From the NCBI GenBank assembly GCA_020632515.1, contig JACKFK010000005.1, positions 29,327 to 93,326 on the forward strand: a DNA stretch of 64,000 nucleotides. Direction: 5' to 3'. Shown here one piece after another: positions 1-64,000 of the stretch (the first letter of the stretch is position 1; each line of letters begins with the position of its first letter). This stretch comes from Candidatus Omnitrophota bacterium. GTDB taxonomy: Bacteria > Omnitrophota > Gorgyraeia > Zapsychrales > Zapsychraceae. Position numbers and translations under genes: made by a program. A model generated the notes under the pieces. The model had not been told where the DNA came from, ran no database searches, and saw only the letters and a program-made list of their open reading frames with translations.

Positions 1-1716
<1,716 letters not shown>

Positions 1717-1767
1717 GGGAACGAAAGAATATCCAATATTTTTTTATTTTTCATCTATTTAAAATAA

Positions 1768-2856
1768 TTAAATTCTCATAGGTAATGCTAGATACAAATA
1801 ATCATCCATTCGCATAACAGCGGGTTTATCCGCCCCCATCAATTCAATAGCAATGCTTTCATCATTTATATTCTTTAAAAAATCAATTAGAAATTGAGGA
1901 TTAAAACCAACAACCATTTCTTCTCCCCCATACTCTACAATAATCTCCTCACGAGATTCGCCTATATCTGGTGTTGTTTTTGATACAACCATTTTATCGG
2001 AAAAAACTTCAAATTTAACAGCTTGAAAATCTGGAGTGGCTAATAAATTCGCTCGGCGAATGGAAGAGAGAAGTTCTTTCGTATTCATAGTAATTCTTTT
2101 TTTAACAGGTTTAGGGATAACCTGGTTATAATTTGGAAATTCCCCTTCGATGATGCGCGTAGCAATTAAGGTTCCGTCAATATCAAATAAAACTTGATTC
2201 ATCCCCAATAAAATCGAAACTTTTCCTTCCTCCTTTAAATTACGATATATTTCTTGGATGGCTTTTATTGGTATGATAACAGATATTTCCTTTTGAATAG
2301 GTTTTTCTAATTTTTTCTCGCTTTTTGCTAAACGCCTCCCATCGGTCGCGACTATTTTTATACTTTCGCTATTAATTTCAATAAGTAGTCCGTTTAGCAC
2401 ATATCTAGATTCTTCATGAGAAACAGCAAATTGAGTCATTCTTAACATTTCTTTTAGAATATTTTGCTCTATTTGAATAATCTCAGAGTCTTTGAATTCC
2501 GGAAAATTAGGATATTCATCTTTTGGTAAACCTATTAACTTAAATCGGCAATTTTTTCCTAATATATCGATTTGATTATTTTTTTTAGCGTGAACAGTAA
2601 CTTCCCCATCTGGTAATTCTTTAACGATATCACTAAATCTTTTTGCAGGAATAGTTATTGAACCTTCTTCAGTTATTTCCACAGGTATTTCACAAGTAAT
2701 ACCGATATCTAAATCTGTCGCACTTAATCTTAAAAAATTGTTTTTTGTTTCAACTAATATATTAGAGAGTATAGGAAGGGTTACTTTATTAGAAACAACA
2801 TTTTGAACTTTATGTATACCGGATAAAAGATCTTCTTTTGAGACTTTAAATTTCAT
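1768..2856 (-). CDS. dnaN: DNA polymerase III beta sliding clamp
   Basis: 362 aa, directly downstream of dnaA. Typical N-terminus MKF.V.KE.L......V...V......LPIL.NIL. Confidence 0.93.
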   Translation of the reverse strand: MKFKVSKEDLLSGIHKVQNVVSNKVTLPILSNILVETKNNFLRLSATDLDIGITCEIPVEITEEGSITIPAKRFSDIVKELPDGEVTVHAKKNNQIDILGKNCRFKLIGLPKDEYPNFPEFKDSEIIQIEQNILKEMLRMTQFAVSHEESRYVLNGLLIEINSESIKIVATDGRRLAKSEKKLEKPIQKEISVIIPIKAIQEIYRNLKEEGKVSILLGMNQVLFDIDGTLIATRIIEGEFPNYNQVIPKPVKKRITMNTKELLSSIRRANLLATPDFQAVKFEVFSDKMVVSKTTPDIGESREEIIVEYGGEEMVVGFNPQFLIDFLKNINDESIAIELMGADKPAVMRMDDYLYLALPMRI

Positions 2857-3005
2857 AAATCATTACCTCCTAATATATAATTAAAGTTTAAGAATAGTAA
2901 TCGTATAAGTAGGGCCTGTTAATAAGTCGCACAAAGACATAATATTTTAGAAATAAACAAGTTACAGAAAAAAAAGGGTGTTAATAAACTTTGGAAAAAA
3001 AGTGA

Positions 3006-4346
3006 TTATTGCTTTAAAGACCTGGATATCTGATCTAATGTATTTTTTAATTCCCTATTGGTTAATATTTCTTGTTCAATTTTTTTACATGAGTGTAAAA
3101 CGGTTGTATGATCCTTTCCTCCAAACGCGTGCCCAATCTCAGGATAAGACATATTTGACATTTGTCTGGCTAAATACATAGCAACCTGTCTTGCTAAAAC
3201 AATGTTTTTATTGCGGCGTTTGGCCCGTAAATCAGATAATGGCATTTGATAAAAATTAGCCACGGCTTTTTGGATCATTTCAATACTTATCGTTTTAATA
3301 GATTCTTTAACCATATCTTTTAAAATTATTTTTGCCATTTCCAATGTTAAGGGGCTATCTTCTAACATTGCATAAGCTGTGACACGGATAAGGGCGCCTT
3401 CAAGCTCTCGAATATTTGACTTAATTTCTTCAGCTATAAAAGAAATAATATCATCGGGAACTTTTACAGTTTCTAATTCAACTTTTTTTCTTAATATAGC
3501 CAAACGGGTTTCATAGTCAGGTGGTTGAATATCAGTAATCAAGCCCCAAGCAAAGCGTGAGCGCAACCGTTCTTCTAAATTTGCAATTTCTTTAGGCGGC
3601 CTATCAGAAGTTATAATAATTTGTTTTTTATTATTGTGAAGATTGTTAAAAGTGTGAAAAAATTCTTCTTGAGTAGATTCTTTACCAGCGATAAATTGTA
3701 TATCGTCGATTAATAAAACATCTATTTCCCGATATTTTTTTCTAAAATCAACTGTCGAGCGATGGCGGATAGCATCAATTAATTCGTTGGTAAATTTTTC
3801 CGACGACATGTAACTTAATTTAAGTTGGGGATTTATTTCATGAATTTTATGTGTGATGGCCTGTATTAAGTGGGTTTTTCCTAATCCCACCTGTCCATAA
3901 ATAAAAAGAGGATTATAAGCACGCGCAGGCGATTCAGCCACAGCTAATCCGGCGGCACAGGCAAAGCGATTCGATGGCCCGATAACAAAGTTTTCAAAAG
4001 TAAAGCGGGTATTGAGGTTTGAGGGTGTTTGAATTGTTTCCTTCTTAGACTCTTCAAATAAATTTGGCATTTGTTGAGGCGAAGATGAAAATATTGTTGA
4101 ATTCACGGAGAACTCTATGTTTATAGAAGTAGTAGAAAAAGAATTCAAAATATCTTTTAATTTTTCCTCATAATGATCAACAATCCAATTTTTAAAAAAA
4201 GCATCTGGTGTTTCTATAAGAATTGTTTGATGGTCTTTTTCTTTTATTTGAATTGCAGAGAACCATGTTTCATAGGATGTTGTTCCTATTTGTTCGCGAA
4301 TCGGCTCTTGAGCTTTTTGCCAAATTTCTAATAATTGTGTGGACAT
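3006..4346 (-). CDS. dnaA: Chromosomal replication initiator DnaA
   Basis: 446 aa. Walker A GQVGLGKTHL, Walker B LLIDDIQF, and a C-terminal DNA-binding signature GGKDHTTVLHSCKKI. Confidence 0.97.
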   Translation of the reverse strand: MSTQLLEIWQKAQEPIREQIGTTSYETWFSAIQIKEKDHQTILIETPDAFFKNWIVDHYEEKLKDILNSFSTTSINIEFSVNSTIFSSSPQQMPNLFEESKKETIQTPSNLNTRFTFENFVIGPSNRFACAAGLAVAESPARAYNPLFIYGQVGLGKTHLIQAITHKIHEINPQLKLSYMSSEKFTNELIDAIRHRSTVDFRKKYREIDVLLIDDIQFIAGKESTQEEFFHTFNNLHNNKKQIIITSDRPPKEIANLEERLRSRFAWGLITDIQPPDYETRLAILRKKVELETVKVPDDIISFIAEEIKSNIRELEGALIRVTAYAMLEDSPLTLEMAKIILKDMVKESIKTISIEMIQKAVANFYQMPLSDLRAKRRNKNIVLARQVAMYLARQMSNMSYPEIGHAFGGKDHTTVLHSCKKIEQEILTNRELKNTLDQISRSLKQ

Positions 4347-4780
4347 AAAAGAGGATATTTTATAGTTAATTAGTGACGGGTTGTAACTGTTTGTGAATTA
4401 ATAATATAAAGTCTTTTTAAAAATTTTTAAACAAGTTTTCCACAGGCTTGGAAAACTTAGCCTGATAAAACCAATACATACATATTTAAAAATGTTCATT
4501 TTTTAGTAAAAATTATAAAAGGTTCATTGATTGGCGTGAAAAGGTTGAAGCTTTTAGTGTATTGCTAGATTTAAAATTTTTCCTATTATATCAAATAAAA
4601 AACTGATTTCAATTTATATTTTTATCTAGAGCCCTTTTAGGTGATATATTGGCGAAAGATTGTTCGACGGAATTTAAAAAAGGAATTAAAAATATAACCT
4701 CTTGAGATACAATAAATTTTGTCTGTAATTTCATGGAAATCGCTTGACTAACAAAAGGCTTATGTTATAATTTACAAATT
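4347..4780. other. Candidate oriC (dnaA-rpmH intergenic region)
   Basis: Non-coding AT-rich spacer between divergent dnaA and rpmH, where gene orientation flips from minus to plus. One near-consensus DnaA box TTTTCCACA (4436-4444) sits inside a 10-bp inverted repeat AAGTTTTCCA/TGGAAAACTT (4433-4458). Weaker boxes: TGTGGACAT (4337-4345), TGTGAATTA (4392-4400), TTATCTAGA (4622-4630). A/T-only runs at 4411-4432 and 4480-4522 are possible unwinding elements. Confidence 0.5.
4744..4771 (+). promoter_or_regulatory. Sigma70-type promoter for rpmH
   Basis: TTGACT (4744-4749), 16-nt spacer, TATAAT (4766-4771), 9 nt upstream of the rpmH ATG. Confidence 0.5.
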
Positions 4781-4918
4781 ATGAAAAAGAATTTAAAAAC
4801 AGCGACAACACTAAAAGGTAAACGCTCCCATGGTTTTCGAAAGCGTATGAGTACTGCCGACGGGCAGAAAGTACTTCAACGAAGACGATCAAAAGGGCGA
4901 AAAAAACTTACAGTTTAA
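4781..4918 (+). CDS. rpmH: 50S ribosomal protein L34
   Basis: Too short for the ORF track. Hand translation: [45 protein letters not shown] (45 aa), the L34 signature. Confidence 0.93.
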
Positions 4919-5033
4919 CCTTTGCTTGCCCTTCTTGATATAATCTCTCTAAAAGATCAAGTAGAATCCCATAATCACAATTTGATATTGGATCATACCA
5001 CAAGCAAGCATAACTTATAGCAAGGGATACTTA

Positions 5034-6689
5034 ATGGAAAAACGAATGCTGCTGGCCCTTTTTTTATCTTTTTTTGTACTAACGCTTTGGTCAACTTTTA
5101 ATCCCCCTAAAAGGAATGGTGCCCCCGAGAGTAAAGAGTTGTCTCAAATACACAAAAACAGTGTGAGCGAGCCGAGTGAAGTTCAAAATGAAATTGTTGA
5201 AACAAATAATATAATTAATATTAATAATAATACTAATAATATTAAATATGAGTTAGATAATGGGTATTTTGTAGCAACTTTTACAAATATCGGCGCAAAA
5301 CTGGAATCTCTTTTTATTAAAGCAGAAAATGTCCACCCCCCTTTGGTTGACTTTTCTTCGTTCGATAAATTTACGTTAATCCCGTTCTCTTTGAAACGAC
5401 AAACAGCAAATGAAATTGTTTTTGTTGCCAGATTGGACAATATCGAAATTATTAAAACCTTTTCCGTAGAGGGGCAATATGTGATTAAAAGCGCCATCCA
5501 GGTTACTAATAATTCTGATAAACGAATTTCTTTTGGAGGAAACGTAAAAGCCTTTAGAATAGATGTTTCACATGAAACATTAAAGAAAAAGGGATATTTC
5601 GATAACGCAAACGCTTCTCGTAATGGTATGTTAAATGAATATGCTATAAAAATAGGTAATAAGATCATTCGAAAGAACAATGCAAACGTATTTAAGGATA
5701 AACATAATAAAAGCGAAATGCTGGAAAATGTTGAATGGATTGCCTTTCGGGATAGACATTTTTGTTCCATAGTTAAGCCTTTGGATCCTGTAAAAGGCTA
5801 CCAGACAAGCGTTAATAGCGAAAAGATGCTTGATTTGTATTTTTTAAATGACAACCCCTCTATTGATCCCGGCGCCGAACTTAGATTTGGTACTGAAATA
5901 TTTATTGGGCCACAAGAAGTCGATGTTTTGAAAAAATTTGGTTCTTTTAGGGATATTGTCAGTTATAAAATTGGTGGATTTTTTGACATTTTTGCGCTAG
6001 GGTTAGGGGATCCTGCGGCAAAAGGTATTTTAATTTTACTTAAAATTATTAAAAATCTTATTCATAGTTGGGGCTTTTCGATAATTATTGTCGCCCTTTT
6101 CATTTGTGGCATTACGTATCCACTCACATTGAAGAGCATGAGATCTATGAAAAAGGTTCAAGCCTTTCAGCCAGAAATGGCTAAAATAAAGGAGAAGCAT
6201 AAAAATAATCCACAAAAAATGAATCAGGAGATGATGGAATTTTATAAAAAGCATAAAATCAATCCATTGGGAGGTTGTTTACCAATGTTTTTTCAAATGC
6301 CTCTCTTTTATGGTGTAATCCAGCTTCTTTGGCGGTATGTGGGGTTTAGAGGAGAATCGTTTTTGTGGATTAAGGACTTATCAGAACCTGATCGGTTGTT
6401 TATTTTGTCAGTAAACCTGCCTGTTTTGGGTAATGAAATTAATATTTTACCCATTATTGTTTTTGTTTTGGCTATTTTTCAGCAAAAATTTTCAGGAAAA
6501 AATGTTAATGTCTCTGATCCTAACCAGGCCTTGCAAATGAAGATGATGAGAATAATGTTTCCAGCGATGATTATTTTGTTTTTTTACAGATTTGCTAGTG
6601 CAATGGCGCTCTATTTTACTATTTATTATAGTTTTTCGACGTTTACACAGTGGAAAATGTCGAAAGAGCAGAATGTGGTTGTTTCCTGA
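5034..6689 (+). CDS. yidC: Membrane protein insertase YidC
   Basis: 551 aa. N-terminal TM segment, large periplasmic domain, and a C-terminal 60-kDa-IMP core (NPLGGCLPMFFQMPLF). Sits in the conserved slot after rpmH. Confidence 0.92.
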   Translation: MEKRMLLALFLSFFVLTLWSTFNPPKRNGAPESKELSQIHKNSVSEPSEVQNEIVETNNIININNNTNNIKYELDNGYFVATFTNIGAKLESLFIKAENVHPPLVDFSSFDKFTLIPFSLKRQTANEIVFVARLDNIEIIKTFSVEGQYVIKSAIQVTNNSDKRISFGGNVKAFRIDVSHETLKKKGYFDNANASRNGMLNEYAIKIGNKIIRKNNANVFKDKHNKSEMLENVEWIAFRDRHFCSIVKPLDPVKGYQTSVNSEKMLDLYFLNDNPSIDPGAELRFGTEIFIGPQEVDVLKKFGSFRDIVSYKIGGFFDIFALGLGDPAAKGILILLKIIKNLIHSWGFSIIIVALFICGITYPLTLKSMRSMKKVQAFQPEMAKIKEKHKNNPQKMNQEMMEFYKKHKINPLGGCLPMFFQMPLFYGVIQLLWRYVGFRGESFLWIKDLSEPDRLFILSVNLPVLGNEINILPIIVFVLAIFQQKFSGKNVNVSDPNQALQMKMMRIMFPAMIILFFYRFASAMALYFTIYYSFSTFTQWKMSKEQNVVVS

Positions 6690-6724
6690 TGCAATTGTAG
6701 TATAATCCAAAATGAGGTGATAGA

Positions 6725-6919
6725 ATGGTGAATAAGAAAGTAAAAGGGATTGAGGTTGAGGGTAGCACTGTTGAGGAAGCTATTCAGAAGGCAATGGAGA
6801 TGTTAAATTTGTCTCGAGATGAAATAAATGTAAAAGTTGTTTGCGAAGAAAAAAAAGGGCTTTTTGGTATGGAGGGGGCGAAGCCTGCCAAAATTAAAGT
6901 GACGTTGAAGGAAAAGTAA
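6725..6919 (+). CDS. Jag_N-domain-only protein (N-terminal part of Jag/KhpB)
   Basis: 64 aa. IEVEGSTVEEAIQKAMEMLNL..DEINVKVV.E.KKGLFG...KPAKIKV resembles the Jag N-terminal domain. No KH or R3H part follows; only 41 nt separate it from parA. Confidence 0.65.
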   Translation: MVNKKVKGIEVEGSTVEEAIQKAMEMLNLSRDEINVKVVCEEKKGLFGMEGAKPAKIKVTLKEK

Positions 6920-6938
6920 TTTTTTGTTTAGGATATTG

Positions 6939-6954
6939 AGTTTCACGTGAAACT
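6939..6954. promoter_or_regulatory. parS centromere-like site
   Basis: AGTTTCACGTGAAACT is a perfect 16-bp palindrome. It matches the parS consensus tGTTtCACGTGAAACa at the 14 internal positions. It lies 12 nt upstream of parA. Confidence 0.8.
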
Positions 6955-6966
6955 TTAGGGATGTGT

Positions 6967-7812
6967 ATGGGAAAAATAATCAGCATTTGTAATCAGAAAG
7001 GTGGAACAGGAAAAACCACCACAACAGTTAATTTAGCCGCAGCCTTGGCAGAATTAGGGGCTCGTGTAGCTATTGTTGATTTGGATCCACAAGGAAATGC
7101 TACAAGCGGCGTCGGAGTAAATAAAAGCGAGCTCGAGTATTCCGTTTATGATTTACTATTAAATAGGGCGGAAATTAAGGATGTTTTAATTAAGAGCGTT
7201 GTTAAAGGTGTAGATATTATTCCTTGTAATATTAGCCTTACGGGCGCCGAGATTGAGTTGGTTGGAGCTTTATCTAGGGAATCTCGATTAAAGAAAGCTC
7301 TAGAAATGATAAGGCAAGAGTATCATTTTATTTTTATTGACTCTCCCCCCTCCTTAGGTCTCCTTACTCTAAATTCTTTGGTTGCAAGCGGTTCCATCAT
7401 TATACCAATTCAATGTGAGTTTTATGCCTTGGAAGGAGTCTCTCAGCTTTTAAATACCCTTAATTTGGTAAAGGAAAGTTTAAATACAGGATTAGTTGTT
7501 GAAGGTGTTTTAATGACAATGGCGGATTACCGAACAAATTTAACTTCAGAAGTTATTTCTGAAATTACAAAATACTTTAAAGATAAAGTTTTTAAGGCTG
7601 TTATTCCTCGCAATATAAAATTGAGCGAAGCTCCTAGTTTTGGGAAGCCGATTAATTTGTACGATCCTTGCTCGATTGGCGCGAAGAAGTATAAAGAATT
7701 AGCGGAAGAGTTGTTGGTTAGGAATCCAAATGTTTTGGACATTAATAAGAAGGGAAATGATAATTTTGAAAATGTCCAAAAAGAAAATATTGTCCAATCA
7801 GACAAAATTTAA
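6967..7812 (+). CDS. parA: Chromosome partitioning ATPase ParA/Soj
   Basis: Deviant Walker A NQKGGTGKTTT and MinD/ParA architecture. Start taken at the ATG giving MGKIISI; the ORF is open from 6961. Confidence 0.92.
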   Translation: MGKIISICNQKGGTGKTTTTVNLAAALAELGARVAIVDLDPQGNATSGVGVNKSELEYSVYDLLLNRAEIKDVLIKSVVKGVDIIPCNISLTGAEIELVGALSRESRLKKALEMIRQEYHFIFIDSPPSLGLLTLNSLVASGSIIIPIQCEFYALEGVSQLLNTLNLVKESLNTGLVVEGVLMTMADYRTNLTSEVISEITKYFKDKVFKAVIPRNIKLSEAPSFGKPINLYDPCSIGAKKYKELAEELLVRNPNVLDINKKGNDNFENVQKENIVQSDKI

Positions 7813-7871
7813 TTAGAAAATAAATAAGTTCAAAAAATGAACGTTTTTTTGTTTCAAATTTGGAGGTGGTC

Positions 7872-8720
7872 ATGGAAAAAAGAGCTTTAGGTAAAGGGTT
7901 GTCTGCTTTAATTCCTGAAAAAGAAGTTGAAATCCCAGAATCGGGGGTTTCCTATGTAAAAACAGAAATGGTTTCTGTTAGCAGTGTGCAACCGAGAAAG
8001 GATTATGATGAAGCGAAGTTGCTTGATTTAAAAAAATCCATTCAAGAAAAGGGTATCCTCCAGCCCATCTTAATAAGAAAAAAAGCAGAAGGCTTTGAAG
8101 TTATAGCCGGTGAAAGAAGATTAAGGGCCGCAACATCGTTGGGTTTGCCCGAAATTCCCGCAATTATTAAAGACGTCAGTGATAAAGAGGCTCTTGTTCT
8201 GGCTCTTATTGAAAATATACAAAGAGATGAATTAAATGCTGTTGAAGAAGCGGAAGCGTATAAACGGTTAATAGAAGAGTTTCAATATACACATGAAGAG
8301 GTCGCGAGATCGGTCAGTAAAGAGCGTTCTACTATTTCTAATTTATTGCGCTTGTTAAATTTACCCTTGATAATAAAAAAAGGGCTGGCTGAAGAAAAGA
8401 TTTCTATGGGACATGCGAGAAGTTTGTTAAGTTTAGGTTCTTTAGATGAGCAGACAAAAATGTACGATTTAATTTTAAAAAAAGGTTTGTCGGTTAGGGA
8501 GGTTGAAAATTTAGTAAAAAAAGAAACCGGAGGCGGAGCTCGTCGAGAAAAACTAAGCCCGGCCAAGGACCACGAATTAATTGCTTTGGAAGAAGAATTA
8601 CAAAAAAAATTAGGGACAAAGGTTCGTTTGCTCACAGCAAAAAAACGAGGCAAAATTGTCATAGAATATTATTCAATTGATGACTTAGATCGAATTTTAA
8701 AATTAATGGGAAAAAATTAA
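7872..8720 (+). CDS. parB: Chromosome partitioning protein ParB/Spo0J
   Basis: ParB box GERRLRAA plus an HTH region. ATG at 7872 is preceded by GGAGGTGG; the ORF is open from 7860. Confidence 0.92.
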   Translation: MEKRALGKGLSALIPEKEVEIPESGVSYVKTEMVSVSSVQPRKDYDEAKLLDLKKSIQEKGILQPILIRKKAEGFEVIAGERRLRAATSLGLPEIPAIIKDVSDKEALVLALIENIQRDELNAVEEAEAYKRLIEEFQYTHEEVARSVSKERSTISNLLRLLNLPLIIKKGLAEEKISMGHARSLLSLGSLDEQTKMYDLILKKGLSVREVENLVKKETGGGARREKLSPAKDHELIALEEELQKKLGTKVRLLTAKKRGKIVIEYYSIDDLDRILKLMGKN

Positions 8721-8751
8721 AAGGGGATTATTTTTATAGGACTAAATCGAT

Positions 8752-9261
8752 ATGAAACAGAAAGAAGCCGCATTAATAATAATAAAACCAGATGGTTTTC
8801 ACAAAGGTGTAATTGGGAACATTTTGTTAAAATTTTCTCAAGCGAATCTAGAAATCATAGCATTAAAAATTGCGAAATCTTCGCGAGAGCTCGCTGAACA
8901 ACACTATCAGCACATTAAGGACCAGCCCTTTTTTGAGGACGTAATGTCCTATTTTACTGGAAAGTATCATGGGATTAATAATTTGCTGGTAATTATTTAT
9001 TATGGTGAAAATGCCATTAAAAAGTGCCGAAAAATTGCTGGAGCGACTAACCCTGAAGAGGCGGATCCGAAAAGTATACGAGGATCTTATGGGCGTATTA
9101 CAACCAAAGGAACTTTTGAAAATGTGGTTCATGTCTCGTCAGACCCTTCAGAAGCAAAAAGAGAAATAAAAATATGGTTTAAGCCAGAAGATATTGTTAA
9201 AAATCTGTACGCCACAAAATGGGCGACAATTGCCGAACATAAAGAAAAGGTGTGGGCATGA
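8752..9261 (+). CDS. ndk: Nucleoside diphosphate kinase
   Basis: 169 aa. IIKPDG, and an active-site region NVVHVSSD (variant of N..HGSD). Confidence 0.85.
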   Translation: MKQKEAALIIIKPDGFHKGVIGNILLKFSQANLEIIALKIAKSSRELAEQHYQHIKDQPFFEDVMSYFTGKYHGINNLLVIIYYGENAIKKCRKIAGATNPEEADPKSIRGSYGRITTKGTFENVVHVSSDPSEAKREIKIWFKPEDIVKNLYATKWATIAEHKEKVWA

Positions 9262-10079
9262 TTAATGGCATGACAGGATTTGGCAGTGCACAAATTAATA
9301 CGGGGAAATTAAAAATATCTGTGGAAATAAAAAGCGTTAATCACAGATATTTTGATTTAAGCTCTTACTTACCCCCGGGGTTTGGTTCCTTAGAGAACAA
9401 AATTCGGCAAATGATTCAAAAGAGTATCACGAGAGGGAAAGTAACCTTATCGATAAAAATGATGCAGTTTACCTCGCAAAATTATCAAATTAATAAAGAT
9501 GTTGTTAAACAATATTTAAGCGCGGCAAGACAGTTAAAAAAAGAATTTGGTATTAGTGATGGTTTGTCTACTTTTGAGTTAATAAAATTACCTGGCGTTG
9601 TAGAATCCAAAGAAAAAAATATTAACGTAGAAGCTTTGTGGTCGGACATTGAAAAAAATATCGAAAAGGCTATGCTTGGACTGACGAAAATGAGACAGAG
9701 AGAAGGGCGCAGTTTGGCCGCAGATGTCAAAAATCTTTTATTGAAAATGTTATCTCATGTAAAGAAAATTGAGAAGCGTTCGGAAATGATCATAAAAGGT
9801 AAAAAAAAGGAATTAACAGACGACGAGCTAAAATCTTTTTTAAAGGGAATGGATGTAAGCGAAGAAGTATCGCGGTTAAAACACTATATTGGCGAAATGA
9901 GTTCTTTACTTAAAAGTGCTGTTTCTATAGGAAAAAAAATGGATTTTATTGCTCAGGAAATGCAAAGAGAAACAAACACGATAGGATCAAAGCTCCAAGA
10001 TAAAATTGTTTCAAACAGCGTTATTGCTTTAAAAAGTAAAATTGAAAAAATTCGCGAGCAATCTCAAAATATTGAATAG
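9258..10079 (+). CDS. yicC: YicC family protein (DUF1732)
   Basis: N-terminal MINGMTGFG is the typical YicC start. A conserved C-terminal region follows (FIAQEMQRETNTIGSK). The ATG overlaps the ndk stop (ATGA). Confidence 0.85.
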   Translation: MINGMTGFGSAQINTGKLKISVEIKSVNHRYFDLSSYLPPGFGSLENKIRQMIQKSITRGKVTLSIKMMQFTSQNYQINKDVVKQYLSAARQLKKEFGISDGLSTFELIKLPGVVESKEKNINVEALWSDIEKNIEKAMLGLTKMRQREGRSLAADVKNLLLKMLSHVKKIEKRSEMIIKGKKKELTDDELKSFLKGMDVSEEVSRLKHYIGEMSSLLKSAVSIGKKMDFIAQEMQRETNTIGSKLQDKIVSNSVIALKSKIEKIREQSQNIE

Positions 10080-10112
10080 CAACCGCCTTTTTAATTTAAA
10101 AATGACTATTGT

Positions 10113-10706
10113 ATGAAACGCGGAAAAATAATTATTATTTCAGGCCCGTCGGGTTCCGGAAAAACAACTTTATATAAAAAATTACTTAAAAGTTTAAAGT
10201 TTAAAAAGAAATTAGTAAAATCTGTTTCAGTGACTACGCGGGAGAAGCGAAAAGGAGAGATTGAAGGAAGAGATTATTTTTTTGTCAGTAAAAAGATGTT
10301 CTTTTATAAAAAAAAAGCCGGGCATTTTTTAGAGTCACAGCCGGTATTTGATAATTTTTACGGAACTCCAAAGAAGAATGTAAGAGATTTGCTAAAAAGA
10401 GGCAAAAACGTTCTTCTTTGTATTGATGTAAAAGGGGCAAAAGTTGTTGCACAACAATTTAAATCGGCAGTAAAGGTTTTTATTAAAACAGAAAATTGGG
10501 AAGAGCTCAAAAAAAGATTGCAGGCTAGAGGCTCCGATGATGAACGAAGCATGCGGTTACGCCTAAAAATAGCGAAAGATGAATTAAAGGAACAATCCAT
10601 GTATGATCATATTATTATTAATAGCAATTTAAATAAGGCCTTTTCTGAATTGACACAGATTATAAAGGAGGAGATATCTTTTGAGGATGAGAGTTGTAAC
10701 GCGTAG
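10113..10706 (+). CDS. gmk: Guanylate kinase
   Basis: P-loop GPSGSGKTT. Sits in the conserved yicC-gmk-rpoZ neighbourhood. Confidence 0.9.
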   Translation: MKRGKIIIISGPSGSGKTTLYKKLLKSLKFKKKLVKSVSVTTREKRKGEIEGRDYFFVSKKMFFYKKKAGHFLESQPVFDNFYGTPKKNVRDLLKRGKNVLLCIDVKGAKVVAQQFKSAVKVFIKTENWEELKKRLQARGSDDERSMRLRLKIAKDELKEQSMYDHIIINSNLNKAFSELTQIIKEEISFEDESCNA

Positions 10707-10768
10707 GAATTTCTTAAGTTGAGAAAATTTATCAAAAATTACCAAATAAGGGAAAATCGTTATTTTTT

Positions 10769-10797
10769 TTGACAAAAATAAGACGATATGATATATA
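10769..10797 (+). promoter_or_regulatory. Sigma70-type promoter candidate for rpoZ-coaC
   Basis: TTGACA (10769-10774), 17-nt spacer, TATATA (10792-10797). Confidence 0.4.
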
Positions 10798-10798
10798 T

Positions 10799-10837
10799 AC
10801 TCCCTATTATTAGAACCATAATATGGGAGTTTTTTAT
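10799..10837 (+). terminator. Intrinsic terminator candidate (after gmk)
   Basis: Stem ACTCCCTATTA / TAATA(T)GGGAGT with a one-nt bulge, 9-nt loop, followed by TTTTTATT. Confidence 0.5.
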
Positions 10838-10869
10838 TATAAGGCTACGAAAAAAGGAGATTAAAGATC

Positions 10870-11088
10870 ATGTCAGATTTACCAATTGAAGAACTATTAG
10901 AAAAATCGGATTTTAGTATATATCGATTAGTGAGAATGGCGGCCAAAAGAGCGTTGGAGATATCGGAAGGAAGAAAATGTTTGGTAGAAAACCCTTCATC
11001 AGATAAAGCGACATCTATGGCTTTGGAAGAAATTTTTCAAGGAAAAATAGAATATAAAAGAAAAAATGGGGCATCGCCCAAAAAGTAG
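10870..11088 (+). CDS. rpoZ: RNA polymerase omega subunit
   Basis: 72 aa. The YRLVRMAAKRA motif and the position after gmk. SD AAGGAG upstream. Confidence 0.88.
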   Translation: MSDLPIEELLEKSDFSIYRLVRMAAKRALEISEGRKCLVENPSSDKATSMALEEIFQGKIEYKRKNGASPKK

Positions 11089-11100
11089 GAACGTTTATTT

Positions 11101-11652
11101 GTGAACAAATCTTTACGGGTTATTTTAGGTGTGACAGGAAGTATTGCTGCTTATAAAGCCGCAGAACTTTGTCGACGATTAAAGGAAAAAGATATTCGCG
11201 TTTCTGTTGTAATGACTAAATGCGCGGAGAAGTTTATCACTCCTCTGACGATGGCAGGATTGTCGGGGGAAAAGACGTATAATTCGCTGTTTGGAAAAAA
11301 TCAAGAAAACTCAATAATGCCGCACATTGATCTAGCGCAAGAGACAAGTGCGGTGGTAATTGCTCCAGCAACAGCGAATATTATTGGAAAAATGGCGTGT
11401 GGATTAGCAGACGATTTGCTAACGTGTATTGCTTTAGGAACGAAAGCTCCTATTTTGATTGCCCCAGCCATGAATACAGAAATGTATAATAATAAAATTG
11501 TACAGGAAAATTGTGAGAAATTAAAAAAGGCAGGGATGATGTTTATTACACCTGTGAGCGGAAAATTAGCGTGTGGGGTTGTGGGGCAAGGACATATAGC
11601 GGCAGAAGAAGATATTATAAACGCTGTTTTAAAGGCTATTAAATATAATTAA
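11101..11652 (+). CDS. coaC: Phosphopantothenoylcysteine decarboxylase (flavoprotein, CoaC half only)
   Basis: 183 aa. ILGVTGSIAAYKA and PAMN motifs of the Dfp N-terminal domain. No CoaB (synthetase) half follows. Confidence 0.8.
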   Translation: MNKSLRVILGVTGSIAAYKAAELCRRLKEKDIRVSVVMTKCAEKFITPLTMAGLSGEKTYNSLFGKNQENSIMPHIDLAQETSAVVIAPATANIIGKMACGLADDLLTCIALGTKAPILIAPAMNTEMYNNKIVQENCEKLKKAGMMFITPVSGKLACGVVGQGHIAAEEDIINAVLKAIKYN

Positions 11653-11721
11653 CATAAACACAATAGGCTTAAAAAATATTTTTAAGACTAATAAAAGTGA
11701 TTTAAGGTTAATGAGATTTTT

Positions 11722-11793
<72 letters not shown>

Positions 11794-11841
11794 TTTTAGG
11801 CGTTGTATCTTTTGATAAGAGACCGGAAATTAAAATTTTTT

Positions 11842-11924
11842 GGGCAAGTGGTGGAATGGCATACACGCAGGACTTAAAATCCTGTGGCCGTAAGGCCGTG
11901 TGGGTTCGACTCCCACCTTGCCCA
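11842..11924 (+). tRNA. tRNA-Leu (TAA)
   Basis: Acceptor GGGCAAG/CTTGCCC, anticodon loop CTTAAAA, long variable arm (GGCCGTAAGGCC), T-loop GGTTCGACTCC. Confidence 0.9.
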
Positions 11925-11987
11925 TGTTTACATTTAAAGGTGAAGCTTTTAACTTTTAGATTGGGTTATTAGAACAAAAGAATTTTC

Positions 11988-12026
11988 GGCCCCCGTAAAA
12001 CATTTCCACGGGGCCATTTCTTTTTT
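11988..12026 (+). terminator. Intrinsic terminator after tRNA-Cys/Leu
   Basis: GC stem GGCCCC(C)GT / ACGGGGCC, followed by ATTTCTTTTTT. Confidence 0.7.
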
Positions 12027-12050
12027 AAACGTGATTTATAGAATAAAAAA

Positions 12051-12127
12051 GGACCCGTAGCTCAGTTGGTTAGAGTGTTTCCTTGACATGGAAAAGGTCA
12101 CAAGTTCGAATCTTGTCGGGTCCACCA
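12051..12127 (+). tRNA. tRNA-Val (GAC), CCA encoded
   Basis: Acceptor GGACCCG/CGGGTCC, D-arm GCTCAGTTGGTTAGAG, anticodon loop TTGACAT, T-arm ACAAG-TTCGAAT-CTTGT, 3' ACCA. Confidence 0.92.
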
Positions 12128-12145
12128 GTTTAATTGGTAATTTTT

Positions 12146-13876
12146 ATGCAATACAAAACAGATTTAGATAAACTTCGTCATAGTTGCTCTCATGTAATGG
12201 CGCAAGCTGTAAAAGAGATTTGGCCGGAGGCGAAAGTGACGATAGGCCCTGCGATAGACGACGGATTTTATTACGACTTTGATAAGGAAGAACCTTTTTC
12301 TGATGAAGATCTAAAAAAGATTGAAAAGAGAATGCAGAAAATTATTAACAAAAATCCCAATTTTACACACAGCACGATGAAAAGGGATGAAGCTATAAAA
12401 CTTTTTAAGGACATGAAGGAAGATTATAAAGTCGAATTAATTGAATCTATCGGCGAGGAAGAAGTTTCTATTTATAAAACAGGGGAAGACTTTTTAGATT
12501 TATGTAAAGGTCCCCATGTAGAAAATGCAGGCCAGATCAAAGCTTTTAAGCTTTTATCCGTGGCTGGTTCCTATTGGCGTGGGGATGAGAAAAACGCTAA
12601 GCTGCAAAGAATATATGGAACATGTTTTTTTTCAAAGGAAGAATTACAAGAATATTTAAAAATATTAGAAGAAGCCCAAAAGAGAGATCATCGGAAGCTT
12701 GGTGTACAACTCGACTTTTTTAATTTTTATCATGAGGCGGCTGGAGCGGGGCTAGTTTTTTATCATCCTCCCGGGGCGATGTTAAGAAAAATTATTGAAG
12801 ATTATGTTCGGGAAAAACATTTGCAACATGGATACGAATTAGTAATGACTCCACATATCCTCAAGGGAAAGCTCTGGGAACAGAGCGGACATGCTGAACA
12901 TTATCGGGAAAATATGTATTATTTTAATGTGGATGAAGAAGAATATGCGGTTAAACCAATGAATTGTCCCGGACACATGTTGATTTATAAGTCTAAAATA
13001 CGATCTTATCGTGATATGCCTGTTCGATTTTTTGAGCTAGGAACAGTATATCGACAAGAAAAGGCAGGGGTTTTGCATGGCTTGTTGAGGGTTCGGGGGT
13101 TTACGCAAGATGATGCGCATATTTTCTGCCGAGAAGATCAAATACAAGATGAAGTTATGGGTGTTATTGATTTTGTATTTGAGGTTATGAAAGATTTTGG
13201 TTTTGAAAATATGAATATTGAATTGAGTACCAGACCGGAAAACTATATTGGGAGCTTAGACGCCTGGGATACGGCAACGAAGGCTTTAGAAAGTTCTTTA
13301 AAAGATAAAAAATTAGATTATCAAATTAATGAAGGCGACGGTGCTTTTTATGGCCCGAAAATCGATATAAAATTAAAAGATGCATTAAAACGAGAGTGGC
13401 AGTGTGCGACTATTCAATGTGACTTTTCTCTGCCCGAAAGATTTCAGCTGAAATATATTAATGAAGAAGGAACCGAAACGCGTCCGATTATGATTCATCG
13501 GGCAATTTTAGGAAGTATCGAACGGTTTATCGGAACTCTAATCGAACATTATGCTGGGGCTTTTCCTGTTTGGTTAGCACCAACACAGGTTGTTCTTATT
13601 CCAATAAATTCCGATCAAAGTGAATTTACAATGAAAGTAAAAGAGGATTTACAAAATAATGGATTTAGAGCTATAATTGATGCCAGAAATGAGAGCCTAA
13701 ACAAACGTATCCGCGAGGCTACGGTTAAGAAAGTTCCTTATTTGTTGATCATTGGGAATAAAGAGATGGAAAACAAAACAGTATCCGTTCGAAAATACGG
13801 TGTCGGCGATCAGGGCTCGGAAGATGTTCAGGCGTTCATTAATCGTATAATTTTAGAAAATGAACGAAAATCTTAA
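12146..13876 (+). CDS. thrS: Threonyl-tRNA synthetase (no N-terminal TGS domain)
   Basis: RHSCSHVMAQA editing-domain motif near the N-terminus, then RDHRKLG and a class II core. Start taken at ATG 12146; the ORF is open from TTG 12134. Confidence 0.93.
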   Translation: MQYKTDLDKLRHSCSHVMAQAVKEIWPEAKVTIGPAIDDGFYYDFDKEEPFSDEDLKKIEKRMQKIINKNPNFTHSTMKRDEAIKLFKDMKEDYKVELIESIGEEEVSIYKTGEDFLDLCKGPHVENAGQIKAFKLLSVAGSYWRGDEKNAKLQRIYGTCFFSKEELQEYLKILEEAQKRDHRKLGVQLDFFNFYHEAAGAGLVFYHPPGAMLRKIIEDYVREKHLQHGYELVMTPHILKGKLWEQSGHAEHYRENMYYFNVDEEEYAVKPMNCPGHMLIYKSKIRSYRDMPVRFFELGTVYRQEKAGVLHGLLRVRGFTQDDAHIFCREDQIQDEVMGVIDFVFEVMKDFGFENMNIELSTRPENYIGSLDAWDTATKALESSLKDKKLDYQINEGDGAFYGPKIDIKLKDALKREWQCATIQCDFSLPERFQLKYINEEGTETRPIMIHRAILGSIERFIGTLIEHYAGAFPVWLAPTQVVLIPINSDQSEFTMKVKEDLQNNGFRAIIDARNESLNKRIREATVKKVPYLLIIGNKEMENKTVSVRKYGVGDQGSEDVQAFINRIILENERKS

Positions 13877-13900
13877 GATATTTTAACAGGAGGTGTTACT

Positions 13901-14428
13901 ATTCAAAAATTTATTCGCGTTAATGAGAGGATAAAAGCTTCGGAAGTTAGGGTTATTGGTCCGGAATCAGAGCAATTGGGGGTCGTTAATATAAAGAGAG
14001 CTTTAGAGTTAGCCAAGGAAAGTGAATTAGATCTTGTGGAAATTGCCCCGACGGCAAAACCTCCTGTTTGCCGGATAATGGACTACAGTAAGTTTAAGTA
14101 TGATCAAGAAAAAAAAGAGCGTCTTATTCGGAAAAATCAAAAGGTCACGCATTTAAAACAAATCCGTTTAAAGCCGCACATCGATGATAACGATTTTAAA
14201 ATCAAATTAAGACAAGCGATAGGGTTTTTAGAGAAAAAAGATAAAGTAAAAGTAAATATGTTTTTCCGTGGACGGGAAATGATGCATAAAGAAATGGGAC
14301 GAGAAATTTTGGAAAAAATTATAGCGGAAGCAGCTCCATATGGACAACCTGAAAAAGCCCCTTCTATGGAGGGCCGTGTAATGTATATAGTTTTAGCTCC
14401 GACATCTGAAAAAACAAAAAAAGCATAA
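13901..14428 (+). CDS. infC: Translation initiation factor IF-3 (ATT start)
   Basis: The frame is open from 13877. ATT at 13901 lies 5 nt after AGGAGGTG and gives IQKFIRVNERIKASEVRVIGPESEQLG..., the normal IF-3 N-terminus. An AUU start is the known autoregulatory feature of infC. The ORF track begins only at an internal TTG (13976). Confidence 0.88.
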   Translation: MQKFIRVNERIKASEVRVIGPESEQLGVVNIKRALELAKESELDLVEIAPTAKPPVCRIMDYSKFKYDQEKKERLIRKNQKVTHLKQIRLKPHIDDNDFKIKLRQAIGFLEKKDKVKVNMFFRGREMMHKEMGREILEKIIAEAAPYGQPEKAPSMEGRVMYIVLAPTSEKTKKA

Positions 14429-14489
14429 AAGCGTTAGCGCGTATAACAGCAGAGTATGGGAATGCTTTTTAAGAAAGGAAAAAATTGAA

Positions 14490-14687
14490 ATGCCAAAATT
14501 AAAAACAAATCGATCGGTAGCGAAACGATTGAAAACAACAAAAACAGGAAAGTTAAAAAAGAGAAGCGCAAATAGAGGACATATATTAGGAAAAATGTCG
14601 AGAAAAACTAAACGTAAGCTCCGTCAAGGTGGATATTTATCAGAGGCTGATGCTAAAAAAATAAGGAGGTTGTTGCCGTATGGTTAG
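14490..14687 (+). CDS. rpmI: 50S ribosomal protein L35
   Basis: MPKLKTNRSVAKR...; in the infC-rpmI-rplT order. Confidence 0.93.
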   Translation: MPKLKTNRSVAKRLKTTKTGKLKKRSANRGHILGKMSRKTKRKLRQGGYLSEADAKKIRRLLPYG

Positions 14688-15045
14688 GATTAAAAGCTGT
14701 GTTACAGCGCATAAAAGAAAAAAAAGAGTTTTAAAACAGGCCAAAGGGCACTTTGGTCATCGCAGTAAGCGATATAAACAGGCTAAAAAATCTGTTATAA
14801 AAGGGCTTCAATATCAATATCGAGATCGACGACTTATGAAAAGAGATTTTCGTAGTTTGTGGATTATTCGTATTAATGCTGCATGCCAAGAAGAAGGCAT
14901 TACATACAGCCGGTTTATTAGCGGTTTGTCAAATGCCGAAGTTGTTGTAAATCGAAAAGTAATTGCGGAATTAGCGGTTAGTTCGCCGGAAGCTTTTCGA
15001 CATCTCGTAAAAGTTGCTAATGAAGCGAATAAGAAAAATAATTAA
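14680..15045 (+). CDS. rplT: 50S ribosomal protein L20
   Basis: MVRIKSCVTAHKRKKRVLKQAKG...RINAA; overlaps the rpmI stop. Confidence 0.93.
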   Translation: MVRIKSCVTAHKRKKRVLKQAKGHFGHRSKRYKQAKKSVIKGLQYQYRDRRLMKRDFRSLWIIRINAACQEEGITYSRFISGLSNAEVVVNRKVIAELAVSSPEAFRHLVKVANEANKKNN

Positions 15046-15110
15046 AAATTACACTTTTTATGTAATTCGCTATAAAGTGTATTTATGAGTAAATTCTAAA
15101 TTGAAAAGTT

Positions 15111-15144
15111 ATAAACAAGGCCCTTATTATAGGGCCTTGTTTAT
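15111..15144 (+). terminator. Perfect 14-bp hairpin after rplT (terminator-like, weak U tract)
   Basis: ATAAACAAGGCCCT - TATTAT - AGGGCCTTGTTTAT. It ends 2 nt before the trkA SD GAGGAG. Confidence 0.45.
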
Positions 15145-15156
15145 GTGAGGAGCACG

Positions 15157-16503
15157 ATGAATATAATTATTGTTGGCGCAGGGAGAATAGGTACTAATCT
15201 TTCAAAATCTTTGGCGCTTGAAAATAATGAAGTGTATCTCATCGAAAGAAATGAAGAAAAAGGGCGAAAGATTGCCGAGAAGGTTGATGCTAAACTTATA
15301 ATTGGCAATGGGGCGGATCCAGAAACATTGTTAAAAGCCCAGGTTGGAAAAGCCGATTTAGTTTTAGCTGTGACAACTTCAGATGAAACAAATCTTGTTG
15401 TATGTTCTCTTGCGCATTCGTTTGGGGCGAAAAGAAAAATCGCGCGGGTGAGAAATACCTCGCTAAGCGATACTTTAGCAAACTTTGGATATACTCATTT
15501 TAAAATCGATAATATTATTAACCCGGAATTGGTTGCGGCACAAGAAATCGTTAAAACAGTTCAAACACCCGGGGCTAGTGAGGTTGCAGATTTTGCCGAC
15601 GGTAAAATTTTATTAAGAGGATTCGATATCCCTGAAAATTCTCCTTTGTGTGGCGCAAAGGTTTCTGATTTCAAGGATGAAGATTTCCCTTGGCCATTTT
15701 TAATTGTTTCAATAATAAGAAAAGATGAAGTTATTATTCCGCAAGGAGAAACAGAGCTTTGTTCGAAAGATCATATTTATGTATTGCTGCCGGTTCAATC
15801 ATTAGCGGAGTTTCTAACATATGTTAATCCGAGTATCAAAATGCCCAAAAAAGTAGTTATTTATGGCGCCACGCGAACAGGACGACATGTCGCGGAAAAA
15901 TTATCGGAAAAAATCAAAGATATTATGCTTATTGAAGAAGATGAAACAGCTGCCCAAAATGTTGCGGGTGAGTTAAAGGGAACGCGAATCATAAATGGGT
16001 CCGCGTCGGAACAAGATATTTTAAGTGAGTGTGGCATTGAAGCCGCGGACGCGTTTATTGCAACGTCGAATAATGACCACTCTAATTTGATAAGTTCTGT
16101 CTTGGCTAAAAAAATGGGGGCAAAAATAACGTTGATTATGACCCAGCAGCCTGATTATTTATCAATTGTCGATCAATTAGGAATTGATGCTATTATTAAT
16201 CCTCATTATTTAGCGGTTAAACAAATATTACATCTTGTAAGAGGGAAAGGCATTAGCTCTGTAACAAAGCTTCTTGAATCTGACATGGAAGTTTTAGAAT
16301 TTATTCCCGAAGCAGGAGCTTCTATTACAAAAGCGCCATTAAAAAAATTAAAATTTCCTAAAGATTCTATTATTGGCGCAGTGCATAATGGCGAAAACGT
16401 TGAACTTGCCAATGGAGATACCCATATCCAAGAGGGACAAAAAGTTATTGTTTTTTGTCATTCTTCAGCCGTTAAAAAATTCCAAGAACTAGTTACTCAT
16501 TAA
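15157..16503 (+). CDS. trkA: Trk potassium uptake system, NAD-binding subunit TrkA
   Basis: Two RCK/TrkA-N Rossmann units (IIIVGAGRIG; VVIYGATRTG), each followed by a TrkA-C domain. Confidence 0.88.
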   Translation: MNIIIVGAGRIGTNLSKSLALENNEVYLIERNEEKGRKIAEKVDAKLIIGNGADPETLLKAQVGKADLVLAVTTSDETNLVVCSLAHSFGAKRKIARVRNTSLSDTLANFGYTHFKIDNIINPELVAAQEIVKTVQTPGASEVADFADGKILLRGFDIPENSPLCGAKVSDFKDEDFPWPFLIVSIIRKDEVIIPQGETELCSKDHIYVLLPVQSLAEFLTYVNPSIKMPKKVVIYGATRTGRHVAEKLSEKIKDIMLIEEDETAAQNVAGELKGTRIINGSASEQDILSECGIEAADAFIATSNNDHSNLISSVLAKKMGAKITLIMTQQPDYLSIVDQLGIDAIINPHYLAVKQILHLVRGKGISSVTKLLESDMEVLEFIPEAGASITKAPLKKLKFPKDSIIGAVHNGENVELANGDTHIQEGQKVIVFCHSSAVKKFQELVTH

Positions 16504-16530
16504 TTTTTTATAAGACCCGTCTAGAATACG

Positions 16531-17985
16531 ATGCATAAAAAATTTGTTTTAAATATTATTTCACGGATAGTTCTAACAGTGTGTTTTTTTATGCTGCTGC
16601 CTCTTGGCTGGGCGGTCTATGACGACATTCATAGCCAAGAAAGCAAAGCCTTTATGTTTACAATCTTTCTTGGAATGATTGTTTCCAACACCCTCTTAAC
16701 CATTTTTAAAATTAAGAAAGATGAAACAAAAAAAGTTAATGCAAAAGATGGTTTAGCCATTGTTGGTCTTTCGTGGATTATTCTTTCAGCCATAGGAGCT
16801 TTGCCTTTATATCTTAGCGGAGTTGCGCATAATTTTACGGACGCGTATTTTGAGATCGTTAGTGGTTTTACGACAACGGGAGCAACTATTTTTAATGATA
16901 TAGAAATTTTACCTCGAGGAATTTTATTTTGGAGAAGCTTAACTCATTGGCTCGGGGGGATGGGAATCATTGTTTTATTTATAGCCCTTTTACCTGCGCT
17001 AGGAACAAACGCTTCCAAACTGTACAAAGCGGAAGCCCCGGGGATAACAGTGGAGCGAATAGAGCCAAGGATTAAAGAAACAGCCAAAGATTTATGGACC
17101 GTTTATTTTATATTATCATTTCTTCAAACTATTTTTTTGATGGGCGGAGGTATGTCTTTTTTTGATGCGTTATGCCATACTTTTGGTACCGTCGCGACAG
17201 GAGGTTTTTCCACAAAAAACGCGAGCATTGCCGCTTACGATTCGTATATTCAATGGATTATCATTGTGTTTATGCTGCTGGCGGGATCGAATTTTATTCT
17301 GCATTATTTGGCTATTATAGGAAAACCTAAGGCTTATTTTCGAGATGAGGAATTTAGAGCCTACTTTATAATTGTTATTGTTCTCATTATTTTATTTGCG
17401 GGAACTTTAGAAATTAATCATTTGTCATTTCATCCAATTAGAGATGCAGCTTTTCAAATAATTTCTTTGATAACAACAACAGGATATGTAACAGCAGACT
17501 ACGAAGTATGGCCGAATACGCTTAAGTTTGTTCTTGTTATGTTGATGTTTATTGGTGGTTGTGGAGGATCAACAGGTGGTGGAATGAAGTTTATTAGATT
17601 CTTTTTAACAATTAAGATTGCCTTAAGATCTATTGTCCAGGCGGTTTATCCAAATGCGGTAATTCCTATAAAATTTAATGCTAAGCCCTTGCCCGAAAAA
17701 TTAATTTTTTCTGTTTTGGCTTTTTTTATGATTTTTTTACATTTAATTTTTTTGGGAGGGATTTTGTTTTCCATAACAGAAAATTGTGATTTAATAACGG
17801 CTTTCACAGCTTCTGTATCCGCGATTAGTAACATTGGACCAGGGTTAGGAGAGATTGGGGCTACAAAGAATTTCGCTTGGATTTCCATTCCCGGGAAATG
17901 GCTGCTCATTTTTCTTATGTTAGCCGGACGTCTAGAACTTTATTCGATCTTAATTTTATTTGTTCCTGCGACATGGAAAAAATAA
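16531..17985 (+). CDS. trkH: Trk potassium uptake system, membrane subunit TrkH
   Basis: 484 aa polytopic protein with repeated selectivity-filter-like segments (TTTGAT, TGGFS, TTTGY, IGPGLG). Confidence 0.88.
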   Translation: MHKKFVLNIISRIVLTVCFFMLLPLGWAVYDDIHSQESKAFMFTIFLGMIVSNTLLTIFKIKKDETKKVNAKDGLAIVGLSWIILSAIGALPLYLSGVAHNFTDAYFEIVSGFTTTGATIFNDIEILPRGILFWRSLTHWLGGMGIIVLFIALLPALGTNASKLYKAEAPGITVERIEPRIKETAKDLWTVYFILSFLQTIFLMGGGMSFFDALCHTFGTVATGGFSTKNASIAAYDSYIQWIIIVFMLLAGSNFILHYLAIIGKPKAYFRDEEFRAYFIIVIVLIILFAGTLEINHLSFHPIRDAAFQIISLITTTGYVTADYEVWPNTLKFVLVMLMFIGGCGGSTGGGMKFIRFFLTIKIALRSIVQAVYPNAVIPIKFNAKPLPEKLIFSVLAFFMIFLHLIFLGGILFSITENCDLITAFTASVSAISNIGPGLGEIGATKNFAWISIPGKWLLIFLMLAGRLELYSILILFVPATWKK

Positions 17986-18051
17986 TCTTTTATGGATAAA
18001 AGAGGGATGTTATAATTCGAAACAATATTGAAATTAATTTAGGGTAATTTT

Positions 18052-19056
18052 ATGGACTGGAATTTAGAAGAAACGGAAAAAAAGGCTCTTATTGAAATCA
18101 AAAATGCCGTTGACGAAAAAGAGTTGGAAGTTTTCCGGATAAAATATTTAGGTAGAAAAGGGGTCGTTCAGGAAATTTTTTCTTACCTAGGAAAAGTACC
18201 TAAAGAGGATAAGCCTTTATTTGGGCAAAAGGCAAACTCCTTGAGAAACAATATTACAAAAGCCATTGAAACCAAAAAGCAATCTTTCATAGAAAAGACA
18301 AAAGATTTTTTAAATCTTGACGTCACCCTTCCGGGAGTTGCCGTTTCTTTAGGGCATAAACATTTAATTACTCAAACCATAGATGAAATTTGTTCGTTAT
18401 TTGAGACGTTAGGATTTGTTATTCAAGAAGGACCAGAAATCGAAACAGAGGCTCACAATTTTGAGGGATTAAATATTCCCGAAGATCATCCTTCAAGAGA
18501 TGGTTTTGATACTTTTTATTTAGAGGCTGAGGACCCTTATGAAAAAAATAAAAATTTGCTATTGCGCAGTCATACCTCTCCGGGCCAAATCAGAATTATG
18601 AAAGAACACAAACCTCCGTTGGCCGTGGTTATTCCAGGACGGGTTTATCGGCCTGATGCGGTTGATGCTAGCCATTCATTTATGTTTCATCAGATAGAGG
18701 GGCTTTTAGTTGATAAAGATATTAAATTTTCAGATTTAAAGGGTTTGTTAACAGATTTTTGTCAGAAATTTTTTGGTAAAAATATTAATATGAGGTTTCG
18801 TCCGCATTATTTTCCTTTTACAGAACCTTCGGCAGAAGTAGATATTTCATGGAAAGATGGGAAAAAAGAATGGCTTGAAATAATGGGGTGTGGGATGGTT
18901 CATCCTAAAGTGTTCGAGTTTGTTGGCTATAAAAAAGGCGCTTATACAGGTCTTGCCTTTGGGCTCGGGGTAGAACGTATTGCCATGCTAAAACACGGCG
19001 TTTCCGATATCCGGACGTTTTATGAAAACGATAATCGGTTTTTAAAACAATTTTAA
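18052..19056 (+). CDS. pheS: Phenylalanyl-tRNA synthetase alpha subunit
   Basis: RSHTSPGQIR, FRPHYFPFTEPSAEVD, GLGVERIAML. Confidence 0.95.
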   Translation: MDWNLEETEKKALIEIKNAVDEKELEVFRIKYLGRKGVVQEIFSYLGKVPKEDKPLFGQKANSLRNNITKAIETKKQSFIEKTKDFLNLDVTLPGVAVSLGHKHLITQTIDEICSLFETLGFVIQEGPEIETEAHNFEGLNIPEDHPSRDGFDTFYLEAEDPYEKNKNLLLRSHTSPGQIRIMKEHKPPLAVVIPGRVYRPDAVDASHSFMFHQIEGLLVDKDIKFSDLKGLLTDFCQKFFGKNINMRFRPHYFPFTEPSAEVDISWKDGKKEWLEIMGCGMVHPKVFEFVGYKKGAYTGLAFGLGVERIAMLKHGVSDIRTFYENDNRFLKQF

Positions 19057-19065
19057 TTTAAAGAA

Positions 19066-21096
19066 ATGAAAATAAGTTTAAATTGGTTAAAAGATTATGT
19101 GTCATGTGGGAATTCTGCAGAAAAGATCGGCCATAAATTAACAATGGCAGGGCTGGAGGTAGAGAAAATTTCTTCTTATCTCAATGACAAGATTTTAGAA
19201 TTAGAGATTACCCCTAATCGAGCTGATTGTCTTAGTATGACGGGGATAGCAAGAGAGCTTTCCGCGATCTTAGATAAAAATTTTGATAGTCCTAAAATTA
19301 GAAAGTTTAATTTTCCAGTCAAAAGGAGTGATATAAAAATACAAGATAAAACCGGTTGCGGGTGTTATATCGGAACAGTCATAGAGGATATAAAAATTGA
19401 TGAGGCCCCTTTATGGATTAGAAAAAGATTAGAATCTTTGGGTTTAAAGAGTATTAATAACGTGGTTGATGTGACAAATTTTTGTTTAATGGAATTAGGC
19501 CAACCGTTGCACGCCTTTGATTACGACAAAGTTGCTGGTGGAAAAATTGTTGTCAGGAAAGCTAAAGATGGAGAAAAAATTGTTACATTAGATAATATAG
19601 AAAGAGTATTAGATTCTTCCATATTAGTTATCGCCGATGACCAGAAGCCTTTAGCAATTGCTGGGATCATGGGGGGCGTAGATTCTCAAGTAACAGCTCA
19701 AACGAAAAATGTTCTTTTAGAAAGCGCGTACTTTGATCCGGTTTTAATACGAAGAACGTCTAGAAAGCTTGGTATTACTACAGATTCTTCTTATCGATTT
19801 GAAAGAAGAGTTGATTATGAAAGAATTTCTATAGGGGCTCATCGGGCATTGGCGTTAATCCTTACGTGCGCTGGTGGAGTTATTACAAAATATCGAAAAG
19901 TTTCAACGGGGAGTTATAAAAAGAAAAAAATAAAAGTCATGGTTTCTAAAAATGATATTAACTCCTATTTGGGGGCAGAAATAAGCTTTGCGCAGATTAA
20001 GAAAATTTTAAAAAGATTAGATTTTGGGATTAGTGTTGAAAATAAGGAGACATTAAAAGTTTCCCCCCCATCTTTCAGGCCAGATATTGTAAGCAAAGTA
20101 GATATTATAGAAGAAGTTTCAAGAGTTATTGGATACGATAAGCTGCCTTTAAGTCTACCAAAAATACAAAGAGTTAACATTGAACCAAATAAACAACGAC
20201 AGCGTCGAAAAGAAACAGAAAAAGCCCTCTTGGCCCAAGGATTTTCGGAAATCATTACCTTTTCTATGACAGATCAAAATAAGTTGGAGATGTCAGAGAT
20301 TAATGCAACAAGCGGGATAAAAATAAAAAATCCTTTATCTTTGGATCAAGAGGTTATGCGATCTTCTTTATTGCCGAGCACATTGTCTGTTGTACAAACA
20401 AATTTAAATCGGGGAGAAAAAAAATTAAAATTTTATGAATTTGGAAAAATTTATACAGAGAATAAAGAACAGGATGTTTTAAGCCTTTTTCTTTGCGGAG
20501 AAACTCTTTTTGATTGGCGTTCGAAAGACAGAAAAATAGCGGAATTTTATGACCTAAAGGGATCTGTGGAGAATCTTTATTCGTCGTTGGGGATCACGAA
20601 TTTAGTATTTCAAGCCAAAGAAGAGCCTTTTTTTGAAAAAGGCCAGTCATGTTTTATATATCAAAATAAAACGAAAATTGGTAGTTTGGGGTTGTTAAAA
20701 GAAAATGTTCTTGCTAAATGGAATATCAAGGAAAGACAATGCTACTTTGCTCAAATGGATTTAGAAGTTATTTATCGAATTGAAAAAAATATAAAAAAAT
20801 TTCAACCAATCATCGGGTATCCTTCCATTGTACGAGATGTTAGTTTAGCCGTTAAGCAGGATGTTTCTTTTCAGGATATCAAAAATATTATTTATGAAAA
20901 TTGCGGAAGTCTTCTTTCAGACGTTAGATTTACAGAAGAGTACCTGGGAGATAAAATTGAATTTGGTTATCGAGGATTAGTCTTTTCATTAATATATCAG
21001 TCAGAGGAAAGAACTCTGAAAGAAGAAGAAATTAATGATGTTCATGAAAAGATTGTCCAAGAGTTGATACAGAAATTAGCTGTTATCCGTAGATAG
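19066..21096 (+). CDS. pheT: Phenylalanyl-tRNA synthetase beta subunit (short form, no N-terminal tRNA-binding domain)
   Basis: MKISLNWLKDY...; B3/4, B5 and C-terminal FDX-ACB-like regions. 676 aa. Confidence 0.92.
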   Translation: MKISLNWLKDYVSCGNSAEKIGHKLTMAGLEVEKISSYLNDKILELEITPNRADCLSMTGIARELSAILDKNFDSPKIRKFNFPVKRSDIKIQDKTGCGCYIGTVIEDIKIDEAPLWIRKRLESLGLKSINNVVDVTNFCLMELGQPLHAFDYDKVAGGKIVVRKAKDGEKIVTLDNIERVLDSSILVIADDQKPLAIAGIMGGVDSQVTAQTKNVLLESAYFDPVLIRRTSRKLGITTDSSYRFERRVDYERISIGAHRALALILTCAGGVITKYRKVSTGSYKKKKIKVMVSKNDINSYLGAEISFAQIKKILKRLDFGISVENKETLKVSPPSFRPDIVSKVDIIEEVSRVIGYDKLPLSLPKIQRVNIEPNKQRQRRKETEKALLAQGFSEIITFSMTDQNKLEMSEINATSGIKIKNPLSLDQEVMRSSLLPSTLSVVQTNLNRGEKKLKFYEFGKIYTENKEQDVLSLFLCGETLFDWRSKDRKIAEFYDLKGSVENLYSSLGITNLVFQAKEEPFFEKGQSCFIYQNKTKIGSLGLLKENVLAKWNIKERQCYFAQMDLEVIYRIEKNIKKFQPIIGYPSIVRDVSLAVKQDVSFQDIKNIIYENCGSLLSDVRFTEEYLGDKIEFGYRGLVFSLIYQSEERTLKEEEINDVHEKIVQELIQKLAVIRR

Positions 21097-21099
21097 TTT

Positions 21100-21258
21100 T
21101 AATATCCCTGCGGTGTTTGTTAGAGAGTTATTTAAAAGAACCTAGACTTATTAAAGGGACGCTATACTTTCTAATTGTCTGAGGATGATTAGAAGTGGTA
21201 CCCACGTTGTGGAGCGGTTCACCTTTAAGTTCTCTCGACGGCATATGCGGGGATATTA
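21100..21258 (+). ncRNA. ssrS: Structured RNA, 6S RNA-like (candidate ssrS)
   Basis: A 198-nt non-coding gap that folds by hand into a long interrupted rod.
- 21101-21111 AATATCCCTGC pairs with 21247-21257 GCGGGGATATT.
- AGAGAG (21122-21127) pairs with TCTCT (21231-21235), continued by G-U pairs.
- GAACC (21138-21142) pairs with GGTTC (21216-21220).
- The enclosed open region has an apical hairpin TTCTAAT/ATTAGAA (21169-21194) and a small 3'-side hairpin CCAC-GTT-GTGG.
The 5' UCCCUGCGGUGUUUG and 3' UUCACCUU...CGGCAUAUGCGGGGAU resemble my recollection of enterobacterial 6S ends. A 5-formyl-THF cyclo-ligase gene lies nearby, as ygfA does next to E. coli ssrS. Confidence 0.5.
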
Positions 21259-21300
21259 TAAAAATATTAAACTCCATTAATTATCCGCAAGAATGTGATA

Positions 21301-22644
21301 ATGAAAATAGACTCATCCGCAGATCAGAACACCCTTTTTACAGCCGTCAATAAAGATATAGATTATAAAAATACACCATTAAGCGCGCGAATGCGTCCGC
21401 AATCATTTGAAGAATATGTTGGTCAATCTCATATATTAGGAGAAGGGTTGCTGCTAAAGCGGGCGGTTGAGGCTGATCGATTAAGTTCATTAATTTTATA
21501 TGGCCCCCCGGGCATCGGAAAAACAACGTTAGCAAATTGTATTAGTAAAAAAACGAAGGCGGTTTTCGAACAAGTCAATGCGGTTTCTTCTAATGTGGAG
21601 CAGTTAAGAAAAATTCTTTTAACAGCGAAAAATCGACGGGAGATGTCACAAAAGAAAACGATTTTATTTATTGATGAAATTCACCGTTTTAACAAGGCGC
21701 AGCAAGATGTTTTGATGCCGGATATTGAAAATGGGAACATTGTATTAATAGGCGCGACTGTTTTAAATCCGTTTTTTTCTCTAATTAGCCCATTGATTTC
21801 AAGATCGCTCATTTTTGAATTAAAACCTTTATTGAAAGAAGATATTTTTTGTATTTTAAAGAAGGCTGTTAATGATAAAGAAAGAGGTTTAGGGGGCCTT
21901 TCAATTAATGCACAGGAAGATGCCTTATATTTTTTGGCTGAAATTTCGGATGGCGACGCCCGACGGGCGTTAAATGCTTTAGAAATAGGATGTTTGACAA
22001 CTCCTAAAAACGCTCAAGGTGAAATTATTTTTGATTTAACAGTTGCTCAAGAATCTATTCAGAAACGACAGGTTGTTTATGACTCTGATGGCGACCAACA
22101 TTACGATACAATTTCTGCTTTTATTAAATCAATGCGAGGTTCTGATCCAGATGCTTCTTTATATTGGCTTGCCAAAATGATTTATGCGGGGGAAGATCCT
22201 CGTTTTATCGCGCGTAGAATTTGTATTTGCGCGGCAGAAGATGTTGGCAATGCTGATCCGCAGGCGTTGTTGTTGGCCAATGCAGCTTTACAAGTAGCAG
22301 AATTTGTTGGTTTTCCAGAGGCAAGAATACCATTAGCTCAGGCGGCTGTTTATATAGCGAGTTGCGAAAAGTCAAATGCTGTTTATTTAGGGATTGAAAA
22401 AGCACTAAAGGACGTAAAAGAAAAACGCGTACAGGCTGTTCCGGGGCATTTAAAAGACGCCTCCTATAAAGGTGCAAAACAATTGAATAGAGGAAAAGAA
22501 TATAAATACGCACATAATTATGAAAATCATTACGTTGATCAAGAATATTTGCCAATTAAAGCAAAATATTATATCCCTTCCTCGCAGGGCGTAGAAAAAC
22601 GGTTAAAAGAGCTGATGGAAAAAAGACAAAATAAAGGGGAATAA
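21301..22644 (+). CDS. rarA: Replication-associated recombination protein RarA/MgsA (AAA+ ATPase)
   Basis: Walker A GPPGIGKTTLA, Walker B FIDEIHRFNK, and a MgsA C-terminal domain (HYD.ISAF.KS.RGSDPDA..YWLA.M...GEDP.FI.RR). Confidence 0.92.
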   Translation: MKIDSSADQNTLFTAVNKDIDYKNTPLSARMRPQSFEEYVGQSHILGEGLLLKRAVEADRLSSLILYGPPGIGKTTLANCISKKTKAVFEQVNAVSSNVEQLRKILLTAKNRREMSQKKTILFIDEIHRFNKAQQDVLMPDIENGNIVLIGATVLNPFFSLISPLISRSLIFELKPLLKEDIFCILKKAVNDKERGLGGLSINAQEDALYFLAEISDGDARRALNALEIGCLTTPKNAQGEIIFDLTVAQESIQKRQVVYDSDGDQHYDTISAFIKSMRGSDPDASLYWLAKMIYAGEDPRFIARRICICAAEDVGNADPQALLLANAALQVAEFVGFPEARIPLAQAAVYIASCEKSNAVYLGIEKALKDVKEKRVQAVPGHLKDASYKGAKQLNRGKEYKYAHNYENHYVDQEYLPIKAKYYIPSSQGVEKRLKELMEKRQNKGE

Positions 22645-22772
22645 ATACATAACACAATGATATTATTAAAGATATGATTTTTTTTCAGAAACAATTTTGG
22701 AGTTGTATAATTTAGCTAAAGATGGTAATATATCTCCGTTTACAATATTAGAGAAAATGCAATTAATAATTT

Positions 22773-23351
22773 GTGGTTAATAAATTAGTGGATAATAACG
22801 CGAAAGAAGAATTAAGACAAAAGGTTTATAATTTACTTAGAAAGCAAAAGGAGGAAGAGCGATTAGCCAAAAGCTTGATAATTCAATCTAAGCTTTTTAA
22901 TATGCTTGAGTTTCAAAAAGCAAAAGTGATTTTATTTTATGTTTCTTTTGATGGAGAGGTTAATACATTAGAGATGATTAAGTTAGCACAAGAAATGGGG
23001 AAAAAAATTGGGGTTCCACGAATTGATCAGAAAAATAAAAGAATTATACCCACATTGTTAGAGCAATCCATAGAAAAACTGTCAAAAGGCTCTTATGGCA
23101 TTAAACAGCCTACGAAAGATCAAGGGGAACCCCTTGAACATCATGAGCTTTCGTTAGTTGTTGTTCCTGGGGTGGCCTTTGATAAAAAAAATAACCGCTT
23201 AGGGCGTGGCGGAGGTTATTATGACCGTTTTTTAAATGAATTGCCTTCTAATATTCCCACTTTTGGCTTGGCTTTTGATTTTCAACTAATGGAAAACCTT
23301 CCTAGTATTCAAAAACATGATAAACCTGTTTCAGCGGTAATCACAGACTAA
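22773..23351 (+). CDS. 5-formyltetrahydrofolate cyclo-ligase
   Basis: 192 aa. C-terminal motifs VVPGVAFDKKNNRLGRGGGYYDRFL are typical of the family. The start codon is uncertain (GTG 22773 or GTG 22788). Confidence 0.85.
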   Translation: MVNKLVDNNAKEELRQKVYNLLRKQKEEERLAKSLIIQSKLFNMLEFQKAKVILFYVSFDGEVNTLEMIKLAQEMGKKIGVPRIDQKNKRIIPTLLEQSIEKLSKGSYGIKQPTKDQGEPLEHHELSLVVVPGVAFDKKNNRLGRGGGYYDRFLNELPSNIPTFGLAFDFQLMENLPSIQKHDKPVSAVITD

Positions 23352-23498
23352 TCGTTTTTTTCTTACCAAGTAAGTTTTTCTTTTCGTTGTTCCTATCATC
23401 TAATTTAAATTGGAATGCATTTTTAAAAAATGTATTCAGAAAAATTTTTAGACAATTAATTATAGGAATAGTTTAATTTTTTAGAGAGGAGTACATCC

Positions 23499-25076
23499 AT
23501 GAATGAAGGTATGGATATATATGTTCAAAGCATTATTTTTTCTTTTTTTGCTATTTTATTAGTTTTGGCGGGATATCTTTTAAGATGGTTTTTTGCAGGT
23601 AAAAAACTGCGCGAAGCCGAGGAGCATGCTAAAAAGCTACTCAAAGATGCGAGTTCAGAGGCAGAAACAAGGAAAAAAGAAGTCGAATTATATGGAAAAG
23701 AACTTGTTATTAAAATGCGGCAAGATTTTGAAAAGGAGACTAAAGAACGCAGAGAAGAAGTCTCTGCTATTGAAAAAAGATTGGTTCAAAAAGAAGAAAA
23801 TTTAGATAAGAGGGTTGATTTATTAGAAAAAAAAGAAAAAGACATTAATAGCAGGCTAACCGCGTTGCAAGAAAATGAGAAAAAAATTGTCGATGCTTCT
23901 GAAGAATTGAAGAAGTTGATAGATGAAGAAAAAATTCGGTTACAAAAAATTTCTTCATTAACTCAGGAAGAAGCCAAAAATTTATTGTTAAAAAGATTAG
24001 ATGATGAATTGGTTCATGAAAAGGCTATTCGGATTAGAACCATGGAAGAGGAAATAAAAGATACTGCGGAGAAGAAGTCTAGAAATATAATTAGTGCCGC
24101 GATTCAACGATGTTCATCGGAACATACGGCAGCTACAACTGTGACGGTTGTTATGCTCCCTAATGATGAAATGAAAGGGCGTATTATTGGGAGAGAAGGT
24201 CGAAACATTAGAGCTTTGGAGGCGGCTGCAGGAGTTGATATTATTATTGATGATACTCCTGAGGCTGTAACAATTTCAGGTTTTGATATTTATCGTAGAG
24301 AAATTGCAAAAATAGCGTTACAGAAGTTAATTGAAGATGGAAGAATTCATCCTGGACGGATTGAAGAAGTTGTTGAAAAGGCTAAAAAAGAAATGGAAGT
24401 GATTATTAAAGAAGAAGGAGAAAAGGTTGCCTTTGATTTGGCTATTCATGGAATGCATCCGGAACTTTTGAAATTAGTTGGGAAATTAAAATTTCGGACA
24501 AGTTATGGACAAAACGGGCTTCAGCATACGAAGGAAGTTGCGATGCTTATCGGGTCTATGGCCTCGCAGTTAGGATTGGATCCAAAAGTTGCGATGAGAG
24601 CGGGTCTTCTTCATGATATTGGAAAGGTTGTTAGTCAGGACGTTGAAGAGGGAACCCATGCTATTGTCGGCGGGAATTTAGCGCGAAAGTATGGAGAATC
24701 AGAAGACGTTGCGAACGCCGTTGAGTCTCATCACGAAGAAGTTGAAAAAGCTTCTCTTTATGGCGCGTTAGTTTGTGCTGCGGATGCTATCAGTGCTGCC
24801 AGGCCAGGGGCCAGAGCAGAAACATTGGAAACATATGTCAAACGATTAGAAAACTTAGAACGCATAGCCAGTTCTTTTAAGGGAATTACAAAGTCTTATG
24901 CGTTACAAGCCGGACGAGAAATTAGGATTATCGTTGATCCGGACAAAATTAACGATGACGAAGCGGTTGTTTTGGCACGAGATATAAGAAAGAAAATAGA
25001 AGAAGAAATGGAATATCCCGGACAGATAAAAGTTATTGTTTTGAGGGAAAAAAGAGCTGTGGAGTATGCAAAATAA
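23499..25076 (+). CDS. rny: Ribonuclease Y
   Basis: N-terminal TM, long coiled coil, KH (GRIIGREGRNIRALE) and HD (LLHDIGK) domains. 525 aa. Confidence 0.95.
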   Translation: MNEGMDIYVQSIIFSFFAILLVLAGYLLRWFFAGKKLREAEEHAKKLLKDASSEAETRKKEVELYGKELVIKMRQDFEKETKERREEVSAIEKRLVQKEENLDKRVDLLEKKEKDINSRLTALQENEKKIVDASEELKKLIDEEKIRLQKISSLTQEEAKNLLLKRLDDELVHEKAIRIRTMEEEIKDTAEKKSRNIISAAIQRCSSEHTAATTVTVVMLPNDEMKGRIIGREGRNIRALEAAAGVDIIIDDTPEAVTISGFDIYRREIAKIALQKLIEDGRIHPGRIEEVVEKAKKEMEVIIKEEGEKVAFDLAIHGMHPELLKLVGKLKFRTSYGQNGLQHTKEVAMLIGSMASQLGLDPKVAMRAGLLHDIGKVVSQDVEEGTHAIVGGNLARKYGESEDVANAVESHHEEVEKASLYGALVCAADAISAARPGARAETLETYVKRLENLERIASSFKGITKSYALQAGREIRIIVDPDKINDDEAVVLARDIRKKIEEEMEYPGQIKVIVLREKRAVEYAK

Positions 25077-25078
25077 TA

Positions 25079-25885
25079 ATGAATATTTTGTGTATAGGAG
25101 ATATCGTTGGTAAGCCGGGTCGTCAGGCCATAGAAGGGGTATTAGGAAATATCAGAAAAGAATATGATATCGATTTCGTTATTGCCAATGGAGAAAATTC
25201 CGCCGGAGGATCAGGTTTAACTTCTAGAATGTCCAGGTTTCTATGGAAAATGGGATGCGATGTTATCACTTTGGGTGATCATGTCTGGGATCAAAAAGAA
25301 TTAGAGGGGTTTTTAGATAAAACAGATCGTGTTATAAGACCTGCTAATTTTCCTGAAGGGGCTCCTGGAAAAGGATGGGGTATTTATCAATGTTCAGGAG
25401 GTTTGAAAGTAGGTGTTATTAATTTGTTAGGCCGCGTATTTATGCGGTATCATGTTAATTGTCCGTTTCGAGAATTGCAGAAAATTGTGGATCAAATAAG
25501 AAAAGAGACGTCCGTTATTGTTGTTGATTTTCATGCTGAAACAACGAGTGAAAAGGTCGCCTTAGGGTATTTTGCTAATGGAAAAGTCTCTGCTGTTTTC
25601 GGTACCCATACGCATATTCCAACGGCAGATGAAAGAATTTTGTCTGAGGGGACAGCGTATATAACAGATGTAGGAATGACAGGGCCATATGATTCGGTGA
25701 TAGGTCAAAATAAAGAAAATATTATTGCACGTTTTTTAACAAGTATGCCTAAAAAATTTAGTGTTGCGGTGGGAGAAATTAGTGTAAATGGGATTATTGT
25801 AAAAATTGATGAAAAAACGGGAAAGGCTTTAACGATATCCCGATTGCGAAAAGAGTGGGTAGAAAATAAAAAACAAAAAGATTAA
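25079..25885 (+). CDS. ymdB: YmdB-family metallophosphoesterase
   Basis: GDIVGKPGR, NGENSAGG and DFHAETTSEK motifs. Immediately downstream of rny, as in Bacillus. Confidence 0.88.
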   Translation: MNILCIGDIVGKPGRQAIEGVLGNIRKEYDIDFVIANGENSAGGSGLTSRMSRFLWKMGCDVITLGDHVWDQKELEGFLDKTDRVIRPANFPEGAPGKGWGIYQCSGGLKVGVINLLGRVFMRYHVNCPFRELQKIVDQIRKETSVIVVDFHAETTSEKVALGYFANGKVSAVFGTHTHIPTADERILSEGTAYITDVGMTGPYDSVIGQNKENIIARFLTSMPKKFSVAVGEISVNGIIVKIDEKTGKALTISRLRKEWVENKKQKD

Positions 25886-25987
25886 TTTAGAAGTAGTTTT
25901 ATACAATTTGCCTTGTGAGGGGTAAACCCATATATTATAATCGTTGCAGAAATGAAGGCATCAAAGGTAAATTAAAAGGAGGCATGC

Positions 25988-26383
25988 ATGGGAAAATGGG
26001 ATGGTTTAGATAGAAGAAAATTTCCTAGAGTAAATTATCCTTGTTTAGTAGTGTTGCGAAACAATGATTCGATGGAAAAAGAGGTTCTTCTCACCCACAC
26101 GGAAAATGTTGGGATGGGAGGCATTTGTGTTACATTAAAAAAGAATTTAAAAATGTTCACGCCGGTAGAACTAGAAGTAGATTTGTTGGATTTAAGTGAT
26201 CACATAAAGTGTAATGGGAAGGTTGTTTGGAATGTTCAGAGAAAAATAAATGAGAGAAAAAAACCATTATTTTATGATATTGGCATTGAATTTGTTGATA
26301 TTGATAAAAAAGAGCTGAATAGGTTGGAAGATATTATTACCCGTCTTGTAAAAAATAAAGCGGAAATAGGAAATCCTCATTAA
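25988..26383 (+). CDS. PilZ domain protein (putative c-di-GMP receptor)
   Basis: 131 aa. RRKFPR (RxxxR) followed about 30 residues later by NVGMGG (variant of D/NxSxxG). Confidence 0.7.
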   Translation: MGKWDGLDRRKFPRVNYPCLVVLRNNDSMEKEVLLTHTENVGMGGICVTLKKNLKMFTPVELEVDLLDLSDHIKCNGKVVWNVQRKINERKKPLFYDIGIEFVDIDKKELNRLEDIITRLVKNKAEIGNPH

Positions 26384-26490
26384 AATCTTCGATTTAAAAA
26401 ACTATACTATCTTCTTTTTAAGATTATTTTAATTATACGGTTTTCCGGAGAGAGTAAATTCATAAAGAATAGAATGCAAACGGAGTTCAT

Positions 26491-27762
26491 ATGGTAAAAG
26501 TAAGATTTGCGCCAAGTCCAACGGGGTTTTTGCATATTGGAGGGGCGCGGACAGCGTTATTTAATTTAATGTATGCGAAGGCGCAAAAGGGAATCTTTGT
26601 TCTTCGTGTGGAAGATACAGATCTTCAACGATCTAAAAAAGAGTATGTTGATGAGATTTTGGATAGTATGAAATGGTTGGGTCTTGATTGGGATGAGCTT
26701 TATTATCAAAGCGAACGATTTGATATTTATCGTGAATACGCACAAAAGCTATTAGAAGAAGGAAAGGCCTATAAAGACGGCGAGGCGATTATTTTAAAAA
26801 TGTTGCCGCAACAAGTTAAAATCTTTGACCTCATCCGCGGAGAAATTCAATTCGATACGGAAACGATTAAAGACCAAGTGTTAATGAAATCTGACGGATC
26901 TCCAACTTATAGTTTTGCGTGTGTTGTGGACGATGCCGCTATGGAAATTAGCTGCGTTATCCGTGGAGAAGATCATATTTCTAATACGCCGAAACAGATT
27001 ATGATATATCAAGCGTTGGGACTAAAACCGCCTAAATATGCCCACTTGCCGTTAATTATGGGAGAAGATGGAACACGTCTTTCAAAACGAAATGGAGCTG
27101 TAGCTGTTAGTGATTATCGACAACAAGGATTTTTACCGGAAGCCTTGATTAATTATTTAATGTTGTTGGGATGGTCTCCCGGGAACAATAAAGAAATCGT
27201 TTCTTTTTCCACGGCGGTAAAGAATTTTTCTATTAAAAAAGTTAATAAAGCCGCGGCAATTTTTTCAATGAATAAATTAAAGTGGATTAATGGTCAATAT
27301 ATAAAACAAGCCGATGAGGAAACCTTGATTGATTTGTTGATCCCTTTTTTGCGGGCGAAGGGATATATAAAAGAGAATTTTGATAGGAACTATTTAAAAA
27401 ATGTTGTACACTTATTCAAAGGTCGGTTGTCAACGCTTTTAGACTTCTTGGAATGGACAGACTATATTTTTAAGGATCAAATAGATATTGATGCTGAGCT
27501 TAAAGAGAAATATCTATCGGAAGATCGAAAAGGTTCGTTGAAGGAGTTGGGGCAAAAATTTAAAAAAGTAGATGTCTTTAATGCTGTAAATATTGAAACA
27601 GCATTTAAAGAAGTTGTTGCGTTTTTAAATTTGCAATCGTCGGATTTGGTACATCCTTTGCGGGTAGCCGTTACGGGTCGGGCTGTAGGCCCGGGCCTTT
27701 TTGAAGCAATAGAAGTTTTGGGCAAGCAAAAAACATTGGAACGCCTCGAAAAAAACTTTTAA
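26491..27762 (+). CDS. gltX: Glutamyl-tRNA synthetase (short form)
   Basis: RFAPSPTGFLHIGGARTA (HIGH) and RLSKRNG (KMSKS). Confidence 0.93.
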   Translation: MVKVRFAPSPTGFLHIGGARTALFNLMYAKAQKGIFVLRVEDTDLQRSKKEYVDEILDSMKWLGLDWDELYYQSERFDIYREYAQKLLEEGKAYKDGEAIILKMLPQQVKIFDLIRGEIQFDTETIKDQVLMKSDGSPTYSFACVVDDAAMEISCVIRGEDHISNTPKQIMIYQALGLKPPKYAHLPLIMGEDGTRLSKRNGAVAVSDYRQQGFLPEALINYLMLLGWSPGNNKEIVSFSTAVKNFSIKKVNKAAAIFSMNKLKWINGQYIKQADEETLIDLLIPFLRAKGYIKENFDRNYLKNVVHLFKGRLSTLLDFLEWTDYIFKDQIDIDAELKEKYLSEDRKGSLKELGQKFKKVDVFNAVNIETAFKEVVAFLNLQSSDLVHPLRVAVTGRAVGPGLFEAIEVLGKQKTLERLEKNF

Positions 27763-27816
27763 AAGAAATCGATTTTTTACTGAAGATATCCTAGAATAAA
27801 TTCAGGAGGAATTTAA

Positions 27817-27966
27817 ATGAATCCAAAATGGCTTTTCGCTATTGTAATTATTCTAACAATCTTTTTACATGGATGTGAAACTGCCAAAGGAGCAGCCCAG
27901 GGTTTTCAAAAAGATTGGGAAGACGCGAAAGAGGCCGACAAGTGGATTCAAGAACATTTATGGTAA
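27817..27966 (+). CDS. Small lipoprotein (entericidin-like size and architecture)
   Basis: Not in the ORF track (49 aa). ATG follows the SD CAGGAGGA. Hand translation: MNPKWLFAIVIILTIFLHGCETAKGAAQGFQKDWEDAKEADKWIQEHLW. It has a signal peptide with lipobox LHGC. Confidence 0.6.
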   Translation: MNPKWLFAIVIILTIFLHGCETAKGAAQGFQKDWEDAKEADKWIQEHLW

Positions 27967-27989
27967 TCTTCCTGTGAAGTAATCTCGTT

Positions 27990-29966
27990 TTATTGTCGAT
28001 GATTTTGTATTTCAGCAAGCAACTCTTCAGATTCAATCACTCCCAAATTAAAAGCTGTTAAAGCATCTTGCGAAGCTTTATCAAAAATTTTCATTTCAAA
28101 ATACGTCTTTGCTCTGTAATAAAAAGCATTGGCGTTATTTGGAAATAAATAAATTGCGTGAGTAAAATCATTTAAAGCGTTTTGAAATATTTTTTTATGC
28201 AGAAAAGCAAGTCCCCTGTTGTTATAGGCCTTAAAGGAGTTAGGGTTTAGAGCGATAGAGATATTTAAATCTTGTATAGCGGAATCATAAGATCCAAGGG
28301 TATTATACACAAGAGCGCGATTATTATAAGTTATTGAATTTTTTGGATTTTGTAAAATATTTGAAGAATAGCTCTCGATAGCTTCGGAAAATTGTTTGGT
28401 CATAACAAAACAATCTCCAATAGCCATATTTATATTTGGAAATTTAGGATTTAAAAATTTTACTGTTTGAAATTTTCTTAAAGCTATTGAGTATTTGTGC
28501 AAGTTAAAAAAAATTCTTCCGAGATTGTAATGGGCTTTTTCATATTTTGGATAAAGGGTAACAGCTGTGTTAAAGTTTTTAAAAGCCGAAGGAAGATCCT
28601 TCATTTTTAGATATACGGTGCCACGATTATTATAAGCTTTATAAAAGGAAGGGTTGAGTTCGATAGATTTGTTTAAATCTTTTAATGCTAAAAGAGGCAG
28701 ATTTCTTTCACTGTAAGCGTATCCACGGTAATTGTAAGCTTCGAAGGTTTGTGGTGCATACTTAAGAACATTTGACCAAAGGGAAATAGTATCTTTCCAA
28801 ACGAACGTTTGATGAAAAGTTTTAATTCCGAGAAAAAGAACGATTAAAGGAAAAAAGATAAGGGTAAGTTTTTTTAAAAATAAGGAGTTTGATTTTATCG
28901 CTTTTTCAAAAAGGTGACTGATTAACAGGCAAAATCCTAAAGAAGGAAGATACATAAAACGATCAGCGACAATATCAAGTTCAGATAAATCAGAGGTTCG
29001 TAAAAGAAAGAAAATGGAAAAAAAATAAAAGGCCCAAGAAAAAAGAAAAAGACGGTATTTTCTAAAGAAAAATAGAAAAAAGGGAAGAGCCATAGAAAGA
29101 AAAAGTGAAAAGAAGTAGGATGGATTAAAGAAGGATACAGGTTTGGGCAATGTGTAGACCAGAGAAAAATTTAGAGGGATAAAGAATTTTTGTATATAGA
29201 AAGAAAAGGACCATATCCAAATAAGAAAAGTTTCTAAAAAAGACGGGGATATTACCAAAATATGCAGATTTCTTGAATAGGTTATCCAAACAATAGGGCC
29301 GATAAACAAAAGAAAAGGAATTTTCTCGAGAAAAGTTTTCTTTGACAATGTTCTGGGTGTAAACCAATCTATTAGAAGGAGAATCAACGGAAGACTTAAG
29401 GCCATGGCTTTTGACAAAATGCTTACGATTGCAAAAAAAAGAGAAAGAAGATAGAACTTTATTTCTTTTTTTTCAAGGTAATTTAAATAACATAAGATAG
29501 AAAGAAGATAGAAAAAGCCATATAACACATCTTTTCGTTCTGTAATCCAGGCGACAGATTCGACGTGAATAGGATGGATGCCGAAAATAAGAGCTGTGAA
29601 AAAAGCGCAAAAAGGAGAAAATCTTAATTTGAGAATTAAAAAAAATATTAAGAGACAACATCCGATATGTAGAAGGATGTTGTTTAAATGAAAAAAGAAA
29701 GGGTTCATTCCAAAAAGAGAATGTTCTAAATTGAAAGAAAAAATAGTTAATGGAATATAAGTAGAAATAACAGTGCTACGGAAGATGTTGACTGTGTTTG
29801 CCCAGGAAAATTCTTGAATATGAGGATTGTTTGCCAAGTGGGCTTCGTCATCCCAATTGAGAAAATCTCCTTTTAGGGTAGGGGCATAAGTAAAGAAAAG
29901 AATAATGCACAGAGAACTGATTAAGAAAGAAAATTTTGGAGATTTGGAAAAAAGAGAAGCACCCAT
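27990..29966 (-). CDS. Polytopic membrane protein with C-terminal TPR repeats (PMT/TMTC-like glycosyltransferase architecture)
   Basis: 658 aa. About 10 or more hydrophobic segments in the N-terminal 400 aa, then 7 or more TPR units (repeated AYNNRG..Y......A..D...AI.L.P). One of only two minus-strand genes right of the origin. Confidence 0.7.
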   Translation of the reverse strand: MGASLFSKSPKFSFLISSLCIILFFTYAPTLKGDFLNWDDEAHLANNPHIQEFSWANTVNIFRSTVISTYIPLTIFSFNLEHSLFGMNPFFFHLNNILLHIGCCLLIFFLILKLRFSPFCAFFTALIFGIHPIHVESVAWITERKDVLYGFFYLLSILCYLNYLEKKEIKFYLLSLFFAIVSILSKAMALSLPLILLLIDWFTPRTLSKKTFLEKIPFLLFIGPIVWITYSRNLHILVISPSFLETFLIWIWSFSFYIQKFFIPLNFSLVYTLPKPVSFFNPSYFFSLFLSMALPFFLFFFRKYRLFLFSWAFYFFSIFFLLRTSDLSELDIVADRFMYLPSLGFCLLISHLFEKAIKSNSLFLKKLTLIFFPLIVLFLGIKTFHQTFVWKDTISLWSNVLKYAPQTFEAYNYRGYAYSERNLPLLALKDLNKSIELNPSFYKAYNNRGTVYLKMKDLPSAFKNFNTAVTLYPKYEKAHYNLGRIFFNLHKYSIALRKFQTVKFLNPKFPNINMAIGDCFVMTKQFSEAIESYSSNILQNPKNSITYNNRALVYNTLGSYDSAIQDLNISIALNPNSFKAYNNRGLAFLHKKIFQNALNDFTHAIYLFPNNANAFYYRAKTYFEMKIFDKASQDALTAFNLGVIESEELLAEIQNHRQ

Positions 29967-30095
29967 ATTTATAGTAATAAGTTTATAATATTATTTATAA
30001 TAATACTATGGAAAAGAAACATTAAACAATAATTAACGCCCAAAAAACTGATTTTGTGTTATAAGTAGGGAAATTAGAGAAAGGAAACAAAGATT

Positions 30096-31739
30096 GTGGA
30101 TTTAGAAATTTTATTGCTTATCGGAAGTTCAATGTTTTTGGGGACACTATTTTCTAAAATATTTAGCCGGTTTAATATCCCTCAGGTTATTAGTTATGTT
30201 TTTATTGGTCTTATAATGGGAAATAGTTTTTTGCAATTATGGAGTGCCGAAAAAATAGAAGCTTTTACACCTTTTGTAAATCTCGCCTTGGGGATTATTG
30301 GATTTATGATAGGGGCCGAATTAAAGATGGAAATTTTTAAGAACAGAGGCCGGAGTATATATAGCATTTTATTTTGTGAAGTTTTTGTTACCTTTGCTGT
30401 GGTGTCATTTTTTATTATTTTAATTACTAAAAAAGTTTATTTAGGAGTGTTATTTGGGGCCCTTGCTTCAGCAACAGCGCCTGCAGCTACGGTAGATGTT
30501 TTATGGGAAAATAAAGCAAGGGGGCCATTAACAACAACGATTTTAGCTATTGTCGCGTTGGACGACGTTCTCGCTTTACTTTTATACGGCTTTGCAAGTG
30601 TTTTTGCGAAAACAATGATTACCCAAGAGCATGTTTCGTTTTTGCACGCATTAGAAATGCCTCTTATAGAAATAGGATCTTCAATTGGGTTAGGTGTTGC
30701 GGGAGCCTATCTTCTTTATTGGGTCATGCAAATTATAAAAGACAGGGAAAGAATACTTCCCTTTTCTTTAGGTATTTTATGTTTAATTGTTGGATTAGCA
30801 ACCCAATGGAAAATTGATTTGATTCTATCGTCTATGATAATGGGATTTATTTTAACTAACTTGTCTCCCAGCGAGAGTAAAGGTGTCTTTGAGGCAATTA
30901 AAAGGTTTAGTACCCCTATTTATGTTTTATTTTTTGTTTTGGTCGGTGCCAGGTTGGATGTTCGTTTAATGTTTGCTTCAGGGATTTCCGTTATTGCCTT
31001 TGTTTATGTTTTGAGTAGAAGTTTTGGAAAAATGTCAGGATCTATTTTGGGAGGTTTTATTGGAGGGGCACATGAATCTGTAACAAAATATTTAGGGCTG
31101 TGTCTTTTTTCGCAAGCAGGTGTTGCGATTGGAATGGCTATATCTATTCATCAAAATTTATCACACATGGGGGCTGAAGCAAGTCAGATTGGTTTGTTGA
31201 TTATTAATGTTATTGTCGGAACAACATTTATTGTTCAGCTAATTGGGCCCATATGCGTCCGTTTTGCCATTTTTAAAGCAAAGGAAGCTGGAAGAGATGT
31301 TAATGAAGATGATGTTATTGATTCATTAAAAGTTTCAGATGTCCTTGATGAAGATATCCCTTTGATAAAAGAAAGTGTTCATTTAGATGAAATGGTCGAT
31401 TTAGTAAAGAAAAGTGAATCAGCCGAATTTTGTGTTCTTAATGAAAAAGGAAGCTTATTAGGGATTATATCCATTGGTGATTTGAGGGAGGTTCTAAGAG
31501 AACAGGAATTAGAGTTAGATACATTAATATTAGCGAAAGATATTGCCGTTCCTCCAAGTCGGGTTATTTTAGGTCAAAAGATGTTAAGATCAGCCATTGA
31601 AATATTTCAACGAACAGGAATTGAATATTTGCCGGTTGTTAAAGATGAGGAAACCAAAGAATTTGTAGGGATGGTTCACTATAAAGTAATTATGGAGAAG
31701 GTTCAAAAAGAAGTTATCACCCGTCGAGGAACATCTTAA
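30096..31739 (+). CDS. Cation:proton antiporter (CPA family) with C-terminal CBS pair
   Basis: About 390 aa of TM helices resembling the Na+/H+ exchanger family, then two CBS-like segments (FCVLNEKGSLLGIISIGDL; LPVVKDEETKEFVGMV). Confidence 0.75.
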   Translation: MDLEILLLIGSSMFLGTLFSKIFSRFNIPQVISYVFIGLIMGNSFLQLWSAEKIEAFTPFVNLALGIIGFMIGAELKMEIFKNRGRSIYSILFCEVFVTFAVVSFFIILITKKVYLGVLFGALASATAPAATVDVLWENKARGPLTTTILAIVALDDVLALLLYGFASVFAKTMITQEHVSFLHALEMPLIEIGSSIGLGVAGAYLLYWVMQIIKDRERILPFSLGILCLIVGLATQWKIDLILSSMIMGFILTNLSPSESKGVFEAIKRFSTPIYVLFFVLVGARLDVRLMFASGISVIAFVYVLSRSFGKMSGSILGGFIGGAHESVTKYLGLCLFSQAGVAIGMAISIHQNLSHMGAEASQIGLLIINVIVGTTFIVQLIGPICVRFAIFKAKEAGRDVNEDDVIDSLKVSDVLDEDIPLIKESVHLDEMVDLVKKSESAEFCVLNEKGSLLGIISIGDLREVLREQELELDTLILAKDIAVPPSRVILGQKMLRSAIEIFQRTGIEYLPVVKDEETKEFVGMVHYKVIMEKVQKEVITRRGTS

Positions 31740-31740
31740 A

Positions 31741-32310
31741 GTGAATATGGAAAATAAATTAAGAAAAACTATTTTTCTTTTTTTTGTTTTGTTGAGTTTT
31801 TCGGGATGTGATGTTATTTACGGGGTTTTAGATAAAAAAGGGGCGGAAGAAAAAGAGCTTGTTGGTGAACTTATTCCGTTTGAAAAAAATCCAACAGTTG
31901 AAGAAATACAGAAATTATTAAAACTTTATGGTTATAACCCCGGAAAAATTGACGGGGTTTTGGGTTTGAAAACACGCAATGCGATTGAAAGATTTCAGAA
32001 GGACTATGATTTAGAGCCTACCAGATTTGTTGATCAATTAACGTGGGAAAAGTTAAAATATTTCAAAGATGTAGGATTAGTTCTTAATGATGAATTAAAC
32101 ATTAATCTTATTCAAACAATTTTGCATTATAATGGCTATCAACCAGGGAAAATAGATGGAAAGTTAGGAGGAAAAACGCAAGAGGCCATTATTTCTTTTC
32201 AAAAAGCTCACGGATTAAAGCCGGACGGTAAAATTGGTTTTAAAACATTGCTACAATTGTCCACATATCTTCAATTGGAAAGCTCCACAACACAAGCTTC
32301 CCCTCCTTAG
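31741..32310 (+). CDS. Lipoprotein with two peptidoglycan-binding (PG_binding_1) repeats
   Basis: Lipobox FSGC. Repeated L...GY.PGKIDG.LG.KT..AI..FQK...L...G. Confidence 0.75.
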   Translation: MNMENKLRKTIFLFFVLLSFSGCDVIYGVLDKKGAEEKELVGELIPFEKNPTVEEIQKLLKLYGYNPGKIDGVLGLKTRNAIERFQKDYDLEPTRFVDQLTWEKLKYFKDVGLVLNDELNINLIQTILHYNGYQPGKIDGKLGGKTQEAIISFQKAHGLKPDGKIGFKTLLQLSTYLQLESSTTQASPP

Positions 32311-32388
32311 GGATAAGCCGGTTGCAATTTCGAGCTATAACCCGTATAATAAAATTCAATTTTAATGTAGTATCACGAAAGAGATAAA

Positions 32389-33153
32389 ATGAATTCTTTT
32401 GAAGCTGTCATCTTTGATCTAGACGGAGTTATTACAAAAACAGCGAAGGTTCACGCTGCTGCATGGAAAGCGATGTTTGACGAATATTTGCAAGAACGGG
32501 CAAAGCAAGGCAAAGAGGCTTTTAGAGAGTTTTCTTATGAGCAAGATTACTTAACATATGTGGACGGTAAACCCCGATATAAAGGTGTCGAAAGTTTTTT
32601 AAAGTCACGTAATATCAGCATTCCTTTTGGAAATCCGACAGATTTATCAAAAAAAGAAACCATCTGTGGTTTGGGGAATCGAAAAAATGAAAAATTTGTG
32701 GAAACTATTGAAAAGGAAGGGGTGGATATATATATCCCCATGGTGAAGTTAATCAAAGAATTAAAGGAAAAAGGAATTCATATTGGTGTAGCTTCTTCGA
32801 GTAAGAATTGCGAATTGGTTTTGCAAACAACAGAATTAGATCAATTTTTTGAAACAAGAGTTGATGGAATTGTTTCAGCTAAATTAGGATTAAAAGGAAA
32901 GCCCGAAGGAGATATCTTTGTTAAAGCCGCAGAAAATATGGGAGTTTCTCCCGATAAGGCTATTGTCATTGAGGACGCTGTTTCGGGTGTTCAGGCTGGA
33001 AAAAACGGAGGCTTTGGATTAGTCATTGGAATGGCGAGGGAAAATAACGAAGAAGATCTTTTAAGAAACGGCGCAGATATTGTTAAGAAAAATTTTGAAG
33101 GAATCACTATTGAAACGTTGGAGCAATGGTTCAAAAAAAAGAACAAACTTTAG
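32389..33153 (+). CDS. pgmB: Beta-phosphoglucomutase family HAD hydrolase
   Basis: HAD motif I VIFDLDGVIT, ASSSKN, GKPEGDIF, EDAVSGVQAG. Length and motif order as in beta-PGM. Confidence 0.8.
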   Translation: MNSFEAVIFDLDGVITKTAKVHAAAWKAMFDEYLQERAKQGKEAFREFSYEQDYLTYVDGKPRYKGVESFLKSRNISIPFGNPTDLSKKETICGLGNRKNEKFVETIEKEGVDIYIPMVKLIKELKEKGIHIGVASSSKNCELVLQTTELDQFFETRVDGIVSAKLGLKGKPEGDIFVKAAENMGVSPDKAIVIEDAVSGVQAGKNGGFGLVIGMARENNEEDLLRNGADIVKKNFEGITIETLEQWFKKKNKL

Positions 33154-33920
33154 ATTTTTTTAAAAACTTAGATGAAATAAAAAAAAGATTATCCTTAAAA
33201 GAGATTTTTGTGTTTCTGGATTATGATGGAACTCTTACCCCGATTGTCGCTACTCCGGATTTAGCGATCCTTTCTAAAGAAATGCACGACAAGATAAAAA
33301 TACTTTCACAGAAAAGAAATGTGGCCATTGTTAGCGGCCGAGCTACGGATGATGTTAAAGATAAGGTAAAAATCGACGGTATTTTTTATGCCGGCAGTCA
33401 TGGATTCGAGATTGTGACTCCGCACGGTGATGTTAAAATTAATCAGCAAGCTAAAAATATTAAAAATGACATCGATAGTGTTTATAAAGAACTTTTAGAA
33501 AAATTAAAAGAAGTCTCTGGCTCATTAGTCGAGCATGTTAAGTATACTATTTCTGTTCATTATCGTCTGGTTGAGGAAAAAGATTTTTCTAAAGTTGAAA
33601 TAGCGGTAAATGACATTATTAAAAGATACCCAAATTTGCGAAAAACAAAAGGAAAAAAGGTTTTTGAAATTAGACCTGATATTGATTGGGACAAGGGGAA
33701 GGCTGTTGAATGGATTTTAGGGGCGCTAAAATTTGATGCGAAAAAACAAATAGCTATTTATATCGGGGATGATACGACGGACGAAGATGCTTTTAAAGTT
33801 CTAAAAGATAAAGGTTTTGGAATATTAGTCTCCGAAAATGCGAGAGAAACAAAAGCCGAATATCGAATTAACGATACAGAAGAGGTTAAAAAAGCGTTAG
33901 ATTTTTTAATAGAAAATTGA
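33126..33920 (+). CDS. otsB: Trehalose-6-phosphate phosphatase family protein
   Basis: FLDYDGTLTPIV, SGR, and GDDTTDEDAF, the motifs of the T6PP HAD subfamily. Overlaps pgmB by 28 nt. Confidence 0.8.
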   Translation: MVQKKEQTLDFFKNLDEIKKRLSLKEIFVFLDYDGTLTPIVATPDLAILSKEMHDKIKILSQKRNVAIVSGRATDDVKDKVKIDGIFYAGSHGFEIVTPHGDVKINQQAKNIKNDIDSVYKELLEKLKEVSGSLVEHVKYTISVHYRLVEEKDFSKVEIAVNDIIKRYPNLRKTKGKKVFEIRPDIDWDKGKAVEWILGALKFDAKKQIAIYIGDDTTDEDAFKVLKDKGFGILVSENARETKAEYRINDTEEVKKALDFLIEN

Positions 33921-33927
33921 GTAAATA

Positions 33928-36363
33928 ATGAAAAAATGGAAACTTACTTACAATAAATTTATTCCCGAAGAGGAGAGCTTGAGAGAATCCTTGTGCACGT
34001 TAGGAAATGGTTATTTTGGAACTCGAGGAGCAATTCCCGAATCTTCAGCGAATAAAGTCCACTATCCCGGAACGTATATCGCAGGTGTTTATAATACTTT
34101 AACTACGGAAATTGCCAATCGGTTAATTGCCAATGAAGATTTTGTAAATTGTCCTAATTGGTTGATGTTAACTTATCGTATTGACAACGGTCCGTGGATT
34201 AATAGGCAAAAAGTTAAGATCCTTTCTTGGAAAGTCGAACTTAATATGCGTAAAGGTATTCTTTCTCGAAGAATCCGTTGGCAAGATGATAAAGGAAGAA
34301 GAACTTTGGTAGAGAGTCATTGCCTGGTTAGTATGGCTCATCCGCATTGCGGGGGATTGCGGATAACTATTACACCGGAAAACTATAGCGGAACTATTAC
34401 GGTTCGCAGCGGGATCGACGGGTTAATTATTAATGCAGGTGTTGACCGGTATAAGCAGCTAAGATCCAAGCATTTGGAGCCTTATTTATTAGGAGCGTTT
34501 GGTGAGCAAGGAATATTTTTACAAATGCAGACAAATCAGTCTAATATTCAAATCACGGAAGCGTTACGTAATTTGTTTTATTTAAATAATGAAGCCATTC
34601 ATCCAGAATTGAAGATTATTTCTCATGGAAAACAACGGATTATGCACGAAACTCAAGTTAATGTCAAAAAGGGGGAAAAGTTTTCGATTGAGAAATTAGT
34701 TAGCCTTTACACATCGAGGGATCATGGCGTGGCAGATAATTGTGCCATTGCCCAAGATACGGTAAATAAAATCGAAAATTTCGAAATATTATTTAAAGCT
34801 CATCAAGCCCGATGGAAAGCTTTATGGAAGAGATATGATGTTGAAGTCGAGGGGGATTCTTTTGTTCAATTAGCTTTACGTTTGCATATATTTCATTTGC
34901 TTCAGTCGGCATCTACGTATAACGATGATATTGACGCTGGAATGCCAGTTAGAGGGCTTCATGGCGAGGCTTACCGAGGGCATATTTTTTGGGACGAATT
35001 ATATGTCTTTCCTTTTTATAATTTACATTCGCCCGAGATAACGCGAGCTTTGTTAATGTATCGCTATCGACGGCTAGGTGCCGCTAAAGAAAATGCGAAG
35101 CAACAAGGATTTAAAGGTGCGATGTATCCATGGCAGACAGCCTCAACGGGAGAAGAAGTTACACAAATAATCCATCTTAACCCTTTGTCCGGCGTTTGGG
35201 GGCCGGATTATAGTTCTTTGCAGAGGCATGTTTCAATAGCCATTGCGTATAATGTTTGGAATTATCATTACACGACGGGAGATCGAGATTTTTTAGATCG
35301 TTGCGGGGCAGAAATGATTTTAGAAATTGCTCATTTTTGGTCAAGCTCGGCGACGTTTAATAAAAAAAGTGGGAAATTTGAAATTGAAGGTGTTATGGGG
35401 CCGGATGAATTTCATGAAAAATATCCTGGGGCGAATAAAGGTGGTTTGAAAAATAACGCCTACACAAATATCATGGTGGTATGGATCTTAGAAAAAGCTT
35501 TATATATCATTGATAAAATATTAACAGAAGAAGAACGGAATGCTCTTTTATTGAAGGTCGAGGTTTCACAGGAAGAGGTTGCTCGCTGGCGAGAAATGAT
35601 TTTGAAAATGGCCATTCCAATGGACAAGCAAGGGTTGATTCATCAGTTTGAAGGATATATGGATTTAGAAGAGTTGGACTGGGAGGAGTATCGAAATAAA
35701 TATGATAATATTCATCGAATCGATCGTATTTTAAAAGCGGAAGGGTTATCCCCGGACAGTTATAAGGTATCTAAACAAGCCGATGTGTTGATGTTGTTTT
35801 ATGTTCTTAATATACACGAATTAAAAGATATTTTTAAACGATTGGGGTATCCTTTTTCTAAGGAAATCATGCGAAAGAATTTTCGTTATTATTTCGATAG
35901 AACGTCACACGGATCAACTTTAAGTATGGTTGTACATGCTTACGTGGCGGATTTATTGGATATAAAAGAAAATTCATATGAATATTTTATTGAATCATTG
36001 AAAAGCGACATTTATGATTCTCAAGGAGGAACAACTCAAGAAGGAATTCATGCAGGCGTAATGGGGGGGACGATTGATTTATTTTTGCGCAATTACGGGG
36101 GGTTGAATATATTAGAAGATCGTATCTGCCTGGATCCTAAATTGCCGAAGCATTGGAAAAAAATAAAATTTAGTGTCCGTTATAAAAATATTTGGTTTTA
36201 TGTTGTAGTTTTTAAAGATGCTGTAACGATTACAGCGGAACCATTAAAAGAAATATCTCTTCTTCCAACAACAAAAATTCCTATTGAGGTTAGAAAAGAG
36301 ACCTATCAGCTTCTTCCAGGAAAACCGCACACAATTTCTACTAGAGATTTGTTCCAGAAGTAA
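33928..36363 (+). CDS. Glycoside hydrolase family 65 phosphorylase (trehalose/trehalose-6-P/kojibiose phosphorylase type)
   Basis: 811 aa. N-terminal LGNGYFGTRG and a central catalytic-domain region YRGHIFWDELYVFPFY, both typical of GH65. Substrate cannot be assigned from sequence alone. Confidence 0.85.
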   Translation: MKKWKLTYNKFIPEEESLRESLCTLGNGYFGTRGAIPESSANKVHYPGTYIAGVYNTLTTEIANRLIANEDFVNCPNWLMLTYRIDNGPWINRQKVKILSWKVELNMRKGILSRRIRWQDDKGRRTLVESHCLVSMAHPHCGGLRITITPENYSGTITVRSGIDGLIINAGVDRYKQLRSKHLEPYLLGAFGEQGIFLQMQTNQSNIQITEALRNLFYLNNEAIHPELKIISHGKQRIMHETQVNVKKGEKFSIEKLVSLYTSRDHGVADNCAIAQDTVNKIENFEILFKAHQARWKALWKRYDVEVEGDSFVQLALRLHIFHLLQSASTYNDDIDAGMPVRGLHGEAYRGHIFWDELYVFPFYNLHSPEITRALLMYRYRRLGAAKENAKQQGFKGAMYPWQTASTGEEVTQIIHLNPLSGVWGPDYSSLQRHVSIAIAYNVWNYHYTTGDRDFLDRCGAEMILEIAHFWSSSATFNKKSGKFEIEGVMGPDEFHEKYPGANKGGLKNNAYTNIMVVWILEKALYIIDKILTEEERNALLLKVEVSQEEVARWREMILKMAIPMDKQGLIHQFEGYMDLEELDWEEYRNKYDNIHRIDRILKAEGLSPDSYKVSKQADVLMLFYVLNIHELKDIFKRLGYPFSKEIMRKNFRYYFDRTSHGSTLSMVVHAYVADLLDIKENSYEYFIESLKSDIYDSQGGTTQEGIHAGVMGGTIDLFLRNYGGLNILEDRICLDPKLPKHWKKIKFSVRYKNIWFYVVVFKDAVTITAEPLKEISLLPTTKIPIEVRKETYQLLPGKPHTISTRDLFQK

Positions 36364-36467
36364 CTTTATTTTTGTATTAAAAAAAAAGAATTTATCTCGA
36401 AAGTGAAAAGCAGGTGTGTTATGATTTTAAAATTACTTAACTATTTTAAAATGGAATATTTGCATAA

Positions 36468-37598
36468 ATGAAAATACACGAATATCAAGCTTGTGAAATG
36501 TTTAAAAAGGCAGGGATGCCTGTGCCTAAAGGTCGGGTAGCTACTGAAGTTTATGAAGCTGTTTTAATTGCCGAAGAGATTGGATTTCCTGTTGTTTTGA
36601 AGTCGCAAGTGCTTGTCGGCGGCCGCGGTAAAGCCGGAGGAATTAAAGTTGTAAAAAATAAAGCAGAGTTGGAAAAAGTTTTTGGAGAACTGAGAAAGCT
36701 TGTTATTAAAGGGTATCCTGTTGAGAAAATATTTGTCGTTGGCGCGTTAGATATTAAGAAAGAATATTATTTGGCTGTGACGATAGACGGAGCGAATAAC
36801 GATGTTGTTTTGATTGCCAGCGCGGAAGGCGGCGTAGAAATAGAGGAAGTAGCAAAGACTAATCCAAGCGCGATTAAAAAATATTATTTAAAGGGTAGTC
36901 GACAATTAGACCAATCCAGATGGGCAGGTTTTATTAATGAAGTTTTTCCTTCGGAAGATTTAAGAGAAGAAGGAACAAAGATTTTTGAAAAATTGCTAGA
37001 AGTGTTTTTTCAAAATGATTGTTCTTTAGCGGAAATCAATCCATTTGTTGTTGACGGACAGGAAAAAGTTTATGCGGCAGATGCTAAGATTAATTTAGAT
37101 GATAATGCTTTGTTTAGACACGAGGAATTCGAAAAATTAAGGGATTTAAAGTATGAAGATCCAGATGAATTGGAAGCCAAAGAAAAAAATTTAAGTTTTG
37201 TAAAATTAGAAGGGAACGTTGGTTGTATCGTTAATGGAGCTGGCCTAGCAATGGCAACGATGGATATTGTTAACCTTTGCGGCGGTAAGCCGGCAAACTT
37301 TCTTGATGTTGGAGGCAGCTCAAATCCAGAGAAAGTTTTAAATGCTTTAAAAATCATTTTACGGAATAAAGATGTAAAAGCGATATTGATTAATATTTTT
37401 GGCGGCATTACACGGTGTGATGATATTGCTAACGGAATTATAAAAGCTAAAGAACAAATTGAATTGCCGGTTCCTTTGGTTGTTCGTCTGACGGGAACAA
37501 ACGAAAAAGAAGCTAAAGAAATCTTGGCGAAAAAAGGGATTACAACATTTTCAACAATGCGCGACGCTGTTAATAAAGTTGTTGAATTAGCGAAATAA
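36468..37598 (+). CDS. sucC: Succinyl-CoA synthetase beta subunit
   Basis: MKIHEYQA..., an ATP-grasp domain, then a ligase-CoA domain (GCIVNGAGLAMATMD). Confidence 0.93.
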   Translation: MKIHEYQACEMFKKAGMPVPKGRVATEVYEAVLIAEEIGFPVVLKSQVLVGGRGKAGGIKVVKNKAELEKVFGELRKLVIKGYPVEKIFVVGALDIKKEYYLAVTIDGANNDVVLIASAEGGVEIEEVAKTNPSAIKKYYLKGSRQLDQSRWAGFINEVFPSEDLREEGTKIFEKLLEVFFQNDCSLAEINPFVVDGQEKVYAADAKINLDDNALFRHEEFEKLRDLKYEDPDELEAKEKNLSFVKLEGNVGCIVNGAGLAMATMDIVNLCGGKPANFLDVGGSSNPEKVLNALKIILRNKDVKAILINIFGGITRCDDIANGIIKAKEQIELPVPLVVRLTGTNEKEAKEILAKKGITTFSTMRDAVNKVVELAK

Positions 37599-37617
37599 AA
37601 GAAAGTTATAGTAATTT

Positions 37618-38484
37618 ATGAGTATTATTCTTAATGAAAATTCAAAAGTCATTGTTCAAGGCATAACCGGCCGGGACGGATCTTTTCATACTAAACAGAT
37701 GGTAGAGTATGGGACCAAGGTTGTTGGAGGCGTTACACCGGGAAAAGGCGGACAAGAAGTTCATGGTGTTCCTGTTTATAATTCTGTCGCAGAGGCAAAA
37801 AAGCAAACACAGGCGAATGTCGCAGTTATTTATGTGCCTGCCAAATTTGCTAAAGCCGCAATTTTAGAAGATATTGACGCAGGAATAGAACTGATCATTT
37901 GCATTACTGAAGGTGTGCCGGTTATTGATATGGTTGATGTCCAATCGGTGATGAAAGGAAAGAACATTCGAATTGTTGGGCCAAATTGTCCAGGGGTCAT
38001 TTCCCCCGGGAAATGCAAGGTCGGAATCATGCCAGGACATATTCATAAGCCAGGACCTATTGGCGTTGTTTCCCGCAGTGGTACACTTACCTATGAAGTT
38101 GTTTATAATCTTACCTTAAATAATATCGGCCAGTCTAGTTGTGTTGGATTAGGCGGCGATCCTATCATTGGAACGCGGTTTATAGACGTTTTGGAAATGT
38201 TTATGAAAGATGATGAAACTAAAGGGATAGTGATGGTTGGAGAAATTGGCGGAGAAGATGAACAGCGTGCAGCGGAATATATTAAAAAAGAAGTTACTAA
38301 ACCTATTGTGGGATTTATTGCTGGAAGAACTGCTCCACCAGGAAAACGAATGGGGCATGCCGGGGCTATCATTTCATCCGGAGATAGCACGGCAGAGGCC
38401 AAACGAGAGATTCTTAAATCTTCCGGCGTGCAGGTTGTTGATATTCCAGATGAAATACCAGCGATTTTTAAAAATAAATTGTAA
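37618..38484 (+). CDS. sucD: Succinyl-CoA synthetase alpha subunit
   Basis: [13 protein letters not shown] and the phosphohistidine loop RMGHAGAI. Confidence 0.94.
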
Positions 38485-38531
38485 ACGACGTTCGTCCTAT
38501 TTCCCTACATAACATAATTTTTAAAAATAAA

Positions 38532-39641
38532 ATGAAAAAGAAAAAAGAATTAAAAAATATTTTTTTGTCGTCTATTCATCAAGATGCTGGAAAAACGACA
38601 ATGTCTTTAGGTTTGTTTAAAGCTTTAAAGGATCGACGGTTGAGAACGTCGTTTATGAAACCAATAGGACAACAGTTTGTTAATGTTAACAATCTCACAA
38701 TAGATAAAGATTCATATTTAATAGGACAGGTTTTTCAAAAAGGGAAAACAATAAAAGAAATGAGTCCTATAACAATTGGACGAGGATATACAGAAAAATA
38801 TATATTTAATCCGCATAAAGATAAATTAAGCGCGACTATAGTTAAATCTTTTAAAAGCCTAACAAAAAGTAAAGACGCTATAATCGTTGAAGGCACAGGG
38901 CATGCCGGGGTCGGCGCCGTCATAGATTATTCGAATGCTGATGTCGCTGCTTTGTTGGGATCCAAAACGATTATTATTAGCGGTGGGGGGATAGGCCGAA
39001 GCATTGATGAAATTGTTTTAAATAAGGCTCTATTTGATCTAAAAGGTGTAGAAATTATCGGGGTTATTGTAAATAAAGTTTTGCCGGAAAAATACGATAA
39101 GATCAAAAGAGTTATTGGCCAAGGATTAAAAAATAAAGGAATTTCATTGTTAGGTGTTATACCTGTTCAGCCTTTGTTAAGCGCTCCGACAATTGAACAA
39201 GTTAAACAACGATTGAATTTGCAAATTTTGTGTGGAGAGAATAGCACGAATAGGCGTATTAAACATACAATTGTCGCCGCAATGGAACCTCATAATATGA
39301 TTCATTATCTTAAAGATGGCACATTGGTTTTAACGTCGGGAGACCGTGTCGATAATATTTTAGTTGCAGTAAGCTCTCATTTAGTTCGTGACGGCAGGAG
39401 TTTTCAAGTTTCCGGAATCATTTTAACAGGGGGATTGATGCCGAATCCAAAAATAGTGGAATTACTTAAAAGCAGTCAGATTCCTGTCCTTATTACGGAA
39501 GAAGATACCTATACTGTTGCCGCTAAAGTTGAACATTTGATTTGTAAAATTCAAAAAACAGATAAGGATAAAATTCAAGAGGCGACGAGATTAGTAGAAA
39601 AACATGTTGATGTTGATAAAATTTTAAAAGCATTCGATTAG
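38532..39641 (+). CDS. Stand-alone Pta-N-like protein (BioD/CobQ-like P-loop domain plus DRTGG domain)
   Basis: 369 aa. N-terminal DAGKTT P-loop and VEGTGHAGVG, with a C-terminal DRTGG-like motif (LVLTSGDR). Resembles the N-terminal regulatory half of long phosphotransacetylases but has no PTA_PTB catalytic domain. Confidence 0.6.
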   Translation: MKKKKELKNIFLSSIHQDAGKTTMSLGLFKALKDRRLRTSFMKPIGQQFVNVNNLTIDKDSYLIGQVFQKGKTIKEMSPITIGRGYTEKYIFNPHKDKLSATIVKSFKSLTKSKDAIIVEGTGHAGVGAVIDYSNADVAALLGSKTIIISGGGIGRSIDEIVLNKALFDLKGVEIIGVIVNKVLPEKYDKIKRVIGQGLKNKGISLLGVIPVQPLLSAPTIEQVKQRLNLQILCGENSTNRRIKHTIVAAMEPHNMIHYLKDGTLVLTSGDRVDNILVAVSSHLVRDGRSFQVSGIILTGGLMPNPKIVELLKSSQIPVLITEEDTYTVAAKVEHLICKIQKTDKDKIQEATRLVEKHVDVDKILKAFD

Positions 39642-39684
39642 TTTTTTTAATCTTTAGTAACAATAAAATATTTTTTATTTTTTA

Positions 39685-39713
39685 TTGAGTTCTTGACATA
39701 ACAATGGTATTAT
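39685..39713 (+). promoter_or_regulatory. Promoter candidate for the nqr operon
   Basis: TTGAGT (39685-39690), 17-nt spacer, TATTAT (39708-39713). Confidence 0.3.
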
Positions 39714-39757
39714 GCCAATTTATTCTTAACACCACTTATGGGATTATTACAAAATTA

Positions 39758-39790
39758 AACTGACTTATTGATTGAAGTCAGTTCTTTTTT
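39758..39790 (+). terminator. Terminator-like hairpin 7 nt upstream of the nqrA start
   Basis: AACTGACTT - ATTGATTG - AAGTCAGTT followed by CTTTTTT. No SD lies between it and ATG 39798. Confidence 0.45.
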
Positions 39791-39797
39791 AAATATT

Positions 39798-41147
39798 ATG
39801 GCAACATATAATTTAAGAAAAGGTAGAGATATTAATTTAAAGGGCAAAGCGGCAAAGGAGTTTGTCAAGTTGCCCTTACCGAAACAGATTGCCATTCAAC
39901 CAACCGACTTTCGCGGTCTAAAACCCCGGTTGCTAGTCAAGATTGGCGATGTTGTTAAGGTCGGTACCCCACTGATCGTCGACAAAAAACACCCAGAAAT
40001 TAAATTTGTTTCTTCAGCCAGCGGAAAGGTTTGTGCGATTAATCGCGGAGAAAAAAGGCTTTTATTGGAAGTTGTTATTGAAACGGATGGGAAGCAGGAT
40101 GCTGAAAAATTTGAAACAGTTGGTGAGCAAAAATTAAAAACGTTGACGAAGAAAAAAGTCACGGAATTGATGCTCAACAGCGGTTTGTGGCCAATCATTC
40201 GCCAACGACCATTCTCAAAAGTGGCTAATCCGGAAGATAATCCGAAGTCTATTTTTGTTCGTGCTCTTAATACAGATCCTTTAGGCCCAGATGTTGATTT
40301 TATTTTGCAAGGCAAAGAAAAGGATTTTCAGTTAGGCGTAGAAGCGTTGACTCATTTAACAGAAGGAAAAGTTTTTGTTTGTACGAAAAAAGATACACAG
40401 ATAAAGTTTTCTGCTACAACAAAGAATATAGAAACCCACCAATTTTCCGGCCCTCATCCAACAGGGAATGTTAGTACACATATCCATTTATTGGATCCAA
40501 TAAATAAAGGGGATATTGTTTGGTATGTGGAAGCCCAAGATGTTGTTCGGTTAGGACGATTCTTTACAAATGGCGAGTATCCAGCGGAACGTGTAGTTGC
40601 GATCACAGGAGATATAGTAAAAAATCGTGTTTATGCGCAAACAATAATAGGGACCCCGGTATCAGCTTTATTACAAGGAACAGCCTTACAAAATACACGA
40701 TGTATTTCTGGAAGTATTTTATCCGGCAAGAATGTTGGGAAAAATGGATTTCTAGGGTTTTATGACGCCCAAGTTACTGTTATTCCCGAAGGTGGTCGAA
40801 GAGAGTTTTTAGGATGGTTGGTTCCCGGCTTTGGTAAATATACTTTTTCGCACACGTATGCATCGGCTTTTTTACCAGAGAAAGAAGTTTCCTTAGATAC
40901 AGATGAAAATGGCGGACATCGAGCGATTGTTCTAAATCATCTCTATGATGAATACGTGAGTTTAGATATTGTTACTTATTTTTTATTAAAAGCTATTATA
41001 GCAGGTGATATTGAGGAAGCGGAAAAACTAGGAATATTGGAATGTGATGAAGAGGATTTTTCCTTATGTACGTTTGCTTGTCCTTCTAAAGTTGATGTTG
41101 GAGCAATCATTCGAAAAGGATTAGATTTAATTGAAAAGGAAAGTTAA
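39798..41147 (+). CDS. nqrA: Na+-translocating NADH:quinone oxidoreductase subunit A
   Basis: MATYNLRKGRDINLKG parallels the NqrA N-terminus. About 449 aa and first gene of the nqrA-F order. The ORF is open from TTG 39768. Confidence 0.9.
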   Translation: MATYNLRKGRDINLKGKAAKEFVKLPLPKQIAIQPTDFRGLKPRLLVKIGDVVKVGTPLIVDKKHPEIKFVSSASGKVCAINRGEKRLLLEVVIETDGKQDAEKFETVGEQKLKTLTKKKVTELMLNSGLWPIIRQRPFSKVANPEDNPKSIFVRALNTDPLGPDVDFILQGKEKDFQLGVEALTHLTEGKVFVCTKKDTQIKFSATTKNIETHQFSGPHPTGNVSTHIHLLDPINKGDIVWYVEAQDVVRLGRFFTNGEYPAERVVAITGDIVKNRVYAQTIIGTPVSALLQGTALQNTRCISGSILSGKNVGKNGFLGFYDAQVTVIPEGGRREFLGWLVPGFGKYTFSHTYASAFLPEKEVSLDTDENGGHRAIVLNHLYDEYVSLDIVTYFLLKAIIAGDIEEAEKLGILECDEEDFSLCTFACPSKVDVGAIIRKGLDLIEKES

Positions 41148-41150
41148 TTT

Positions 41151-42332
41151 ATGTCATTTTTAAAAGAAAAATCAAAGGAAATTGAAGAAAAGTTTTTTTC
41201 TAAAGGAAAGCCTTTAGAAAAACTTTATCCACTCTTTGATGCTTTAGATACTTTTTTACTAACACCAGGAAAAATTACAAGAAAAGCGCCTCATGTTCGT
41301 GATTCGGTTGATATTAAGCGTGTTATGATTTTTGTTGTTGTTGCGTTGCTGCCATGCATTATGCTGGGGATTTATAATGTTGGTTTTCAAATTTTAAAAG
41401 CTCAGGGAAGTGTAGGCTCTCTACCTGAAATAATGTTAAAAGGATCCGTCAAGGTTCTCCCTATTATTATAGTAACCTACATGGTGGGAGGCTTATGGGA
41501 GGGGATTTTTGCCATCATCCGCAAGCATGAAATCAATGAAGGGTTTTTAGTAACAGGAATTCTCTTCGCGCTAACACTTCCTCCATCAATACCTTTATGG
41601 CAGGTTGCTGTGGGGATTTCATTTGGAGTTGTCTTTGGGAAAGAAATTTTTGGTGGAACGGGATATAATTTTTTGAATCCTGCTTTAACAGCTCGCGCGT
41701 TCATATTTTTTGCGTATCCGGCACAAATGTCGGGAGATGCTGTTTGGGCTGCTGTTGATGGTTTTTCTCAAGCCACCCCCTTAGCTGTTGTTGCCGCTTC
41801 TCCTAAAGGCGCAAGCGCTGTGGCGGCCTTAGCTGATGCAGGGTATTCTTTAAAGCAAGTGTTTCTTGGTTTTATTCCAGGTTCCATAGGGGAAACTTCT
41901 ACAGCCGCATGTTTAGCAGGGTTGATCTTTTTACTTATAACGCGCGTAGCCAGCTGGAGAATTATTGCCGGCTGTGTTGTTGGGATGTTTTCAATGAGTT
42001 CTTTGTTTCTGTTATTTAAAGGTCCGGAATCATTAGCCTTTTTTTCATTACCACCTTACTGGCATATGGTGATGGGAGGCTTTGCTTTTGGAGCGATATT
42101 CATGGCAACGGATCCGGTTTCTTCCAGTGCCACAAATGTGGGTAGATGGATTTATGGATTTTTGATCGGAGGGTTGGTGGTTTTAATTCGCATGGTTAAT
42201 CCTGCTTATCCAGAAGGCGTGATGTTGGCCATTTTGTTTATGAATATTTTTGCGCCGACGATTGATCATTTTGTTGTTCAGGCCAACGTTAATAAACGAT
42301 TAAAAAGAGTGAAAGCTGTAAAAGAAAGTTAA
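41151..42332 (+). CDS. nqrB: Na+-NQR subunit B
   Basis: 393 aa polytopic protein of the NqrB/RnfD family, with an FMN-attachment-like FSQATPL. Confidence 0.92.
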   Translation: MSFLKEKSKEIEEKFFSKGKPLEKLYPLFDALDTFLLTPGKITRKAPHVRDSVDIKRVMIFVVVALLPCIMLGIYNVGFQILKAQGSVGSLPEIMLKGSVKVLPIIIVTYMVGGLWEGIFAIIRKHEINEGFLVTGILFALTLPPSIPLWQVAVGISFGVVFGKEIFGGTGYNFLNPALTARAFIFFAYPAQMSGDAVWAAVDGFSQATPLAVVAASPKGASAVAALADAGYSLKQVFLGFIPGSIGETSTAACLAGLIFLLITRVASWRIIAGCVVGMFSMSSLFLLFKGPESLAFFSLPPYWHMVMGGFAFGAIFMATDPVSSSATNVGRWIYGFLIGGLVVLIRMVNPAYPEGVMLAILFMNIFAPTIDHFVVQANVNKRLKRVKAVKES

Positions 42333-42356
42333 ACAAACTTTTTAAGGAATTATTCC

Positions 42357-43082
42357 GTGGGAAAAGATTTTAATAAAGAATCAAGTTCATACATATTTAC
42401 CTTTGCCATGATTATTTGCGTTGTTTGCAGTTTTTCTTTGGCCTTGGTTTCGCAAGGATTAAAAGCAAAAAAAGAAACTAATATCGCGTTAGATATTAAG
42501 AAAAATATTTTAAAAGCCGTGAATTTAGAAGAGCATTTAGCTCTGAAAGCTTCAGCCACAGAAATTGAGGCGGCCTATGAAAACAAAATAGAAGAACTTG
42601 TTATTGATCCGTCAGGCAATATTGTTGAAGGAAAGTCACCGAAAGATATTGTTGAAGGAGAATCTTTGTATCCTGTTTATGTTTATAAAGAAGGATCCCA
42701 AAAGAAAGCCTATTGTTTTCCTATTGTTGGGAAAGGTCTGTGGTCGACTCTTTATGGATATTTGGCTTTAGAGCCGGATGCGATGACTGTAAGAGGTATT
42801 ACTTATTATGACCACGGCGAAACTCCTGGATTGGGAGCCGAAATTGAAAAAGATTGGTTTCAAAATAATTTTAAAGGGAAAAAAATTTGGGATTTAAAAG
42901 AAAACAAATTGCATCCGGTTGCTGTTGTTAAAGGAAAAGTTGCCGATAAGTATAGCGGCGAAAATGCGCAGTTTTACGTCGATGGTATTAGCGGAGCAAC
43001 AATGACTTCTAAAGGTGTTACTGAAATGATTGCACGCGAGTTGAACAAATATGAACCGTTTTTTCAGAAGATAAGAAAATAG
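42357..43082 (+). CDS. nqrC: Na+-NQR subunit C
   Basis: One N-terminal TM and the covalent-FMN motif ISGATMTS. Confidence 0.92.
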   Translation: MGKDFNKESSSYIFTFAMIICVVCSFSLALVSQGLKAKKETNIALDIKKNILKAVNLEEHLALKASATEIEAAYENKIEELVIDPSGNIVEGKSPKDIVEGESLYPVYVYKEGSQKKAYCFPIVGKGLWSTLYGYLALEPDAMTVRGITYYDHGETPGLGAEIEKDWFQNNFKGKKIWDLKENKLHPVAVVKGKVADKYSGENAQFYVDGISGATMTSKGVTEMIARELNKYEPFFQKIRK

Positions 43083-43094
43083 AGGAGATGGAAT

Positions 43095-43730
43095 ATGGCA
43101 ACAACAATCCTATCCAAAAAAGAGCGTAAACAAATAAAAGATGCTTTGTGGGATAATAATCCTGTTACATTTCAAATTTTAGGAATTTGTTCCGCATTAG
43201 CGGTAACAGTTCAATTAAAAACAGCTTTAGTAATGGCTATTTCATTAACATTTGTCGTCTCGATGTCGAATGTTGTGATTTCGATATTACGAAATAAGAT
43301 ACCCTCTAAGATACGAATTATTGTGCAGTTGTCGGTTATTTCATCGTTAGTTATATTGGCGGATCAGTTTTTAAAAGCGTATATGTATGATGTAAGTAAG
43401 CAATTAAGTGTTTTCGTTGGGTTAATTATTACTAATTGTATTGTTATGGGCCGTGCAGAGGCTTATGCTATGGCCAATCCTCCGTGGAAATCATTTATTG
43501 ATGGTCTCGGAAATGGTTTGGGCTATAGTTCAGTATTAATTTTAGTTGCGACAGCCAGAGAAATTTTAGGTTCTGGAACATTATTAGGCTTTCCAGTGGT
43601 TCCGCAATTTCTTTATGATATTGGATATGTCAATTGTGGAATGATGGTTCTGGCGCCAGGAGCTTTTTTTCTTTTAGGAATAATTATTTGGGTGCAGAGA
43701 GCGATAAGCGGATACACCGAATCGAATTAG
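43095..43730 (+). CDS. nqrD: Na+-NQR subunit D
   Basis: 211 aa, NqrD/RnfE family (NP...[12 protein letters not shown]). Confidence 0.92.
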
Positions 43731-43754
43731 TGATTCGAAAAAAAGGATATAAAG

Positions 43755-44363
43755 ATGGAACATTATTTAAGTTTAGCTGTTAAAAGTATTTTCATTGAAA
43801 ATATTTTGTTAGCCTATTTTTTAGGGATGTGTTCTTTTTTAGCTTGTTCAAAAAAAATTGAAACAGCGATAGGTTTGGGGATCGCGGTCACATTTGTTTT
43901 AACAGTTACCTGTCCGGCCAACTGGGCGATTAATCATTATCTTTTAGACAAAGGAGCTTTGGCGTGGGCGGGGTTACCAGAAATTGATTTAAGTTTTTTA
44001 AGTTTTATAGCCTTTATAGCTGTTATTGCCGCGATGGTGCAAATTGTCGAGATGGTTTTAGATCGATTTAGTCCTAAATTATATTCAGCCTTAGGAATTT
44101 TTCTTCCTTTAATTGCGGTCAACTGTGCGATTTTAGGAGGGTCTCTTTTTATGGCTGAACGTGGATACAATTTTCCTGAATCTGTGGTTTTTGGATTTGG
44201 GTCTGGAGCTGGCTGGTTTTTAGCGATTGTGGCGATGGCCGCTATTCGGGCAAAATTACAATATTCCCATATACCAAATTCTTTAAAAGGCCTAGGAATT
44301 ACCATGATTATTACAGGTCTTATGGCTATGGGATTTATGTGTTTTGCAGGAATTCAGTTATAG
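43755..44363 (+). CDS. nqrE: Na+-NQR subunit E
   Basis: 202 aa, NqrE/RnfA family (FLGMCSFLA; NCAILGG). Confidence 0.92.
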
Positions 44364-44452
44364 AGATAAGAAAAACGTAGCCCGTTCTTATTAAGAAATC
44401 GAAGATCAAAAATGATTTTATAAGTAATAACGGGAAGCGGAAGGAATAAAAC

Positions 44453-45685
44453 GTGCCTTTATATCAATATGTTTTAATTAGCACTACAGTAATGTCGGGC
44501 ATTATTTTGCTTTTAATTATTATTCTATCAATTGTTAAAGCAAAGATTGCCAGCGGTGGAGATTGTAAAATATTTATTAATGATGAAAAAGAGCCGATCG
44601 TTGTCCCAAGCGGAGGAACGCTATTAACGTCATTATCAAATCAAAAAATATTTCTTCCTTCGGCTTGCGGAGGTGGTGGAACTTGTGCCATGTGTAAATG
44701 TCAGGTTGTTGAGGGCGGTGGTGATATACTTCCTACAGAAACAGGGTTGATTCCTCGGCGGGAACAAAAAGAACATTACCGATTGTCTTGTCAGGTGAAA
44801 ATTAGGCAGGATATGAAGATACGTATACCGGAAGAGGTTTTCAACATTCAAAAGTTTGATTGTACAGTTAAGTCTAATAATAATGTTGCGACCTTTATTA
44901 AAGAATTAGTAATTCAATTGCCTAAGGATAAAAAGTTAGATTTTCAGGCTGGCGGATATATTCAGATTGATATCCCGCCATATAATGTAAATTTTAAAGA
45001 TTTTCAAATTGAGAAAAAATATCATCCAGATTGGGATAAATATAATCTTTGGGATTTAAAGGCATCTAACGATGAGGAAATTTTCCGCGCGTATTCTATG
45101 GCCTGTCATCCAGCTGAAGAGGGCATTGTTATGTTAAATGTGCGGATCGCGACTCCTCCGCCCCGAGATATGTCCTTACCACCAGGAAAAGCCTCCTCCT
45201 ATATTTTTAATTTAACGCCAGGTGATAAAGTCACCATCAGCGGACCATATGGCGAATTTTTTATTAAGGATACAAAACGTGAGATGATTTACATTGGAGG
45301 TGGCGCGGGGATGGCTCCAATGAGAAGTCATCTGTTTCATTTGTTTCACACCCTTAAGACGAGAGACCGTAAAGTTAGTTTTTGGTATGGAGCGAGGTCG
45401 GTGCGTGAAATGTTTTACACGGAAGATTTTCGGGATATTGAAAAGAATTTTTCAAATTTTCAATATAATGTGGCGTTGTCAGAACCTTTACCCGAGGATA
45501 ATTGGAAGGGGTATACGGGGTTCATTCATAACGTTGTTTATGAGCAGTATTTAAAAAATCATGAAGAGCCCGAAGAGATTGAATATTATTTGTGTGGACC
45601 TCCGATGATGATTGATGCGGTACAAAAAATGCTCGACTCACTGGGCGTACCGCCGGAGATGATCGCCTTTGATTCCTTCGGTTAA
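44453..45685 (+). CDS. nqrF: Na+-NQR subunit F
   Basis: N-terminal TM, a 2Fe-2S ferredoxin domain ([12 protein letters not shown]) and an FAD/NADH-binding reductase domain ([14 protein letters not shown]). Confidence 0.94.
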
Positions 45686-45690
45686 GATAT

Positions 45691-45720
45691 AAAAAGGGAC
45701 ACAAAAATGTGTCCCTTTTT
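45691..45720. terminator. Bidirectional intrinsic terminator between convergent nqrF and nqrM
   Basis: AAAAAGGGACAC - AAAAAT - GTGTCCCTTTTT. A- and T-runs flank a GC-containing stem. Confidence 0.8.
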
Positions 45721-45881
45721 TATTTATCACAATCTAAAGGGTTTTTGCCTTCGGCCCGGCAGGCACAAGAGTGAGGATCTACAGAACAGCCTTTTTTTAA
45801 GGTCTTCTTCGCAAAAATTAGGCCAATGGCCATAGCAGCAAAACAAATTCCAAAAATAAGAAGGGTGATTAAAAAATTCAT
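45720..45881 (-). CDS. nqrM: NqrM-like (DUF539) Na+-NQR maturation protein
   Basis: Taken from the internal Met: MNFLITLLIFGICFAAMAIGLIFAKKTLKKGCSVDPHSCACRAEGKNPLDCDK. It has one TM plus a Cys-rich tail, like NqrM, and is adjacent to nqrF. TTGTGT-17-TATAAT lies just upstream, with TATAAT ending 6 nt before this ATG. The ORF is open to 45947. Confidence 0.6.
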   Translation of the reverse strand: MNFLITLLIFGICFAAMAIGLIFAKKTLKKGCSVDPHSCACRAEGKNPLDCDK

Positions 45882-45996
45882 AGGAACATTATAGAAGAAT
45901 CGTTTTAATAACACAAGAAACTTTGTAAAAGTGTAATATTTGATCATTTCGGATCTGGCGAAGTAACGTTTAGAAAAAGGAATATGGGAGAAGTCA

Positions 45997-47235
45997 ATGC
46001 CTAAAAAAGTAACACAAAGTAAAAAATTAAATGTTAATCAAAGTCAGGAATTAAGCGTTTTACGTAAGGTTGTTGATATAACGAATTCAGAACTTGATCT
46101 ATCTTTTATATTAAGCGAAGTTGTAAAGATTGTTACTGAAATGACAAAAGCGGATTCAGTTTTTATTTATTTATTCGACGAGAAAAAAAGACATTTGGTT
46201 TTAATGGCTTCAAAAACACCGCATAAAAAAGAATTAGGCAGTATTATTTTAAAATCTGGAGAAGGGATTACTGGATGGGTTGCGCGCGAAAACAGACCTG
46301 TTGCTATTTCTGAAAACGCGTATGCGGATAAACGTTTTAAAAATTTCGATGTTCTGCCAGAAGATAGATATGAAGCCTTTTTATCTGTGCCGATTGTTCA
46401 TAAAAATAAGGCTATCGGCGTTATTAATGTTCAGCATAAAAAGTCACATGAACATGCGGAGAGCACGATTAGTTTAATGTCAACGATTGCTAAGCAAATC
46501 AGCGGTGTTATTGAGCACGCGCGTTTATATGAGGAAACAAAGAAAAAAGCTTTACAGTTTGACAGCCTGCAAAAAGTAAGCGAATCAATAACGTCCAAAG
46601 CTTATTTAGATGAAATTTTAAATCTAATAGTTGTGGTTACCGCGGAAATGTTAAATTCAAAAATTTGTTCAATTATGTTATTAGATAAAAAAGGAAAAGA
46701 ATTGGAAATCTGTGCGACGCAAAGTTTAAGCACAGAGTATAAAAAGAAACCAAATTTAAAAGTTGATGAAAGTTTAAGCGGCGAGGTTATCAAAATAAAG
46801 AAGCCGATTGCTATTTACGATGTGCGGGAAGATAAAAAATATCGTTTTAAAGATTTGGCTATTAAAGAGAATTTGACTTCCATGGTTGCGATTCCAATGG
46901 TGCTTAAGGATAAAGCTATTGGTGTTATCAATGTTTATACAAAAGAGCATCATATTTTTTCTGAAGAAGAAATTAATGTTTTGCAAATTGTTGCTAACCA
47001 AGCTGCTGTTGCCGTCGAGAATACGAAGTTAATGGAAGAGGCTATTAAATCGAAAGAGGCTCTAGAGGCGAGGAAAGTTATTGAGCGGGCTAAAGGTATT
47101 TTGATGGAAATGAATAATTTGAATGAAGCGGCAGCGCATCGGCTTATTCATAAAAAAGCTATGGATTCGTGTAAATCGATGAAAGAAATTGCGGAATCCA
47201 TTATATTGATGGATGAATTTCAAAAAGGAAAATAA
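45997..47235 (+). CDS. GAF-GAF-ANTAR RNA-binding antiterminator-type regulator
   Basis: 412 aa. Two GAF-like units, each ending in IGVINV (..AIGVINVQHK.., ..AIGVINVYTK..). C-terminal ANTAR domain: LEARKVIERAKGILMEMNNLNEAAAHRLIHKKAMDSCKSMKEIAESII. Confidence 0.85.
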   Translation: MPKKVTQSKKLNVNQSQELSVLRKVVDITNSELDLSFILSEVVKIVTEMTKADSVFIYLFDEKKRHLVLMASKTPHKKELGSIILKSGEGITGWVARENRPVAISENAYADKRFKNFDVLPEDRYEAFLSVPIVHKNKAIGVINVQHKKSHEHAESTISLMSTIAKQISGVIEHARLYEETKKKALQFDSLQKVSESITSKAYLDEILNLIVVVTAEMLNSKICSIMLLDKKGKELEICATQSLSTEYKKKPNLKVDESLSGEVIKIKKPIAIYDVREDKKYRFKDLAIKENLTSMVAIPMVLKDKAIGVINVYTKEHHIFSEEEINVLQIVANQAAVAVENTKLMEEAIKSKEALEARKVIERAKGILMEMNNLNEAAAHRLIHKKAMDSCKSMKEIAESIILMDEFQKGK

Positions 47236-47250
47236 TTTTTATCCCCCCCC

Positions 47251-47279
47251 TTGACAAAATAAACAAGGGGTTGTATACT
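47251..47279 (+). promoter_or_regulatory. Sigma70-type promoter for the amtB-glnK leader
   Basis: TTGACA (47251-47256), 17-nt spacer, TATACT (47274-47279). Confidence 0.6.
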
Positions 47280-47286
47280 TCGAGCA

Positions 47287-47331
47287 TTAAGACAAAGATG
47301 TCTTAAATTGATTTGCAGGACAAAGAAGTCC
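47287..47331 (+). promoter_or_regulatory. Tandem hexaloop hairpins (ANTAR-target type), unit 1
   Basis: P1 is TTAAGAC-AAAGAT-GTCTTAA (47287-47306). P2 is GGAC-AAAGAA-GTCC (47318-47331). Both loops have 6 nt with A at position 1 and G at position 4. The P2 3' arm is part of the 5' arm of terminator T1. Confidence 0.7.
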
Positions 47332-47367
47332 GGATCCAATAGTGAAATTGGCCGGGCTTATTTTTTT
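47326..47367 (+). terminator. Leader terminator T1
   Basis: Base stem AAGTCCGG/CCGGGCTT (one G-U), 2-nt bulge, tip CCAAT-AGTGAA-ATTGG, then ATTTTTTT. Confidence 0.75.
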
Positions 47368-47383
47368 GAGACAATGATGTCTC
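47368..47383 (+). promoter_or_regulatory. Hexaloop hairpin (ANTAR-target type), unit 2
   Basis: GAGAC-AATGAT-GTCTC. The loop has A at position 1 and G at position 4. The 3' arm overlaps the 5' arm of T2. Confidence 0.6.
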
Positions 47384-47415
47384 CTTTTAAAGGTTTATTT
47401 GAAAGGAGATTTTTT
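47380..47415 (+). terminator. Leader terminator T2
   Basis: TCTCCTTT / AAAGGAGA (8 bp, 14-nt loop) followed by TTTTTTATTT. Confidence 0.7.
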
Positions 47416-47452
47416 ATTTATATCTATTTGGCCAAGGAGGTTAAATAGATTA

Positions 47453-47468
47453 AGGACACAGAGGTCCT
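47453..47468 (+). promoter_or_regulatory. Hexaloop hairpin (ANTAR-target type), unit 3
   Basis: AGGAC-ACAGAG-GTCCT. The loop has A at position 1 and G at position 4. The 3' arm overlaps the 5' arm of T3. An upstream hairpin ATCTATTT/AAATAGAT (47422-47450) presents AAGGAG in its loop. Confidence 0.65.
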
Positions 47469-47506
47469 CTTATTCAACCAAAGCTGGTTGAGAGAGGGCC
47501 TTTTTT
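47462..47506 (+). terminator. Leader terminator T3
   Basis: Base stem AGGTCCTCT/AGAGGGCCT (one G-U), 2-nt bulge, tip TTCAACC-AAAGCT-GGTTGAG, then TTTTTT. Same architecture as T1. Confidence 0.8.
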
Positions 47507-47551
47507 ATTGGCAATAAGATAATTTTCATATTGAAGGAGAAGGAGAGAAAA

Positions 47552-48880
47552 ATGATCAAACGGTTATGGAGAAAAGGAATCATGAAGGTGACAATGGGCT
47601 TGGGAGGAATGCTGTTTTTATCTGGATCAGCGTTCGCTCAAGAAGGTGTTAGTCAAGAGATGTTCACGGTTAATAACACTTGGATGTTGGTGGCTACTTT
47701 TTTGGTATTTGTGATGCATTTAGGTTTTGCAACATTAGAATCCGGTTTAACCAGAGCTAAGAATACAGTAAATATTCTTTTTAAAAATGTGGCAATCCTT
47801 TCAATTGGGTTGTTGACTTACGCAGTCGTAGGATTCAATCTAATGTATCCCAGTGAATGGGCTGCTGGATTATGGCTTCCGAAATTAGCTTTTGGTATTG
47901 GACTACCAGCCGATTATATTTCCGGACAATATGCAGATGGAGGGTATACTTACTGGACTGATTTTATTTTTCAGGCTATGTTTGCGGCAACTTGTGCGAC
48001 AATTGTTTCCGGAGCGGTTGCCGAACGGATTAAGCTGCACAGTTTTTTACTTTTCTCGACAATTTATGTAGCCTTTGTTTATCCATTTTTAGGAAGCTGG
48101 AAATGGGGCGGCGGTTGGTTAGATAACATGGGTTTTTATGATTTTGCTGGGTCTACATTAGTTCATTCTGTTGGAGGTTGGGCAGCATTGGCTTGTGTTT
48201 TAATCTTGGGGCCACGTTATGGAAAATATAATGGTTCTGCCAAGGCTATTCCTGGACACAGCATGCCTTTAGCCACTATTGGAGTTTTTCTTTTATGGTT
48301 AGGGTGGTTTGGTTTTAATGGCGGGTCTGTTCTTTCCGCTGATCCAGAATTAGTTTCTTTTGTCTTTGTTACAACTACATTAGCTGCAGCTGCGGGTGTT
48401 ATAGGAGCGATGTTTACTTCAGAATTACTTTTGAAAAAACCGGATTTGTCGATGGTGTTAAACGGGTCTTTGGCTGGTTTGGTTGGGATAACAGCAGGAG
48501 CAGATACTGTTAGTGTACTTTCCTCGATTATAATAGGATTAATCGCAGGGGCTTTGGTTGTGGTCTCGGTAATATTTATCGATTCGAAATTAAAAATAGA
48601 TGATCCTGTTGGGGCCTTATCTGTTCATTTGGTTTGCGGTATTTGGGGAACCCTTGCGGTAGGGATCTTCAGTACAAATCCTGAGCATAGCTTTATGACG
48701 CAATTAATAGGTGTTTTAGCCTATGGAAGCGTTTCTTTTATTGCCGCCTATGGTATCTTTTCAGTTATAAAATCTTTTATGGGCGTACGTGTAACGGAAA
48801 GAGAAGAGATAAGAGGTTTGGATATCGACGAACATGGTATGGAGGCTTATGCAGGATTCCAAATATTTACAACGGAATAG
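47552..48880 (+). CDS. amtB: Ammonium transporter AmtB
   Basis: Signal peptide (..SGSAFAQEG) and Amt family motifs (DFAGSTLVHSVGGWAAL; GWFGFNGG). SD GGAGAAGGAGAG lies before ATG 47552; the ORF is open from TTG 47531. Confidence 0.94.
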   Translation: MIKRLWRKGIMKVTMGLGGMLFLSGSAFAQEGVSQEMFTVNNTWMLVATFLVFVMHLGFATLESGLTRAKNTVNILFKNVAILSIGLLTYAVVGFNLMYPSEWAAGLWLPKLAFGIGLPADYISGQYADGGYTYWTDFIFQAMFAATCATIVSGAVAERIKLHSFLLFSTIYVAFVYPFLGSWKWGGGWLDNMGFYDFAGSTLVHSVGGWAALACVLILGPRYGKYNGSAKAIPGHSMPLATIGVFLLWLGWFGFNGGSVLSADPELVSFVFVTTTLAAAAGVIGAMFTSELLLKKPDLSMVLNGSLAGLVGITAGADTVSVLSSIIIGLIAGALVVVSVIFIDSKLKIDDPVGALSVHLVCGIWGTLAVGIFSTNPEHSFMTQLIGVLAYGSVSFIAAYGIFSVIKSFMGVRVTEREEIRGLDIDEHGMEAYAGFQIFTTE

Positions 48881-48922
48881 AAATTTTTAAAGTAATTTTA
48901 AATTAAATTTAGGAGGATATAC

Positions 48923-49264
48923 ATGAAATTAATAATAGCTATGATAAAGCCGCATCAATTGCCAGCGACAAAAAAAGCGCTTTTTGATGCAGGAATTACT
49001 AAAATGACTGTTACAAACGTATTGGGTTGTGGACAGCAAGGAGGTTATAGTGAAACCTATCGCGGGGTAAAGCAAGAAATCAATTTGTTAAAAAAGATTC
49101 GAATTGAAATCGCGGTCAATGACGCTTTTGAAGAACCTACGATCAAAGCAATTGTAAAGGGAGCAAAGACAGGGCGAATTGGTGATGGGAAAATATTTGT
49201 GCTTGATTTGCCGAGATGTATTCGTATCCGCACAGAGGAGGAAGGATCAGAAGCTATTGGGTAG
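48923..49264 (+). CDS. glnK: Nitrogen regulatory protein P-II (GlnK/GlnB)
   Basis: 113 aa. [13 protein letters not shown]..., a T-loop with YRG, and the C-terminal GDGKIFV..L...IRIRT.E.G. Directly downstream of amtB. Confidence 0.93.
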
Positions 49265-49342
49265 GCTTTGAAGAAGGGTATAACAAGGTTATTAAATGTG
49301 TAACTTATGACAGTGTAATGACTTTGGGGTTAAGAAAAAAAC

Positions 49343-49371
49343 TTGACAAAAACAAATCTAAATTGTATATT
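49343..49371 (+). promoter_or_regulatory. Sigma70-type promoter for the type III GS leader
   Basis: TTGACA (49343-49348), 17-nt spacer, TATATT (49366-49371). Confidence 0.55.
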
Positions 49372-49455
49372 TATGAATCTTCTTTAATATATTTATTTTA
49401 AAGAAGGGCTGAATTAAAAAATAAGAAAGCACTATAATGTGTGACTCAAAATATT

Positions 49456-49471
49456 AGGGCAACGAAGTCCT
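49456..49471 (+). promoter_or_regulatory. Hexaloop hairpin (ANTAR-target type) in the glnN leader
   Basis: AGGGC-AACGAA-GTCCT. The loop has A at position 1 and G at position 4. The 3' arm is the start of the terminator 5' arm. Confidence 0.65.
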
Positions 49472-49511
49472 TCTTAAAAGTTAGACAATTTTTAAGAAGG
49501 ACTTTTCTTTT
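49466..49511 (+). terminator. glnN leader terminator
   Basis: 14-bp stem AGTCCTTCTTAAAA / TTTTAAGAAGGACT, 10-nt loop, followed by TTTCTTTTC. Lies 47 nt upstream of the glnN ATG. Confidence 0.8.
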
Positions 49512-49557
49512 CATATCTTTGTGAAGAAATATTATCAAATTTAATAGGAGGGGAAAG

Positions 49558-51705
49558 ATGGCTTCAAGATCTAGATTAAAAGAAATAGTTAATAAAGGAG
49601 AGTTAGACATGGCGGAATTAACACAGATCAGGACCGTTCCAGAATATTTTGGCGAGAATGTTTTTAATTTAAAAACTATGCGCAATTATCTTTCTGCGAA
49701 GGCCTATAAATCATTAAGTGAAACTATTAAGAATAACGGAAAATTAGATCCTACCATTGCTGATGAGGTTGCGGATGCGATGAAAACCTGGGCTGTTTCA
49801 AAAGGGGCGACACATTATACTCATTGGTTTCAGCCGTTAACAGGAACAACGGCAGAAAAACACGATTCCTTTATTCAGCCCGACGGAGAAGGTGGTGTTT
49901 TATTGACATTTTCCGGTGAAGAATTAATCCAAGGAGAACCAGATGCGTCGAGTTTTCCGTCAGGGGGGTTGCGGCCAACTTTTGAAGCTCGAGGGTATAC
50001 TGGATGGGATCCAACAAGTCCTGCTTTTATTAAAGAAGGACCTCAAGGAGCTACTTTGTGTATTCCTACTTATTTCGTCGGATGGAAAGGAGAAGCGTTA
50101 GATAAGAAAACTCCTTTGCTTCGTTCGATGAAAGCTTTATCTAAGCAAGTTGGACGTTTAGCTGATTTGTTAGGCATTAAAGCAAAGCAAAACGCCTATG
50201 CAACATTAGGTGGGGAGCAGGAATATTTTCTAATTGATAGAGATTTTTATTATCAGCGGATTGATCTTGTTCAAACAGGAAGAACTTTATTTGGAAAAGA
50301 ACCAGCAAAACATCAACAAATGGCAGACCATTATTTTGGCGCCATTAAATCACGTGTTATCGCTTTTATGGAAGATTTGGATCGTGAAATGTGGAAATTA
50401 GGGGCTCCGATCAAAACACGACACAATGAAGTTTCTCCAGGGCAGTTTGAAATAGCTCCAATATTTGAAAATCAAAATTTAGGAGTCGATCATAATATGT
50501 TGTGCATGGAAGTTATGCAAAAAGTCGCGGAAAAACATGGTCTGGCCTGTTTACTTCATGAGAAACCGTTTAAAGGTGTCAATGGATCGGGAAAACATAA
50601 TAATTGGTCTGTGACGGGGCCTGATGGAAAAAATTGGTTATCCCCAGGTGAAAATCCTCATGAAAATGAACGTTTTTTGGTTATGGTTGCCGCAATTATT
50701 AAAGCTGTTGATAATTATTCTGATTTGTTAAGAGCAGGTATTGCCTCGGCAGGAAATGATCATCGATTAGGTTCTCATGAAGCTCCACCAGCAATTGTTT
50801 CAATATATTTAGGAGAACAATTAACTGATATTTTTGAACAAATAGAAAAAGGTTCGGCAACAAAAAGTTCGAAACAAGGCGGGACGCTTGAAGTTGGTGT
50901 TGATTCATTACCTCCTTTGCCTCGTCATGCTTCAGATCGAAATAGAACTTCGCCATTTGCTTTTACTGGGTCAAAGTTTGAATTTCGAGCTGTTGGATCA
51001 GCTCATAGTTTAGCAGGTCCAAATATCATTATTAATACGATAGTAGCAGATGCTATTTCAGACATTTGTGAAGAATTAGAGGATGCTAAAAAAGGAAAAA
51101 AAGATATTAATAAAACTGCGCAAAAAATTGTACAGGAAATTATTAAAAAACATAAAAGGATCATATTTAACGGTGATAATTATACCGAAGATTGGGTTAA
51201 AGAAGCAAAGAAGCGTGGATTACCAAATATGAAAACCACGCCGGAAGCCTTAGAGGTAATGAAGGATAAGAGAATTGCCGAGCTTTTTGAAAGGCATAAA
51301 GTTCTTTCGAAGAAAGAATTAGATTCTCGATATGGTGTTTATACGGAAACATATGAAACCATTGTTAGATATGAGGGGGCATTAGCCGCCGATATGGTAA
51401 AGACATTAATTGTTCCAGCAGCATTGGAATACACTGCCAATTTAGCGGAAACAATTAAATCAATAGAAAGTATTAATAAAACAAAAGCAACAGCTGTCAG
51501 AAATATTCTTAAAGATGTTGCTAGTAATATGGAAAAAGCAGCTGATGAAACAACTAAGTTAGAAACAGCATTGAAGGGGGCTTCGACGGATAAAATTCGA
51601 AAAATAATGGCTGATTTACGTGAGGCTGTTGACGCTCTTGAGGGTTTGGTTCCAGCAGAAATTTGGCCATTACCTTCATATGCAGAAATGCTGTTTATTT
51701 CATAA
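49558..51705 (+). CDS. glnN: Glutamine synthetase type III
   Basis: 715 aa, the GSIII size class. N-terminal FGENVFN..MR..L; catalytic region [39 protein letters not shown]. Confidence 0.92.
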
Positions 51706-51751
51706 GCATTGAATTGTTTTAAAAAAATAATATTAGAATGCGCAGTTTGGG

Positions 51752-51786
51752 GGGGTAGGTTTATAACCTGCCCCTTACGTTTTTTA
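51752..51786 (+). terminator. Intrinsic terminator candidate after glnN
   Basis: GGGGTAGGTT - TAT - AACCTGCCCC (one G-U), then TTACGTTTTTT. It ends 5 nt before the next ATG. Confidence 0.55.
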
Positions 51787-51791
51787 GCTTT

Positions 51792-52496
51792 ATGATTCTT
51801 TTAATTAAACATATTGATGTTGAAGGTCCTGGTACGATAGGATTTTATTTAAAGAAAAATAACATAAAATTTAAAGTAGTTGATATGAGCTTAGAAGATT
51901 CTCTGCCACGAGATGTCGAAAGTTATGAAGCTGTGATAAGTCTAGGTGGGCCGATGAATGTTTATGAAGAGGATAAATATCCTTTTTTAATACAAGAAGA
52001 TTTGTTTATTAAAGAAATTTTAAAAAGAGAAATTCCGTTTTTAGGGATTTGTTTGGGATCTCAACTTTTGGCGAAAGCTGCTGGAGCGGAAGTTGTTAAA
52101 TCTCCATCAAAGGAAATAGGTTTTTATGATATCAAGGTTGTTCATGGAGGGGGAAAAGATTGTTTGTTTAATGGATTACCTGATAAGATAAACGTTTTTC
52201 ACTGGCACGAAGATATGTTCATTATTCCGAAAAATGGTGTGCTGTTGGCGGAATCTAAAGGATGCCCTAATCAAGCATTTAAAATAGGAAAAAATGCATA
52301 TGGTCTGCAGTTTCATGTTGAGATTACAGATGGGAGTATTTGTGAATGGACTGACAAATATATCGAAAATCCTACAATGAAAGCAGAAATGAAAGCATCT
52401 TTACTAAAAGAATACCAGCGTCGGAAAAAAATGTTTACTCAGATTTCAGAAAATTTTTGTCATAACTTTTTTGAAAAGGTTTGTCAATGCGGATAG
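51792..52496 (+). CDS. Class I glutamine amidotransferase domain protein
   Basis: 234 aa. Nucleophile elbow GICLGSQLL and the GLQFHVE His/Glu motif. Confidence 0.82.
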   Translation: MILLIKHIDVEGPGTIGFYLKKNNIKFKVVDMSLEDSLPRDVESYEAVISLGGPMNVYEEDKYPFLIQEDLFIKEILKREIPFLGICLGSQLLAKAAGAEVVKSPSKEIGFYDIKVVHGGGKDCLFNGLPDKINVFHWHEDMFIIPKNGVLLAESKGCPNQAFKIGKNAYGLQFHVEITDGSICEWTDKYIENPTMKAEMKASLLKEYQRRKKMFTQISENFCHNFFEKVCQCG

Positions 52497-54118
52497 CGAT
52501 AGCTCAAATCAATCCTGTCGTAGGAGATTTAAAAGGAAACGCACAAAAAATTGCGGATTTTATTAGTAAAGCAAAGAAGTTTGATTCAGATGTTGTTGTT
52601 TTTCCTGAATTGTGTCTGTGCGGATATCCGCCGGAAGATTTGTTGTTAAAAGAACATTTTGTGAAAGATAATATTAAAGTCTTAAAAAGTTTAGCAAAAA
52701 AAGTTGTAGGACTTACGGCAATTATTGGATTTGTTGATTATGATAAAAGAAAAAGATTGTTTAACGCAGCCGCAGTTATCGAAAATAAAAAAATTAAGGG
52801 CGTATATCATAAACATCAATTGCCTAATTATGGAGTTTTTGATGAAAAGAGATATTTTTGTGAGGGAAAAAATGGAAAGTGTTTTTCTATAAACGGAAAT
52901 ATCGTTGGTATTAATATTTGTGAAGATATTTGGATAGATAAGGGGATTTTTCAAGAGCAAGTTAAGAAAGGCGCAAAAATTCTTTTTAATATTTCTTCGT
53001 CTCCGTATAACGTGGGGAAATTACTTTCCAGAGAAAGTCTTATTACAAAACGTGCGCAACAAACAAAAAGAATGATTGTTTATGTAAATATGGTCGGAGG
53101 ACAGGATGAACTAGTATTTGATGGAGGGAGTCTTGTTGTTGATAAAGATGGAAAAATATTTGCCAGAGGAAAAGAATTTGAAGAAGATTTGTTAGTGGTA
53201 GATATTCCTTTAGAAAGTAAAGAAAAACAAAAAAAATGTTCCTTACCTTTACGTATAAATAAGCGAGGGCAGAGGCTTGAGAGAATTTATAAAGCATTAG
53301 TTTTAGGCGTTCGGGATTATATTCAAAAAAATGGATTTAAAAAAGTTGTCATTGGATTAAGCGGGGGGATTGATTCTGCAGTTGTTGCGGCAGTTGCTGT
53401 TGCCTCTTTGGGGAAAGAAAATGTTGTGGGGGTATCTATGCCGACTAGGTTTAGTTCCCAGGGCACAAAAACAGATGCGAAGAAAATAGCGGAAAATATG
53501 GGAATAGAATTTAAGGAAATTCATATCGAAGGAATTTTTAAGACATATACAGACGTATTGGCCGGGGAATTCGAGGGGTTAGCATCAAATATCGCGGAAG
53601 AAAACATTCAAGCCCGCATTCGAGGAAATATATTGATGGCTTTATCAAATAAATTTGGTTGGTTAGTTTTAACAACAGGAAATAAAAGTGAATACGCTGT
53701 TGGGTACTGTACTTTGTATGGAGATATGTCTGGGGGATTTGCTGTGATTAAAGATGTTCCTAAAACACGTGTATATGAATTGGCAGAATATATTAATAGC
53801 CGACAAGAAAGCGAAGCAATTCCTAAAAGTGTTATTGAACGTCCGCCAACCGCAGAATTACGAGAAAATCAAAAAGATCAGGATTCTTTGCCTTCATATG
53901 ATCTTTTGGATCAGATTCTTACCCAATATGTTGAAGAACATAAATCTTTAAAAGTTATGGGTAAAAAATTTTCAAAGGATGTTGTTATGGATATTATTAA
54001 AAAGGTTGATTTAAATGAATATAAACGCCGTCAAGCCCCTCCGGGAATAAAAATAACGCCAAGGGCCTTTGGAAAAGATTGGCGTTTGCCAATTACAAAT
54101 AAATATAAAGAATTTTGA
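52487..54118 (+). CDS. nadE: Glutamine-dependent NAD+ synthetase
   Basis: N-terminal CN-hydrolase domain (MRIAIAQINP.., FPEL, ICED) plus a C-terminal PP-loop synthetase domain (GLSGGIDSAV). Overlaps the GATase stop by 10 nt; the ORF is open from TTG 52481. Confidence 0.92.
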   Translation: MRIAIAQINPVVGDLKGNAQKIADFISKAKKFDSDVVVFPELCLCGYPPEDLLLKEHFVKDNIKVLKSLAKKVVGLTAIIGFVDYDKRKRLFNAAAVIENKKIKGVYHKHQLPNYGVFDEKRYFCEGKNGKCFSINGNIVGINICEDIWIDKGIFQEQVKKGAKILFNISSSPYNVGKLLSRESLITKRAQQTKRMIVYVNMVGGQDELVFDGGSLVVDKDGKIFARGKEFEEDLLVVDIPLESKEKQKKCSLPLRINKRGQRLERIYKALVLGVRDYIQKNGFKKVVIGLSGGIDSAVVAAVAVASLGKENVVGVSMPTRFSSQGTKTDAKKIAENMGIEFKEIHIEGIFKTYTDVLAGEFEGLASNIAEENIQARIRGNILMALSNKFGWLVLTTGNKSEYAVGYCTLYGDMSGGFAVIKDVPKTRVYELAEYINSRQESEAIPKSVIERPPTAELRENQKDQDSLPSYDLLDQILTQYVEEHKSLKVMGKKFSKDVVMDIIKKVDLNEYKRRQAPPGIKITPRAFGKDWRLPITNKYKEF

Positions 54119-54273
54119 TAAAGCTGTAACTATTAGAGATTTATCGGGTTTGAGGTTAAAAAGGCATTTAGTGGTTGCATTATCAAGAAAAATGTGTAAA
54201 ATGGATAAAATTGAATCGTAGCCTATAATTGCTAAAATTTTGTGTAACCTATTAAAATAATATTAAAATAACT

Positions 54274-57200
54274 ATGATAAACAACGGATTTTTCTTACCC
54301 AAAAAGCAAGCCTTATATGATCCTTCATTTGAACATGAAAGTTGTGGAGTTGGTTTTGTTGTTAATATAAAAGGGAAAAAATCACACGAAATTGTCCGCA
54401 ATGGTGTTCAAATCCTTGAAAATTTGACCCATCGCGGGGCTTGTGGTTGTGACCCTGAAACCGGAGATGGCGCAGGAATACTTCTACAAATTCCAGATGC
54501 TTTTTTTAGAAAAGAGTGTAGTAAGCTGAATATTGAACTGCCAGCAGAAGGAGACTATGGGGCGGGGATTGTTTTCTTGCCGCAAAATTTAGAGGAGCGA
54601 AATAAAATTGAGCAATGGTTTGAGCATATCATCCATGAAGAGGAACAAATCTTTTTGGGATGGCGGAGCGTTCCTCACGACAGCACAAAAATAGGAAAAG
54701 TTGCAAGATCCGTAGAGCCTGAATTTAAGCAAGTTTTTGTTGGCCGGGGAAAAGATACCTCTCCTGAAGATTTTGAACGAAAATTATATGTTATTCGTAA
54801 GCGATTGTTTAATACAGTTCAAGAGTCGATATTAAATCAAAAAAGTTTTTATTATTTCTGTAGTCTTTCCAGTAAAACAATTGTCTATAAAGGACAATTG
54901 ATGGCGGAGCAGTTGGATAAATTTTTCTTGGATTTAAATGATCCGGATATGGTTTCTGCTTTGGCCATGGTTCATTCACGCTATAGTACAAACACATTTC
55001 CTACCTGGGCTTTAGCCCATCCTTACCGTATGATCGCGCATAATGGAGAAATTAACACGTTACGTGGAAATAAGAATTGGATGTATGCTCGGGAAAAGCA
55101 ATTTATTTCTGATGTATTCGGCGAAAAAGATTTGAAAAAAACATTATCTGTTATTGTTCCTCATGGAAGTGATTCTGCAACGTTTGATAATGTTTTTGAG
55201 ATGTTGGTATTAGCTGGGAGGTCATTGCCTCATGTGGCAATGATGATGATCCCCGAGGCTTGGAATGGCCACGAAAATATGGATAAAAACAAAAAAAGTT
55301 TTTATGAATATCATTCATGTTTAATGGAACCATGGGATGGCCCGGCATCAATAGGTTTTACTGACGGACGATATATCGGCGCAGTTTTAGATCGGAATGG
55401 TTTGCGACCGTCACGTTATTGGTTGACTACGGATGATAAGATTATCATGGCTTCTGAAACAGGGGTGTTAGATATTCCTGAGGAAAATATTTTAAAAAAA
55501 GGACGATTACAACCAGGAAAAATGTTTTTGGTAGACACTAAAGAAGGTCGCATAATCGACGACGAGGAATTAAAGAAAGAAATAGCGACACAAAATCCGT
55601 ATGAACAATGGTTAAAAGAAAATATTCTTGATCTGGAAGATTTGCCGTTGCCTAAGAAGGTTCAAGGATTAAATGAAAAAACTTTAATTGAGCGGCAAAA
55701 GGCCTTTGGATACACTTTAGAAGATTTGAAAATTATTTTACAGCCTATGGCTATGACAGGGATTGAAGCCACAGGTTCAATGGGGGCAGACACGCCGCTA
55801 TCTGTTTTATCTACGCGACCAACGCTTCTTTTTACTTACTTTAAACAACTGTTTGCGCAGGTTACTAACCCTCCGATTGACCCTATTCGAGAAGAAATTG
55901 TTATGGCCGAAGATGTTATGTTAGGGGCTGAAGGGAATTTGTTAGAGGAATCCCCATATCATTGCCGTCGGATACGATTGAAAAAACCTATATTAACAAA
56001 TGAAGAATTAGAAAAAATTAGAGCTGTTAAACAGGCGGGGCTTAAATCAAAAACATTCTCTATGGTTTTTAATGCTAGTGATGGCAAGGCAGGTTTAGAA
56101 AAATCTTTAGAAGAATTATTTAATCAAGTCGATGAAGCTATTCAAAAAGGTTTAAATATAATTGTTTTGTCTGATCGAGCTGTCAATAAAGAAAATGTTC
56201 CGATGCCGTCATTGCTTGCTTGTTCGGGGCTGCACCATCATTTGATTCGTCAAGGAACACGGACGAAGGTTAGTATTGTTTTAGAAACCGGAGAAGCTCG
56301 GGAGATGCATCATTTTGCTGTCTTGATCGGTTATGGAGCAAATGCGATTAATCCTTATTTGGCTTTTGAAACTATTGAAAGTGAAATCAAAAATAAAATT
56401 TATCCAAGCGACATTACTTTTTATGAAGCTCAAAAAAATTATATTAAATCAACTCGCAAAGGATTGTTTAAAATCATTTCAAAAATGGGAATTTCAACGA
56501 TTCAATCTTATTGTGGGGCCCAAATTTTTGAAGCCGTGGGATTAGAGCTTGCTTTTATTAAAAAGTATTTTACTGCCACCCCTTCTCGAATAGGAGGGAT
56601 TGGTATTGAAACAGTGGCTGAAGAAATGATACGACGACATAAAGCAGCATATCCTCAAGAAAATACGTATGACAATATGCTTGATATCGGGGGAGATTAT
56701 CATTGGAGACAAGAAGGGGAGCATCATCAACTGAATCCAAAGACGATTGCGTTGCTACAGCACTCTGTTAGATCAGGAGATTATAGGATATTTAAGCAAT
56801 ACGCGAAACTTGTCAACGAACAACAAACTAATTTGGCGAATATCCGTGGGTTATTAAAATTTAAAAAGGGAAAATCTATCCCTATTGAAGAGGTCGAACC
56901 TGTTTCGGAAATTGTTAAACGATTCGCGACCGGGGCCATGAGTTATGGTTCCATTTCAAAAGAAGCCCATGAAACATTGGCGATTGCGATGAATCGATTA
57001 GGAGGTTTTTCAAATACAGGGGAAGGCGGGGAAGATCCAGATCGTTTTAAAAAAGATGCTAACGGAGATTGGCGTCGGAGTCGTATTAAGCAGGTAGCCC
57101 AAGGACGTTTTGGTGTTACCATAGAATATTTAGTTAATTCTGATCAGATGCAGATTAAAATGGCGCAAGGGGCAAAGCCGGGAGAAGGTGGTCAATTACC

Positions 57201-58839
57201 AGGCCATAAGGTTAGTAAAGAAATTGCGGCAACTCGATATACGACGCCTGGTGTAGGATTAATTTCTCCACCGCCTCACCATGATATATATTCCATCGAA
57301 GATCTCGCGCAGCTAATTCACGATTTGAAAAATGCTAATCCAAAAGGAGATGTGAGTGTTAAGTTGGTTTCTGAAATTGGTGTTGGAACAATTGCTGCAG
57401 GGGTTTCTAAGGGAAAAGCGGATCACCTTTTAATTAGTGGGTATGAAGGCGGAACAGGCGCATCGCCGCAAACCTCAATTAAAAATGCCGGGCTTCCCAT
57501 GGAATTGGGGATAGCCGAAACGCAACAGGTTTTAGTTATGAATGATTTAAGAGGCCGTATAAGGGTTCAGACCGACGGACAGTTAAAGACTGGAAGAGAC
57601 GTTGCCATTGCAGCGATGTTGGGTGCGGATGAATTTGGTTTCTCAACGATTGCTTTAGTTACCATGGGGTGTATTTTATTAAGAAAATGCCATTTAAATA
57701 CATGTTCGGTGGGGATTGCCACGCAAGATAAAGATTTAAGGAAAAAGTTTTCAGGCAAGGCAGACTATGTTGTCAATTTTTTTAGTTTCGTTGCGCAAGA
57801 AGTTCGGGAAATTATGGCAGAATTAGGATTTCGAAAATTTGAAGATATGATCGGGCGAGTAGATATGTTAGAAACTCAAGAAGTCGTAAATCATTGGAAG
57901 GCCAAAGGACTTGATTTAATTAATATTTTACATAAGGCGGATGTTCCCGAGCAAGTTGCTATTCGTCATGTTGCACAACAAGATCACGGTTTAGAAAAAG
58001 CTTTGGATAATCGCTTAATTGAAAGCTGTCAGGAAGCTATCGAGCATAAAAGGCCTGTTCATTTTGATTGCAAAATTAAAAATACAAATCGAACTGTTGG
58101 GACAATGTTAAGCAGTGTTATAGCGAAGAAATATGGCTTAACAGGACTTCCGGAAAATACGATTAAAGTAAAATTTCAAGGGTCTGCCGGACAAAGTTTT
58201 GGGGCGTTTTTATCACAAGGGGTTTCTTTTACATTAGAAGGAGACGCTAATGATTATGTAGGAAAAGGATTGTCTGGCGGCAGGATTATTGTTCATCCTT
58301 CAAAGAAATCTAAACTTGTCCCCGAGGATAATATTATTGTTGGGAATGTTGTTTTATATGGAGCGATAAAAGGAGAGGCTTATTTTAGAGGTTTAGCGGG
58401 CGAGCGTTTTTGTGTTCGTAATAGCGGGGCTTTAACCGTTGTTGAAGGTGTAGGAGATCATTGTTGTGAATATATGACAGGTGGGCGAGTTGTAATATTG
58501 GGTGAGACAGGACGCAATTTTGCCGCAGGAATGAGCGGGGGGGTTGCTTATGTATGGGATCAAAAAGGAGATTTTCGAGATCATTGTAATATGGGAATGG
58601 TTGAATTGTTTTCAGTCGAAGATAAAGACGATATTCAAGAATTAAAAGCGTTGATAGAAAACCATTATACTTATACGGAAAGTACGGTTGCAAAGAAGAT
58701 ATTAGATAATTGGAATCAATCAATAAAACAATTTGTAAAAGTTTATCCAACTGATTATCGTCGAGTTATTGAAGAAAATAAATTAGCGCAATTAGAGATA
58801 AGCGAAGCCGAACGTGAAGAAGCAGTAGAACAGAATTAA
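54274..58839 (+). CDS. gltB: Glutamate synthase large subunit
   Basis: 1521 aa. Ntn amidotransferase start at ..HESCGVGF, followed by central, FMN and C-terminal GXGXG beta-helix domains. Confidence 0.96.
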   Translation: MINNGFFLPKKQALYDPSFEHESCGVGFVVNIKGKKSHEIVRNGVQILENLTHRGACGCDPETGDGAGILLQIPDAFFRKECSKLNIELPAEGDYGAGIVFLPQNLEERNKIEQWFEHIIHEEEQIFLGWRSVPHDSTKIGKVARSVEPEFKQVFVGRGKDTSPEDFERKLYVIRKRLFNTVQESILNQKSFYYFCSLSSKTIVYKGQLMAEQLDKFFLDLNDPDMVSALAMVHSRYSTNTFPTWALAHPYRMIAHNGEINTLRGNKNWMYAREKQFISDVFGEKDLKKTLSVIVPHGSDSATFDNVFEMLVLAGRSLPHVAMMMIPEAWNGHENMDKNKKSFYEYHSCLMEPWDGPASIGFTDGRYIGAVLDRNGLRPSRYWLTTDDKIIMASETGVLDIPEENILKKGRLQPGKMFLVDTKEGRIIDDEELKKEIATQNPYEQWLKENILDLEDLPLPKKVQGLNEKTLIERQKAFGYTLEDLKIILQPMAMTGIEATGSMGADTPLSVLSTRPTLLFTYFKQLFAQVTNPPIDPIREEIVMAEDVMLGAEGNLLEESPYHCRRIRLKKPILTNEELEKIRAVKQAGLKSKTFSMVFNASDGKAGLEKSLEELFNQVDEAIQKGLNIIVLSDRAVNKENVPMPSLLACSGLHHHLIRQGTRTKVSIVLETGEAREMHHFAVLIGYGANAINPYLAFETIESEIKNKIYPSDITFYEAQKNYIKSTRKGLFKIISKMGISTIQSYCGAQIFEAVGLELAFIKKYFTATPSRIGGIGIETVAEEMIRRHKAAYPQENTYDNMLDIGGDYHWRQEGEHHQLNPKTIALLQHSVRSGDYRIFKQYAKLVNEQQTNLANIRGLLKFKKGKSIPIEEVEPVSEIVKRFATGAMSYGSISKEAHETLAIAMNRLGGFSNTGEGGEDPDRFKKDANGDWRRSRIKQVAQGRFGVTIEYLVNSDQMQIKMAQGAKPGEGGQLPGHKVSKEIAATRYTTPGVGLISPPPHHDIYSIEDLAQLIHDLKNANPKGDVSVKLVSEIGVGTIAAGVSKGKADHLLISGYEGGTGASPQTSIKNAGLPMELGIAETQQVLVMNDLRGRIRVQTDGQLKTGRDVAIAAMLGADEFGFSTIALVTMGCILLRKCHLNTCSVGIATQDKDLRKKFSGKADYVVNFFSFVAQEVREIMAELGFRKFEDMIGRVDMLETQEVVNHWKAKGLDLINILHKADVPEQVAIRHVAQQDHGLEKALDNRLIESCQEAIEHKRPVHFDCKIKNTNRTVGTMLSSVIAKKYGLTGLPENTIKVKFQGSAGQSFGAFLSQGVSFTLEGDANDYVGKGLSGGRIIVHPSKKSKLVPEDNIIVGNVVLYGAIKGEAYFRGLAGERFCVRNSGALTVVEGVGDHCCEYMTGGRVVILGETGRNFAAGMSGGVAYVWDQKGDFRDHCNMGMVELFSVEDKDDIQELKALIENHYTYTESTVAKKILDNWNQSIKQFVKVYPTDYRRVIEENKLAQLEISEAEREEAVEQN

Positions 58840-58854
58840 GAGGTTAATAACACT

Positions 58855-60288
58855 ATGGGTGAAATTACAGGATTTATGAAGTATGACAGGAAAGATTTTG
58901 AAAAACAACCTGTCGATGAACGATTAAAACACTGGAAAGAATTTAATAAAGAAATGTCTGTCGAAGACATTCGAACTCAGGGAGCTCGGTGCATGGATTG
59001 TGGGGTTCCTTTTTGTCAATCCGGATGTCCCATAAATAATATTATACCTGATTGGAACGATCTTATTTATCGCGATCATTGGAAAGAAGCGATAGAACGG
59101 CTTCATAAAACAAATAATTTTCCTGAATTTACTGGCCGGGTTTGTCCTGCTCCTTGTGAAAATTCTTGTGTTCTTTCGATTAATGAACCTGCTGTTACAA
59201 TTAAAAACATTGAAGTATCTATTATAGAGAAAGCTTATCAAGAAGGATGGATAAAACCGACAGCTCCTAAAAATCGCTCAGGAAAAAAAATAGCTGTTGT
59301 TGGTTCAGGGCCTGCAGGATTAGCTTGCGCAGATCAGCTTAATAAAGCCGGACATGCCGTTACTGTGTATGAAAAAAATGAAGTTCCAGGGGGATTATTA
59401 ACACTCGGTATTCCAGATTTCAAGATGGAAAAATGGGTTGTTGAACGTCGACTGAAAATAATGGAAAAAGAAGGTGTAAAGTTTAAAACAAAAACACATA
59501 TCGGTGTTGATATTCCAGTAAAGAAGTTGGTTGATGAATACGATGCTGTAGTTTTATGTGGTGGGGCTGAACAGCCGAGAGATTTAGAGGTTCCTGGGCG
59601 TGAATTAGAAGGCGTCTATTTTGCGATGGAGTTTTTAACGCAGCAGAATCGTGTGTTGTTGGGGCAAAAGATTGATCCAAAAAATAGGATTAATGTCGAA
59701 GGAAAAAATGTTGTTGTTTTAGGCGGAGGCGATACAGGTTCTGATTGTATTGGGACGTCTAATCGACAAAAAGCCGCGTCTGTTAGAAATTTTGAATTAT
59801 TACCCAGACCGCCAAAAGAAAGAGCAGCGGATAATCCTTGGCCTAATTGGGCTTTTATTGAAAGAAATTCAACGTCACATGAAGAAGGTGTTGAGAGAGA
59901 ATTTGCGGTATTAACTAAAAAGCTTAGCGGAGAAGATGGGAAGTTAAAAAAGCTTCACGGGGTTCGTTTAGAATTCGGGCTCAAAGATCCTGAAACAGGA
60001 CGAAGCCCGATGAAAGAAATTCCCGGTTCAGAATTTGAGATTGATGTGGATGTTGTTTTGCTGGCCATGGGATTTTTAGGGCCTGTTAAAAATGGAATGT
60101 TAACTGAATTGGGTGTTGAATTGGATGCGCGGGGAAATGTTAAGGCGGACAACAATAAGATGACCAGCATTCCAGGTGTTTTTACTGCCGGGGATATGAC
60201 TCGAGGACAATCATTGGTTGTTTGGGCTATTCAAGAAGGTAGGGCTGCTGCTCGAGGTGTTCATCAATATCTAACTACTGAAAAATAG
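58855..60288 (+). CDS. gltD: Glutamate synthase small subunit (NADPH)
   Basis: 477 aa. Fe-S Cys clusters (CMDCGVPFCQSGCP), and the dinucleotide folds VVGSGPAGLA and VLGGGDTGSDC. Confidence 0.95.
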   Translation: MGEITGFMKYDRKDFEKQPVDERLKHWKEFNKEMSVEDIRTQGARCMDCGVPFCQSGCPINNIIPDWNDLIYRDHWKEAIERLHKTNNFPEFTGRVCPAPCENSCVLSINEPAVTIKNIEVSIIEKAYQEGWIKPTAPKNRSGKKIAVVGSGPAGLACADQLNKAGHAVTVYEKNEVPGGLLTLGIPDFKMEKWVVERRLKIMEKEGVKFKTKTHIGVDIPVKKLVDEYDAVVLCGGAEQPRDLEVPGRELEGVYFAMEFLTQQNRVLLGQKIDPKNRINVEGKNVVVLGGGDTGSDCIGTSNRQKAASVRNFELLPRPPKERAADNPWPNWAFIERNSTSHEEGVEREFAVLTKKLSGEDGKLKKLHGVRLEFGLKDPETGRSPMKEIPGSEFEIDVDVVLLAMGFLGPVKNGMLTELGVELDARGNVKADNNKMTSIPGVFTAGDMTRGQSLVVWAIQEGRAAARGVHQYLTTEK

Positions 60289-60347
60289 GACGGTTTTATT
60301 AAATTCAAAATTATGATAATGATGATCAATCCATTTGGAGGTGTATT

Positions 60348-60902
60348 ATGAAAAAACATTTTGTCTGGCTATTTTTAGGACTATTTATTATTAACGGATG
60401 TGGTCAAAAGAAAGAAGAAACGAAATTTCAAGGGGTCACAGCTAAAAAAGATTTTATTGCGGAAGGAATGGAGCATTTGAAAAGAGGAGATATTCCTCGC
60501 TCAATTTATAGTTTTGATATGGCGATAAAAAATGAGCCTACTAACATCAATAATTATATTATTCTTGGCCAGGTATATATGCGGTTAAATAATTTTGACC
60601 GGGCTGTAGACACTCTTTCAGCTGCTACAAGGGTAGATCAAAACAACGGCGAAATCTATTATCTTTTGGCAACGAGTAAAGCACTTCAAGGAAAAAGAGA
60701 AGACGCCATTAAAATTGCTCAGCGCAGTGTGGATATTTTTATGAGTCAACGAGATGAAGAACATTTTAAAGCTGCGGTCGCTTTATTAAAAAGTTTAACA
60801 GAAGCTCCACCTCCAGAGTCGGTTTCTCAAGATGTGTCTGATGAAGAGAACGCACAAATGATAGATAACATCGCAGAAGATATTAAAAAGCGTTATCAAT
60901 AA
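60348..60902 (+). CDS. TPR-repeat lipoprotein
   Basis: Lipobox IINGCG, followed by 3-4 TPR-like units and an acidic tail. Confidence 0.65.
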   Translation: MKKHFVWLFLGLFIINGCGQKKEETKFQGVTAKKDFIAEGMEHLKRGDIPRSIYSFDMAIKNEPTNINNYIILGQVYMRLNNFDRAVDTLSAATRVDQNNGEIYYLLATSKALQGKREDAIKIAQRSVDIFMSQRDEEHFKAAVALLKSLTEAPPPESVSQDVSDEENAQMIDNIAEDIKKRYQ

Positions 60903-60952
60903 GGTATCTTTCCTTAATTTACTCTGTAAACCAGATTTTTTTAGTATATAAT

Positions 60953-60994
60953 AAAAAAGACTAACTTAAGAAAATTAAGCTAGTCTTTTTTATT
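60953..60994 (+). terminator. Intrinsic terminator
   Basis: AAAAAAGACTAACTTAA - GAAAA - TTAAGCTAGTCTTTTTT (one mismatch), with a T-run following. Confidence 0.75.
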
Positions 60995-61047
60995 TTATAA
61001 GACTCTTTCCATAATTTTAGTTAAAAATTTATAATGTCGTGTTTATT

Positions 61048-61893
61048 ATGTTTTGGATTGGTCGAGCAACATCCTTTATTTTAACTATTTCTATTTTAGC
61101 CTCTCCTTCTATGGTTTTTGCAGGAGGTTTAGTTGCTGTGCAGCAACAAGCTGTGCAACGACAACAACAGGCCTACCAACAAGCGCTAATTCAACAACAA
61201 CAAGCCGCGTATCAGCAAGCTGTGCAGCAACAACAATCGGCAGTGCAACAGCAATATCTTCAACAACAACGGCAGGCGCAATTGCAATCTTATAATCAAG
61301 CGGTCCAACAACAAGTTTATGAACAAATGATCAAACAAAGGCAGGCTCAGCAGCAGCAAGTTTATCAACAGGCTTACGCGCAGGCTGTGCAGCAAAAAAC
61401 TTATCAGGCAGCGGCGCAGGCACGGGCTGTTGGGGAACAACAAGTTTTACAGCAACAAATTTATAATAAAGCGATAGAGAGAAAAATTCAGGAAGAAAGA
61501 TTTCAGCAAGCAAAAGTTTTAACTAATCAAATTTATGATGAAACCGAAGAGATTGTCGGTTTGAAAAAAATTTGGGAAGAATTAGAAATTACAAGTGAAG
61601 TCTGGCCGCAAATTATAGATCGAGAGCCTAAAAGACTAAGTATTCAACGCCAGATAGATTTATATAAAGAACAAGGGATTAATATTTATAAAAGTGCGGA
61701 TCATTATATTGGGATGATTGATAGCTTATCAATAAATAATCCTAGTTTACTGAAAAATCCATTTGAGAAGGTTGTAATGTTGGTCGCTGTTCTTGAGTAT
61801 GATTTTGATAATGGACAAGATAGAGATTCCTTAGCAAGACAAATTTTAGGTGGAAAATTGTATGAAGAAAATAAGAGGCGATTAGGACGATAG
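61048..61893 (+). CDS. Secreted Gln/Ala/Tyr-rich repeat protein with an unassigned C-terminal domain
   Basis: Signal peptide MFWIGRATSFILTISILASPSMVFAGG. Then about 130 residues of quasi-repeats ([AVY][VY]QQQ...), then a non-repetitive domain of about 120 aa. The ORF is open from GTG 61039. Confidence 0.6.
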   Translation: MFWIGRATSFILTISILASPSMVFAGGLVAVQQQAVQRQQQAYQQALIQQQQAAYQQAVQQQQSAVQQQYLQQQRQAQLQSYNQAVQQQVYEQMIKQRQAQQQQVYQQAYAQAVQQKTYQAAAQARAVGEQQVLQQQIYNKAIERKIQEERFQQAKVLTNQIYDETEEIVGLKKIWEELEITSEVWPQIIDREPKRLSIQRQIDLYKEQGINIYKSADHYIGMIDSLSINNPSLLKNPFEKVVMLVAVLEYDFDNGQDRDSLARQILGGKLYEENKRRLGR

Positions 61894-61902
61894 TCTAAAA
61901 GA

Positions 61903-63399
61903 ATGAAAAAAAAATATATTTTAGCAATAGATCAGGGGACAACAGGAACAAGAGCCTTTATTTTCAACAATAAAGGAATAACGGTTGCTAGTGCCTATAA
62001 GGAATTTAAACAATATTATCCTTATCCTGGATGGGTTGAGCATGATGCCCAAGAGATATGGAAATCTTGCAAAGATGTAATTAATGCCTCGATACGAAAA
62101 GCGAATATTTCTTCCACGCAAATCGCAGGCATTGGAATTACGAATCAACGAGAAACTACAGTATTGTGGGATAGAAAAACATCTAAGCCAGTGGCTAGAG
62201 CAATTGTTTGGCAGTGCCGAAGAACGGCTCAAATATGTCAATCATTAAAGAGATATGAAAACATCTTTCGTCGGAAAACCGGGCTTGTTTTGGATCCTTA
62301 TTTTTCCGGAACAAAGATCAAATGGTTGTTGGATCAGTATAAAGGGTTGCGAACAAAGGCGGAGAAAGGAAGTCTCTGTTTTGGGACGATCGATAGTTGG
62401 ATTATTTGGAATCTTACCGGAGGCAAGGCGCATGTTACAGATTATACAAATGCGTCGAGAACATTAATTTTTAATATAAAAACTAAAAGCTGGGATGCAG
62501 AGTTATTGAAAATATTAAAAATACCAAAAAGAATTTTACCGAAGGTTCAGAAATCTGGATCAATTTTTGGGCATACAAATAAAAATGCGCGAAATCGTGA
62601 TTTAAAAATTTTAGATGGTGTCGCGATATCGTCTGTTCTTGGAGATCAACAGGCTGCTTTATATGGTCAAGGATGTCATCAGCCAGGCACGATTAAAAAT
62701 ACTTATGGAACAGGATGTTTTATGGTTCTTAATACAGGACAAAAAAGGGTGCTGTCCAAAAAAGGATTGCTCACGACGCTGGCAAGCGATGAAAAAGGAA
62801 ATCCTGTTTATGCGTTGGAAGGATCTGTTTTTATTGCCGGAGCCGTTGTTCAATGGTTAAGGGATGAATTAGGCGTTATCAAGATTTCGAAGGAAACTGA
62901 ATTGTTGATCAAAGATGTTGCGGATACACAAGGGGTTTATTTTGTTCCGGCGTTTTCTGGGTTGGGAGCTCCTTATTGGGATAGTAAAGCCAGGGGGGTG
63001 ATCAGCGGTTTAACGCGGGGAGCAAATGCAAAACATATTATTCGCGCTTCTTTAGAAGCTATTGCTTATCAAACCAAAGATGTTTTTGATGTTATGAAGA
63101 AAGAATTAAATAAAAAGTTGAATGATTTAAAGGTCGACGGAGGAGCTAGCTCAAATGGTTTTTTAATGCAGTTTCAAGCGGATATTCTAAATTGTAGAAT
63201 AATACGTCCCAAAAATGTTGATACTACAGTATTAGGTGCCGCGTTATTAGCAGGCGTAACAGTTGGTTTATGGGAAGGGAAAAAAGATTTGGACAAGATT
63301 AATAAAACAGAACGTATTTTCTATCCAAAAATGACTACGAAACGACGGACAGAATTATATTCTGGCTGGGTAAAAGCTGTTAATAAAGCCAGAGCCTAA
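61903..63399 (+). CDS. glpK: Glycerol kinase
   Basis: ILAIDQGTTGTRAF, GITNQRETT, and FGGY-family C-terminal motifs. Confidence 0.95.
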   Translation: MKKKYILAIDQGTTGTRAFIFNNKGITVASAYKEFKQYYPYPGWVEHDAQEIWKSCKDVINASIRKANISSTQIAGIGITNQRETTVLWDRKTSKPVARAIVWQCRRTAQICQSLKRYENIFRRKTGLVLDPYFSGTKIKWLLDQYKGLRTKAEKGSLCFGTIDSWIIWNLTGGKAHVTDYTNASRTLIFNIKTKSWDAELLKILKIPKRILPKVQKSGSIFGHTNKNARNRDLKILDGVAISSVLGDQQAALYGQGCHQPGTIKNTYGTGCFMVLNTGQKRVLSKKGLLTTLASDEKGNPVYALEGSVFIAGAVVQWLRDELGVIKISKETELLIKDVADTQGVYFVPAFSGLGAPYWDSKARGVISGLTRGANAKHIIRASLEAIAYQTKDVFDVMKKELNKKLNDLKVDGGASSNGFLMQFQADILNCRIIRPKNVDTTVLGAALLAGVTVGLWEGKKDLDKINKTERIFYPKMTTKRRTELYSGWVKAVNKARA

Positions 63400-63429
63400 T
63401 TAAAAAAATCTGCCACAATCCACTAAGAG

Positions 63430-64000
63430 ATGATTCGAGATATTCAAAAATTAAAAGAAGGCCCTTTTGATTTGCTTGTTATAGGCGGGGGGATTAACGG
63501 CAGCGCTATCGCGAATTTAGCGGCAGACGCAGGGTTGCGCACGGCTTTATTAGAAAAAGGAGATTTTGCCAGCGGGACATCGAGTAAATCAACCAAACTT
63601 TTGCATGGGGGGTTGCGTTATTTAGAAAGTTTTGAATTTGGACTTGTTCATGAGTCTTTAAAAGAAAGAACAATTCATTTTAAAAGTTCTCCGCATTTGA
63701 CAAAGCATTTAAGGTTTCTGATACCGATTTATAAGACGGATAAGCGCCCGTTTTGGATGTTAAAGATTGGAATGTTTTTGTATGATTTTTTAAGCGGAAA
63801 ACATTTAATACAAAAACATGAAATTTTAACCGCGGAAGAGGTTTTACTCAAGGAACCCTCTTTGGCTAGTAAAGATTTAATTGGTGGGGTTATTTATTCG
63901 GATGTTCAAATGAATGATGCTAGGTTTTGTTTAGAAAATGTTTTAAGCGCACAGGAAAAAGGAGCGTGTGTTGCTAATTACGTGGAAGTAAAGTCTATCA
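63430..64000 (+). CDS. glpD: Glycerol-3-phosphate dehydrogenase/oxidase (FAD), N-terminal part; runs off the window
   Basis: Hand translation MIRDIQKLKEGPFDLLVIGGGINGSAIANLAADAGLRTALLEKGDFASGTSSKSTKLLHGGLRYLE, which is the GlpD N-terminus. Confidence 0.88.
   Translation, partial: MIRDIQKLKEGPFDLLVIGGGINGSAIANLAADAGLRTALLEKGDFASGTSSKSTKLLHGGLRYLESFEFGLVHESLKERTIHFKSSPHLTKHLRFLIPIYKTDKRPFWMLKIGMFLYDFLSGKHLIQKHEILTAEEVLLKEPSLASKDLIGGVIYSDVQMNDARFCLENVLSAQEKGACVANYVEVKSI

Follow-up and report, generated by a model that had tools for sequence, protein, structure and literature searches.

The glnK-glnN spacer of an Omnitrophota genome is probably an ANTAR-class transcription attenuator with a single hexaloop

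The 293-nt spacer between glnK and glnN in this Omnitrophota genome is probably an ANTAR-class attenuator of transcription that depends on a protein. This reading, together with the co-regulation of glnN with amtB-glnK, is well supported by a conserved promoter, a conserved hexaloop hairpin, covariation in the terminator and a 15-fold enrichment of such hairpins in the two leaders. As judged from its sequence, the element is an ordinary ANTAR antitermination switch, its one unusual aspect being a helix, X:Y, that is specific to the window, i.e., to the whole stretch of 64,000 nucleotides (64 kb, 36% G+C) analysed here.

On the + strand, Pfam assigns the gene order Nqr subunits, GAF-GAF-ANTAR regulator, amtB, glnK, glnN, class-I glutamine amidotransferase, NAD synthase and two large ORFs. 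The parts of the locus that matter for the argument are the following.

45997-47235, + strand: GAF-GAF-ANTAR regulator gene (Pfam: two GAF domains, ANTAR 2e-19)
47251-47510, + strand: amtB-glnK leader with promoter TTGACA-17-TATACT, six A1/G4 hexaloop hairpins and three tandem terminators (units 1-3)
47287-47306, 47318-47331, 47336-47351, 47368-47383, 47453-47468 and 47473-47492, + strand: A1/G4 hairpins of the amtB leader
47531-48880, + strand: amtB (Pfam)
48923-49264, + strand: glnK/PII (Pfam)
49546-49553, + strand: Shine-Dalgarno sequence AGGAGGGG of glnN
49558 (ATG) to 51705 (end), + strand: glnN, type III glutamine synthetase, 715 aa (Pfam GSIII_N, Gln-synt_C, Gln-synt_C-ter)
51750-51776: separate terminator 3' of glnN
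54274-58839 and 58855-60288, + strand: two large ORFs

GlnN is of the long form, 100% covered by homologues of 710-719 aa, and its best non-self match in the collections searched has about 79% identity. The ORF at 54274-58839 corresponds to a gene that relatives have at the equivalent position, called there as the glutamate synthase large subunit. The GAF-GAF-ANTAR gene lies directly 5' of amtB and is the sole ANTAR gene within the 64-kb window; a syntenic protein of 70-78% identity is encoded in 7 related loci. We presume that this protein is the trans-acting antiterminator of the glnN leader. The GAF domain of the E. coli enzyme EI-Ntr responds to glutamine and 2-oxoglutarate. The first GAF domain of the regulator, GAF1, finds its best match in the GAF domain of PtsP/EI-Ntr (PDB 3ci6, E 2.7e-24).

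The glnN leader itself contains these elements.

49343-49371, + strand: glnN promoter TTGACA-17-TATATT (TTGACA 49343-49348, TATATT 49366-49371), 11/12 match
49378-49387 (W) with 49398-49407 (core of X), + strand: W:X hairpin, 10 bp, 10-nt AU loop, -7.8 kcal/mol
49395-49410, + strand: segment X, which repeats the terminator 3' arm (49488-49503) directly with 14/16 matches and is complementary to the 5' arm
49429-49442, + strand: small hexaloop hairpin GCAC-UAUAAU-GUGU, -3.5 kcal/mol, 13 nt 5' of the ANTAR hairpin
49456-49471, + strand: ANTAR-type hexaloop hairpin AGGGC-AACGAA-GUCCU, A1 and G4 in the loop, -5.5 kcal/mol
49464-49511, + strand: intrinsic terminator with stem 49464-49505, loop AGAC and U tract UUUUCUUUU (49503-49511)

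The promoter proposed in the sequence-only reading is present at 49343-49371. Only two 11/12 promoter matches occur in 11.5 kb, and they head the glnN and amtB leaders. The glnN promoter has an A tract upstream and a TG immediately 5' of the -10 box, and from the spacing the transcript is predicted to start near 49377-49378. The hexaloop hairpin, likewise proposed from the letters, was found with its 3' arm opening the terminator: the stretch 49464-49471 serves both as the loop end and 3' arm of the hairpin and as the terminator foot. The hairpin thus has the six-base A1/G4 loop of an ANTAR target and the overlap of its 3' side with the terminator 5' arm, and this overlap recurs in 10 relatives. 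The proposal of a strong terminator followed by a U tract also stood, but its stem had been put too low at 14 bp; it has 19 pairs, including 2 G.U, and the terminator hairpin reaches -21.8 kcal/mol. A stable stem-loop, a U-rich tract and covariation together characterize 49464-49511 as an intrinsic terminator, and the leader fold is more stable than 200 of 200 shuffles (z = -4.0).

At the gathering threshold, Rfam gave no match in the glnN leader, and relaxed thresholds returned only sub-threshold matches, namely rli56 and microRNA-like families on the long hairpin. The rli56 candidate (RF01483) scored 32.1 bits at 49436-49536 against a gathering threshold of 47, the likeness lying in the GCAACG hexaloop region and the terminator. 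With all Rfam matches below threshold, a riboswitch or T-box reading of the leader is unsupported.

For comparison we used 13 related Omnitrophota loci (L001, L161, L163 and L165-L174; GlnN identity 64-79% where scored), which were retrieved singly; broad scans of genome and metagenome contig collections with GlnN gave mostly relatives of 50-60% identity among the matches listed. The order amtB-glnK-glnN-GATase-nadE is conserved in the 13 loci, and all 13 glnN leaders keep the promoter motif AAAAATCTTGACAAA-N-TTGTATAyT. Ten of the 13 have a hairpin (A)GGGC-AnnGnn-GUCC(U) that runs into a terminator, and the A1/G4 loop pattern holds in nine of these ten homologous attenuators, L166 having G1. 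In L001 the hairpin is present and the terminator unclear, while L167 and L172 have neither, indicating that the attenuator is dispensable in some lineages. The GGGC/GUCC stem, including its G.U pair, is invariant in all nine aligned leaders while the flanks diverge, and L161 shares with the window 26 identical nucleotides across the hairpin and terminator arm between divergent flanks. The outer 12 pairs of the terminator are 93.5% paired in the nine-leader alignment, with four pairs changed on both sides; the covariation score was reached by none of 500 shuffles, and register-shifted controls were only 47-71% paired. Within the hairpin of the nine glnN leaders no covariation could be demonstrated because it is invariant, so its stem is supported instead by how much the stems vary at other sites. 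Across 12 loci the A1/G4 hairpins are closed by GGAC/GUCC, GAGAC/GUCUC, AACC/GGUU, CCAAU/AUUGG, UGAGC/GCUCG and others, and this diversity supports the stem-loop itself.

The distribution of these hairpins links glnN to amtB-glnK. In a scan of the + strand of the 64 kb (loop ANNGNN and a stem of 5 or more pairs, 2 or more of them G-C) we found eight hairpins versus 5.3 in shuffles, and six of the eight fall within the amtB and glnN leaders, which together span 588 nt and would be expected to contain 0.05. Over 12 loci, the density of A1/G4 hexaloop hairpins is 5.4 per kb in the two leaders vs 0.36 elsewhere, i.e., a 15-fold difference. When the window was scanned for a hairpin whose 3' arm begins a terminator-like hairpin with a T tract behind it, six sites passed: four in the amtB leader, the glnN hairpin, and a site at 38903 with a G1 loop and a poor T tail. 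Units of a hairpin on a terminator are thus confined, within the 64 kb, to the amtB and glnN leaders. In the amtB leader, the hairpins at 47318, 47368 and 47453 each share bases with a terminator foot, and two further hexaloops sit at terminator apexes. The description of the glnN leader as a fourth unit therefore holds, the amtB leader having three hairpin-plus-terminator units and the rest of the 64 kb none. A second hexaloop in the terminator apex, comparable with amtB units 1 and 3, is absent from glnN, where the apex can be drawn with a loop UAGACA.

The two leaders share the consensus GGRC-AnnGAn-GUCC, within the window as well as in the relatives, and a hairpin with exactly the glnN-type sequence is also present in the leader of amtB in L001, L166, L167 and L168, which fits a single protein serving both leaders. 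Co-regulation of glnN and amtB-glnK by one ANTAR protein, as suggested from the sequence at the outset, is supported by this consensus and by the single adjacent ANTAR gene.

The course of events that we infer, including protein binding, the signal behind it, the start of the transcript and the part played by W:X, is as follows. The strong sigma-70-type promoter at 49343-49371, probably constitutive, would start a leader of about 180 nt, and the nascent RNA would fold in the order W:X, small UAUAAU hairpin and ANTAR hairpin. Without protein, the terminator 3' arm would displace the 5-bp hairpin (-5.5 vs -21.8 kcal/mol), so that by default the 19-bp terminator would form, transcription would stop near 49506-49511 and a transcript of about 130 nt would be released. 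W:X would hold X paired, which would keep the terminator as the default, and it may in addition shield the transcript at its 5' end. The active GAF-GAF-ANTAR protein, encoded three genes upstream, would bind the hexaloop at 49456-49471 with its closing pairs and keep 49464-49471 from the terminator foot. The upper stem left over would be AU-only and would end at least 5 nt before the U tract, thus termination should fail, and polymerase would read into glnN as far as the terminator at 51750-51776. The activating condition is presumably nitrogen limitation, in view of the resemblance of GAF1 to the PtsP/EI-Ntr GAF domain. The same protein would act on the three units of the amtB-glnK leader, and the two leaders would then form one small nitrogen-assimilation regulon.

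A further layer had been proposed in the sequence-only reading, in which segment X pairs either with W in an early hairpin or with the terminator 5' arm. Both pairings exist. W:X is present in the minimum free energy (MFE) fold as ten pairs between 49378-49387 and 49398-49407, and X (49396-49409) can pair with 49467-49479 in the duplex X:Y with 15 pairs, one bulge and -16.2 kcal/mol. The mutually exclusive pairings W:X, X:Y and Y:Z of a three-segment attenuator are thus all present, while in the homologous leaders the alternative pairings are not conserved. In the shuffle comparison, the best upstream partner for the terminator 5' arm in L161, L163, L165, L166, L168, L169, L170, L173 and L174 did not surpass the shuffles, with fractions of 0.27-0.94. 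The apparent partner in L171 is nothing but the upstream ANTAR hairpin, whose likeness to the proximal one is trivial, and L161 has no X despite its 26 identical bases. In a short local alignment of transcript 5' ends, W:X lies where L166, L170 and L171 carry an upstream ANTAR hairpin C..UUUAAGGC-AAnGAn-GUCUUAAAGG, and the window and L168 retain the lower stem with an AU-rich loop at the apex instead of the hexaloop. W:X may therefore occupy the place of the relatives' upstream recruitment hairpin, with the hexaloop lost.

Could these pairings form a hybrid switch, with W:X as the anti-antiterminator and X:Y as an antiterminator that needs no protein, so that freed X captures the terminator 5' arm in response to a second input? 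The energies give this some weight, since X:Y outranks the W:X duplex (-9.3 kcal/mol), is equalled in only about 1 of 1000 dinucleotide shuffles of the upstream leader, and becomes the MFE structure before the terminator 3' arm emerges if W is blocked; the unpaired GGGC in X could be a toehold for invasion. However, X:Y is missing from all ten homologous attenuators, L161 included. W:X is in the MFE structure at every transcript length with a probability of at least 0.73 throughout in the equilibrium ensemble, whereas X:Y peaks at 0.24-0.27 over a 5-nt elongation window (RNA 3' end at 49480-49484) and falls to 0 after completion of the terminator, which is the MFE structure even with W blocked. 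Moreover, X is a 14/16 repeat of the terminator 3' arm, thus its complementarity to the 5' arm is not independent evidence and would follow from this near-copy. Nothing was found that would act on W, i.e., no ligand-binding fold, no Rfam family at threshold and no credible leader peptide among the candidates judged by eye: ATG 49373 (MNLL*) lies 5' of the predicted start, the 61-aa ORF 49216-49401 begins inside glnK, and the mini-ORF 49438-49458 (MCDSKY*) lacks nitrogen-related codons, and its ribosome-binding site is only weak. We consider the hybrid switch unlikely. The glnN leader lacks the upstream recruitment hexaloop of six relatives, which makes a compensating device conceivable, but its replacement by an RNA-only device, with W:X gating the 15-bp X:Y antiterminator and adding a protein-independent or W-binding input, is in our view quite improbable; if true, ANTAR control and classical three-segment attenuation would be combined here in a hybrid that has not been described before. 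The sequence-only reading had tied its anti-antiterminator/antiterminator layer to conservation of W:X and X:Y in related glnN leaders; neither is conserved there and W:X dominates in the window, thus we do not retain the layer as a conserved second input. X:Y is probably not a conserved control element, and the three-way pairing, found only in this genome, is probably incidental. Since no GlnN relative closer than about 79% was present in the collections, a lineage-specific function of the three-way scheme keeps some small likelihood, although we doubt it.

A point against our reading is that X:Y is statistically unusual, which its description as a by-product does not fully explain.

Other explanations of the hairpin and terminator would dispense with antitermination of glnN. 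The strong conserved promoter and the efficient-looking terminator could yield an abundant RNA of about 130 nt (49378 to about 49510) with one ANTAR hairpin and a stabilising 5' hairpin, which would titrate the ANTAR protein in trans as EutX/Rli55 do with EutV; single-hexaloop decoys are discussed in PMC8934654. At full length, however, the pair probability of the ANTAR hairpin is 0, as the terminator consumes it, so that the decoy site would be hidden in the short RNA, and the element always lies directly 5' of glnN in sense orientation. A decoy is accordingly very unlikely. Hardly any more credible is that the terminator is the mere 3' end of the amtB-glnK operon, with a hexaloop there by chance and glnN unattenuated, even though no further terminator was detected from the glnK stop at 49264 up to position 49464. 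The conserved promoter lies 5' of the terminator, therefore transcripts started there must meet it, and both the invariance of the hairpin between divergent flanks and the enrichment of such hairpins in the two leaders speak against a chance hexaloop.

The ANTAR attenuator, which we prefer, fits known systems well and does not overturn current understanding. ANTAR RNA targets are A1/G4 hexaloops overlapping terminators, and in 2012 such targets were predicted across phyla upstream of genes for PII, the ammonium transporter and glutamine/glutamate synthase (PMC3369931). The dual-hexaloop RNAs of EutV (eut, Enterococcus faecalis), NasR (nasF) and AmiR (amiE) described by Ramesh et al. (2012, PMC3369931) share with the glnN leader a hexaloop whose 3' arm starts the terminator, an ANTAR regulator encoded nearby, targets in nitrogen metabolism and several units per regulon. 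Unlike them, the glnN leader has one canonical hexaloop, the upstream hairpin of the relatives is 37-47 nt away instead of 5-12, and the sensor is a tandem GAF and not a receiver, NIT or AmiR_N domain. The attenuators of Geobacter sulfurreducens GnfR (Ueki and Lovley 2010, PMC2995071) are similar in that a single conserved site, CAGGCAANGGCGCC, overlaps the terminators of nitrogen-assimilation leaders, i.e., those of nif, glnK and amtB. This site, written GGC-AANGGC-GCC, is close to GGGC-AAyGAn-GUCC here. In contrast, GnfR is a phosphorylated response regulator under sigma-54 control, while the promoters here are sigma-70-like, the regulator carries GAF domains and the targets include type III glutamine synthetase. 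Formally, the exclusive pairings W:X, X:Y and Y:Z, with X copying the terminator 3' arm, also resemble the 1:2, 2:3, 3:4 attenuators of the trp and PyrR types, but in the glnN leader neither a leader peptide nor a binding site governing W was found, and the scheme is not conserved. A PyrR match from Rfam concerned the amtB leader (47379-47508) and was rejected at 30.7 vs 54 bits, far below threshold and driven by a terminator.

Our results extend ANTAR control of nitrogen assimilation to Omnitrophota, a phylum without cultured representatives or studied gene regulation; the genes concerned encode an ammonium transporter, PII and type III glutamine synthetase. In the literature searched, nothing linked the ANTAR domain to Omnitrophota, the matches concerning 'Antarctic'. 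Our results further point to a tandem-GAF ANTAR protein as the regulator; GAF-ANTAR proteins are common and essentially uncharacterised (PMC3369931, 10.1101/660928 and the 2025 review PMC12591593).

One point against the ANTAR model is the number of hexaloops. In the EutV system, antitermination requires both hairpins and a linker of 5-12 nt, and an altered linker length abolishes induction (PMC3369931, PMC8934654), whereas the glnN leader lacks a second canonical hexaloop. Between 49372 and 49455 there is no second A1/G4 hexaloop with a stem of at least 3 bp, thus no classical P1 at 5-12 nt upstream; the small hairpin GCAC-UAUAAU-GUGU has a fitting position, but its loop is without A1 and G4 and it was rejected as P1. 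Even among the ten homologous attenuators an upstream canonical hairpin occurs in only six, 37-47 nt from the proximal one, and is missing in four. 'Category 2' ANTAR RNAs with one stem-loop off-consensus have already been described (bioRxiv 10.1101/660928), and Walshe et al. (2022, PMC8934654) redefined the minimal ANTAR binding motif as one hexaloop. In their 'recruitment hairpin' model one hexaloop suffices for binding, as would be the case here, although antitermination by EutV still needed both hairpins. What this minimal definition names is found in the window, namely an A1/G4 hairpin placed so as to exclude the terminator and an ANTAR gene (45997-47235). Since there is no second hexaloop and the element matches the GnfR site and the motif of PMC8934654, it is filed under the single-hexaloop and not the dual-hairpin definition.

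More distant glnN genes point the same way. Among 169 loci with at least 150 nt upstream of glnN, 24 from other phyla, among them Lachnospiraceae, other Clostridia and Treponema, have an A1/G4 hexaloop overlapping a terminator 5' of glnN, e.g., GAAC-AAGGGY-GUUC and UAAAGC-AAAGGC-GCUUUG. In several of the eight distant leaders inspected by eye, the hexaloop begins so close to the -10 box, within about 10 bases, that a partner hairpin would not fit in between. These leaders add to the evidence that ANTAR targets of the nitrogen class often use, instead of the eut-type pair of hairpins, one hexaloop on the terminator foot.

An A1/G4 hexaloop, i.e., a hairpin of the ANTAR type with a six-base loop carrying A at position 1 and G at position 4, overlaps a terminator upstream of the type III glutamine synthetase gene glnN in Lachnospiraceae, other Clostridia and Treponema, with the leader taken as the region within 400 nt upstream of glnN (24 distant loci: L032, L046, L062, L098, L103, L128, L143, L155 and 16 others). 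These hairpins are exemplified by GAAC-AAGGGY-GUUC and UAAAGC-AAAGGC-GCUUUG. No partner A1/G4 hexaloop lies within 30 nt in any of the eight distant leaders inspected, and in several of them the hairpin directly follows the -10 box. Attenuation by a single hexaloop may be the rule for glnN. At L059, L153 and L157, ANTAR-domain genes lie on the opposite strand, 0.8-5.9 kb upstream of glnN.

The glnN leader in the window, whose ANTAR hairpin occupies 49456-49471, matches Listeria rli56 (RF01483) at 49436-49536 with 32 bits, under the gathering score of 47. The rli56 family consensus includes GAGC-AACGGG-GCUC, an A1/G4 hexaloop continuing into a terminator, so this Listeria RNA may be an ANTAR-type attenuator that has gone unrecognised. 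Rfam hits elsewhere in the window that reached the gathering threshold are:
11722-12124, three tRNA genes
21102-21257, 6S RNA (50.6 bits)

Two leader elements of the nitrogen genes are listed by window position:
47251-47510, amtB-glnK leader, in which six A1/G4 hexaloop hairpins accompany three tandem terminators
49438-49458, mini-ORF AUG UGU GAC UCA AAA UAU UAG in the glnN leader

In two units of the amtB-glnK leader, a second hexaloop hairpin is located at the terminator apex, 4 nt past the hairpin overlapping the foot. The classical ANTAR RNA has a different order, with the P1 hairpin placed upstream and the terminator overlapped by P2. The stop codon of the mini-ORF overlaps the 5' arm of the glnN ANTAR hairpin, and its ribosome-binding site is weak. 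The purine motif GAAGAAGGG has a third copy at 49269-49279, 5 nt past the glnK stop codon and upstream of the glnN promoter, and on read-through transcripts from amtB-glnK this copy could also pair with the 5' arm of the glnN terminator. The window contains 21 instances of AAGAAGGR, versus 8.3 expected.

The amtB (47244-47279) and glnN (49336-49371) promoters share the element CTTGACAAAA...TTGTATAyT, to which the glnN promoter adds an upstream A tract, and the extended motif is retained in all 13 related glnN leaders. It has the look of a strong promoter of the housekeeping type in this clade.

The first GAF domain of the ANTAR regulator (45997-46530) most closely resembles the GAF domain of PtsP/EI-Ntr (PDB 3ci6, 3trc). 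Three related Omnitrophota loci (L166, L168 and L170) are without an ANTAR gene beside amtB and encode a full PtsP, composed of GAF plus PEP-utilizer domains, farther upstream (positions 1-2300 of the locus).

An identical GlnN protein in public annotation starts 17 codons downstream (49609 versus 49558) and has 698 aa. The ATG at 49558 is preceded by a strong AGGAGGGG ribosome-binding site, and most homologues have 710-719 aa and span the long form that begins there. In one relative (L172, 8306-10951), insertions among glnN, the amidotransferase gene and nadE comprise two toxin-antitoxin pairs, one HigB-like with HTH_3 and one PhdYeFM with PIN.
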